Source of the DNA: Magallana gigas
Taxonomy: Eukaryota
Direction of reading: 5' to 3'
Length of the DNA stretch: 64,000 nt
Assembly: GCF_963853765.1 (NCBI RefSeq)
Contig: NC_088854.1
Span: 15,066,001-15,130,000, forward strand
Shown here: one piece after another, positions 1 to 64,000 of the stretch
Layout: each line of letters begins with the position of its first letter
How positions within the stretch are numbered: the first letter of the stretch is position 1
Notes under the pieces: generated by a model
Told to the model about the DNA's origin: nothing
Databases searched by the model: none
The model's input: the letters and a program-made list of their open reading frames with translations, nothing else
Program-made: the position numbers and the translations under genes

Positions 1-13700: not shown

Positions 13701-14242
13701 TTTTCAAATGGAAAAAAAAATATGCAAGAATATTTTAGAAGGAAAAATCCCTCTTTTATACATAAATGTAAAATTACTTCCAAAAGCTGTTTCTGTAAAT
13801 GAAAAAAAATAATTCTTGAAATAAAAAAGAAACCTTGTAGTAACAAATTTTGAAATGAAGCCATCATATGTTATATTCTTCATCTCTTCACCAAATAATG
13901 TCAGGAATGTATATGTTACCTGCTGCAAGTAAATGTATGTAAATTTCAATTTCATCTCATTTCACATCCAAAACTAATTTTTTTCAACCAAACATCTTTA
14001 CATGAAAAAAAGAGATACAAGTCACTTTTAGAAGTTTGGCTTCTCTAAGTAATTTCAGTTTTAAAATATTTTTTTCTTTTTTATTTTTGTGTATCATATC
14101 ATCTACCTTTTACATAGATTTCAAATAGAACAGACAATATTTAATAAGTTCGAAATATTTTTGGTGTTGAGTGCAACTTAAGAAAATCTCTTCCATGTAG
14201 TTTCTCAACTTTGAGTATATCAACTGCCATATTGATGGTATC

Positions 14243-15762
14243 CTAGGCAACGGACAATTGGACCTCCAGACAGGCCGCCACTTTCCCGTCCTTGTCAGTC
14301 ACCGTACCAGTGACCTCGTAGTCTCCCGATGGAAATGCTTCCGCCCCAATGTCCTGGCTCATACTTGGTAAGGTATACTTGCCCTATATTAAAAAAATAC
14401 ACATTAAATCAAATAAAGAAGAAGAAAAAATATCTTCAATTGGTAAATTTGATTTGAAGAAATATAAATACAATGCCTGAAATTAACTGAGAAAGATTAT
14501 TGGATCATTATTTTTCTACTATCAAAATAAATGAAATTTATAGAGTACAGGTACACATGTAATGTCTTTATTTAAATCATGCCTATGATGATCAGTTACC
14601 GTAGGGACACAATCCAAACTTACTGCTTTAATGGGACATTTACAATCAATGCCGATAGCAGTGAGCTGAGGGGGACACTGGGTAACCTGCTCCAGCAACT
14701 GACAAATATCACCATAACTGCATGAACCGATCTGGTCGATGCATGGAAGTGGAACCCAAATTCCAGCAGCTTTCTTCTTCAGTTCTATTTTAGCCTGCAA
14801 AATTACCTTAATTCCATTTATTTACAATGATACATGTATTGTTTTTTCAATGCACTAAACCTTGGATATTCTTTTATATCCCTCATGCTACCAGTATGAA
14901 ATAAGTCTACTGTACAGTATCTTTAATATAAATTGTTTCCTCACTCTTCATTTTTATTGCAGATTGCAAGATACAAAATTCAAAATGAATTATAAATATT
15001 TACATTGAGGGGAGCTGAGAGAGTGGTGTTGAGGGCAGCACTAGCGCTGAAAGTGATGGTTCCAGGGAACTGGAGGGGGTCAGGCTGCACTGACAGGCTT
15101 CTTACATCTATCATTCCTCCACAGTTCTTGAAGGAGAAAGCTGTCAACCTCTTGCTGTGGTCCAAACCCTAAAATAATTCAAATCAAAAATAGAATACAA
15201 ATGCATGTACATGTACCCGCAGTTACATATTTCAAAACTCTTTAGACAACCATTTTTTTTTTGTCAAATAAGTCGCGGTGCTGTAGAAATCAATAAAATA
15301 GAAATCAAAGGGATAATTTTTTGGTTTGAATTATAGATGATTCTGTTGTTCTTTCGTTAACTCCATTTCATCTCGTCGTGACCGACATGTGCATGTTGCA
15401 TAGTAGGCTAATCAGCTCCAAAGCGCTGTCCATTATCATTTTTTTTAAATGCAAAAAGCAACAACAACAAAAACCACAACTATATAAATGAATGATTTCA
15501 TTCGGCCCTACATTGCATTGACACACATGTATTTGTATATCCCTAAAATCATTTATATTTGCATGTATAAACAGATAACACAAATTACCGCTTTCTGAAA
15601 GAACTCCAGTGTCTTGAAACGCTCTGGTAAGAAAGGCTTCTTCAGAAAGTTGATGAATTCATACACGTCATCTTCGTAATGTTTGGTAAACTTTAGGTAC
15701 TCTGCTTGGGTAATGGAAAATGCACAAAGCAAAGCTGACAGGGTAACAAAAATCCGCTCCAT
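14243..15762 (-). CDS. GM2A: GM2 activator-like ML-domain protein, paralog C (about 216 aa)
   Basis: Exons 15762-15589, 15168-15004, 14794-14624, 14383-14243, all phase 0. FSFKNC, VQPDPLQFPG, GIWVPLPCIDQIGSCSYGDIC, DCKCPI, SGDY..AACL. Confidence 0.9.
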
Positions 15763-17753
15763 TCTTAAGTGACTTAACTGTTCAAAGCTGCACAAAGTTA
15801 TCTTGCCGGGATCACAAGACAAATCACATGACAACAACAGGAAATAAAATAGGGCGCGTTTGATTGAATTGCAACTTCTCGGGCGTTTGGTGTTCTTTGT
15901 GGTCTATGAACGACAACTCTGTGTGTTCTACATGTGTACATATGTGGATGAATACCCCCCCCCCCCCCCACTCCAAATTAAAATAGATACAGGCCTTTAG
16001 CCTTAAGGTATGGAAATTATTATGCTCTGTCTTCATTTTTCATCTCAAACATTAAATTCTGGACCAAAACTGTAAAAGATACAAACTTCTTGTGCCTCTT
16101 CACATTATATGTTTACAACCATCCATTTCAAATTGTACAAAGGACAGTGTCTATCTATAAGAAAGGTTGAAAATCGAACAAATCGATGGTGAGAAAATGA
16201 TTTCGATGTGCCAGCATTTAAAAAATAAAGGAGATAGGTAAAACGAAATGATATGCTTTTAATACTCAAATTGTTTTAATGAAATAGATTTATCTGATAC
16301 ATGTATAAATATTTGACGAAAAAGTCACAAACTTGTACTGGGTGGGTGTTGACAAGATTGACATTTGTACGTACGTCCCTGATTGAACAAACCATGTAGG
16401 CCTAGGCCTATATACAAACTGTGTACGGCATAAAAATGTATATATGCACTCGAGAATTATTTTAATTCGAAGATAGGCGCCGTATGAGTAAATACCATTA
16501 GTAGCAATAGTACATGGCTATTGGGGGGGGGGGGGGGGGGGTTAATAAAAATTGATATAAAATGAAATACATAGTCGGTATCAAGCGTAATTTTTCGCCC
16601 CATACAAAACGTACATATATTTTTTGGTGCAATAAAATCTGAAATGGTCTTATCTAATGTTGATATTCTGAGTAGTATCCAGTTTTAATTTTACCAAAGT
16701 ATGTTGTATATGAAGAAAAAAATCTTGTCAATTTCACGATTAGGCAAAGATTTGTATTATCTGTTTATTGAGAGAACATTTATTGGTGAATTCAAAAAGG
16801 GGGTCGCCCCTTAAAATTCTTCTTTTGTGATCAAAATTTTGAAGAAGAAAAACCCCCAGATTAGCACAACTACAGAAAAATCAGTTTTCGCTGTTATTTA
16901 TTGATCTAATAATCTGTCGATCAAGTAATACATATCTGTAGCGAGAATAGCAAAAAAACTCATAACATGTGAGTGTCTAAATACTTTTGATCTTTAAATG
17001 CAATGCATCAATGGTAATGCACGCACAGTCGGGGGGGGGGGGGGGGGGGAGGGTGTGTGACAAGAACTTCCTTATCATTTACCTATAGTGACAATGATTT
17101 AAAAACAAATAATATATGTATAAACATGTAAAGACAAGTATCTCCGGTAATTCATCACAATAGTTTATTCTTCCAATAAAAAAAAACAATAATTAAATTC
17201 AATCGAGTTCATTGATGAAGTGCAAAGTCATCTGATGGAAAGATCAACGTTTTGTAATAGACGATTATTTGTGACCAAAACTCTGTATGACCCCACCCCA
17301 CCCCCCCCCCCCTCCACTCCCCCCTGCTGCAATTGGAGCATTCGTTCAACTAAAGGGTTAACTGTCTATAAATACAATACACTGTTTTTCGATGCGATTT
17401 AAAAATATCATTGTTGAATTACGTCCTTGATTGTCTTTTAAGATCGTCGGGGAAAGACCCTATAATAGAATGAACTCTTGCCCGTAATAACGGACGGCAC
17501 TTCTGATCGATAAGCTCTAAATACTCAGCAATAGATGCAGAAATCGGCTTATTCTGTGTATATAAACGTCACGAGTTTAAAAGACCATGTTTCAAAACAA
17601 TTTTAGAGCGTTAGTGTACGGAGATCCGGAACCTAGTTGCATTATATTCATGTACTATCAAGCCGCCATGGAATACACGTTCTGACAGGTACATATGTAC
17701 TAGCTTAAGGTAAGCACAATTACTGACATAAATCGTACTACCCTTCTTCTTTG

Positions 17754-17792
17754 TATATATATATATATATATCTCTCTCTTTCTCTCTCTCT
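17754..17792. repeat. Compound (TA)n/(TC)n microsatellite
   Basis: Visible directly in the sequence. Confidence 0.9.
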
Positions 17793-18570
17793 TTCACTTT
17801 CTCCATCTCTCATAATTTTTTGTACTATTTGTTCTATTATTAGAACATTATTAGCCATTACTGAAGAAATAAACAAAAACTGATGCACGTCTATCAAAGA
17901 ATCGATATTTCACACAATTCGCAGTGAAGGAAAAAAATGGCGGAGATGGTAGATGAAACAAAGAGGATACAAATCAATATATTAACAAATGTATATAATA
18001 AGGAAGTTTGTTGTTATTTTTAGAATATGCCAGTATATTTTTATATATGTTTTTTTAGGAAGTACAACTTTGGGGGCAAAACAGCCCATCAGTATTCAAT
18101 AAGTATGTAATAATGATGATAATTAATTAGTACCAAATAGTCTCCTAGCTGCCCCCCCCCCTCCGGACATTTTGAGTATGACTTTGTCCAATAATTTTAA
18201 TTCAACAAACTTGTAATGTTTTTAATTTACTTCTCTCGTTGTGCAAGCAAGAAACTATCATTGAAATGTATCCTATCAAACAATGAAATTACTATCTAAA
18301 CATTGAAAAACACTTTCCCGGTAAAGAAGAAAATTAATTGCATCTTTATGTGATAAATCCGGTCCCGGGCGATGAATTACACGTACAAATTCTTGAAATA
18401 AAACAAAGCTCCTTAACATCCGTTACCAGTACAAAAAATATTTCAAGTTATTGCATAGTTTAACCAAAAAATATACACCACAGCTACTAATCAATGTCGA
18501 TATAAGGATTCGTATACATGTTCTCAAGTATGTATATAATCAAAAAAGACAATCATATATTAATTATATG

Positions 18571-18574
<4 letters not shown>

Positions 18575-18644
<70 letters not shown>
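18575..18644. repeat. (AT)n microsatellite, about 35 units
   Basis: Uninterrupted AT dinucleotide run. Confidence 0.95.
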
Positions 18645-18646
<2 letters not shown>

Positions 18647-18902
18647 AACTTCCCGTTTAGTAAAATCCGTTTCAGAAAAAAGAATAATACATAACTCTTT
18701 TTAACGATAACGCATGTTAACAAAAAGGCATATATTCTATTGTTTTCATTCACATAATTACTTTAATTAGTTTGAAAATTGCTTATACCTATAGTTAAAC
18801 AACATCATGTATCCAGTAATATATATGTATATAGGGTGGGATTATTTAAAATATTGTTTATGCAGAAAAAAAGCGGTAGCGCTTGTTAATCCTTAATTAT
18901 AT

Positions 18903-19345
18903 ATTATTTTTTTTATTTATTTCAACTTTGAGCAATAAGCTCATCAGCATTAAACATAATAACATTTATAAACATATGCGAGGCACGCAAAATGCGAAGC
19001 CAGTAGGCTTCAGAGTCTCTGCAGAGCATGCACTCTCGCTATGGAGAACAACATACAGCTTTCATATATGTTTACATCATATAAGATATTGTGAGATAAT
19101 CATACAATAGATATATATAATACTGAAATTATGATTTACCAATGGTGATAGAAAAAAAATTGTATAATTTTAACTAGAGCAATGAATTTCTGAACATAGT
19201 TGCATAGTGAAGATATTTACCAAGGTTACATAACTCTTTGGTATTGTTTGAACTTAATAACTGAACAAGTTTGAACACAGATGGTTTTTTAACATAATAA
19301 TTCTTAATGTATCTTGATCTTAGTGAATTGTAAAGTGGGCATTTT
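18903..19345 (-). mobile_element. 3' end of the interrupted LINE (ORF2 C-terminus, 3' UTR, A-rich tail)
   Basis: CPLYNSLRSRYIKNYYVKKPSVFKLVQLLSSNNTKELCNLGKYL directly continues HFVLK from 23572. It is followed by a UTR with a TGAGC-TTATT-GCTCA hairpin and AATAAATAAAAAAAA. Confidence 0.85.
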
Positions 19346-22300
19346 AACCAGTTAAGAGGCCCCAAAAGGGGAAACAATATTTTTTTTAAACGTCATTATT
19401 TCAATTTAACTTATCGTAAATGGAAGATTGTTTTACAAATTTTGCTGTTTTAATGAACTGTGTATTACATAAAATATGCTACTCATTGCTCTATAAGTCA
19501 ATACACGCTTCTTTCCCGAGAAAACCTAAAGTCACTAGTTGTTTTATGATGTTTTTGATTGACACTGTAAATATAAAGTTGAGGTTTAAACCAAACTCAA
19601 TTAATCTGTGTGTGTAAAGTCGATGAAAATTACTTAAGTAATCTTTCTTCTGAATAGATTTCTTCTGGTTCTGTTCCGTTCCGCAAAATACCATTACCCG
19701 TGTGGATATTGGTATTTAACGGAACGGAACGGAATCTTTCAAATTTTTTAAATAAAGGAAAACATCATAACAACTACTAGCTGTTTGTTTATTTCTATGT
19801 TCTTTTTAGATAAATGAAGCAAATCATTTCATCAATTCAAACATCTTGCATATGTGCATATCACTCCTGTGTTGTGTACAGCTATAACTTTGATTTCATC
19901 TATGATACTACATTACTTACACGGATGATATTACTAGTTTGTTCATCAAGCTAGCAATAACGCAATGTGTATCCCATATTACGTAGAATTCTAAAATATA
20001 ACGAGCACATTCGCAAGGAAAAAGTTTAATATTCATCACTTACCTTCCGTCTGAACAATTTTCCTCTGGTTCCGTTCCGTTCCGCAAAATACCATTACCC
20101 GTGTGGATATTGGTATTTAACGGAACGGAACGGAATCTTTCAAACTTTTTAAATAATGGAAAATATCATAATAACTACTCACCGTTCCTTGAATTTTTTA
20201 TCAGGTTCTTTAAAGATGAATGAGTCTATCAATCAAATCAATTCAGTCATCTTGTGTATTTGCTGATGATTAATTTCAGCGTTTGTGTGCGTGTGCTGCA
20301 TACAACAACAACTCTGTTTTCATTTTTTTTTATCAATTTCATATCATTGTCACGGCAGAACTAACTAGTTGGTTAATTAAGCTAGCAAAAACACAATGCT
20401 TATATCAAGTAGAATTCATATTATACCAAGATCATTCGCAGCGCAGGGATAACATCGATAAAAATACTTGATAGTCTTATTTGAAATAAATTTGAATGAA
20501 TGATGATATAACAAATGTTGTTACCATACTTATAAATAATTTTCTTCTGGTTCCGTTCCGTTCCGCAAAATACCATTACCCGTGTGGATATCGGTATTTA
20601 ACGGAACGGAACGGAACCGTTTAAAAATTTTGAAATATAAAATATATCATAACAACTACTAGCTGTTTGTTTATTTCTATGTTATTTTGAGATAAATGAA
20701 GCAAACCAACAAATCATTTCATCAATTCAAACATCTTGCATATGTGCATATCACTCCTGTGTTGTGTACAGCTATAACTTTTATTTCATCTATGATACTA
20801 CATTACTTACACGGATGATATTACTAGTTTGTTCATCAAGCTAGCAATAACGCAATGTGTATCCCATATTACGTAGAATTCTAAAATATAACGAGCACAT
20901 TCGCAAGGAAAAAGTTTAATATTCATCACTTACCTTCCTTCTGAACAATTTTCTTCTGGTTCCGTTCCGTTCCGCAAAATACCATTACCCGTGTGAATAT
21001 TGGTATTTAACGGAACGGAATCTTTCAAATTTTTTATAATATGAAAAATATCATAACAAGCACGGCATTTATTCAATCTATAACGAACATTTATTTGTTA
21101 CGGGAGTTTACGGGAGATTAAACGAGTTTGTTTATCATATTAACAATATACAATGTTTACATCCAGTAGAATTTTATATTATATCAAACATATTCTGAGG
21201 GATAACATTATTTCCAAAAATAATTGATGGCTTTATTTGTAATACATTAAAATAGATATTAATATAAGAATATGGATTCCATACTTATTAATAATTTTCT
21301 CACGATTCCGTTCCGTTCCGCAAAATACCAATACCCGTGTGGATATTGGTATTTAACGGAACGGAACGGAATCTTTTTTTTTAAAGCCATCTCAGGGCTT
21401 TGTTCGTACGATCAGTTTTATAATAGAGATTAACTGCCACTGATCATGGCTAAATATACATTTACATGCTTTATATGTTAAAAATATAATGTGCACATTA
21501 AATGGATTGCATGTCACTGGATTTTCATATCCATGATACAGCAAGAGACAGATTATCATAATGTTGATTAAATGTGCTTAATCATGTGTCTCTGTATTCC
21601 GCTTGTAAGTTTGTGTTACTAATCAGTGCTAACTTAATAAGTCAGCCCACTCATAAGGCTATCAAGTATTTATTTTTAAAAATGATTATAACCCTGCAAA
21701 TGGATTTGATATAAACTTTGACTTGATGTAAACATTGTCTTTCGCTAGCTTGATTAACCAACTAGCTAATTCTTCCTAAAAAAAATCAAATAATTTATTA
21801 TATAATGAATAAATGTTGCCTTTGTAAAAATATGTTTCACATTTTAAAAAGTTTGAAAGATTCCGTTCCGTTCCGTTAAATACCAATATCCACACGGGTA
21901 ATGGTATTTTGCGGAACGGAACGGAACCAGAAGAAAATTGTTCAGACGGAAGGTAAGTGATGAATATTAAACTTTTTCCTTGCGAATGTGCTCGTTATAT
22001 TTTAGAATAATTCTACGTTATATGGGATACACATTGCGTTATAAACTAGTAATATCATCCGTGTAAGTAATGTAGTATCATAGATGAAATAAAAGTTATA
22101 GCTGTACACAACACAGGAGTGATATGCACATATGCAAGATGTTTGAATTGATGAACTGATTTGTTGGTTTGCTTCATTTATCTCAAAATAACATAGAAAT
22201 AAACAAACAGCTAGTAGTTGTTATGATATATTTTATATTTCAAAATTTTTAAACGGTTCCGTTCCGTTCCGTTAAATACCAATATCCACACGGGTAATGG

Positions 22301-23571
22301 TATTTTGCGGAACGGAACGGAACCAGAAGTAAATTATTTATAAGTATGGTAACAACATTTGTTATATCATCATTCATTCAAATTTATTTCAAATAAGACT
22401 ATCAAGTATTTTTATCGATATTATCCCTGCGCTGCGAATGATCTTGGTATAATATGAATTCTACTTGATATAAGCATTATGTTTTTGCTAGCTTAATTAA
22501 CCAACTAGTTAGTTCTGCCGTGACAATGATATGAAATTGATAAAAAAAAAACCCAAAACAGAGTTGTTGTTGTATGCAGCACACGCACACAAACGCTGAA
22601 ATTAATAATCAGCAAATACACAAGATGACTGAATTGATTTGATTGATAGACTCATTCATTCATCTTTAAAGAACCTGATAAAAAATTCAAGGAACGGTGA
22701 GTAGTTGTTATGATATTTTCCATTATATTTAAAAAGTTTGAAAGATTCCGTTCCGTTCCATTAAATACCAATATCCACACGGGTAATGGTATTTTGCGGA
22801 ACGGAACGGAACCAGAAGAAAATTGTTCAGAAGGAAGGTAAGTGATGAATATTAAACTTTTTCCTTGCGAATGTGCTCGTTATATTTTAGAATTCTACGT
22901 AATATGGGATACACATTGCGTTATTGCTAGCTTGATGAACAAACTAGTAATATCATCCGTGTAAGTAATGTAGTATCATAGATGAAATAAAAGTTATAGC
23001 TGTACACAACACAGGAGTGATATGCACATATGCAAGATGTTTGAATTGATGAAATGATTTGCTTTATTTATCTCAAAAGAACATAGAAATAAACAAACAG
23101 CTAGTAGTTGTTATGATGTTTTCCTTTATTTAAAAAGTTTGAAAGATTCCGTTCCGTTCCGTTAAATACCAATATCCACACGGGTAATGGTATTTTGCGG
23201 AACGGAACGGAACCAGAAGAAATCTATTCAGAAGAAAGATTACTTAGTAATTTTCATCGACTTTACACACACAGATTAATTGAGTTTGGTTTAAACCTCA
23301 ACTTTATATTTACAGTGTCAATCAAACATCATAAAACAACTAGTGACTTTAGGTTTTCTCGGGAAAGAAGCGTGTATTGACTTATAGAGCAATGAGTAGC
23401 ATATTTTATGTATTACACAGTTCATTAAAACAGCAAAATTTGTAAAACAATCTTCCATTTACGATAAGTTAAATTGAAATAATGACGTTTAAAAAAAATA
23501 TTGTTTCCCCTTTTGGGGCCTCTTAACTGGTTCCGTTCCGTTCCGTTCCGTTCCGCAAAGTACCAATAGCC
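19346..23571. mobile_element. Non-coding foldback-like DNA element, 4.2 kb, with inverted arms of about 1.7 kb built from TIR-bounded cassettes
   Basis: 19346-~21025 is a near-identical reverse complement of ~21860-23531. Nine copies of a ~65-bp core TTCCGTTCCGCAAAATACCATTACCC-GTGT-GGATATTGGTATTTAACGGAACGGAA (five forward, four reverse). Right terminus GGCTATTGGTACTTTGCGGAACGG (read inward). TTTT flanks both sides. Confidence 0.9.
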
Positions 23572-25910
23572 TTTTAACACAAAGTGAAAAACATCTTCAA
23601 TGTCGTTGTGATTACAAAAAATACATTTTCTTTCATTTCTGACAATGTTTTTATACCTTCCAGACTCAACTGCTAATGAATGAGATTCTAATCTATACTT
23701 TGTAATACATCTTCTAAATTTCTTAGGTATAGGTTTGAGTAAATAAGACTGCATGCAAAAATTATCTATCAAATGTGAAAAAATATAACATTTTGGAGAG
23801 TTATTGATAACAGCATACAATTCCTGACAATGAACATCTATTATTCTTTTCTTTATAATTGGAAAATGTTTTTGGAACACAAGGTATTCTTGGTGTTCCC
23901 ATAATTCACCAAGACCAATACTATACAATTATGATCTAATAAATGCTGCCCAATTGGAGCATGACCTTTTGGCTTTACAGTCTATGGTAAGATTTACATA
24001 ACGGGATTTTAATATACAGTTTGTGGTTCCAAGTAGTTTAAACCAGTACTTTATCATTCTAATAATTCTCACACACCTTAATGGGAGACATCCCAATTCA
24101 ATGTAAACCATAGCATTATTACAATATGCTTTCACTCCTAATAAACGCTTACAAAACTTCATAAAAACTTTGTCAATATCATTTGCCTTGTGTGATCCCC
24201 AGACTTCACAACCATAACATAAAATGCTTTTAACGTATGTTTCGAACAATGCCAACATTGTTTCGTTATTCAAATACAAATATTTTGTTCTAGAAAGCAT
24301 GGTATAAAGACACTTTTGTCCTTGTTCAGCCAACTTTTTTTCAGTTTCTAAGAATTTACAATTGTACTTAAATATGACACCAAGGGTAGTAAAGCTATCG
24401 ACAATATCTAGTAACTGTCCGTTGTATGTCCATTGTTCATTTGTGTGTAGTTTTCCCCCATTTCTAAAAACAACAACTTTAGTTTTTGCCACATTTACAG
24501 TAAGATGCCACTTACTAGTGTATTCATATAAAATATCTAACATTTTTGTAAACCATCTACAGATTCTGAGAAAATAACCATGTCATCTGCATATAGTAGT
24601 ACAATCTTGAATTTCCTTTGGGATAGTGTCACTACAGAAAAATTCATTTTCAAAATCATTGACATAAAGAGAAAACAAAATAGGTGAAAGAACTTCGCCT
24701 TGCATCAAACCTACATTTTTTCCAAAGTCTTCTGTAATAAAACCATTAACAAGTACTGATGCTCTGACATTAGCATACATAGATTTAATTACTGACAGCA
24801 GTTTACCACGTATTCCAAGTTTTGAAAGTTTGTACCACAAATAATACCTATCTACAGAGTCAAACGCTTTTTGATAGTCAATAAAACAACAATATAACCT
24901 TTTTCTCTGGCTTAGGGTAGAGTTAATAATTGAATACAGACTAAAAATAGCATCTGTTGTCCCTGACATGGGTTTAAAGCCAAATTGAGCATCAGATATA
25001 ACATTATTTTCACAAGACCATTTTAATAATCTAGAGTTCAGAATAGACGAGAAAATTTTTCCAAGGTTGCTGATCAGGCTGATACCGCGATAATTGTTCG
25101 GATCGGAGATGTCGCCCTTTTTATGGATCGGTACGATGAAAGCTCTGGACCACAGAGATGGGAAAAAACCATTGTTTAAAATGTTGTTGAATAAATAATG
25201 TAGAGATGGCAACAGCAGATCTATGTAATATTTAAAAGATTCATTTAACATCAAGTCGTGTTTTTGACTGCGTTTCGAATTTCCTCGAATACGATTTCTT
25301 TGTCCAGCTCTTCAAATATTGATTCTTCATCCAGTTCCGGGTACGGGTCTTCTGGTAAAGTGGTTCCCTCTAGGGTTTTGAAGTACTCAAGAAAGTTGTT
25401 AGCCGTCACAGCAGGTCTCGATGATTTGTGTTTAGGAAACGTTTTGTAAAACAGTTTTGGGTTTGATTTTCTTAGAGCACAAGGCATGTCTCCCTCCTGT
25501 TGTAAATATTGACGCTTTGCGCGGGTCTCGTACTTTTTGTAGATTTGTTTAACAGCATGGAGGTTAACCCTATTATAATCAGATTTGTTCTTATTGAATT
25601 GGGCGAGTGCACAAATATAATCTTGGTATTTTTGTTTACATGTGTTTGTGAACCAGGGTTTATCTTCTGTATAGATCCTATGGATATCTGATGCTGGAGT
25701 GTTACATCTGCGCTCGGGCGGTCTGGTTGGATGTCGGACTTTAAATTCTAGATGTGGAGTCAAAACTTTCTGTAAATCATTAGTAAAGAGTTTAACACAT
25801 AAGTCGAGATTTTCTGCCGTGTCGTAGGGACAGGAGAAGATGTGGCTGGTTATTTTGCTCAGGTTTCGCTCAAGTGCTAAACGACCCTCATGAATCTTTT
25901 CACTGTTCCA
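23572..25910 (-). mobile_element. 5'-truncated, decayed non-LTR retrotransposon (CR1/L2-group-like) ORF2 with RT domain
   Basis: RT motifs YRGISL, QFGF, FIDYQKAFDSV, GLMQGEVLSPILFSLYVND, LLYADD, and C-terminal CIFC..EDVFHFVLK. Frameshifts near 25254 and 24600 and an in-frame TAA at 23929-23931. No endonuclease domain was recognised. Confidence 0.9.
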
Positions 25911-26863
25911 CTTAGGGGGTGCTGCGCATAAACTTCCACTTGAGGCATCTTGTCCGAATTATAAAACAGTGAAAAGAATCCCACTGATCGCAAGATTTTG
26001 AACAATTAATGCAAGAATGGATGAGTATACCAACAACACAGACATATTCAGCTGAAAACTTATTCAAATAAAATAGTTTTAGCTTAGTTCCTATGGGAGG
26101 GCAAGTTTTGGTAACGCTTATTAATGCTAATATTGTGACAAGTTTTATCAATCATTGAATCGAAAAAAAAAATTAACGCGTGGCAAATACTTTAGTCATT
26201 AAAATCTTGTGGTTGAAGTAGGCTATATCAAAAATCTATAGCTTTAGTTTTGTTTTTCTTTCCCGACTTCGATAGCAGAAAAAAACGAACAACTATTGTC
26301 TGCCATCTATCGTCTACATAGCAACATATGGAAACCACTGTGACATCTTTAATTCGGCTGTAATTAATAATGCATTTAAGAAATAAACAGCGATTTATTG
26401 TACATAAATTGGGTATAGCCCTTTAAATCATTTGTTGCAAAACATGTTTAATTTTATCCCGTTCTTTAGAAAAAAACCAATCTTAACTTGAGTGGCAGAG
26501 ATATTTCAAATTGGAGTCATTTTAACAAGAATGACTGATAAAACGAATATCTATATGAATATTCTTATCATAAAATGATTTGATAGATCGATATATCGAA
26601 TGCTGCGAATTAAATACGTTAACATACATTTGGTTATTGACTGGTTGTCGTGATGGACAATTAACTCACTGTATATGCGGGTATATATACATGTATGAAG
26701 GACCAATATACTCACTAAAGTTGACTAAACCATAGTTTACATCCGTTTGGCGTAGGGTTATAACGCTCGACGAGCGTATTATTATATAGTATGTATATAC
26801 TTATGTCATAGCATTTAGTACTCATTCAACATAGGTTTAGTTAAACTACTTTCAGGGACGACC

Positions 26864-29800
26864 ATGGGTGACTGCTATGTCCGGCATGAGGATCGGATCG
26901 CCCGGATCTTTGGGATGTACGGGAAATTCCTGGAGCGCCACCCCGTGAAGATCCTAGTCATCTCCATCACCGTTAACTGTCTCCTGGGCCTCGGAATGCT
27001 GCGACTTGAGGTGGAGAGTGGGGCGGAAAGACTGTACACACCGGTCAATAGCCAAGCCTCCAAAGACAGGTCCTTCTTAGAGAACATATATCCAAGTTCC
27101 TCCGAATTTTATGCACACAAAGAAACAGCCGACTTTGCGGAAGTGTTGATTCTTACAAAAGACAGGGGAAATATGTTAACATCTACGTTCTTGGACGATG
27201 TTACTTCTGTTGACGAATTTGTACGAAACTCCATCTCTATTACCCAATCAGGAACGGTGTACAAATTCAGTGATGTGTGCGCCAAACAGAGCAGTGCATG
27301 CGTTGTATCGGGGGATATCGTCCTGTCCAGCGAATTTAAGCAAATGATGTTGGCAAACAATATAACCTATCCAGAATTCAACCAAACGTCCATTTCTTCT
27401 CTTTTCGCAAGTCCGACCGCTTCCAATGGCGTTCTGACGTCTGCTATTGGACTGAAACTCACGTATTACCTCCGCAGCTCTTATTCTGAACAATGGGAAA
27501 AAGAGTTTGTTAAAACTATACCCAACGCTGTCGTGAATATTTCAGAACTAGCTTACTCCTATTCCGATGCACTTGATAATGAATTGGAGGAAAACATTGG
27601 AGGAGACATTTTGTTTTACTCTTTGACGATGACGTTCATGATGACGTATGCTTGCATTGCCACATCGAGGCTAAACGGTAACTGCATTGCCGACAGGAGC
27701 CTTCTGGGACAAGCAGGGGTTCTAGCAGCAGTTCTCTCTATCCTGTCCTCTTTTGGTTTTGTTAGTCTTATAGGAGTAAAGTTCATGAGCATTGTGGGAG
27801 TAATGCCATTTCTTATAATTGGTAAGCACAAATACATGTACATTGTAACTAGTATAATAGTCACTTCTTATCATCGGTAAGAACATATAACTAGTTTTAA
27901 ATCTAGTTAATTAATATTAAAATCAATTATTCAAACATCCAAAAGCAAACAATAAGAATGAAAACTTCATATTGTTATTTTAAATTAGTTTTTCTTTTTT
28001 AGAAGTCAATTGTTTCACTTTAATAACAATAAACTAAATGTTTCGGGTTTTCTTGAAATTGATTTAATTTTTTTTAATTTTTTTAGGAATTGGAATAGAT
28101 GATGTTTTCATTTTAATGTCTGGAATAGCTGATGCCGAGTCCATAGAAAAATCGAGTGTTTCTGACCGAATCAGTTTCATGATGAGGACCAGTGGTATCG
28201 CTATTACCATTACTTCAATTACGGATTTTCTGGCATTTTCAATTGGAGCAAGTTCGGTTTTCATCAGTGTCAGAAACTTCTGCATATATACTGGTAACCT
28301 CTAACTATTTAATGAACTTTTAAAAATAAGATTTTCATCAGTTTATCTACCCGGCTCAAGCTGATCGCGTGTGCCGATTGAATGTTAAAATGGGTTCGAT
28401 CTCCGGATAAGACCGTAAAATACTAGTATACCATTGATCCCATGTTCTTTAAATCAATGACAACTCTTTTAATATAAACACCGCGGTCAAAAAACTTTAA
28501 AAGGAAAACAATTATCCTCAAAGGATAAAATCTTAACTTATCATAATGAATATTAATATTCCGATAACTTTTTTGGGCCGGTTATTTTGGTCGCTTTTGC
28601 CAGAGAGATAAATAACAAGTACAATGTACTGAGTAATTGTTTTTCTATTCGTTACAGGTGTTGCAGTACTTTTTTGCTACATCAACCAAATAACTATCTT
28701 CTCCTCATGCATTGTCATAAATGAAAAAAGAATCAAGGATAATCGCCACTGCGTTGCTTGTTGGACGAGAACAAAAGACAAGGAATCTCTTCAGATGGAT
28801 GGCAAGACAGGGTGTTCGCTGTACGCATGCGCAGGATACCCACCGAAAGATCGCAGTGATGTCGATAGCCCTCTAGAGAAATACCCAAAACGCCTGATTC
28901 AATTCGTTATGAAATATCTAGTTTTGAAAATAGCAATTTTAGTAATTTTTGCGATTTATTTAGGATTTTCAATATATGGCGTGGTCCATCTTGATCAAGG
29001 ACTCTCTCTGCAAAACCTCGTCACAGAAGATTCTTTCTTTTACAAGTACAGCATGTGGAGAGAGAATTACTTTCGAAGTGAAGTTGTTATGTCCTTTAAC
29101 GTAAAAACAACTCAGACATATTCTTCGTCGTGGACTCAAGGGGTCATAGCATCGATCTTAACAACTGCAAAACAAGACAAGGACATTGACCCTTCGTTTG
29201 AGTTGAACTGGTTAACGGCCTTTAAACAGTCTGCTTTGTATGTGGATACCTCTGAATCTGCATTCATCACAGCCCTCCAGATATTCCTAACAAATGTGCC
29301 ATTATATGCTAGTGATGTGGTTATTGATTCGTCTGGACCGAGTATCACTTCGTCTCGATTTTATCTAAAAACCAACAACATACCATCCACATATGACCAA
29401 GGTCAGATGATGTTGCGCATGCGGGAAGTGACGGCGAATTCTGCCATTCCGATGATTGTTTATTCTCCCCCTTTTATTTTCTTTGAGCAGTTTGTTGAGA
29501 TTCTTCCAAGTACCTTACAGACTGTTGGCATCGCTATAGTGGTCATCATAATTGTCACCATTCTCTTCATGCCCCACCCGACCCTGATCATCATTGTAGG
29601 GGTCACTCTCTTCACCATTCTCCTTGGGGTGTTTGGGTTCATGTTCTTCTGGGACATATCCCTCAGTTCCATCTCCATGATACACCTCGTCATGACCGTA
29701 GGCTTCTCTGTAGATTTCAGCGCCCACATCTGTCATGCCTATCTTGCCGTAGACGCAGACGACAGGGCTACGAAGGTCGATCTTTCCTTGGACCGATCAG

Positions 29801-30051
29801 GAGGACCGATCTTTAACGCTGCGTTTTCAACTCTTCTGGGAGTCTCGATTTTAGGCTTTGCAAATAGCTATATATTTAAGACCTTTGGAAAGATGATGTT
29901 CTTGGTGATATTTTTTGGTCTTGCCCACTCAGTTCTTCTGATTCCAACAGTGCTATCGTTTATAGGACCATTAAAAGCGAGAAAAGTTAAACCTGACGAG
30001 AAGGCGCAATTGGAACGCGAAAACTCTAAATCTAGTTCAAGTCCAATTTGA
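26864..30051 (+). CDS. Patched domain-containing (PTCHD3/patched-related) sterol-sensing-domain RND-type membrane protein, about 852 aa
   Basis: Exons 26864-27821, 28087-28293, 28658-30051 (phase 1 introns). SSD motifs VMPFLIIGIGIDDVFIL and MTVGFSVDFSAHICHAY, GGPIFNAAFST, YIFKTFGKMM. Two luminal loops. Confidence 0.9.
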
Positions 30052-33000
30052 ATTATCCCTCTCAGTAGTGTTATAACATATGTTTATTTATATCAAGTGT
30101 TCTAACGGATAACAACTGAATTGTAATGAATTCAAATCATTGATATATACCTTAACTTCTATCGTAGATATCAAATTATGAAGATCGAATCAATTCAACT
30201 TTTGTTGAATCTTAACTTTAAAAATATAGAACAGCTAGATGTGAAACAGTTAAATACTAAAAGTATGATGAACGCAATCGCGCAGGATCATGCACTTTTA
30301 TTTGTATTCATTCCTTTTATGCCGCAATATAGCATTGCTGAGAATTGTTGAACTTGTTTTACATAATATTTCAGATGTACACCTCGCATAACCTAAAAAA
30401 GATTTTACTGTCACAGTGGCAGATGAAAGTATTTTAAGAACCACTTAAAAGCATGATTTTTCCCAGTAATGAAATGCTATACTTCTGTCATGATGTAAAT
30501 TTTGTATTTATACACACCCACTAAATTCAAAACTTTTGAAGCTACTTACTTGTATGCAATTTTCACTATTCATTTCGATATCAAACCATGTATTTTAAAC
30601 ATTTTGTTAGTAGAAGTATTAAATTTCAATATTATAAATATTTTCCAGCAATTAATATACCTTCTATTTTATAGAACTTGAACTGGGTTTAAAATGGTGC
30701 TTATTTATTTTCTTTAGTACATTCTTACATGTAGGATATCTCTTGCATAATAAATGTGGTTAAAATAACTAGGTAATCTAATAGAAAAAAACCTTGTTTG
30801 GCATGTTCTCATAGCAGCTGCTACATTTTAAATCTATAACCTGTTACATTAAAGTTTAAATCAAAGATTTCTAAACTTAACTATAATAATCTCTCTCACA
30901 ACCTTAATAAATTTTGTATTTACACCCACCCAGTAAATTAAAAACTTACATGACACTTCCTTTTACGAATGCCAATTTATACCTCTATTAAAATCAAATT
31001 GTGATATATTATTCACAATATTGAATACATCTTTCAAAAATATGCAAACCTCATTTGTGCCCCAACCACGTGCGTCATTTTTTCGTGTTTTAAAAAAGAG
31101 ACACCTATTACATATGATCACGTGATGCTGTTAAAACGCCCGTTTCTTGCGACGTGTCAATGATCGATGTAATAAACTATACAACAAAATTTGATCTGCA
31201 CTAAAGTTACAGTCGGGCACGTGTCATGAAGCCCTTCGGCCTTTATGATATATTTGATCACGTACCGAACGTAATGATCACCCCCCCCCCCCAAACTTAC
31301 CTAAATGTCAAAAAATGGTTTCTTATTACTTATATTTCATCATTTTTCAATTATTGTAAGAACAGTTAATGATATTTTTACATTGATTTTAATTATCATA
31401 CAAACCCGTTTGTGCCCAAACAGCACACGTTGACACATATCGAAGTGTGCATTACCACGCGGCGCAAAGCAACTATGTACTTATGTTATACACGCACATT
31501 TTAGGCAATATGTCAATGATTTATTGAATACTAAGACCGAAATGTATTTGGCTTTTTTCAAAGGTAGATATTTCGTCTTTCACGAATCTTGAAGTTTATT
31601 TTGTTACTCGTCTCTGTCCTTACTGAAGAAGAAATCAAATAAATTGTACATTTGCTTATCGATATTTACATCCTACTGAGTATGATTCCCTCTACTATAT
31701 TGTATTTCTTACGGAAACTTATAGTTAATTCATAGCTGTATTGAAACAGTCAGATTGAAATCTACAAGCCCCGTTTAATATATATACATGTATATCGATT
31801 GGTTAAAACCTACAGCTACCCCAAGAACAAATCACAGACTGCACGAAATAATCATGATATGAGACTCTCATTCCCATAGGAGACGACTTGGTTGTTTCTT
31901 TTAGCTAACGCGCTGATGTACATCAACAGTAAAATAGTGAATTTTACTTACTTTCTTCAATCATTTCATTAATTTGTTAAAAGAAAGATGTAAATGTAAA
32001 ACAACAAAACGGTGTCTTTAAAGATCCACGCGGGTTATGAAGGTAGCGATCTTTGCATTTTTTTTACATAAACCGCTGACGCTGTTTATGTATTTTTTTC
32101 TGCGATATCGCCACCTTCATATTCCGCATGAACCCCCCCCCCCCCAAAAAAAAAGCATGTTATTGTTTAAATGATATATACATGTACTTGCACTTTAGTT
32201 TATCAGGCATAAACATATTTTCCATGTTATCCGTTTGCTGTTTATTTCAAAGAAAAATAAACATAACAGAGAAGCAATGACTTTTTTATTTCTTCATCCT
32301 TTCACCCTACTAACCGACACAGTTTTCTGCTAAAATAAGAACTTCATAGAAAGTAAGTATTTAAGTGTAGTATTTTACTGCAAAAGAGTCTACAAAAACA
32401 TATGGTGATATTTACCAGTAATACAGCATGTACTGCGAATAGTATATACAGATTTTGAAGTATTTTTCTGGAGTTTAACTTGCACATTACATTGAAAAAG
32501 AACTTGATTATAGGCACCATTGCCTTTAATTCCCCTCTTAATCCAGGTTGTAATAAATAAATGTATTGCATGAGTTAAGAAGTAATGCAGACACTGCTTC
32601 AAACACATGTCGAGTACCTTAATATAACATGTACTAGTCTACCAACCTAAAGTGTTCATCCATACATGGCCCAATTACAACAATTACTCAGTACATATAA
32701 ATCATGCATTTGCAAATTAAAAAAACTTCTCTGCAACATTTTTAACAGTGAAATACTGTTACAATGACTCATTATAAATATAGAGTACACATAATCATTT
32801 AAAGATGTAAATTTACATTATTTTATAGCTTGTAAAGCTATAATTATTCAAATGGAACTTCATATATACATTGCAATAAAAAAACAACAACACTGTCTCC
32901 AATATTACTGATAAAAGGAATGATCAAAGATTCTATATTTTAAGATAATAACGAAAAAGGGTGAAATGAAGTCTGAAATGGCAAATTCACCTTACATTGA

Positions 33001-33512
33001 ACTTGTCACATGTAATAAGAAACTTAATCTTGGCAAAACTATGGAAAATAATGGCTTGTTTGCATGTGTGAAAGTTGTGATTTGAGGAAAGAACAAATTG
33101 TCATGAAAGGTATTCATGAATCCTAAAAATGAAACCTGTATATCAAAATTCAATAAATGGAATGAATCTGTTATGAAATGTGGTAGTAGATAACATGACA
33201 AGAAATCAATTGCAAAATACTCCCATTTTAAAAGACAGTTTTTTGTTTGTACATGAATTGTTTTATTAACATTGATGATAACATTATCATTTTGATGTCA
33301 GATAAACGGATGTATAGGTGAAAATTTATAACAACAAAAAATACCATTTATCCCTATTCCTTCAGACAAAAGGATTTATTTGAGCCAACATTTAGCAAGA
33401 GAAAATATAGAAATTATTTAAGACTTCTATTTTGATGTCAAAAAAATTGATCGATGATTTCTGTGCACAGACTCATGGACATGTATTCTGCCGATTAACA
33501 TACATGTATAGA

Positions 33513-36500
33513 TCAAGTATGAGCTCTCTCCTTCTTTCCTGGTTTTTCCGTGTTCTCTGTGGGCTTGGTCCTGCTGTCTTCCTGACTCTTCTTTTGCTCT
33601 GTAGTTTTCTTACCCATGTATTTATCGTAATAGCCAGACAGTGTCTCACTTGACCTTTTCATCAGTTCTTGAGAGTTGGTTTTCATATTAGCAAGGAAAA
33701 CTCTGGTCTGTGTCTCTGCTGGCTTCCAGTATTGTTCACAGAGTTCATTTTTGTTTTCTTGACAAACTGTGTACAAGCTACCAATTATGATCCCAAACAC
33801 AGCAAAGAACAGTGCAAGAATGGAAAACCAGGACATTTTTGACTTAGTACCTGAGACACATAAAAATGTAATATTAAAATCTATCAATCATTTGCTCATC
33901 TGACAAAGATTACAGTCTAGAGAGAGTCATAATATTCAATGTAAATGGATTACAAAACCAAATAATTCATGCACATTATTTGATAAAAAGCTAGCTATCA
34001 AAAGTTTAATCTTCAAAAGTTTTATTATACATATACATGTTCTAGTATATAAACTATCTACCTGTGTTTTTTGGTCTTGTTGCCGATTTTCCATTGCCAT
34101 TTGATATGGTTTTGGTTTCTACATATCATAAAAGAAAATCAGTTGTGAATCATTTAAAACATATAGATGTATTCTGATTTGAGGATCCATGCTTTCAGCA
34201 ACAATGTGAACTTCAATATGACAGATTTAATTCAAAAATCAAGTATTGCTTTTATGTATGTTCAAAACATATATATCTACCAGGTTTTTTAACTGGAGAA
34301 TAAACATCCTCTTTGGCTGTAGTATCATCTTTCTTTTTCTTGTTTGCATTCTTTTTCTGTTTTCGTTCTTGGCGAACTTTTTCTTTTTCTGCCTCTTCTT
34401 CGGCTTGCAGTCTTTTTTTCTCCTCTGCCAAATCAACATAATTTTCTAATATACTTACAGATAGAAATGTGTACAACTGTACATGCATTTACATTTACTT
34501 AATTTTGTACAGTTTTATTGTTCTTATTACGGAAAACATCAAGATGTAGCATTTTTGTGTCTATGCACTTTGCAAAGGGCTTGAATAATTGATGGCCTAA
34601 TGGGATGGTACTAGTAAGAAAGAATAATCTGTGACCAGGATACACTCAGGTCACGTTAAGATTAGGTTAAAACAGGTCCATAAGGACATCTGTAATATTG
34701 ACGATAGAATATTCTATTTAGGGACCAGTTATCAGTTAGCTTGTATTTTGCCAGAAAAGTGTTTTGCGAAGAGGACATTTTTCCTTTGGTGCAGTTATAT
34801 ATTTAAGTCTTTTTGATAATATTGGACAGTAAAAACTTGCAAATGTCCTGCAAAGATTTTGAATTAAAAGCCCAAATGACCTGTGGAATTTTTTTTTTTT
34901 AATTTAGCCTTGTATGCAGTATTTGTATTCTTTATATAAAGTAAGAAAACAAATACAAGTTAAAGCTTGACTAAAATTCCATAAGTTTTCACATTATTGT
35001 TAAGGTGGAATAACACATCATCACAAAAAGGCTGACCTCTGATCGAAACAACATTTCGTTTTATTAAAAAGGATTTTATCGACGGCAACATGTACCGGTA
35101 ATTTACTCCATAGCCGAGTGGATAAAGTGTCGAGCTTGTGATCTGTACTTCCCGAGTTTGAATTCTGCAAGGGGTTTTGTTGTTACTTTCTGAATTAAAT
35201 TTTTTAGATATTCATTTTTTATCACCAAACTGCATTTTTCTTTTCCTTATTTAACATATGTACAGTTTATTTATCATTACTAGTATATCTTTCATAATCA
35301 AATAATTTACTGTTAATTTGAGTGATTTTTTTCCAGGTGTGTTATTCGACCTTAAAATGTAAATAATTTATCAATTTATTATAAAGCAACTTTTTTAAAA
35401 TAAAAATTGTACATTACTGCATACAAGTATACTGAATACAAGTTCACAAATTCATTATTTCCAAAACAAGGGTTTATTTTCCTTAAAAAAATATACAAAC
35501 CTGTATATATGCTCATTCCAACATGCCCTAAAGTCACCCCCCCCCCCCCAACCTTTAAATCATTCAGTTATATAAAAAAGATGGTCAGTTATTTGGTTAT
35601 ACAATGTATAGACATCAAATCTTTTACCTCTCTCCTCCTTTAGCTTCTTCTGTTTTAATCTTTCAAGCTCTGAATTACAATCCCTGAGATACTTCAAAAC
35701 CTGAGAATCATAAAGCATATAATTAAAAATATTATTTTCAGTGCAACTTAACTTGTTGTTAATACAATGATGCTATATGTAATACATTTAGACAAACTAT
35801 CTGAGGGTCAGTAAGGAACTTAACCATATATTGTTATGTCAGAAACATGTGCTCATAATTGTTCATCTCAGAGTATTGTCGTTTTCAGACTCTCCTTTTC
35901 TAAACCTTGTCTTTCACCATCAGAAAAATGTTTGTAGCCCTAAGTATCATGAGCCCAATATCGCTACCATGGCCTATTGATATTACACCTTGGTTTTACC
36001 TTTACAGCTCCAAAAAGTGTGCAATTAAACGATAAAGACTTTTTGGTCTTCACATTTACAGCACAACCCTCCCCCACCAATATTAATACCAAGTAAACTT
36101 AAAAGTTGTAAACATATTTTAGATTTCATGTTATATTGCAAGACTAGGTCTAGTTTACATGACCTATGATTTCAACTTCTATACCTACTTGAGTAGCACA
36201 CTTTTTGCACTGGTTTTCATCCAAACAATCTCCTGCTATTTTCCGTAGATCAGCCTGTAGTGGATTGTCCTTTAAATCAAGCCATTTCAGTTTGGTCAGT
36301 TTGTAAAAACTGATGGGTAAAAGAACAAGCTGATTTCCAAGCAGATCTAGATGCTGAAGATTCTGCAGGTTTCCAAAGTTCTCTGGTAGCTCTGTTAGCC
36401 TGTTCTTACTGAGGTCAATTTTTACTAGATGAGTCAGTGAGGGAAAGTTGTCCTGAACACACAAAACAAAATATACATACACTTTTCATCTGACATCCAT

Positions 36501-37819
36501 TTAAATACTTTATCAAAATCAGAGACATAAATAACATAGATTGGCAACTGATCAAAATCTTGCGGTCCCTATTGTAAAGTGTTCCCAATTTATATCAGTA
36601 TATCTTTCTAATAAACAATTATATTGAAATATAAACAGCTAAAAAATATTACCAAACATTCAAAATATTATATTTTCATGAGTTTATGTCATATAAACAA
36701 TATTAAATGAGGAGTTTTAGGAGGCAGTTGGCTACCCGTTGTCCGAGATTTCGCCAATGTTTTATGGCCAATATATTTTCTATTTATTAATGTTATTTTT
36801 CAATTTTTTGTCTCAAAATGTCTAAAACCTATGCACGCTTTTCATTAAAACAATATACTTTTGGTTTAAGATCATTATCTCAGTTTACTAAAATGTAGTT
36901 CTCAAAGTAAGGTTGATCCCATACCATTTTTCAACAACAAACCTTGCTAATGGTGGAGTTGCCAATCTCTGTTGTTTATGCCTCTGATCAAAATCAATAT
37001 ACAGGTGGCTTTTAAAAAAAAAAAATCAAAATAACTAAACTCACTGGTAGAGAGGTCAATTGGTTGCAAGACAAATCCAGACGAGTTGCTTTTGGGATTG
37101 CAGCCTACAAATTGAAATGTTATTGTCAAATGTATTGGGTTTTTTTAAATCAATTATCATGTCAACTTGAGTACCTATCGGTAACTAAAAATCTAATCTA
37201 ATCAAGAAGACTTTATCTGAAATCACTGATTTCATAATTTACCTGTACGAATCATGTTTAAAGATTAGCCAGATAGTTATCAGAGATAAAACATAGATTG
37301 ATATATTGAAAGTGAAAGCAGTATTAATCAAGGGTTGTTATCGAAACTATAAGTTTCATTACATAAATATCATAAACAGATATGTTACAAAGTTCTTGAT
37401 AAAAAATACCATACAGAGGATAGTAATAAACACACTGTAACGTTATATGACAGCTGTATCATGTATGATAAACTTCAAAACTTGTTTTTTAGTTGTTTTT
37501 TTAAAGATGTAATCCAATTTACATTGCCATTTCAAATTAACCTTTACTGAATAGATCAATTAAACCGAACTCAGGTTTTGGACTCTTAAAATCAGGTGCT
37601 TCGACTTTCGTTCTCATAATCTTACCTTAAATTTTGAAAACTCTACATATGGTATCAGTAGTGTACACATTTGAACAATACTGTACAGTATGTTTTACAT
37701 ATAGATTTAACAATTTTAAATAAACATACCAGATCTTTGACAGGAACTGTGTCCAAATTATTGAGACTTAAGTCAAGTTCATTGCCCTCAAGCTTGTCTT
37801 TTAAACTTTCTTTCGGCAT
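33513..37819 (-). CDS. LRRC59: Leucine-rich repeat-containing protein 59, about 348 aa
   Basis: Exons 37819-37730, 37104-37045, 36452-36189, 35700-35628, 34445-34281, 34118-34062, 33850-33513. [58 protein letters not shown], charged coiled coil and a C-terminal TM helix. Confidence 0.93.
35004..35351. mobile_element. TTAA-target MITE (Kolobok-like) containing a degenerate tRNA-like segment
   Basis: TIRs GGTGGAATAACACA / GGTCGAATAACACA flanked by TTAA (35000-35003, 35352-35355). Internal A-box TAGCCGAGTGG and B-box-like GAGTTTGAATTC. Confidence 0.7.
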
Positions 37820-38212
37820 TTTAGGGTTTAAAGTGAAAGTTCAAAGAAGACCGGAACCTGCTGTCATACAGGAGCAGCAAAATGTTTTATTGAGATCGAT
37901 CCCGATCATAAAATGATTAAAAGTATAATTGATTTCTTTTCTTATCAAACAGCTAAACGTTTAATTTTATTTCGTTATCATTTAAAATAAAAACACTAAT
38001 AGATACCATCAAATAGTAAAAGAATGTTTTAATTCTAAGAAAATCTTTAAATAGATTATTTGATCGGGTTAGGAGTGGTGATGAAAATTCAAACGCTAAA
38101 ATTACACGGATTTTTTTTCTTCGCATGGTTTGGATGTCCTAATCACTGTCCTTCCGAATCCAACCCCAGGAGAATATTTCATAATATTTCGTTTGTCCAT
38201 CAAATACCAGGC
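37820..38212. promoter_or_regulatory. Putative bidirectional promoter LRRC59/PAM16
   Basis: Only 393 bp separate the two divergent start codons. Confidence 0.6.
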
Positions 38213-41200
38213 ATGGTAAGAAAAGATGAACGACTTCGTTTTGAAGATATTCCACTTCACGATATATATAAATTTAATGCATTTTACTTGTATGTCTATA
38301 AAAATGAATCGTTTTGACGTGACGCAATCCTAAACAAATGTACCCGAGTGCAAAAATATGCAATGGATACATGTTGTGTCAATGAAATTCTTACTTCAAA
38401 GACAATTCTATCATATTATAGAAAATAAATCAGCTGGCTTAAAATATCTTGACGGAAATCTGATTCCGATATTTTCCCCTTTTGACAGATTTTTCTAGAA
38501 AAGTACTTGTTTGTCTTGAAGATGAATGTAATTGATTTTTTTTTCATCTAAGTTGATGAAAACTTCTTGTCTTGTGACATATAATGACATTGTATTGATC
38601 TTTTTCTAGAAACCTTTGCTAGAACTAATCATAGGTGGTGCTCAGATTGTGGGTCGTGCCTTTACAAGGGCAGTGAGGGAGGAATTCCGCACCAGTCAAC
38701 AAGCAGCTGAGAGAGCAGGTGGGGGGAGGCAGGGTGCTAGACGAGTTGCCAATGATTCAATAACTGGAATGACACTGCAGGTACATTTTATGTTGAAAAG
38801 TTACAAAAATCCAAATCAAATTGTGTAATTGTTCAATGTTGTGTAAATCTATAAATGCCAACATGTGAAGGACATCTGAATTTTGAATTAATAATTTTAT
38901 CTTGACTTACTTGAAGCATATTCATTGATGCAAGTTACTTGTAGAAACATTTGGTGGAATACAATTTGAAGTTTTTAAATTGCTAAGTTACAATGTTTTT
39001 CTTATATTTTAGACATTTTTTACAAAACAGTTGATTTTGACAAACACAATCTTCAATTATAAAGCCAGCTAGACAGATATGGAAGCAGTTTCATTTTTGT
39101 GTTTTCCATTTTCTTTAGGAAGCCAAGCAGATTTTAAATGTGACAGAGCCACATGATATAGAAACCATTGAGAAAAACTACAAACATTTATTTGAAGTCA
39201 ATGACAAAGCCAAAGGTGGTTCATTATATTTACAATCCAAGGTAATTAAGTGTACATTGTACAAGTCTTATAAAAGAATTTAGTAAGTTTATCAAGTCTC
39301 ATATTTTACTTTTTATATTACCGTATTTTCCCGACGACTCGTCGATGTGGACGACTCGTCGAATTGCTCATTTTTAGCCAAAATTTTAACAAAATCCTAC
39401 GATACGTCGATTCAGACGACACGTCGAACTTATCGCTTCAAAATGGTGTATAAAACTGCAGTAACATTATCAGTGTATGATGCCACGATGTCCCCGATAT
39501 TGCTACCAATTATTATTAATGATTAACATTTAAACAATTACTCTTTATACTTATGAATCATATTTTCAAATACCGACAACATCTACAAAGTCGCTTGCAT
39601 TGTAAACAATTCCCGATATCGCGTGTTATGCAAAATTAAACTTACTTTGACAGAAATATTTTATTCCCATGCATTAAAATAATCACCCACTCTGACCATC
39701 GCCAATGTATTCGCCATTACGTAACCAGCCACCTGTTGACTCGGCGCGTGGTCAATGTTTGTTTAACAATTTCCGGTGTCAGAGGCATGCACCTGTCTCG
39801 TGTCGGACTTCAAAGGGGGATCTCAAGTGCAGAAAGCTTAGCAATTACTATGATTTGATGAAACTTGTTTACTTTGTATCCAGTAATACAGTTATATGCT
39901 ATTATTTTAAAGAGACACTGTTAGAATAGATCGATCCTTTGTACAACTTGATAATGACGATATACGACATACATACGTTTCCTAAATTTTTTATTTAACA
40001 ATAATCAAAGAATTGGACAATAATTAATTAATGAACTATAATCACTCTTATAACGGTACTCTTTATGTACACAGTGAGTGAAATTGCCGTATAGATTTCA
40101 GCCTTAGCAAGATTATTAACACAACCGGGATCAGTAAAGACTACCGTATAAACAATAGAGTTGATAATTGCCGATTACGTTTTTTAAGATTGATTTTGAC
40201 CATGAAATATTTCTTATTTATACTTTCCACTAACAACTCTTTACTACTAAAATAATAAAACTTCAAAACATTCCCCGGACCTACTGCAATATGTTTTTCC
40301 ATCCAAGTCTGGTTTCAATTTTACTGCGCAATATTATCTTCCCACTATAGTGATATATGGAATCATGTGACAATGTGTTTATAAAAACGGAACGGTAAAA
40401 CTTTTAATTGATTAAAGACACTTGCACCATTGTTCAATAACTGTTATTAATATGTATTCTAGTGTTAACAGATGAGTGAAAATGATAATAATTAAAGATG
40501 AACATTGAATTCAACAACGTAATTTTCAATAACACAGCCAGCTCAAGATGATTAAAACCAAGATTTTAAAATTTTTTTCCCCACAATTTACTGACCTCAA
40601 GCCTTAGACAAGTCGATCAGGACAATAAGTCGAGTGCTCTGCTTCATAGAAAAAAAATACCGACTTATCGTCGGGAAAATACGGTAGTTATATTTTATTT
40701 TAGTAATTGTATATTATACCGAGCGCAGCGAGAGGCGGGTAAAGCCCGCCTCGCGAAGCGAGGATTAATGGTAACACGTATATATATAAGAAAATCAGTG
40801 AAAAATGAAAGTTGAATCAGGGGTACTAAGGCCAAAAAAAATTTCTTCCAGCCCTGGGTGCCGCCATCTTGGCAGCCATTTTGTTTTTAAAAAGTTAGTT
40901 CGATCATTGATTGATCAGTACTTATCGATGTTTGTTGCCCCTAAACTCGATTAAATAAGTTCCAGTGTTTCAATAGAAGGTAATTCGAATTAAAAGAAAT
41001 TAAAAAGGAAACCAGATAATTTTCAATAGTGCTTCAATCAAGAAACACGACATGTTCTATGTATGTGTTATCAAATTATCAGATGGAAAATAAAAACATT
41101 AAGGTCAAGGAACAGATCTTTTAGATGCCGAATAAAGTATTTAATTTTATTACAGCGGCATTCATATGAATTAAATTGATAAACAATGAAAGAAGAAATA

Positions 41201-41989
41201 AAAAAATAGTTCGGAATAACGTTACTCTCTTCGGCTATTTCCGAAGACAAAACTTGTCGTTTTGCTTCGGAAATATGACGTCACAATGTAGACTGAGCAC
41301 GCGACGTTTAGTAAAACTTTGGCTAATGATTTGAGTAGGCAACCAGGCGGATGCTACTGTGTGCGTTTCAAATAAATTTTACTCTACAAAAATCAAACTG
41401 CTCTGTGTTAAATCTGCGCTCGGTCCAACGGTCACACTGTTTACATATTACATGTACTGGTGTATACGTGTATCATTTTGTATTGTTTTATGAATTTTCT
41501 GAATGCATATATCTGAATAACTTAATATTCAATAGAAACATTAATTTATATGTACTGATATACATTCACCCATTAAACTATAATTGTCCCAATTCCTGTT
41601 TCTGTCCCTGTTTCCATTAATTTTTGTCACTTTTGTTAATAAATATACACACCCATCTGTGAAAAAAATGTTGAAATTCAAGTTAAAAACAAAATTTATG
41701 AACTTTTTTTTATTCTAATGAATGCATGTAGTTCAGAAACAAAGATATTTGATTTATGAATATTGAAATACCGGTACAATTTATGAAGCAAACATTATCA
41801 TTTATGGAAATAAACAGTGGTGTTTCTTTTGATCAATTTTAAATTGTTATGAAATGCTAAATATGTAATTGTGGAAACTGTATCAGTCGATATTTGTTTC
41901 AGGTATATCGTGCAAAAGAAAGAATAGACATGGAACTACAAAAGTCAGAACAATCAGGATCAAGTGAGCCTAAAGAACCTAAAACATAA
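38213..41989 (+). CDS. PAM16: Mitochondrial import inner membrane translocase subunit TIM16 (Magmas), about 127 aa
   Basis: ATG-only first coding exon 38213-38215 (ATG|GTAAG), then 38610-38780, 39119-39241, 41903-41989. [59 protein letters not shown]. Confidence 0.93.
39321..40684. mobile_element. Non-autonomous Tc1/mariner-superfamily (Tc2/pogo-like) element in PAM16 intron 3
   Basis: TIRs CCGTATTTTCCCGACGA at both ends, TA target duplication (39319-39320, 40685-40686), subterminal GACTCGTCGA-type repeats. No transposase ORF. Confidence 0.85.
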
Positions 41990-43661
41990 CATAAACAAAT
42001 TAGTTGCTGTGTTTTCATCTAAAGTCCAGTCTGTGATTTAGTGCTCCTGTACACGAGATGTGGAAAAAAAGACTATGTGGGCATTTCATGATCAAGACTC
42101 ATTCCTACATGTAGCTTTGAATTATGGGCTGAATGTAATGAACCACTTTAAGGTCTTCATTGGTGACTGTTTAGAAAGTGTGTCATATGAGTGGATGTCT
42201 TTCATCAGTGCATGCATGATCCTCATCAGATGAGGATTTTTATTAGTGTTATTCTTGAGTACAGGACTTTGCATGTTATAATGACATTAAACAACAATGT
42301 TGATACCCTATAGAATCAGTATCTCAGGAAAATATCAGTAATTGAATAATGAATAACAAATAACATGTATATTTTTCTGATTTTAAAGGTTAGAGTCCAA
42401 AGTTTAAATGTAATGGAAATACTTTTTTGCCATCTTTTATTTTCATCTGGAGTTGGTTTTGTTGATAAGAAAAATAGAAAATATTTGTACATTTCTTTAC
42501 TAGCATTTGAAAGACCAACAAAAAATTTCGTTTCCCCCTTTCCCAGTTATATGACAGACAAAGCATATCTGCTTCATTTGCATTTTTATGAACAGAAAAA
42601 TCAACTATCTTTCTTCTGTATCCAGCAGTTATATTTTCTTGCAACTTTGAAAATAAAAATTGTTTCCCAAAGGTCCAAATTAGTAACAAGCAAATAATTT
42701 TTCTAAAGTAGCTCTAAAGCAAATAAAATTAATCAGTATTTTTTATTGAGGAATTCAAGAATGATTTAAAACACCACATACGTAAAATATATCAAACATG
42801 TTTTCTGTTTATATCTGATTTATTGTTGTCATTTACATCAACATACATTTTATACATGTACAATGTATAAGAAAAAGAACATTGTGTGTTATTATTTTCC
42901 TTCATCAGAGTAAGTATTTTTGAGGTAACACTTGGACAAAAATTGTGGAACACTTTTAATTTACAAATGATCAAATGAAAACTTCAACATCAAGGTGGAT
43001 GATTTGATTCTTTTAGCTATACCAAACAACATGTCATGCATATGGGGAAAACTTTGAAATAATGAGTATACACTGCCAAAAGCAAAATTCTTTCTGCGTT
43101 TGATTTCAACTGTAATAGTACAGCGCTTTAGGAGAAGTCATTATACATACAAAGATATGTTACAAGGTGTTTCTTTTTTTTTTGGGGGGGGGGGGGGGGG
43201 GTATGAGTAACTTCAGCTTATCAGGAGTCCAATGGTTTTTAAAGTTCAGTAATATGGACGGAGGAGTGGCAACCATTTGATATATTATATAAAATGTAAT
43301 ATGTACAACGATGGAATAATACACCTGGAAAAATTAACTCAAATTAACAGTAAATTATTTGATTATGTAAGATACCGGTAATTTTTATGATAAATAAAAA
43401 TTACATATGTTGCCCCCTTGCATGTACGTGCTGTGTGCCTGAATTTTGATAAGGTAATTCGGTATTACATGTAATAAATTTTTAAAGGTTTAAAAATAAC
43501 GAAATTGTAATTTAAACGTTTACAAACGAAAGAATTTATTATGCGATATTCAATGATATAAAATAAATTTCTTTATTTAGTCTAACTACTTTAATTATTT
43601 AAACATATTGCATTTGGTTATTGCAATGAACCATAATCCATACTTTCAAAAACTCAGCAGC

Positions 43662-46600
43662 TTATACTAGTGTTGATCCAGTTCTAGAGTTAAAAGTTAA
43701 AAAGTCGAACTGTGTACTGTAAACCGTGTCTGGCGACTGTTCGTTAGTTGCATGGACCTCAAACTCTGTTCCTCCAAATTTCATACAGACTTTAATTTTT
43801 GCATCCTTTTTCCAACCGCCTTCTGGTGGTTGGATCGTTATGCTTCCCAACATCTCGCACTTTTCGTCGGTCGTGAAGGCTGGGTTTTTCTCGGTGGTCG
43901 CAAATATGTTCAGAGCCATTGGAGCGTTTGGTTCCGTTACATCGTATGTTTTGTCTACGCTACTGTTAACACTGACACTTTGGCCAGCCTCAATAAACTT
44001 GTTGAAAATATCTTTGCACAAGACTTCTGTCTTGGTCTCTAATCTTTTTTCAGGCGGATGTATGCCTTCTTTAAAAGTGTCATAGACAGCCACGCCGTAG
44101 GTGTACTTGCAAACTCTAGACGCTATTGTCAGAGGAGCGTGGCCATATAACACAGCCCCTTTAACAACGGCTAGACCGGGTTCTGGGGGAACCACAACCC
44201 GAAGGTCAGGGAATGCCTCCTTTATGGCGTCTACTATGATATTTGATGTCGAAAACCCTCCCACCATCAGTATCGCGGATATTCTGTTCTCTGAGTCTTG
44301 GTTCTCCAGGATTTCTCTGACGTGTTGTACGATCTGTTCTTTTGTCGTCTGAAACAGCGTCTCCAATAATTCCCTAGCAAAGGCAAACTTGTTTCCCGCT
44401 TTCAATTTTATTTTATCCGCGTATTCTGAATTGGAAATGGCGTTTTCCAGCGACCACCCTTTCATTTCTCTCACGTACTCTGAGAGATATGCTGGTATGG
44501 AGATCACTACTGGCCGAATGTTCTGACCCATCCTGTCTCTGATGGTCCTCTTTTTCATCTCAAAATCTCGCTGGAACTCTAACATGTCTGTTCGCCTCTC
44601 CGTTTTGAACCTCTTGATAACGTCCTCTCCAAATATCGATATCAGCAATTCCATGTACGCTCTGTCTACATTCGTACCTCCCCACGCCCCACCGCTAGCT
44701 ACATTGAGTTCCTTCAAAGTGTTCTCGTCGATGACTTCGTGGACTGTGACGTCACCAGTTCCACCTGAAAAATGAAATATATTTTAGTAATGGTTTTCTT
44801 GCTGTGGTAATTTGCATCACGTACGTCTTTCTGGTCATGATCTCTATAAGTATGAATTCAGTAAAAGACTTTTTTAGTTTTAACTTTGCACCCCTCTTGG
44901 TATTTACTGACCCGGAGGTTACGGTTTAGGACATCGTCGGAAATTTGCAACCAGTTGTGCATGCGAGACTGTCGGTGGGTTTCCGATGGTAAATTTTGAC
45001 GAACTTAATTGGTAAAACCTTAAACTGTAACTTTAATACTCTTATACGCTGTAGTTACTAATAAATATGGTTTCAAAGACCCCCCCCCCCCCCGATGTTT
45101 ATAACGGAAATGTTGCACCGTTCCGCGGTTCTCAGAATGGAACCAGATTAAATACTGGTTTAATTTTATTTAAAATTCTGCACTTATAATCGAGATGCTT
45201 GCATATAATTGGCACAAAATGTACGTACTTTTTCTTTGTTAGAAGTCATCAAGCTAATATAGGTAAGCTTAAAACTATGAAATCCATGTATGCTTGTATA
45301 ACTGCGTATTCTTAATGCCATATCAATGACCCTCTACACAATAATGAATAATATTTATTGGAATTGCAAAAAAATTATATCAATATATTATGTTTTTTTT
45401 TATTTATTGATTTTTTCATTTAATATAGGCAAGAAAACTCCAATCTACAAAAACACTTAATTGCCGATAAATTTAAAAATCACATAGCTAAATTAGTGGG
45501 GAAAACACAGTTTCTAGTAATAGAAATCGATTACTTCATCTCTAAAGTACTTGGACCGTTGACGTCCTTTCACATTTTAACATTCTTCATTCAGAGATGA
45601 ACAATTAATATTTATTAATATACCTCATTATAATAATTTTATCTAACGCGTTATCTGATTGGTTCTAGACAATTACGTGTCAGGGTAATAAAACTTCGTA
45701 TTTCCCTGTCATCCTTATGTTTTTCATCGTATCCTGTTATTGCTTTACAATAGTTTGAAAACAATTAATAATGAAATAAAAAATGTATGGCATGAACGTT
45801 CGAGAGATTTGAAGATTTATCCCCCCCCCCCCCGGAAAAATCATATTTCCCTCGGTCGTTGCCCTTGGGAAATATGATTTTCACTAGGGGAATAAACCTA
45901 CCTTTCTCCCTCACAATCATGCAATAAATGTTTAATATTCAACGAAAGAAACATTTTTTTTTTTCATTTGAGCGAAATTAACGTACCACCGAGATCAAGA
46001 ATCATGTACCGAGTCCCGGCACAGAACGGAACCAGTTTTATATTCTGTCCATCTTCGTTCGTCTGTTTCTCTGTGGGGATGTATTTACAGAACAGCGAAG
46101 CGGCCTCGGGCTCCAGTGCTAACTGCAGATTCTTTGATGGTATTCCAGCCTGATTATTGGATCATTAGAACAATAATATAAATTTGTATTGAAATATAAC
46201 TTGTAACTTACTTTAAAATTAATTACCGCCAAATAATTTATAATATATTGCATACAAACTTGCCTCAACAGCGGCCTCTCTCATAAATTGTTTCGCGGGT
46301 TCGTTCCATATAGCTGGCACAGTGAGGACCCAGGTGATGTCCTCATGCCCTAGCCCCAGGTCACGATCTTTTATGGTTTTGAAAAAATGATCTTTAAGAT
46401 AGGCTATCGAGTGTTGGAAGACAGATCGAGCGGGGTACTTCCGTCCACCCGAATCTTCGATGGTGACGTTTCTATCCATGATCTATAGGTTTAACAATGT
46501 ACAAGTTTAGTACAAGGCATGTGAATATAGGTTCATCGATCCTATGGTATGGGTTTTCTAAAGATATATATTTATAAAAATCATCTCCAAAACAATACTA

Positions 46601-47971
46601 GTATTATACGAGTATGAGGAGGGTTTATGAAGTCAGTGACATGCAATTTGATTGCACAACCATATTCTCACAAATGGATAAAAAAGTTAAAATATAATTG
46701 TGTTCATTTTGGAAAAAAACCTTTTTTTTGGACATGGCTAACTATAAATAATGACCTTGGATCCCTTAGAATACAACTTTCATTCAAATGAAGTGTTCGG
46801 GAAGGAAATGGTATGTGTTTTAACTTTGAAGCCCGTTATTGCTGTGAACATATTCTAGTATAGCGACATTTATGACATTTTCAAGCATGTGCGGATCGGG
46901 GGTTGGGGGAAGGGTCCAGAATTTCTTCAATTAACATAGTAGAATGACTAAAAATATGCCTCGGACCACCCTGACATACTAAATTATCCCACGGACCCCC
47001 CTCCATTAGCAAGATTTCCATCTTGAACCTTACGTTACGATTAGAACTGCAAAATCAAAATTTTAAAAAGAGATTTATTACAGTGCATGTACCATTTTGT
47101 CGTGCAACATCATCTTGAAGCGGCGGAAGTAGTGGTAGTCATGGTGTTCATCATTTTCTATCAGCTCCTGGTACACATCTTCTGCCTCGTAACCGAAAGA
47201 GTTGAACGAGTCGTCTGTATTGAGAAGCAAGGTGGTCGGGGTTTTCCATGACATCAAGCCGTTCCCGCCATCTGCTACCCAAGACGTGTTCGCAAATATG
47301 CTTCTGATTCCGTCTGACTCATAGTCATGTCGGAACTGAAAAGCATACCCGGAGAACGTTGTTCCAAAGTCGATGGCCACAACCAGAAAGGAGCTTGAAC
47401 TCGGGTCTTGATCTGTAAAATGCACAAAAGATACATTACATAGGTCAGTTTTGGAAAACGAGAGCTTTTAAACAAACTAAAGGTATACTTTTCATCAAAT
47501 TGTATGCAGGATTCATATATTCTAGCATTTTTCTCTCTATCTGTTTTAAAGCATAGTTTAAACGGATATCAATTTATGTAACATTTTCCGTGTTTAAGCT
47601 TTGCCTTCAAATTCCTAAATTGTACATTTCAAGCACCGGGAAATTTAGCGTTAATTATAGTAAACATATAACACAAGCTCAGAGGGATTGTGGCCTGAGA
47701 ACAAACTTTATTTTGGTGAGTTTCAAATTCATATATATTACGCGCCTTTAAATCTTGAAAAATCGTCCCTTAAATCGTTTTAATGTGTATGAGAAAGTAA
47801 ACAATAATTGATTGGTTGTTTACAAGAGATAAGAAAATAGCCCATATCCTGTCAGTGTACATAAAATTTACAACTCTCTATATATCTTTCAAAACGAAAG
47901 TACTTGAAAAATATAGCTAATTTGTTGTTATGGATTTTGATGCAAATGCTGACCAACTTACCTCGTGACAT
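43662..47971 (-). CDS. HSPA12: Heat shock 70 kDa protein 12 (HSPA12A/B-like), about 604 aa
   Basis: Exons 47971-47962, 47412-47093, 46482-46264 (GC donor), 46149-45987, 44764-43662. VVAIDFGTTFSGYAF, KTPTTLLL, WVLTVPAIW, LALEPEAAS, LDLGGGTGDVTVHE, SGGAWGGTNVD, MVGGFS, LAVVKGAVLYG. Confidence 0.93.
45622..45935. mobile_element. Probable non-autonomous element with internal palindrome (Crypton-like appearance)
   Basis: 15-bp stem AAAATCATATTTCCC/GGGAAATATGATTTT at 45837-45881 next to a poly-C run. The family assignment and boundaries are from recollection only. Confidence 0.3.
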
Positions 47972-48306
47972 TATGTAACAGAGTTGATCTGGACACGCTC
48001 AACAAGCATAACGGCTGAGACTGACCAGTTTGTCAACACCCCATCATATGGACTTACAAATGGCGAGGAGTTCCAGGTATATTGTGTAATTTAATCAAAC
48101 CAAATTCCAGGTACCAGCTCTTATTGGGGGTTTAAATCAAACCGAAAGTACATGTCTATTTTGTAGTTAGTAATGAATTGTAGTCTTGTTAATGGTAATA
48201 GGGAGATTTTTACTGATCTGTTGAATACACTGCCATGTATATGCTTAATTAGTTTATCCATAACTATCGGATTTAATTTACAAGCACATTTGGGAAGCAC
48301 CAGAGT
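47972..48306. promoter_or_regulatory. Putative very short bidirectional promoter HSPA12 / Mieap-like gene
   Basis: 335 bp between divergent ATGs. An acceptor CAG at 48301-48303 and candidate donors CCAG|GT at 48076 and 48110 suggest a 5' UTR exon within this gap. Confidence 0.6.
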
Positions 48307-50227
48307 ATGGGCACCGGTTCTTCTATGAATGATCCACACCAGGCCACGGTGAAATATACACCTACCCCCTCACCCACGGCCGGACGGACATTGACTGACG
48401 TCCTAAGAGAATATCAGAATGGCAGGAACACTCTCAATACGGAAGACGTTCAAGCTTTGGAAAACTTTATACAGAAAAACTCGAAATATGTAAAGGTATT
48501 TATTCTTCCGTGTTCTATTGAATAATGCATTTATTCACATTCTCTATGAAAACTCGTATGTAATAAATATATTTTGGCATTTTTTCTTATATAGGGCACA
48601 GATATTCATTCGACGCTAGGTGTCGCAAAATCAAAACAGACACTGGTCAATCTTCAACAGGAACGTAAAGATATACTGAATAAGTACGTAAATATTGTCG
48701 CAAACAATGTTGTAAATAATAATTCAGTATTTATATTCATGTAAATTTACAGTATTTCCCCCCACTTAAATAAATTCAACATTTACATTAATTGCACACA
48801 TACGCTGTATTTATAAATAAGATATTTCTTGGTTTGTGTAGGATATCTGAAATAGCAGGTGCTCGTTTAAAGTCCAATAATCCTGCTATAGCCGACCTTA
48901 GCGATCAAAATCGGCCTAGTAAGTTGGCAGAAAAGTTCTCGGAGCTGTATGACAACGAATGGACAGATGCTACCGAAGAATTGAAAGAAAGAAAGAAGAA
49001 AGAAAAATCTACGGAGAAATCGGAAGAGGAAATGGAGATCACTGTCATCAAATTGTTCTATGAAATCACCAAGGTGGTACATCAGAGTTATTTTCATGTA
49101 TAATTAATATATCAAATTTAGAACCTGCCGCTGTATGTATGTGTGAATAATCCATAATTTTCAAAATTGGTAATTTTTTAAATTTTTAATGAAGAACCAA
49201 AAAAATGTTACTGTTATTAGGAGGAATAGTTTGAACATGATTTAGAAAGTGAAAATTGTATGGTTCTCTCGTTTTAAAAGGATATCTATAAACGCTGCAA
49301 AAAGACATCAGAGAAACAACTAGAGGAAGTAAAGACGGCCGTTTGTTTGGACGAGAATAGTGAAGTGGCAAGTATACAAATTCATTTCGTACAACATGCA
49401 TTCTTGCTGTATGTCATCATATTCGCTTAATTAATACACACACATATGTAATTGTAAGTATTTAACTTTGATCAGCATCAGAAAATGACAGTCGAACTTG
49501 AAAGAAAATGCAGAGAATTTATCAGAACTCACGGTGAAGTAAGGCTACGCCAAATTATAGAGGTAAATTCATCACACATTCAATGTTTTTTTTTAAAGTG
49601 CAATCGATGTATTCTTATTTGTTGATCAAAATTATATTGAAATTCCAGAAACTTCCAGATGAAGTGTTACAAGAAATCGAGAATGCTGAGGCCAATGAAT
49701 TAAAAATAAGCTGTAACATACTTAAGAGCTGTAAACGCGTTATGGATTTCATAAAATCGTGCATTCGACTTTGTTGGTACATGAATCTACAGGAACCTCC
49801 CGTATACATGGTCACAGACGTGGATCCCAACTCATTGCACATGTTTCGAGCATATACAAGGTCTGGTGACGTCATTGATTATGTAGTGTGGCCCAGTTTG
49901 TTGCTAAAAGAGGATGGGCCTCTTCTTTACAAAGGAGTTGCGCAGATGAAGAGAACTGTCACGGCAACGCAGACTAACAAACGAGAACCTGTTCCTGACC
50001 ATAATGGTGCCGATAAAGATAGCCTCAAGGAAGGTGGAGGAACTAATCAACAAGATCCGTCAACACTGTATGAAAATGTACAATTTTCAGAACAGAAGAA
50101 AAATAAAGCTTGGAACGGTATGGTTGATAAAAGTGAAAAGCAAGAAGAGAATGTGTCAAATATGTCTCCCGGACGTTTTGTAACGAAAGTTAATGTTAAT
50201 CGTGCGCCTAAAAATGAGGATGTATAG
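48307..50227 (+). CDS. Uncharacterised Mieap/SPATA18 C-terminal-domain-like protein with N-myristoylation motif, about 420 aa
   Basis: Exons 48307-48495, 48595-48683, 48842-49073, 49281-49367 (GC donor), 49476-49562, 49649-50227. MGTGSS start, NNPAIADLSDQNRPSKLAEKFSELYDNEWTDA, CIRLCWYMNLQEPP..YTRSGDVIDYVVWPSLLLKEDGPLLYKGVAQ. Boundaries of the middle exons are less certain. Confidence 0.75.
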
Positions 50228-50359
50228 GAGACCCGTTGAAAAAATAACAATAATCAGTGAAAAAATTTATTGACTTGGTTTGAGGGCGTGATGAAAACTG
50301 TTTTGACAAGAAAGCCAAAAACCCACAGATGAAAGGCATACAGTGAGTGTCGGATGGCC

Positions 50360-50456
50360 CATCTTCGCTAGCCTGCAAGGGTTTTCGGTCCATTTTGCTC
50401 CCCATAAACATTTATGGGGTGCAAAGTGGACCGAAAACCCTTGGCTAGCGAAGATG
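50360..50456. mobile_element. 97-bp hairpin MITE with 9-bp target-site duplication
   Basis: Near-perfect palindrome (stem of about 46 bp, 2-nt loop), flanked by CGGATGGCC at 50351-50359 and 50457-50465. Confidence 0.8.
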
Positions 50457-51934
50457 CGGATGGCCAAATCAAGGAACGAAGAATGAGTTCTGGCGTTTAT
50501 TAAACAAAAATATATTGGAAGCCTTGTTTAAAACTAAAAATATTGTTCTCTTACTCATGTAAAGTATTACATTGTATTTATAATTGAAAATCATATAAAC
50601 ATATATATGGCTTTATTGGTTATTTTTCTATTGATCTGTCTATACAACATATTCGGGTAAAATTATAATTGCTGACTACTACATGTTTGTTTCGTTGACA
50701 AACGTATGTGCCAATCAAGTTCCCGTTTTGTTATTTAGAGTTTATGTAGGCAGATCGAGAATGTTTTACTATGCCTGTTGTGTATTTTTCACACCACTGT
50801 GATACATGATACATATCATATGTATCGGAACATCACATACATAAACATTATTGTAATTTTTACAATTCTTTTTGCAGGTCTTGATTTTCTTTTGTTCAGT
50901 GATCATGATTTATAGATCGTGATTATGATTTAAAAAAAACCAATGCAGTTTGATACATGGTTGTGTAACTCGTTTTCATGGCTCTTTGATATGTGATACA
51001 AAAATATGCCTATATCATATCATATCATATTAAATGTAATTTCAAAACACAAATAAAATATTGATATAAAAATAAGATACGTTTTGTCTTAATACCTGAA
51101 GAATGGTACCAGTATGGGATAAAAAATGGACATTCATATTTTCAAAATACATGTACGCTATGCCGCTGGCTTGACGACAGGTAAACAAGTGTAAAAGACG
51201 TTCACATGTACATGCATACACTGTCGGCTTTAAAGCCAAAAGTATCAGACAAGTTCGATATTGAATTTAATTTCATTTGCATAGTAGGAAGTAAAATTTA
51301 GAAATGAATACGTCAAAGATTTATGGCATCAGGGCCATGTATGGTTCTCTTTTGCGGGTTTTTAGAAGGTTAATTACATTAGTATGGTGGAAATCAAAAG
51401 CCTTATTTATGATGACGGAACTACATAAAACGTGTGTGATGGTTAATTATAGATATTTCCAGGATAAACGATTTTCATACGTTAGATCATGTATTTCTTT
51501 TTTTATCACTAGAAAACTTATACAAACATTACAAGACATACATACATATCCGAAGTATCCAGGCTTTTATAACGATTTTTTAAAATTATTTTACTTGCCA
51601 TGCAGTAAAATAAAATATCAAAATCGTTAAAAACAGTCCCGGAAAACGTCAGATATTTTGGACTACGTTGACACTGTCAGCCTGACAGTTTCTGCATTCC
51701 TTTGAATGGGAGGAGGAATCAAAATCAACATGGAGAAAAGTTGTGCAAAACAATGGCAACCTGACAATATGGTGTTTGAGCTGCATGTATTTAAATGGTT
51801 TCCGTTCTCAGGAAACTACAATATAGTAAAATGTCTGGTCTATTGGTTGGAGAACTGCGGGTAAAGCGGATCTACTTCTGATTATAATTTGTATAAACTA
51901 TAATAGTAAGACGACGTTTTCGATATAGAATTAA

Positions 51935-52565
51935 CAATAATAATAATAAATAACAATAATAATAATTTTTATAGCGCCCTATATAATAAAATTATCACTC
52001 TAAGGCGCTTTCCATAAAATGGACATTACAAAACATAGAATGCATAGCTATAAAACAAAAGGAAAAGTAAATAATATAGGCCGGCATATTACAATCATCT
52101 ATGGTTAACTATTGGATATAATAAAAATTTTGCGCACGCATTAATATTTATCTTGAAAATTAAACAAAAGCCAGTTAATAAAATAAGTTTTCAATTGTTT
52201 TTTAAAACATTGAACAGATTTGGCTTGACGGATACGCACTGGAAGGCTGTTCCATAAATAGGGAGCAGCATAGCTAAATTGTCTTTCACCATATGTTCCA
52301 GTGTGCACCCTAGGTAAAATCAGTGACAAGCTCCCGCCGGATCGTAGAGTCCGGTTTATTGTATGGATTGTAGCTAATTCCTGTAAGTATTCTGGAGCGA
52401 ATCCATGAATTGTCAAGTAGGTAAAAACAAGGATTTTATATTTCGGACGGAATTCTACCGGAAGCCAATGTAAGTCAGCAAGAATAGGGGTGATATGATC
52501 TCGTTTTCTTGTTTTGGTCACAAGTCGAGCTGCGGTATTTTGGATTTTTTGTAATATATCCATGG
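51935..52565 (-). mobile_element. 5'-truncated L2-type LINE 3' fragment
   Basis: LQKIQNTAARLV..DHITPILADLHWLPV..FSYAAPYLWNSLP..FKKQLKTYF, followed by a ..AGGGCGCTATAAAA(ATT)n tail. Confidence 0.9.
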
Positions 52566-53169
52566 AATATTTGTTTATGTTAAAAAGTAAACTATTTCCA
52601 TAGTCGAGCCTTGAAGTTACTAAGGAATTTACCAGTGTCTTACAAGCGTCTGTTGAGATAAATCCCCTGATTCTTTCAATGTTTGAAACTTTCTGAGATG
52701 ATAGTTACAAGTAAATGTAAAAAAATGCGCGACTTCACTTTTTTTACTTTAGCTGTCGTTTGTTAATGCCAAAGCTCGGGTAAATGAAAACACAGAATGT
52801 GTGTATAGGATAAAAAAAAAACTACTCACAACTCGATGATTGTATGAAAAAAAAATACTTTAAGCAAAGGCACTTGTTCTTAAGTTAAATTTTATCCAAT
52901 AAAATGATAATCACACTCTCAAATTTATCGCAATGTAACGTTAAGTGCCTTTGCAAAAAAATTGCAAAAAAAGTGAAGTTACGTTTTTCTTTCTATCGTC
53001 TCGGGATCGGCGAAATGGAGTTTCGAAGGCGGAAAATTCAAACTTCCAGTGGGAAAAAAATTGCTTTTTTGAGGTAAAATAATTTTTTCATAAGGTAACA
53101 TTATTACATAATTATGCAAATAATATGTAAATTAGAAGTTTGACATCATGAATAAATTATGCAAATTAA

Positions 53170-53288
53170 GGTCAACTCGAGGTCAGTCACGTGACACAGT
53201 ACGTCACTCCAGTTCTCCGCCATTTGCAGATCAAAATGGATCGGGTTTGATATATTGGACAGACAACAATTTTATATGATCTTCAGAG
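53170..53288 (+). promoter_or_regulatory. Candidate ATRX promoter and non-coding first exon
   Basis: GTCACGTGAC E-box, ACGTCA CRE-like half site, CCGCCATTT YY1-like motif, and a strong donor GAG|GTAAGT at 53288/53289. The next coding exon begins exactly at an acceptor (CAG|ATG, 56113). Confidence 0.45.
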
Positions 53289-54369
53289 GTAAGTACATTT
53301 ACTTGTTTTTATGAATGATTTATCAAGCTTTTAACTCAAGACGAAGAACAATTTCAGGCTGTTCTTGCTGCATGCATGGGAAACCGTATTTAGCGCCATT
53401 TTGAGATAAACAGATACTCTCACGTTAATTTGATGATACAATGGAGGATATAATATAAAACTATCTAGAAAATATTTACGCAGTGTGTGTAACAATTTCA
53501 TTTTATCATTTATATCATGCAGTATCATCTTTGCAGTCGGGTTTAATGCCGGTGATTAGAGTAACGTCCCTTTGATTATTTACTTTCACATTGTCGTAAC
53601 ACTAAAACATAAATATGTAGGTATTGTTTATTTCAATCATATCAGTTGCAGAATGCGAAATGAAAGCCCATAGTTTACACATGCGACTTTTCTGAATTGG
53701 TTTAAATGGCAAGGTTATTAATTTAGTGTACCGTCTCAATTTCTGAAGTCTTAATAGATGATCGAGGATGATCTTAGTTTGAAGTCTAATTTTCATAAAA
53801 TCTGTGTTCAGTGTTTCTACATAATATGCTTTATGTGGCGACCGTTGGGGCAAGCACAGCATGAACACGGGTTGTTGATAAGAAATTAAAGCATGGTTTA
53901 CCAAATGGATGCATCAATGTGAATAAGAATAAAATATTTTACCCTCCAGTATCTCCCGAATAGTACCAAAGCCAGTAACAACAATCAAAATTTCACTATC
54001 AGATTTATTGGAAACATGCAGTTGGATCCGCCTATCTATTTATTCAGGCTCCAGGATCATGAAGCAATCTTAAAGACTTGATGTCAAAAATTGTACACAG
54101 TGTCTTAATGTCTCTTGAGAAAATGCAAATACTGGCAAAATTGAAATGCTTTTAAAAGTGTCTCGATATAAAGTTGTTTATTACAAATTTCAATCGTCAT
54201 ACCGTATTATGATAAACAGTAATTTTTTAACTGACTGAAATTTTGATCCAAGTCTGAAATTGCTTCATGATTCTGATCGAGGCTAAATCTACACATTCTG
54301 ACGTCATGTTAGTGCACGATAATAAAGCAGACCTCATTCAACAATTTCTGTGAAAGTAACTATGGTAAC

Positions 54370-54499
54370 AATGCTCTGAACAATATGCAAAGAAAATTGT
54401 TAAGAACAATAATAATGCTCTGAACAATATGCTAAGAAAATTGTGAAGAACAGCAATAATGCTCTGAACAATATGCAAAAAAAATTTGTGAAGAACAAC
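54370..54499 (+). repeat. Minisatellite, 3 x 44 bp
   Basis: AATGCTCTGAACAATATGC.. units start at 54370, 54414 and 54458. Confidence 0.9.
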
Positions 54500-55131
54500 T
54501 AGTACGTTGTAAACCATTTTTTAGAATCAGCAGAATGTTCTATTCATCTTTTAAATAAAATGTATGACATTCTTAAAGTGCATTTTACATGTTCTCACTC
54601 TCACATTGGTAGGCATTTGAAATTTCTCTTTGCCCAAGTGTTGTCGTTGGAGCTTGCAGTGATTGCTGGTGCTTTGTGCCGGCGAGCTATGCTTGCTGTT
54701 ACAAAGTAAACTGACTAAAGCATTGAATGACATTGTCACATGCCATTGCTATTCAACAAACCCAAGTATCAATGAGTTCAGGATGTTTTTCTGTTACACA
54801 GTATGATAAATTTAAAAAGCAATAAATGGAGAAATGTTCAAGTGTTGATTAAAAAAACCAACATTTTATTCTCATTGAACACTCTTTATGTTGGAAGCTA
54901 CACTTTACAGAATTTCTCGTAAATAGTCATACCCCTTTGTCATGTAAGTTAGAAACACCAAACAAATGAAATGTGTGGCTTAATTAACTTGCTAGATTTC
55001 AATGGCTGCTTTATCAGCCTTCATCTCTAGCCAGGTGCTTCAGCCTTCTGGTATTCAGATTAGCATCAAACATTTATATAAGGATTAAGGAAGTTAAAGA
55101 TTTTTATATGTACATGTACCCCTTCATTTAA

Positions 55132-55746
55132 AGCTGCTTGGTCCGATTTATTTGTTATTACAGTATCAAAATTTTTTCCATACAAACCATTTATCGTAGA
55201 AAGTTATGGACTTTCTCTTATTTACACCAGCAGAATCAGTCTCCTTTCAAAGTTAGAAATATTCAAAGTAAATAAAAATAATTTCTTTTTGGGCAAACGA
55301 AAAAACAAACCAAAATGCATCACAGGAATGTTTAGAAAAAGAAACAGTTTGGTTTCGTCTCTCGAATGATTGAGATCATTCAACCCGCATGCTATGCATC
55401 AATTGTAAAGAAAGCAAACTTCAGAAATATTAGCGAACAAAACGTACACTTGTTTATTTGTAATTTGTCTGATCATTTCGACCTTTATTCAAAGCGATGA
55501 CAAAGTCGTAATACAGCCATACCCGTCTCCTCGTCAGGGGTGAAATTTAACATGAGGCGAAATAAAGCAGTACTCTTTTATGTCGTTTGTTTTGTTAGCA
55601 AATTTTGTAGGTATTTTTCTTCATTGAAATTTGGCTTAATTGACTGGGAAAACTACTGCAATGTCTATTATTATAATACATATACTTAGCATAACCATCG
55701 TTTAAAAGCGTGCATAAAATTTGATATAAAATCGGACCACGCAGCT
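55132..55746. mobile_element. TTAA-target MITE (Kolobok-like)
   Basis: TIRs AGCTGCTTGGTCCGATTT / AGCTGCGTGGTCCGATTT, with TTAA at 55128-55131 and 55747-55750. Confidence 0.85.
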
Positions 55747-56112
55747 TTAACTTGGACTCAGCTCAGTAACAAGCCACTTGCATTTTCAAGCAAGATGGAA
55801 ACAATAACCTTATCCATGGTAGATCAATTAGATCAGCCCAGATAGATGTAGCTGCAGGTCTGTAGCTCTTGGTCTGAAAAATTTTGAATGGACTACCTGG
55901 TACCTACAGTTCCTAAAGTGTTAAAAATTTGCAATTTATGGCACACACACTTAATACGCTAGTTTTAGTTTTTAGATCGATTAAATGTATTTCCACATAA
56001 GTGCCGTGGAAAAAATTAGTTCCATTAAATTTTTCCACCAATGTACTACTTCAAGCTTTTGAATCTTATGCTCAGTGTTCTGTTTCTTTCAATATATTTC
56101 AATATTTTACAG

Positions 56113-59100
56113 ATGGCTTCCAAAAGGTAATTTAGTATTCACATTATTACATATTCGTATTATTACATTATCTTAATTTACAGTTTCATTAAAGTTAGCT
56201 AAAAGATCAATATGAACTATAAAACTCAAAAGCCACATGTTTTTAAAAATATTTCAATTTCATTGGTGGTCACTTTCAAAGTAGAACAACCCAAAATAGT
56301 GAAATGAATGGTTATTTTTGTTGGTAAATGTATTAATTTTGTAGTGTCGAAAGATTAACTGTGTTTCAAATGTTTTTAAGGAAAGCTGCAAGTACTAAGG
56401 GAGCTGAATCAGACGAAGAAGCAAATGGTGTTGATAATTCAGATGCGGACCTGGATTCCTTGCCAGAAGGTTGGAATAAAAATATCCTCTTCAATTGAAA
56501 TGATAATCTAATGGCAGTGTCTGTATATTTCTAACATTTTTGTTATGCTAAAACACTTGCATGAGACTACAATTATTTTTATTTTAACATCAATTAAAAC
56601 ACTTTCAGTTGTTTGTGAACAGCAATAAAACCAGATAGTACATTTGTAAACAAAGAGTGAAAATAGATTTTAAAAGTCTTGATAAAATTTTTAAAATAGA
56701 CTTGAATGTAAGAATAATTGAACACATCGGTGAAGACTACTGATGAATGCTAATGTATGTAGGGTAATGAGTACAATATGATGCAATTCTTCATTTCTTA
56801 AGGTACAGTTGTTGTGCATCCTGAACCAGTAAAAAAGAAAGGATCATTCAGAGGACCCGAATTTCAATCAAAGAAAAAAGAAAAGAGAGACTCAAATACA
56901 GGTTGATTGTTGTTTATATTAGAAACATTTAGTGAAGGATTTCCATCTGACATGTATAAATAAGATAAAAGTATTGACTACTGTAGCTCTAGGTCTAGCT
57001 CCTGGTCTGAAAAAATTCAGATGGATGACCTGGGGGCTGCAGTTCCATACATGTTAAAATGTTGCAATTTACATCGCACAAAAAAATTGTCCTACTTTTG
57101 GATTGATTGATGTTTTTTTCGAACACAATCTATACAAATATTCAATTCCCCAAAATTCCTGGGACATTTTACTACAGATATCCTCACTTTACCTGCCTCT
57201 GGTATTTTTTTTAAGTGAAAAGACTCAATTGCTAAAATTAATCCCCACAAATTAGTTCATCACTGATGTATTGTGATTTTAAGTCGGCTCACTTTTAAAC
57301 GTTGGTTTACACCACATGTGCATTTTCTTGGGGTTATATATTATATTGGATCTAAGAATCTAATGAATATGTCTAGATGCACAAGAAATACTTTTTTATT
57401 AAATACATGCACCAATCATTAATAGCTATTTATTAAAACAAACTCTAGAAACTTGAAAATAATAATAAAAAAAATAAATAAATAAATGTACACACATGTA
57501 GATTTATACCAATATTTGTATTTCTCGGAGAAGAATATAAATTCTATTCATTTTATACAACTTATAATTCTTCCAGATTAAAAATATTGATAAACTTTAT
57601 AGATTTCAGTTCTGGAAGTTTAGGTAGAGTGTCCTGTACAGCATGCGGAGAACAAATTAACATCCATAAGACTGGCAGTGTCAGAAAGCACCCGGAGCTT
57701 AGGGTCTTGGTCTGTAAGGTCAGTGACCAATTGTAACTTGTTTGTTAAATACAAGTAGATTAGAGCTTATTTATATAATATACATGTAAATGGAAGTTTT
57801 TAGGAGTAGAAGATATGCAATCTAAATAAAATTTACTTTCACATGCAGTATTATGGTTTGTGCTATAAATGTACCTACATGTACATAGTATTGAAGTGTT
57901 TTGGGTGCAAAAAGGAAAATTGAATTCTGTTTTATATTGAAATAAATACACATATCTTGTTTGTGTTATTCAACTGCAGGAATTGTACTGAACTTTTTCA
58001 GAGTTGCCACAAGTACCACACCAGTGGTCCTATATCTCGGGATGCGGATGGTCTAGATGAACAGTGTAGATGGTGCAGTGAAGGGGGAAAGCTGTTTGGC
58101 TGTGATTTCTGTCACAATGCATTCTGCAAAACTTGTATCATAAGGAACTTGGGAAGATCTGAAATCAGCAACGTGACAGAGGATGGTATTGTTATTATTC
58201 AAAATGCATATTTTATTTCAATCCTTATGAACTATTTTTATCATACATATTTATCAAAGTCCATCAAATGATAACCAAGAACTATAAAGTTTACGAAGTA
58301 TTCATTCTCCTAACATTTACTAATTATAATTACAGTAATGTACATTGAATATATTTTTTCAAGGAAAAGAGTGGAAGTGTTATGTATGTGATAATACTCT
58401 TCTGAAACCTCTGCGGGCAGAGTGTAGGAAAGTCCTAGATCACATTGAGGCAGAGAACCAAAAGGTTAAAGAGAAAGCCAAGACCCCAACCAATGCCACA
58501 CCTAAATCAAGCAATCCCAAGGAGTCCAATGATTCCAAAAAAGCTGCAGCTGAAAAACAGCAAGACAACAAACCTAAAGAAGGCAAACAGTTGTTGAAGG
58601 TACTAACGAGTAGCAATCCATCCTCTAGATCCTCCTCTCCCAGCGAGTTCCAGAAAGCCATTGTTACCAAGCCCCATGCTGGCACTACAATCAATACAGA
58701 GAAAGTTGTAATAGATCCCAAGACTGGTAATACAACTAAGTTTGAGATGGTATATCCGAATGCCAATATTGTACAAACACAATATAAGCCTCCCTTAAGA
58801 CCAACTATAGGTAGTACTACAACAGAGAGTGGTTTGTCCCTTTCGTTTACTGGACTCTTGCCAGGAAATATCCACAGTATCATCTCAAATTTGTTATCTA
58901 TGACAGACAATCTACAAGAGCTCTTGAAAAATATTCAAGAAAATGTTATACCCGAGTCTAATTTAGATAAACTTCCTTTTGAGATTTCTCTTAGGTCTTT
59001 AAGTAAAGAGCAACTGCAGGCAAGGTTGACTGCTGCAAATCTAGTGAAAAGTGGTGTAAACTTGTTTTTACAAGAAATGGCAATGAAAACTTCTGCAGCA

Positions 59101-61088
59101 GGAGTAAAAGCTATGAATCTTAGCCAACAAGGATCTCAGCCCAAAATGACCTCTTTGCTAGCTGGAAAGCCTTTGGACAGAAATGGTGGTGCTATGACGA
59201 TAGATACTCCTCAAAAATTTGATAAACCGGGTGGTGCCAACTCTCCTTTAGTGACAAGTACTCCAAAACCTAAGTCCGCTGAGGATGATTCTGAGGTTTT
59301 AGTGCTCAGTTCATCTCCCGAGAAGAGTGTTTCTCAAAAATCTGACATTTGCTCTGAATCACAGGATGATGGTGATGACACAATGGTGAACGAGAATGAA
59401 ATAGCTGAAAAGGAGCTTTTGAAGGATGCAGCAGAGGAATTGGGAAGTGAAGATGATGATTCAGATAGTCAAAACAATGTATCCACAGGAAAGACGGAAC
59501 TAAAAGGAAAGGGGAAATTAGTTGTTAAATTAGTGGACATATCAAATTCTACAGAGAAAGACCAAGAAAAGGCATCAAGTGTAACCTCAACCACAAATGA
59601 AGACAGTGATAATTCACGGAAAAGAACCAGAAATAAAACAAGAGATGAAACAAATGAGAAAGACAAGGAATGCAAACCAGTGAGGAAAACTAGAAGTCAG
59701 TCCCAGGATAATGATAGTGATTCAGACCAAAGCCAATCCAGAAGTCAAGGGTCTGACAGAGCAGCACAGAAAGGAAACAAATCCAATACAACCAGTCAAA
59801 ATGACAAAAAAGCCTCTAAAACAAACAGCAAGGGAAAGTCTGAAAGCAAAGGAAAACCTAAAGAAAGTGATGATATGGAAGAGGATAGTAGTGAAAAAGA
59901 GGGAAAGTCCAGCAAAAACTTTGCTGATAAAAAGATTGAGAAGGCAGCCAAAAAATTAGAGAAGAATGAAAATATAAAGACTAGTGTAAATACTAAGTCA
60001 GCGGATGATGATTCAAGTCATTCTACAGAGGATAGTGATGACCCAAAGGAAGAGATTGATGATGAAACTGATACTACTGAGGATGAAGACTTTGAAGAGT
60101 CAAAGTCCCGACGATCTTCAAAAAGAAAGTCAGGTACTCTGCCAAAAGTTAATATTGTGTGTTGTCCATTTGTTACACTTTTCATGAACTTGATAGAGTA
60201 AAATTAAAATCTATTCTAAAACTTATATTTACTAATACAGTTGAACTTTGATATCTCAAACACTGATATCTCGAATATAATGGATAAGTCGAAGTAATAT
60301 GTAAGTCCCAACCCCCTTTTTTTGGGAGTTGATTTTAATCAACTCTCCTATGCAGTTACTCAGACAAACCGAAAGTGAAACAGTGTTTGGACCTCAGCAC
60401 AAATCATTCCTGCTGATAAGACTTAGTTCTTGAAAATATTTGATGAATTCGATGTAATGTATGCTACAGGATTGTTTTTCAAGGAAACTTATTTATAAAT
60501 ACCTTGAAAATAGTCAGATTTTAAATGGTACCAACAATTTGAATATTTTTTGTAGTCGTATGTATTCCTACGCCAGAGTTAAATATAGTCGCGTTCAACT
60601 CGATGCTCGGCTGTCTCCGTAAATCCTTGTCGGAGATTTACGGTGTCAGCCGAGCGTTTGGTTGAACGAGACTAGAGTTCAATATTGCTTGGATCCATAC
60701 AATTTTCGAGAAATATTTCTATCACTAATACTATGATACATAGTTTGAATGAATTAATTTTATCTTACAATATTATTTAACATTATTCATACGGGGGTTT
60801 CTCGACATTCTTATCGAAAAAGTCCAAAAATTCATATTATAAAAATGTACCTTCTTCAAATTAGAAAATACATGTACTTGTCATGCAAAATAACATATCA
60901 TTGATTTTAAAATAAATAAACATCGACAAAATCAACTCCCGTCAGTTCTTCAGTACTTTGATTTTTATAGGTATTTTACTCTCAATATCTCGAATACTCG
61001 GATATAAGTTTTTTTAACACTTTCATCTAGTTTAAGATCACGAAGTTTGACTGTAAGTTATCATTTTGATCTTGCACTGAAAAAGCTA

Positions 61089-61138
<50 letters not shown>

Positions 61139-63831
61139 TTTTTGTCTAGCGTCTGTCTGTCTGTCTGATATTTTTCAGAAATCTTCTTCTCAAAAACCAT
61201 TTGGCCAGAAAAGCTGAAACTTGTGTGGAAGTATCCTCAGTTAGTGTAGATTCAAGTTTGTTCAAATCATGGTCCCCTGGGTAAGATGTGGCCACAATGG
61301 GGAGGTCGAAGTTTTACATAAGAATTTAAAGAGATAAAGTTTTAAAATTTACTTTTTAAAAACCAATAGGACAGAAAAGCTGAAATTTGTGTGGAAGCAT
61401 CCTCAGATAGTGTATATTCAAGTTTGTTCAAACCATGGTCCCCAGGGGTAAGATGTGGCCACAATGGGGGAAGGGGGGGGGGTAAACTTTACATAAGGGT
61501 TTATAGCATTAAACTTTAAAAATTTACTTCTCAAAAACCAATAGGACAGAAAAGCTGAAAGTTATGTGGAAGCATCCTCAGATAGTGTTGATTCAAGTTT
61601 GTTCAAATCATGGCCTCGGGGTAAGGTAGGGCAACAATGGGGGGTCGAAGTTTTACATGGAAATACATAGAGTTAATCTTTGAAAATCTTCTACTAAAAA
61701 ACCATTAGGCCAGAAAAGCTAAAACTTGCAAGGAAGCATCCTCAAATAGTGCAGATTCAAGGTTACCCAAATAATGGTCCCTGGGGGTAAGGTGGGGACA
61801 CAATGGGGGGGGGGGGTCAACTTTTTACATAGGAATATAAAGAGAAATTTTATTTTAAATCTTCTACTTGGAACACGACTGGCCAGAAAAGCTGTAACTT
61901 GTGTTAAGTATCATCAGGTAGGGTAGATTTAAGTTTGGTCAAATTTTGATCTCAGGGGTTAGGATAGGGGCATAATGGGGACTGGTTAAATCTTTACAAA
62001 GGAATATATTGAGAATTTTTATTTTTTTTTAAACTTTTCCTTACAAAAAGGTGCAACATTAGTGAAAGCAACCTTAGATAGTGTAGATTCAAATTTGTCA
62101 AAATCATATTTTTCAGGACTAGGATGGAGCCACATGGGGTGAGGGGTCCAAATTTACATTTTAAATTCACCAAAACTCAAATGTTATGATATATGGTTTT
62201 ACTTATATGCAAGTATTTTGACATATTTTTGATTCTTTGAAATTGTTTGGACTTTGACTTTTGGACAATTCTTGGGCTTCACAAGTTTGATGTAGGTTTA
62301 TATCCCATTTGATTTAAATCTTCTTGAGAACTGTAATGCTCAATATGTAAAATGACTATACTGTGACAAAAAGGGATCAATGATGAACAGAATATCCAGG
62401 AAAAAAATTGATTTTTTAAACTACAGGATCTGTTAGACTACATTGTCCATAATTATTTTGGGGTATATTACTCCGTAAAGCTGATTTTATAATGTCTACT
62501 GTTGCTCAGATGAGCGATGTGGCCCATGAGCCTCTTGTATTTGGTTACCAGGGATATGATTTATAAATATGTATATGATGTGATATACTATACATTCACA
62601 GTAACAATGCATTTGTATTGTTGAATAGTTTCCAAGAAAAAAGAAACCGAAAAGAAGAAAAGGGATGATGAATCCTCTGACTTTGATTCAGACCTGGAAA
62701 AAGACATTGACAAATTATCCAAGACTCCTGTTAAGTCTTCAAAGTCAAGATCAACCAGAAGCAGTGCCAAAATAAACAATTCCTCAAAGAAATCAGAAAC
62801 ATCTGGTAGTCTATCATAAGTTTAATATAACTAATAATTATTTATAATCCAAATTACTATCTTTTATAATACATAGATACCATGTATTTCTAAAGTGAAT
62901 TGTATTGAAATTTGATATGTTGTTTTTGCTGAAGGTAAAAAGGAGAAATCCGGCAAAAAGAAGGCTGCATCTGGAGAAGAGAGTCCTTCAGATGATTCTA
63001 CAGAGGAAGATTCAGACAACACAGAAGTCGAGGACCCAGAGGGGGAAATTGATATGGTGATATACACATTTGTATCAAACATAAAATAAATTTTTTACAT
63101 ATGAGAACAAAGTTGCATTTAGTTTGAGATAAGTTATTTTAACTTGGTATTAAGTTCAAAATTGAATTAATCAGGCCACACTCTGAGGAATCATGTTAGG
63201 AAAATAACATACCAGGATTTATTAATAATTATGGGTATCAATTTTTAGGGGGAAAAAAATAAGATTAAGATCTTAAAAGTTGATTTCTTTGACAAAATAC
63301 TAATGAATATTGGTGTCATTCCTATGTTAAAGAACATTTGGAATCATGGATCAGCTTGACAACATTATTTACGAAAAATAGTGTTTTAAGAAAATGATGA
63401 TACAACAGTATATTGCTTATCTTAATTATTCAATTTATTTTAAAGGATTGCTCAGAAAATGCGAAAGCTAAAAAGGAGTTGCTAAAGGAAATGGAAGAAG
63501 AAATGAGTGGCGAGGAAGAAGATGTCCAAGACAGCAGTGACTCAGGTCTTTAAAATGTGCTATAAGTTAATTCTTAACAGAATTTAATAGAACATAGTGT
63601 GTTATTGCTATTTACACAATTGAAAAAAGTGAATAAAAAGTTTTTCTTTACAGAGGTCGTAATTTCACCAAAAAAGAAGAAAATTGCTGCCAAAAAATCA
63701 AAAGGAAAACTGTCCATTGACTCTGATAGTGTAACGGAGGAAGATGTGCCTAAAAGGAAGAAGAAGCGAGATGAGTTGTTGGATGCCTCACTCTCAAGCA
63801 GTGACTCTGATGTTCTGCCTAAAATCAAGCG
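56113..63831 (+). CDS. ATRX: Transcriptional regulator ATRX, 5' part (ADD domain plus acidic/basic low-complexity region); gene continues beyond the window
   Basis: Exons 56113-56126, 56381-56469, 56803-56901, 57603-57718, 58002-58185, 58364-60133, 62629-62805, 62935-63056, 63446-63545, 63654-63831. SLPEGTVVVHPEP, FRGPEF, VSCTACGEQ, HPELRVLVCK, SRDADGLDEQCRWCSEGG..CDFCHNAFCKTCIIRNLGR, WKCYVC. Confidence 0.93.
60238..61053. mobile_element. Degenerate pogo/Tigger-like MITE
   Basis: TA-flanked imperfect TIRs CAGTTGAACTTTGATATCT / CAGTCAAACTTCGTGATCT, with internal GATATCTCGAA repeats. Confidence 0.65.
61095..62538 (+). mobile_element. Non-autonomous Helentron-like element with about 5-6 Cg170-like monomers
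   Basis: Same termini as the other two copies, a (GTCT)n tract, and monomers recurring near 61201, 61369, 61543, 61708 and 61881. Confidence 0.82.
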
Positions 63832-64000
63832 GTAATGTGGAATCTTTGTAAAGAAAATTTCAGGTTTTTGATTCAAAAATTTTTCTAAGAAAATAGCTCC
63901 TGTTTGTGAATGTCAATTCAAGATGAATGGGCCTTCATGACAAAGCAGAAATTCTGTTGCTGTAAAAGTTATTGTAAAGTCATGTAATGTTACAAACTCT

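What the first reader, a model, noticed from the sequence alone, without database searches (positions are those of the whole stretch)
19346..23571. 4.2-kb foldback element built as a train of TIR-bounded cassettes
The architecture is A-X-Y-X'-Z-[centre]-X'r-Yr-Xr-Ar. The arms A-X-Y-X' (about 1.7 kb) are near-identical inverted copies. Each cassette (about 350-550 bp) begins with a GGATATTGGTATTTAACGGAACGG-type end and finishes with its imperfect inverse, so each looks like a MITE. The central cassette (21341-21891) has perfect inverted ends. The bodies of X, Y and Z are recognisably homologous but strongly diverged (shared ..CTAG..GCTAGCAA..GTAGAATT..), while the ends are almost invariant. Any inward-facing pair of ends defines a potentially mobile sub-element. 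There is no ORF, so a transposase must act in trans. I do not recognise the family.
Basis: partly seen in the sequence, partly recalled or inferred. Interest (0 to 1): 0.78.

Follow-up and report, generated by a model that had tools for sequence, protein, structure and literature searches.

The report
Broken oyster foldback transposon copy
This 4.2-kb mirror-image stretch is a real, still-polymorphic insertion of a gene-less "foldback" jumping element of the Pacific oyster. This copy has lost its middle and one tip, and its arms are built from a satellite repeat already published as CgiSat35, so it is a clear example of a known kind of element.

Summary
Window 19346-23571 has two 1.64-kb inverted arms, 98.8% alike. 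They are built of 340-480-bp units, each bounded by inverted 24-nt ends that abut across exactly 4 nt (GTGT).

This is one copy of a family of about 25-30 copies on 9 of 10 chromosomes, with termini GGCTATTGGTAC…, an 8-bp target-site duplication and a canonical length of 7.9 kb: [A X Y X' Z]–M–[W X' Y X A].

- **Central cassette:** It is the scar of a 3.2-kb internal deletion with a 1-nt filler.
- **Left tip:** about 40 bp of the left tip is also deleted, across an AAC microhomology.
- **Not an artefact:** contigs from two independent studies carry the precise empty site, so the insertion is real and recent.
- **Known repeat:** the arm repeats are the published satellite CgiSat35.
- **Transposase:** I found none in any copy examined. 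The superfamily is unresolved, and the Repbase label for CgiSat35 (IS3EU) fails on both termini and TSD.
- **Conserved layout:** a diverged relative on a metagenome contig keeps the same train of palindromic end-pair junctions while its unit bodies differ, so the junctions are probably reiterated transposase-binding sites.

I found no evidence that single cassettes move. Earlier follow-up notes of this scan report other foldback families carrying CgiSat satellites in this genome, on other DNA. This is a new member of a known kind.

The parts
19342..19348 (.). Left copy of the target-site duplication (TTTTAAC, 7 of the 8 nt), fused directly to internal element sequence
   Evidence: Empty-site contig X1 joins 19341 to 23572. 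An X3 contig reads TTTTAAC and then ACAAAGTGAAAAA, which is window 23579 onward.
19346..19699 (+). Unit A, left arm (flanking domain), lacking about 40 nt of its outer tip (GGCTATTGGTACTTTGCGG(AACGG)n)
   Evidence: Other copies extend 39 nt further out to GGCTATTGG. AAC microhomology at the deletion.
19704..20100 (+). Unit X (CgiSat35-type repeat)
20105..20581 (+). Unit Y (CgiSat35-type repeat)
20586..20990 (+). Unit X' (97% identical to X in the global alignment)
20995..21336 (+). Unit Z, the innermost unit of the left arm
21341..21629 (+). First 289 nt of the non-coding middle domain M
   Evidence: Matches positions 1-289 in about 17 other copies, which then continue into 3.2-3.6 kb of interior.
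21630..21630 (.). Deletion junction: a 1-nt filler T replaces about 3.2 kb (the rest of M, one junction and the inner part of unit W)
   Evidence: Contigs of four runs stop at 21629 and 21631 and continue into the full-length interior.
21631..21891 (-). Outer 261 nt of right-arm unit W (a Z-like unit)
   Evidence: (reverse complement of C against Y z 23.9 and against Z z 20.6)
21896..23177 (-). Right arm units X', Y, X
23182..23571 (-). Unit A of the right arm with the intact terminus …CCGCAAAGTACCAATAGCC
23572..23579 (.). Right copy of the 8-bp target-site duplication, TTTTAACA

Best explanation
Window 19342-23571 is one insertion of a non-autonomous, foldback-type cut-and-paste DNA transposon of the Pacific oyster. 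The canonical family member is 7.9 kb: two roughly 2.3-kb inverted arms around a roughly 2.9-kb non-coding middle domain M. Each arm is a terminal flanking unit A followed by a tandem array of 340-480-bp units (X, Y, X', then Z or W).

Every unit boundary is a roughly 70-bp imperfect palindrome made of two inverted copies of the terminal sequence (GGNTAWTGGTAYTTWRCGG(AACGG)n) set 4 nt apart. I infer that these are reiterated binding sites for a transposase supplied in trans, and that the array grew by unequal exchange or slippage between them.

The window copy inserted at TTTTAACA inside an old LINE remnant. It is a damaged derivative. An end-joining-type deletion with a 1-nt filler removed 3.2 kb of the middle, which created the apparent 'central cassette'. 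A roughly 40-bp deletion across an AAC microhomology removed the left terminus, so the copy is now immobile as a whole.

Shown: the family, its termini, the TSD, both deletions, the empty-site allele, the identity of the arm repeat with CgiSat35, and conservation of the junction layout in a relative. Inferred: the transposase-binding role of the junctions, how the array grew, and the order of insertion and deletions.
For: - **Family:** the internal end motif occurs 253 times in the genome, in clusters of + then - matches. The terminal motif occurs 85 times at up to 2 mismatches, and about 20 +/- pairs lie 5-23 kb apart on 9 contigs.
- **TSD:** 8-bp TSDs are perfect in L012, L013, L015, L039 and the 666-bp relative L036, and 7/8 in L011.
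- **Internal deletion:** the centre of the window copy is split by 3.2-3.6 kb in other copies. The missing piece includes the part of unit W that aligns with Y and Z.
- **Empty site:** a 636-nt X1 contig joins 19341 to 23572 with no extra letters, and an X3 contig reads through the same empty site.
- **Arms not identical:** 98.77%, with 7 indels.
- **No coding capacity:** in the window copy or in the interiors of 12 other copies.
- **Ends versus bodies:** the ends are near-invariant while the bodies diverge. The junctions fold as hairpins of -26 to -31 kcal/mol, z -7.7 to -9.6.
- **Relative:** metagenome contig L044 shares only the terminus (66 nt, 85%) and the junction palindromes, and has the same train layout.
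- **CgiSat35:** its consensus text matches units Y and X, and 36- and 39-nt strings from it match exactly.
- **Parallel:** Tetris and Galileo have the same layout, and tandem repeats in Galileo TIRs hold extra transposase-binding sites (PMC4079207).
Against: No autonomous copy or transposase was found, so the superfamily and the binding-site role are untested. None of the four runs laid shows the filled site or the 21630 junction, so the internal structure of this particular copy rests on the assembly alone. L014 has no matching TSD. The Repbase label attached to CgiSat35 (IS3EU) disagrees with the termini and TSD seen here, and I could not inspect the Repbase entry.
Confidence: 0.85

Rival explanations
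1. A train of independently mobile MITEs: each unit is its own miniature transposon, and the array grew by repeated insertion or by multimerisation of an excised circle with abutted ends.
For: Each unit carries inverted ends that match the true terminus at 19-21 of 24 positions. End pairs abut as in transposon circle junctions. The layout is kept in the diverged relative L044. A 666-bp two-unit relative with a perfect TSD exists (L036).
Against: Units have no 8-bp TSDs. The spacer is an invariant 4 nt within the family. Unit order is the same in the window copy, L011 and L015. The one-armed copies examined end inside units, not at internal ends, and have no TSD. L036 uses terminal-type outer ends, not internal ones. 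The 'perfect' central cassette is a deletion scar.
Confidence: 0.07
2. An assembly artefact: a chimeric palindromic long read folded a single arm back on itself.
For: No contig in the four runs laid spans the left filled junction or the 21630 junction.
Against: The arms differ at 20 positions and 7 indels, including one of 16 nt. Unit Z is on one side only. Both flanks are unique and are contiguous in empty-site alleles, with TTTTAAC on both sides of the insertion. About 20 other copies have the same inverted-arm design.
Confidence: 0.03
3. A plain satellite (CgiSat35) array that suffered a local inversion, not a transposon.
For: The units were published as a satellite DNA (PMC8268682).
Against: Copies are dispersed, share defined termini and have 8-bp TSDs. 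There is a precise empty-site allele.
Confidence: 0.02
4. A non-autonomous Helitron/Helentron, the usual carrier of satellite-like repeats in oysters, with the palindromes as its subterminal hairpins.
For: Most C. gigas satellites are Helitron-linked, and the junctions form strong hairpins.
Against: Kilobase-long terminal inverted repeats and 8-bp TSDs. Rolling-circle elements make no TSD (established knowledge). The terminus itself is a half-site that does not fold.
Confidence: 0.01

Closest known systems
Tetris, foldback transposon of Drosophila virilis (PMC4079207)
   Same: [quoted passage not shown] A non-coding middle domain. 8-10-bp TSDs. Many rearranged copies. No autonomous partner found. 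The repeats double as a satellite DNA.
   Different: No sequence relation. Here the repeats are 340-480 bp rather than 220 bp, and each is bounded by two inverted terminal-like motifs that form a palindromic junction.
Galileo (P superfamily) and FB elements of Drosophila
   Same: Foldback architecture. Tandem repeats inside the TIRs carry extra transposase-binding sites (as cited in PMC4079207).
   Different: Galileo and some FB copies encode a transposase. None was found here, and superfamily membership is untested.
CgiSat35, satellite DNA of Crassostrea gigas (PMC8268682)
   Same: The published 690-bp consensus reads through units Y and X and their junction. 36- and 39-nt strings from it match the window exactly.
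   Different: The paper lists it only as a low-copy satellite with the Repbase label DNA/IS3EU. In the papers I searched, the foldback element, its termini, TSD and palindromic junctions are not described.
Other foldback families of this oyster genome noted by this scan (carrying CgiSat15, CgiSat25, CgiSat33)
   Same: According to those notes, each has arms that are arrays of a published satellite; those carrying CgiSat25 and CgiSat33 are described as gene-less young foldback transposons (AI notes, not checked here).
   Different: Different sequences, repeat sizes and TSDs. Those notes mention no palindromic end-pair junctions.

Membership tests
Foldback-type DNA transposon (structural class) | Long terminal inverted repeats that make up most of the element | tested here: met
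   Arms of 1.64 kb in a 4.2-kb copy, about 2.3 kb in 7.9-kb copies
Foldback-type DNA transposon (structural class) | TIRs built of tandem sub-repeats | tested here: met
   Units of 340-480 bp, homologous to each other
Foldback-type DNA transposon (structural class) | Target-site duplication and dispersed copies | tested here: met
   8-bp TSD perfect in 5 copies. About 25-30 copies on 9 contigs. Empty-site allele.
CgiSat35 satellite DNA | Sequence identity with the published consensus | tested here: met
   Roughly 430 nt of the consensus read against units Y and X by eye. Two strings of 36 and 39 nt match exactly.
IS3EU superfamily (the Repbase label of CgiSat35) | TA…TA termini | tested here: not met
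   Termini are GGCTATTGG…CCAATAGCC in all copies. Criterion taken from PMC10045372.
IS3EU superfamily (the Repbase label of CgiSat35) | TSD usually 6 bp | tested here: not met
   8 bp
MITE (for each single cassette) | Own TSD around each unit, and solo copies elsewhere | tested here: not met
   Units are separated by an invariant GTGT with no 8-bp repeats. No unit-ended copy with a TSD among 7 partial copies. The genome-wide catalogue was incomplete.
Mutator/MULE superfamily (where most foldback elements are placed) | MULE transposase in a family member; TSD about 8-11 bp | tested here: inconclusive
   The TSD length fits. None of 81 MULE-domain matches lies inside a copy, and one lies 2 kb outside the copy at C4:56749039.
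hAT superfamily | 8-bp TSD, YARNG termini, hAT transposase | tested here: not met
   The TSD length fits, but the termini begin GGCTA. None of 123 hAT dimerisation-domain matches lies inside a copy.
Merlin superfamily | 8-9-bp TSD, IS1595-type transposase in a family member | tested here: inconclusive
   The TSD length fits. None of 27 matches lies inside a copy, and the four Merlin copies read contain none of the three end motifs tested.
Helitron/Helentron | No TSD, no TIRs, 3' hairpin | tested here: not met
   8-bp TSDs and kilobase TIRs

The most novel reading that the evidence does not exclude
The palindromic end-pair junction (two transposon ends set head to head, 3-4 nt apart) is a selected, lineage-wide building block. 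The arms would then be multimers of a miniature element, formed for example from circular or abutted-end intermediates. Any inward-facing pair of ends could serve as an alternative terminus, which would make this a 'MITE train' architecture not described for eukaryotic cut-and-paste transposons.
Probability: 0.1. Interest if true: 0.6.

Novelty: new member of a known kind. Interest (0 to 1): 0.3.

Why it matters
It gives the published oyster satellite CgiSat35 a carrier: a young, still-polymorphic foldback transposon with defined termini and an 8-bp TSD. It also shows that the satellite's Repbase label (IS3EU) does not fit the element's ends. This adds one more case to the pattern that oyster satellites live inside mobile elements. 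The one feature worth a specialist's second look is the conserved junction of two inverted terminal motifs at every repeat boundary, which is kept in a diverged relative whose unit bodies are unrelated. That is a natural candidate for reiterated transposase-binding sites once the transposase is known.

Tried and rejected
1. **Transposase inside the family.** Stop-to-stop ORFs of 12 copies and of 11 solo-end loci were listed, and 32 of them were scanned against Pfam. The only hits were a nested LTR-retrotransposon RNase H (L017), a 177-bp tandem repeat read as a false ORF (L018), a neighbouring pogo transposase 6.5 kb away (L028), and host genes.
2. **Whole-genome Pfam searches.** MULE, hAT, Merlin and P-type domains gave no match inside any known copy.
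3. **Larger copies.** The 17.4-kb copy at C4:45225753-45243184 was never read.
4. **Sister family.** The L044-type family is absent from this genome.
5. **Sub-element mobility.** No TSD was found at internal ends of one-armed copies.
6. **Insertion versus deletion.** I rejected the idea that the 3.2-kb interior is an insertion into an ancestral central MITE. There is no TSD overlap at positions 289/291, the window has an extra filler T, and the missing piece includes homologous unit sequence.
7. **Other searches.** Rfam gave nothing. Earlier scan notes found by sequence gave nothing.
Full report
**Observation.** The stretch is as described. Repeat finding on window 18500-24500 gives long inverted pairs of 521 nt at 98%, 508 nt at 99%, 311 nt at 99% and 209 nt at 100%, plus a roughly 109-nt element repeated directly eight times at 346-951-nt spacing. 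The two end motifs each occur ten times in the 64-kb window, all within 19676-23571, against none expected by chance. Mapping a degenerate end motif shows that every unit is bounded by inverted ends, and that abutting ends are always exactly 4 nt apart (GTGT, or ACAC on the other arm). Aligned globally, the arms (19346-20990 against the reverse complement of 21896-23532) are 98.77% identical, with 20 mismatches and 7 indels, one of them 16 nt. No ORF longer than 67 aa lies inside the element, and there is no Rfam match.

**It is one copy of a dispersed family.** The genome is 564 Mb in 29 contigs, ten of them chromosome-sized. An earlier scan note calls it an oyster, and the match to a C. gigas satellite agrees. 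The internal end motif occurs 253 times at up to 1 mismatch, always in clusters of + matches followed by - matches. Comparing flanks across six copies shows where similarity stops. The true terminus is GGCTATTGGTACTTTGCGG(AACGG)n…, which has the same design as the internal ends. That terminal motif occurs 85 times at up to 2 mismatches. About 20 +/- pairs lie 5-23 kb apart on nine contigs, and there are some solo ends and two short relatives. Target-site duplications of 8 bp are perfect in L012 (AATAATCC), L013 (TGAAATAC), L015 (CAACTTTC), L039 (TTCTTGTA) and the 666-bp relative L036 (GTTCAGCC). L011 has 7/8, and L014 has none.

**The 'central cassette' is a deletion scar.** I searched the genome with the 551-bp centre (21341-21891). 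Positions 1-289 matched 17 other places and positions 291-551 about 20 places, at 92-99% identity. Where both halves fall in one copy they usually lie 3.2-3.6 kb apart. The canonical copy (L015, 7,871 bp) reads [A X Y X' Z]–M–[W X' Y X A].
- M is a non-coding middle domain of 2.9-3.3 kb, itself bounded by two inward-facing ends.
- W is a Z-like unit with a roughly 470-bp insert.
- In the window, the first 289 nt of M are joined through a single filler T (21630) to the last 261 nt of W. Full copies read …ATCAGTGC|AGTCTAATT… and …TTTAATCCC|AACTTAATA… at the two breakpoints.
- The missing piece contains the part of W that aligns with Y and Z. There is no duplicated target at the junction. The window form is therefore derived by deletion, not ancestral.

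This also explains why Z appears on one side only and why the centre seemed to have 'perfect' inverted ends. Those are the outward ends of two different units. A second, independent deletion derivative (L039, 4,989 bp) has a perfect TSD.

**The left tip is missing, and the insertion is polymorphic.** Other copies extend 39 nt beyond window position 19346. I laid Logan contigs of four runs from four studies on 18900-24100.
- One 636-nt contig (X1) lies on 19034-19341 and, without a break, on 23572-23904. This is a precise empty site.
- An X3 contig reads to 19348 and then ACAAAGTGAAAAA, which is window 23579 onward.
- The target was therefore TTTTAACA. It is intact on the right (23572-23579). 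On the left, TTTTAAC is fused to CAGTTAAG of unit A, which fits a roughly 40-bp deletion across the AAC shared by the TSD and …CGGAAC|CAGTT.
- No contig of these runs shows the filled junctions or the 21630 junction. Contigs reaching 21629 or 21631 continue into the full-length interior and come from other copies.

The insertion is thus absent from at least two independent samples, which points to a recent event. The internal structure of this copy rests on the assembly alone.

The artefact reading is nevertheless very unlikely. The arms are not identical. The flanks are unique and are contiguous in the empty allele, with a TSD on both sides. The inverted-arm design is shared by about 20 other copies.

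**No gene, in this copy or in the family.**
- *ORF scans:* interiors of 12 copies hold only scattered ORFs of 90-130 aa with junk-like translations and no Pfam match.
- *Longer interiors:* they differ by indels and nested elements, namely an LTR-retrotransposon RNase H in L017 and a 177-bp tandem repeat in L018.
- *Solo ends:* 11 loci with a solo end gave host genes, an unrelated pogo element or nothing.
- *Whole-genome Pfam searches:* MULE gave 81 matches, hAT 123, Merlin 27 and a P-type domain 1. None lies inside a known copy. One MULE match lies 2 kb outside a copy on C4, which I could not follow up.

The mobilising enzyme, and with it the superfamily, stays open. An 8-bp TSD with GG…CC termini is compatible with MULE, Merlin or P-like enzymes. 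It is a poor fit to hAT termini.

**What the junctions are.** X, Y, Z and W are homologous (shuffle z-scores 29, 31, 5.5). Their alignment shows near-invariant first ~70 and last ~50 columns around bodies full of substitutions and indels. The bodies of A and M are unrelated to them. Each junction can fold as a roughly 32-bp hairpin (-26 to -31 kcal/mol, z -7.7 to -9.6), whereas the terminus is a half-site that does not fold. In diverged relatives within this genome the spacer keeps its 4-nt length but not its sequence: AGAC in L036, ATAT in L028, ATGT in L037.

A scan of metagenome contigs found L044 (MOXH01005038.1). It starts with a terminus 85% identical over 66 nt. It then carries an A-like unit and three ~360-nt tandem units separated by palindromes of two inverted end motifs with a 3-nt spacer. 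Its unit bodies have no similarity to those here, and this sister family is absent from the oyster genome.

Conservation of the ends, their pairing and their spacing, but not of what lies between, argues that the junctions are functional. The most economical reading is reiterated transposase-binding sites, as reported for the tandem repeats in Galileo TIRs and proposed for Tetris (PMC4079207). This is inference. No binding was tested.

**Are single cassettes mobile?** I found no support. Units have no 8-bp TSDs. The unit order is the same in the window copy, L011 and L015. Seven one-armed or partial copies end inside units or in unrelated DNA, and none has a TSD after an internal end. The short relative L036 uses terminal-type outer ends. 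The catalogue was not exhaustive, because listings are capped at 100 places, so I leave this reading at a low but non-zero probability.

**Comparison with what is known.** The supplement of the C. gigas satellitome paper holds one sequence containing the junction, CgiSat35 (690-bp monomer, 0.02% of the genome, Repbase label DNA/IS3EU; PMC8268682). About 430 nt of its consensus read through units Y and X, and strings of 36 and 39 nt from it match the window exactly. No other paper in the library mentions CgiSat35, and the paper does not describe a foldback carrier. IS3EU elements are defined by TA…TA termini and usually 6-bp TSDs (PMC10045372). Both were tested here and not met, so I do not file the element under IS3EU, and I could not inspect the Repbase entry behind the label. 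Structurally the closest described element is Tetris of D. virilis: a flanking domain, tandem repeats sharing a stretch with it, a non-coding middle, 8-10-bp TSDs, a missing autonomous partner, and repeats that double as a satellite. Earlier notes of this scan report other foldback families in this genome carrying CgiSat15, CgiSat25 and CgiSat33. These are unchecked leads, but they suggest the kind is common here.

**Verdict.** This is a real, recent insertion of a non-autonomous foldback transposon, damaged by an internal deletion and a terminal deletion. Its arm repeats are a published satellite. Its inferences about a central MITE and independently mobile cassettes are not supported. It is a new member of a known kind, and interest is modest. 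The conserved palindromic end-pair junctions are the only feature that might repay further work.

Noticed in passing
window 23572-25763 (minus strand): A run of ORFs with a reverse-transcriptase domain (RVT_1, E 7e-24, at 24583-25254). The foldback element sits in the 3' part of an old non-LTR retrotransposon remnant.
   Followed up: partly
window 26864-27880 and 28795-30051 (+): Two ORFs with Patched / sterol-sensing-domain matches, and a weak AcrB-like match. They are probably exons of a Patched/NPC1/Dispatched-type gene.
   Followed up: no
L030 (G000:C8:48581050-48591049): Two partial arms of this family in the same (direct) orientation bracket about 7 kb that holds a 582-aa ankyrin-repeat ORF. 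This could be a segmental duplication or a gene caught between transposon fragments. The right-hand 'end' is an internal junction, not a terminus.
   Followed up: partly
L018:4350-5066 (G000:C6, inside a family copy): A 239-aa 'ORF' is really about four tandem copies of a 177-bp repeat nested in the middle domain. The size matches several published 177-179-bp oyster satellites.
   Followed up: no
L029:442-785 and L015:5031-5258: A short palindromic element (GTACCTGTTTGGGAGGGTAACAGTTGAAATTGACACCCC… and its inverse) occurs both inside a family copy and next to a solo terminus. It is probably an unrelated MITE family.
   Followed up: no
G000:C4:56746780-56747028: A MULE transposase-domain match in a 449-aa open frame lies 2 kb outside the left terminus of the family copy at C4:56749039. 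A rough estimate puts the chance of such proximity at about 0.03. I could not fetch it.
   Followed up: no
L034 and L035 (G000:C1:58094260 and C1:60181500): Two one-armed copies have identical unit spacing and the same flanking ORFs 2 Mb apart, which suggests a segmental duplication that includes the transposon arm.
   Followed up: no
L045 (SPJI01005712.1): A metagenome contig carries a diverged junction-like palindrome next to a Gag-like ORF of 337 aa with a CCHC zinc knuckle. The two are probably unrelated neighbours.
   Followed up: partly

Follow-up and report, generated by a model that had tools for sequence, protein, structure and literature searches.

A conserved divergent gene pair of bivalves encodes an HSPA12-type Hsp70 and a MIEAP-domain protein with a predicted mutual interface

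Introduction

The dnaK and grpE genes are often neighbours, and GrpE is the nucleotide exchange factor of bacterial and mitochondrial Hsp70. The locus described here, part of a window of 64,000 nucleotides (the whole stretch of Magallana gigas DNA that was analysed, from whose first letter positions are counted), raises the question of whether an atypical oyster Hsp70 of the HSPA12 type has a partner of its own in the MIEAP-domain protein (MIEAP for mitochondria-eating protein) encoded head to head with it, and whether such a partner might act as GrpE does. According to a 2026 review, no function is known for HspA12, and why it has expanded so massively in bivalves is unclear (PMC13580251). 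A first-pass annotation of this DNA had proposed a cognate, co-regulated pair, and our literature search found no paper linking Mieap with HSPA12.

Structure and transcription of the locus

The HSPA12-like gene and the MIEAP-domain gene are divergent, with the 335 bases between their ATGs (47971 and 48307) that had first been noted (Table 1). Every splice junction is backed by RNA, in the form of stranded poly-A reads and RNA contigs, including 4 of 4 in the HSPA12-like gene and all of those in the MIEAP-domain gene, whose model was set by these junctions together with protein P0272 (97.6% identical). The GC-AG intron after HSPA12-like exon 3 (donor GC at 46263-46262) is 114 bases long and occurs in RNA contigs of two runs; the GC donor after MIEAP exon 5 lies at 49368-49369, and the resulting extra Val is also present in proteins P0121 and P0272. 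The last HSPA12-like exon is joined through junction 44764/45987, present in RNA, and ends in the stop codon at 43662-43664.

The upstream end of HSPA12-like exon 1 lies at 48030 at least and possibly near 48074; the RNA contig extends 69-113 bases past junction 47412/47962, and the bin 47982-48180 contains reads oriented as HSPA12. A 76-base RNA contig covers 48001-48076, where the same bin holds reads of both directions. MIEAP exon 1 is thus antisense over HSPA12-like exon 1 (47962 to at least 48030), and because the two first exons overlap on opposite strands, a single unstranded contig spans both genes. Together with the 5′UTR intron seen in RNA, this overlap means that the UTR exon suspected in the gap is real and that the transcripts overlap head to head. 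With opposite strands and transcription starts less than 1 kb apart, the genes form a bidirectional pair, overlapping at about 48001-48030, with the directions taken from stranded reads. The idea of co-regulation stands in part: the promoter region is common and both genes are spliced and transcribed in the same RNA samples, but in one RNA run HSPA12 was assembled well and the MIEAP coding exons were not, so expression of the pair may not always be coupled.

Table 1. Features of the divergent gene pair, in window positions
Feature	Positions	Strand	Evidence
HSPA12-like coding sequence, 604 aa	47971-47962, 47412-47093, 46482-46264, 46149-45987, 44764-43662	-	
HSPA12-like exon 1: 5′UTR and ATG 47971 (10 coding bases)	47962..48030	-	sequence, RNA contig, directional reads
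HSPA12-like coding exon 2, phosphate-1 motif IDFGTT	47093..47412	-	junctions 46482/47093 and 47412/47962 in raw stranded reads
HSPA12-like coding exon 3, then GC-AG intron	46264..46482	-	gene model and RNA
HSPA12-like coding exon 4	45987..46149	-	gene model, both junctions in RNA contigs
HSPA12-like last coding exon: ATPase lobe IIA/IIB part and C-terminal region	43662..44764	-	ORF, gene model, RNA
MIEAP-domain coding sequence, 420 aa	48307-48495, 48595-48683, 48842-49073, 49281-49367, 49476-49562, 49649-50227	+	
MIEAP exon 1, 5′UTR only	48001..48076, start at or before 48001	+	GT..AG junction 48076/48285 in three runs
MIEAP 5′UTR intron	48077-48284	+	RNA
MIEAP exon 2: ATG 48307, MGTGSS N-myristoylation motif, first helices	48285..48495	+	sequence, gene model, RNA
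MIEAP exon 3, long helix	48595..48683	+	gene model, RNA junctions; helix 70-105 in structure model
MIEAP exon 4, domain start	48842..49073	+	Pfam PF16026 positions 1-43, conservation
MIEAP exon 5, then GC-AG intron	49281..49367	+	RNA junction 49367/49476 in three runs
MIEAP exon 6, helical bundle	49476..49562	+	gene model, RNA
MIEAP last exon: final bundle helix, six-stranded beta domain, about 95 disordered residues	49649..50227	+	Pfam, structure models

The two proteins

The minus-strand gene belongs to the HSPA12 subfamily of Hsp70. Database proteins are 75-97% identical to its product, those named 'heat shock 70 kDa protein 12A-like' by NCBI (Saccostrea echinata) being 75-78% identical, and all named matches are HSPA12A/B-like. 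It is, as the annotation had described it, an atypical Hsp70 that keeps the ATPase and lacks a canonical substrate-binding domain. The gene model contains both the phosphate-1 motif and phosphate-2 (LDLGGGTGD), and PF00012 gives a partial match (36.7 bits, cut-off 20.6), confined to positions 136-266 and 293-370 of 599. The protein aligns with the ATPase domains of DnaK and BiP. Pfam yields no match to a canonical beta-sandwich or lid in this protein, and its relatives have DUF8340 in place of the canonical substrate-binding domain.

The plus-strand gene is a member of the MIEAP family (PF16026) and has the vertebrate Mieap fold. The Mieap/SPATA18-type C-terminal domain that had been recognised in it is matched by PF16026 on the last exon (50.6 bits, positions 100-193, E 3e-13, against a curated cut-off of 27 bits), and in ortholog P0121 (81% identical) the match reaches 81.2 bits over positions 1-193 of 195. 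The best nine AFDB Swiss-Prot fold matches are all vertebrate Mieap (E 3.7e-6 to 7.2e-4), and the AFDB cluster matches of the model are likewise MIEAP proteins. In the structure model the domain combines a long helix, which agrees with the long helical region seen earlier, with a bundle of four helices and a beta domain of small size (DYVVWPSLLL..GPLLYKGVAQ, in the last exon). The most conserved motif of the family, DLSDxNRPxKLAExxSELYDNEWTDA, is encoded in exon 4, with the predicted interface residues 91-141. The MGxxxS myristoylation start has also proved genuine as a conserved feature, recurring as MG[ST]xx[ST] among oyster, scallop and Mactra orthologs.

Conservation and copy number of the pair

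The HSPA12-MIEAP pair is an ancient conserved locus. The same head-to-head arrangement recurs in Saccostrea echinata (gap 333 bp), Pecten maximus, Mizuhopecten yessoensis, Mya arenaria and Mactra antiquata, giving six species of three orders with orthologs on both sides and in the same orientation, and the proposed cognate pair is in this sense a conserved one. The paired HSPA12 genes form one clade (SH-aLRT 99) with a species-like branching order and the MIEAP partners form another (SH-aLRT 90), the trees being congruent. Flanking Pam16 and ATRX-like genes are common to the locus across species, which identifies it as the same locus throughout. A Saccostrea HSPA12 gene of the sister clade is without a MIEAP neighbour, and the 10 kb upstream hold no MIEAP gene in Pinctada imbricata or in Solemya velum. 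The pairing is apparently as old as the autobranch bivalves, and one ancient HSPA12 clade with a fixed genomic partner is previously undescribed.

Two hugely expanded families crowded on one chromosome could come to lie side by side by chance. The M. gigas genome holds at least 117 HSPA12 matches and at least 65 MIEAP matches, a single contig (C2) carrying 67 of the 117 and 62 of the 65, and the excess of divergent pairs over permutation is marginal (3 observed, 0.4-0.5 expected, P ~0.03-0.05). Cross-species synteny, with its constant orientation, congruent trees and conserved flanks, nonetheless largely refutes chance adjacency, which we regard as very improbable.

The pair had also been thought to duplicate as a unit, and this part of the proposal fails, since the paired genes are one old orthologous clade and the genome contains only the 3 pairs. 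At 37.8 and 41.2 Mb, where the HSPA12 paralogs of highest identity (42%) are located, a MIEAP neighbour is lacking. The nearest relatives of the MIEAP gene in this genome (36-38% identical) likewise stand alone, as do most paralogs of both families; given these unpaired paralogs and the marginal excess, we rejected duplication as a unit as a general rule. The suggested search for fusions of the two genes was negative as well: 0 of 150 MIEAP representatives match HSPA12 (phmmer), a Pfam scan of 17 long MIEAP representatives returned MIEAP only with no HSPA12 part, and an atlas search gave no cluster mixing the two.

Head-to-head gene pairs with a common promoter are frequent and are often conserved without contact between their proteins. 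The locus might therefore be a bidirectional promoter only, kept by regulatory constraint (co-induction in stress or in mitochondrial upkeep), with proteins that never touch. The absence of fusions in these searches and the many unpaired paralogs speak for this explanation, which we consider unlikely, if well within reach, in view of the predicted complex.

Predicted complex

The HSPA12 and MIEAP products most likely bind each other, judging from a complex model. The model is a 1:1 complex folded without alignments from the orthologs P0002 and P0121 (residues 60-335) of a related oyster, not from the exact proteins of the window. It reached an ipSAE of 0.76 (runs 0.75-0.78) against 0.01 for the best control, with at least 89% of contacts shared between runs and a partner pLDDT of at least 79; the multimer check proposed for the pair is thus passed, as predicted binding, on orthologs. 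False passes do occur with this tool, a point in favour of the promoter-only explanation: in calibration 51 of 78 solved complexes and 2 of 108 mismatched pairs came up to its mark, and when 44 pairs of neighbouring genes were picked blindly as a test of the tool, 7 of them passed too. The value obtained here, on the other hand, exceeds those of all calibration mismatches (0.34-0.59). Furthermore, the predicted interface coincides with a conserved MIEAP surface, the interface residues being conserved family-wide (mean conservation 0.65 vs 0.35, P = 9e-12), which also counts against proteins that never touch; D111, E123, D130 and K320, in the numbering of the ortholog, are among these residues. 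The HSPA12 interface residues show no such enrichment (0.59 vs 0.62 for the rest of the protein).

A further argument against a promoter-only pair comes from bacteria, where MIEAP has a J-domain gene as its neighbour. Two Endozoicomonadaceae genomes have MIEAP genes adjoining a homologous gene with a C-terminal J-domain and HPD motif, and the flanking contexts of these neighbourhoods differ between the genomes. A scan of bacterial genome contigs with P0131 as query gave a match only in an already known MAG. The Endozoicomonadaceae that carry MIEAP are symbionts or parasites of marine invertebrates.

On the HSPA12 side, the interface residues 27-59 come after the phosphate-1 motif, on the side of lobe IB, and residues 297-333 and 359-363 belong to the segment aligned with Hsp70 lobe IIB. 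The exchange factors known for Hsp70 work from this same place, the top of the nucleotide cleft on lobes IB and IIB. The complex model may partly recall solved Hsp70-GrpE complexes.

Likeness of the MIEAP domain to GrpE

Two independent aligners agree in naming GrpE as the solved fold closest to the modelled MIEAP domain, though their scores are weak. For the full MIEAP model, VIA placed GrpE chains at ranks 2, 5 and 6 of 48,161 (Z 6.1, 5.8 and 5.8), covering 137 of 151, 146 of 156 and 152 of 161 residues of these chains; overall, its GrpE matches had Z 5.0-6.1 over 87-152 residues, below the tool's caution level of 8. For the subdomain model, the best 10 of 10 Foldseek matches in the PDB were GrpE, all of them weak and below significance (E 0.18-0.77, TM 0.26-0.38). 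The full-length model gave nothing significant in the Foldseek PDB search and no GrpE among the top 50, and the GrpE matches arose only via VIA or via the subdomain model. In sequence, Pfam scans of the pair gave no GrpE match, a PF01025 search of the genome found only the true GrpEL1 gene (C8:33.47 Mb) and none of the at least 65 MIEAP genes, a MIEAP profile found no GrpE among PDB sequences, and HHalign of the MIEAP and GrpE alignments returned a probability of 0.45%; sequence homology between MIEAP and GrpE was rejected on these grounds. For the GrpE-like layout read from the C-terminus there are thus weak matches to the nearest solved fold and no homology in sequence.

Helix-plus-small-sheet layouts can recur by convergence. 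It may be, therefore, that the proteins do bind but that the MIEAP protein serves HSPA12 as membrane adaptor or client recruiter, or else inhibits it, the likeness to GrpE being convergent and uninformative on activity. Such a role would agree with the complex model and the conserved myristoylation motif, with the lack of GrpE sequence signal, and with a modelled bundle whose four helices are intramolecular where that of GrpE comes from two chains; vertebrate Mieap, moreover, figures in the literature as a quality-control protein of mitochondria that associates with condensates, including those of cardiolipin, or with membranes. Since the predicted contact spans the known exchange-factor site on lobes IB and IIB and GrpE is consistently the nearest solved fold, however, we think this role rather doubtful.

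Discussion

The explanation that we favour, tentatively and with somewhat less than even confidence, is an ancient two-gene module whose products bind in a GrpE-like manner, the partner setting the nucleotide state of HSPA12 and anchoring the ATPase at the membrane. The genes of an HSPA12 ATPase and of a MIEAP protein with a conserved N-myristoylation motif are transcribed divergently from one promoter region, and the conserved surface of MIEAP would span the top of the nucleotide cleft, from lobe IB to lobe IIB. From the weak fold matches and the residue mapping we infer this GrpE-like mode of binding, and since it is the known exchange-factor position, the partner would set the nucleotide state of HSPA12, either as an exchange factor or as a lock on one state, with its myristoyl anchor presumably keeping the ATPase at the membrane.

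The comparison with known systems is instructive in both directions. First of all, GrpE acts as a homodimer, with a bundle built from two chains (1DKG), on a single Hsp70 ATPase domain, from which it accelerates the release of ADP. The oyster locus resembles DnaK-GrpE in having an Hsp70-type ATPase gene beside that of a partner in which the model shows a long helix, a bundle of helices and, towards the C-terminus, a beta domain, in the nearest solved fold of that partner, and in the predicted contact on lobes IB and IIB. Unlike GrpE, MIEAP is without GrpE sequence homology, has the four-helix bundle of one chain in place of a dimer, and bears both a disordered tail and a myristoylation motif; the oyster ATPase, an HSPA12, has no canonical substrate-binding lid, its gene and that of the partner diverge from first exons that overlap and form no operon, and the activity of the partner is a proposed one. 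Second, vertebrate Mieap/SPATA18, which is p53-inducible, has the PF16026 domain in common with the oyster protein and supplies, through its AlphaFold models, the best fold matches in Swiss-Prot, whereas the oyster protein is shorter and has the MGxxxS start; to our knowledge, human SPATA18 is not adjacent to HSPA12A or HSPA12B. Third, the closest named relatives of the oyster ATPase are HSPA12A/B-like, as in vertebrate HSPA12A/B and the bivalve HSPA12 expansion, from which this locus differs in that a specific, ancient clade of HSPA12 is tied to one genomic partner. Finally, Ssz1/HSPA14 with zuotin/MPP11, the ribosome-associated complex, is a divergent Hsp70 paralog with one dedicated, non-generic cofactor (PMC13580251). 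The likeness lies in an atypical Hsp70 with a dedicated partner; zuotin/MPP11, on the other hand, belongs to the J-domain proteins, and its gene is unlinked to that of the Hsp70.

A wider reading, which is speculative and on present evidence improbable, would make MIEAP a dedicated HSPA12 cofactor family across animals, acting as GrpE-like exchange factor or nucleotide-state regulator and as membrane anchor. The bivalve expansions would then be matched pairs, vertebrate Mieap/SPATA18 would act through HSPA12A/B, and intranuclear or symbiotic Endozoicomonadaceae would use a host-derived MIEAP and a J-domain protein to take over the host chaperone system.

The mechanism of Mieap/SPATA18 and the role of HspA12 are both unsettled, and the pairing connects the two families for the first time. 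Taken with the predicted interface on the conserved MIEAP face and the GrpE-like architecture, it provides a directly testable hypothesis. If true, this would add a new class to the cofactors of Hsp70, would account for the joint expansion of both families in bivalves, and would give a common function to two poorly understood protein families.

Organization and conservation of the gene pair

The HSPA12-like gene and its MIEAP-domain neighbour form a real, transcribed and anciently conserved head-to-head pair, and the divergent arrangement described in the first-pass annotation, including the 335 bases between the two ATGs, is borne out in full by gene models and RNA. The RNA evidence covers window 44400-50350 and comes from two stranded poly-A runs and two contig-level runs, one of the latter recorded as RNA and the other only guessed to be so. 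All predicted splice junctions of both genes are present in it. The untranslated exon proposed for the gap is indeed seen, as a non-coding first exon of the MIEAP gene that starts at or before 48001, ends at 48076 and joins 48285; on the opposite strand, the first exon of the HSPA12 gene extends from 47962 to 48030 or further, and the first exons therefore overlap. Read orientation in the raw runs is opposite between the two genes, and one unstranded RNA contig spans both. Both raw-read runs and one contig run cover the two genes; in the other contig run, X11, the HSPA12 gene is assembled well and the MIEAP coding exons are absent. Each gene contains one RNA-confirmed GC-AG intron, with the same donor context, and the extra residue implied by that of the MIEAP gene also occurs in the database proteins P0121, the ortholog from a related oyster, and P0272, a 97.6% identical protein.

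In terms of family membership, the Pfam profile scan finds a complete MIEAP domain in the partner, and its top Swiss-Prot fold matches in a structure search are vertebrate Mieap. The HSPA12-like protein shares 75-78% identity with proteins that carry the name HSPA12A-like; it retains the phosphate-binding motifs, and its match to the Hsp70 profile is confined to the ATPase part. N-myristoylation of the partner appears plausible and conserved because the N-terminal motif MG[ST]xx[ST] recurs in the orthologs of oysters, Mizuhopecten and Mactra; that of Pecten, one of the two scallops, departs from it (MGSGNV). In the ESM Atlas, queried with residues 100-330 of P0121, a cluster whose unnamed proteins belong to Mucoromycota fungi scores 0.92 by language-model features, near the MIEAP clusters, and the MIEAP fold may extend past animals.

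The linkage recurs across species. A MIEAP gene lies head to head with the best HSPA12 relative in five other bivalves, namely Saccostrea echinata (gap 333 bp), Pecten maximus, Mizuhopecten yessoensis, Mya arenaria and Mactra antiquata. In the paralog trees, the paired HSPA12 genes and the window gene make up a single clade with species-like branching (SH-aLRT 99; 77 proteins), as do the MIEAP partners (SH-aLRT 90; 105 proteins). A Pam16 gene is convergent to HSPA12 in the window, in Pecten maximus and in Solemya velum, and on the far side of the MIEAP gene both the window and Saccostrea echinata have an ATRX-like gene. Since the pairs recur in five bivalves, form single clades and have agreeing flanking genes, the pair is one orthologous locus, at least as old as the ancestor that the oyster and scallop lineage shares with Mya and Mactra, a split of the early Palaeozoic. 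Pam16/Magmas is the J-like component of the import motor built on mitochondrial Hsp70; it may be there by plain synteny, yet it is another neighbour related to the Hsp70 system. In Saccostrea, an HSPA12 gene of the sister clade stands without a MIEAP gene beside it, and none was found within 10 kb upstream of the Pinctada and Solemya HSPA12 orthologs.

The data give no support to the further claim that the two genes multiply together as one unit. The genome (564 Mb, 29 contigs) has a GrpEL1 exon 100% identical to a Crassostrea angulata protein and so belongs to a Crassostrea oyster or a species very near to it. It holds 65 or more MIEAP genes and 117 or more matches to the HSPA12 last exon, of which 62 and 67, respectively, are on the contig of the window (C2, 11% of the genome), and the copies lie mostly in separate tandem clusters. 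The window itself occupies G000:C2:15066001-15130000. Only three divergent pairs occur, at 7.08, 15.11 and 51.83 Mb of this contig, versus 0.4-0.5 expected by circular shifts (P ~0.03-0.05), an excess that is only marginal. The closest paralogs of both genes are unpaired, so the pair is not generally duplicating as a unit. Bivalve expansions of both families have already been published (PMC8382680; PMC13580251), the function of HspA12 being called unknown in the second of these (PMC13580251).

Coordinates of the genes, loci and model segments discussed
Feature	Location	Strand	Description
HSPA12-like gene	window, ATG 47971, stop 43662	-	5 exons, 604 aa, gene model
MIEAP-domain gene	window, ATG 48307, stop 50227	+	7 exons, 420 aa, gene model
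GC donor of GC-AG intron, HSPA12 intron 3	window 46262-46263	-	donor context G|GCAAGT
GC donor of GC-AG intron, MIEAP intron 5	window 49368-49369	+	donor context G|GCAAGT
Pam16 gene	window 38616-39253	+	convergent to HSPA12
140-aa ORF	window 52141-52563	-	resembles retroelement protein C-terminal end; intergenic, past MIEAP gene
ATRX-like candidate ORF	window 58345-60201	+	long ORF, opening with end of ADD-type zinc finger, then acidic Ser/Lys-rich region
Second divergent pair	G000:C2:7082655-7089501		MIEAP copy has second-highest Pfam score, 92.4 bits
Third divergent pair	G000:C2:51826055-51837382		HSPA12 member with in-frame stops in six-frame match
Bacterial MIEAP/J-domain locus	L018 3698-13701 (JASXSV010000003.1)		Ca. 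Endonucleobacter bathymodioli
Bacterial MIEAP/J-domain locus	L037 3550-9873 (G007:C1:1621549-1627872)
1595-aa MIEAP protein gene and BIR+RING gene	L036 7357-12144 and 16358-17749 (G001:C61)
P0121 model, long helix	residues 70-105
P0121 model, four-helix bundle	residues 118-271
P0121 model, six-stranded beta domain	residues 278-326
P0121 model, disordered tail			after beta domain

Fold of the partner and its predicted complex with HSPA12

The AlphaFold model of P0121 has a pLDDT of 77.5 overall and above 90 in the domain. With the whole model, Foldseek finds no significant match in the PDB, and VIA, which is independent of Foldseek, ranks GrpE entries second, fifth and sixth among 48,161 chains: 1dkg_B (Z 6.1, rmsd 4.2 Å, 137 of 151 residues aligned), 4ani_A (Z 5.8, 7.5 Å, 146 of 156) and 9bls_B (Z 5.8, 6.7 Å, 152 of 161). 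With a second model, confined to the last two helices and the beta domain (pLDDT 92.6), the best 10 Foldseek matches in the PDB are all GrpE, from four species, at E values of 0.18-0.77 that are below significance, and GrpE gives the only VIA matches covering the beta domain, at Z 5.0-5.1. The VIA scores of both models fall short of the tool's own caution level. What stands of the proposed likeness to the GrpE head is thus that GrpE appears consistently as the nearest known architecture to the MIEAP domain, with weak scores; sequence methods find no MIEAP-GrpE relation, and membership of the GrpE family is not shown.

The pair was also modelled as a complex, using P0002, the HSPA12 ortholog from a related oyster (92.7% identical to the window protein), and residues 60-335 of P0121. 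The predicted complex passes, with an ipSAE of 0.76 (runs 0.75, 0.78 and 0.76) versus 0.01 for the highest-scoring of three controls. By the tool's own warning, such a pass may come from solved Hsp70-GrpE complexes that the predictor has already learned, and 7 of 44 neighbouring gene pairs picked blindly passed as well; in its calibration, 51 of 78 solved complexes and 2 of 108 mismatched pairs attain the mark. Between runs, contacts agree to at least 89%, with a partner pLDDT of at least 79. On the MIEAP side, the predicted interface consists of the conserved N-terminal motif with the first bundle helix (91-141) and of the beta domain (292-325), and its conservation far exceeds that of the remaining domain positions (0.65 versus 0.35, P = 9e-12, 43 diverse MIEAP proteins). 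On the HSPA12 side, the interface residues show no special conservation. They comprise residues 27-59, after the phosphate-1 motif, and 297-333 and 359-363, in a stretch aligning to Hsp70 lobe IIB, and because of these positions we infer that the partner would bridge the nucleotide cleft at its top, the site of action of known Hsp70 exchange factors.

Bacterial MIEAP genes and the cofactor reading

MIEAP domains are found in 6 of 63 Endozoicomonadaceae genomes. 'Candidatus Endonucleobacter bathymodioli', which parasitizes deep-sea mussels from inside their nuclei and is the source of the bacterial MIEAP protein P0131, has three intron-less MIEAP genes in tandem, with bacterial surroundings in each of two independent assemblies. 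They are adjoined by a divergent gene of 452 aa whose C-terminal J-domain has the HPD motif. A second genome of the family also has a homologue of this J-domain gene (29% identity, HPD retained) adjoining an intron-less MIEAP gene, at a site with different chromosomal surroundings; the pairing shared by the two genomes has a transposase in between. Since Hsp70 cofactors have one other universal class, the J-domains, this association, in a small sample, fits MIEAP as an Hsp70 cofactor. A fourth MIEAP gene of the parasite encodes a 1595-aa protein with a C-terminal MIEAP domain, and a BIR-RING apoptosis inhibitor is encoded about 4 kb away from it. This inhibitor class is reported to be host-derived in the parasite (PMC11521996), and the MIEAP and J-domain genes go unmentioned in that paper.

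Our literature search found nothing treating HSPA12 and Mieap together and neither GrpE-likeness of Mieap nor its binding to HSPA12; judging from titles, abstracts and occurrence counts, the five studies co-mentioning SPATA18 and HSPA12 are apparently unrelated and merely name both genes. An exchange-factor activity of the MIEAP partner on HSPA12 is plausible but unproven. The broader proposal, that the two products would act as a cognate ATPase-cofactor pair, has independent support, all of it computational.
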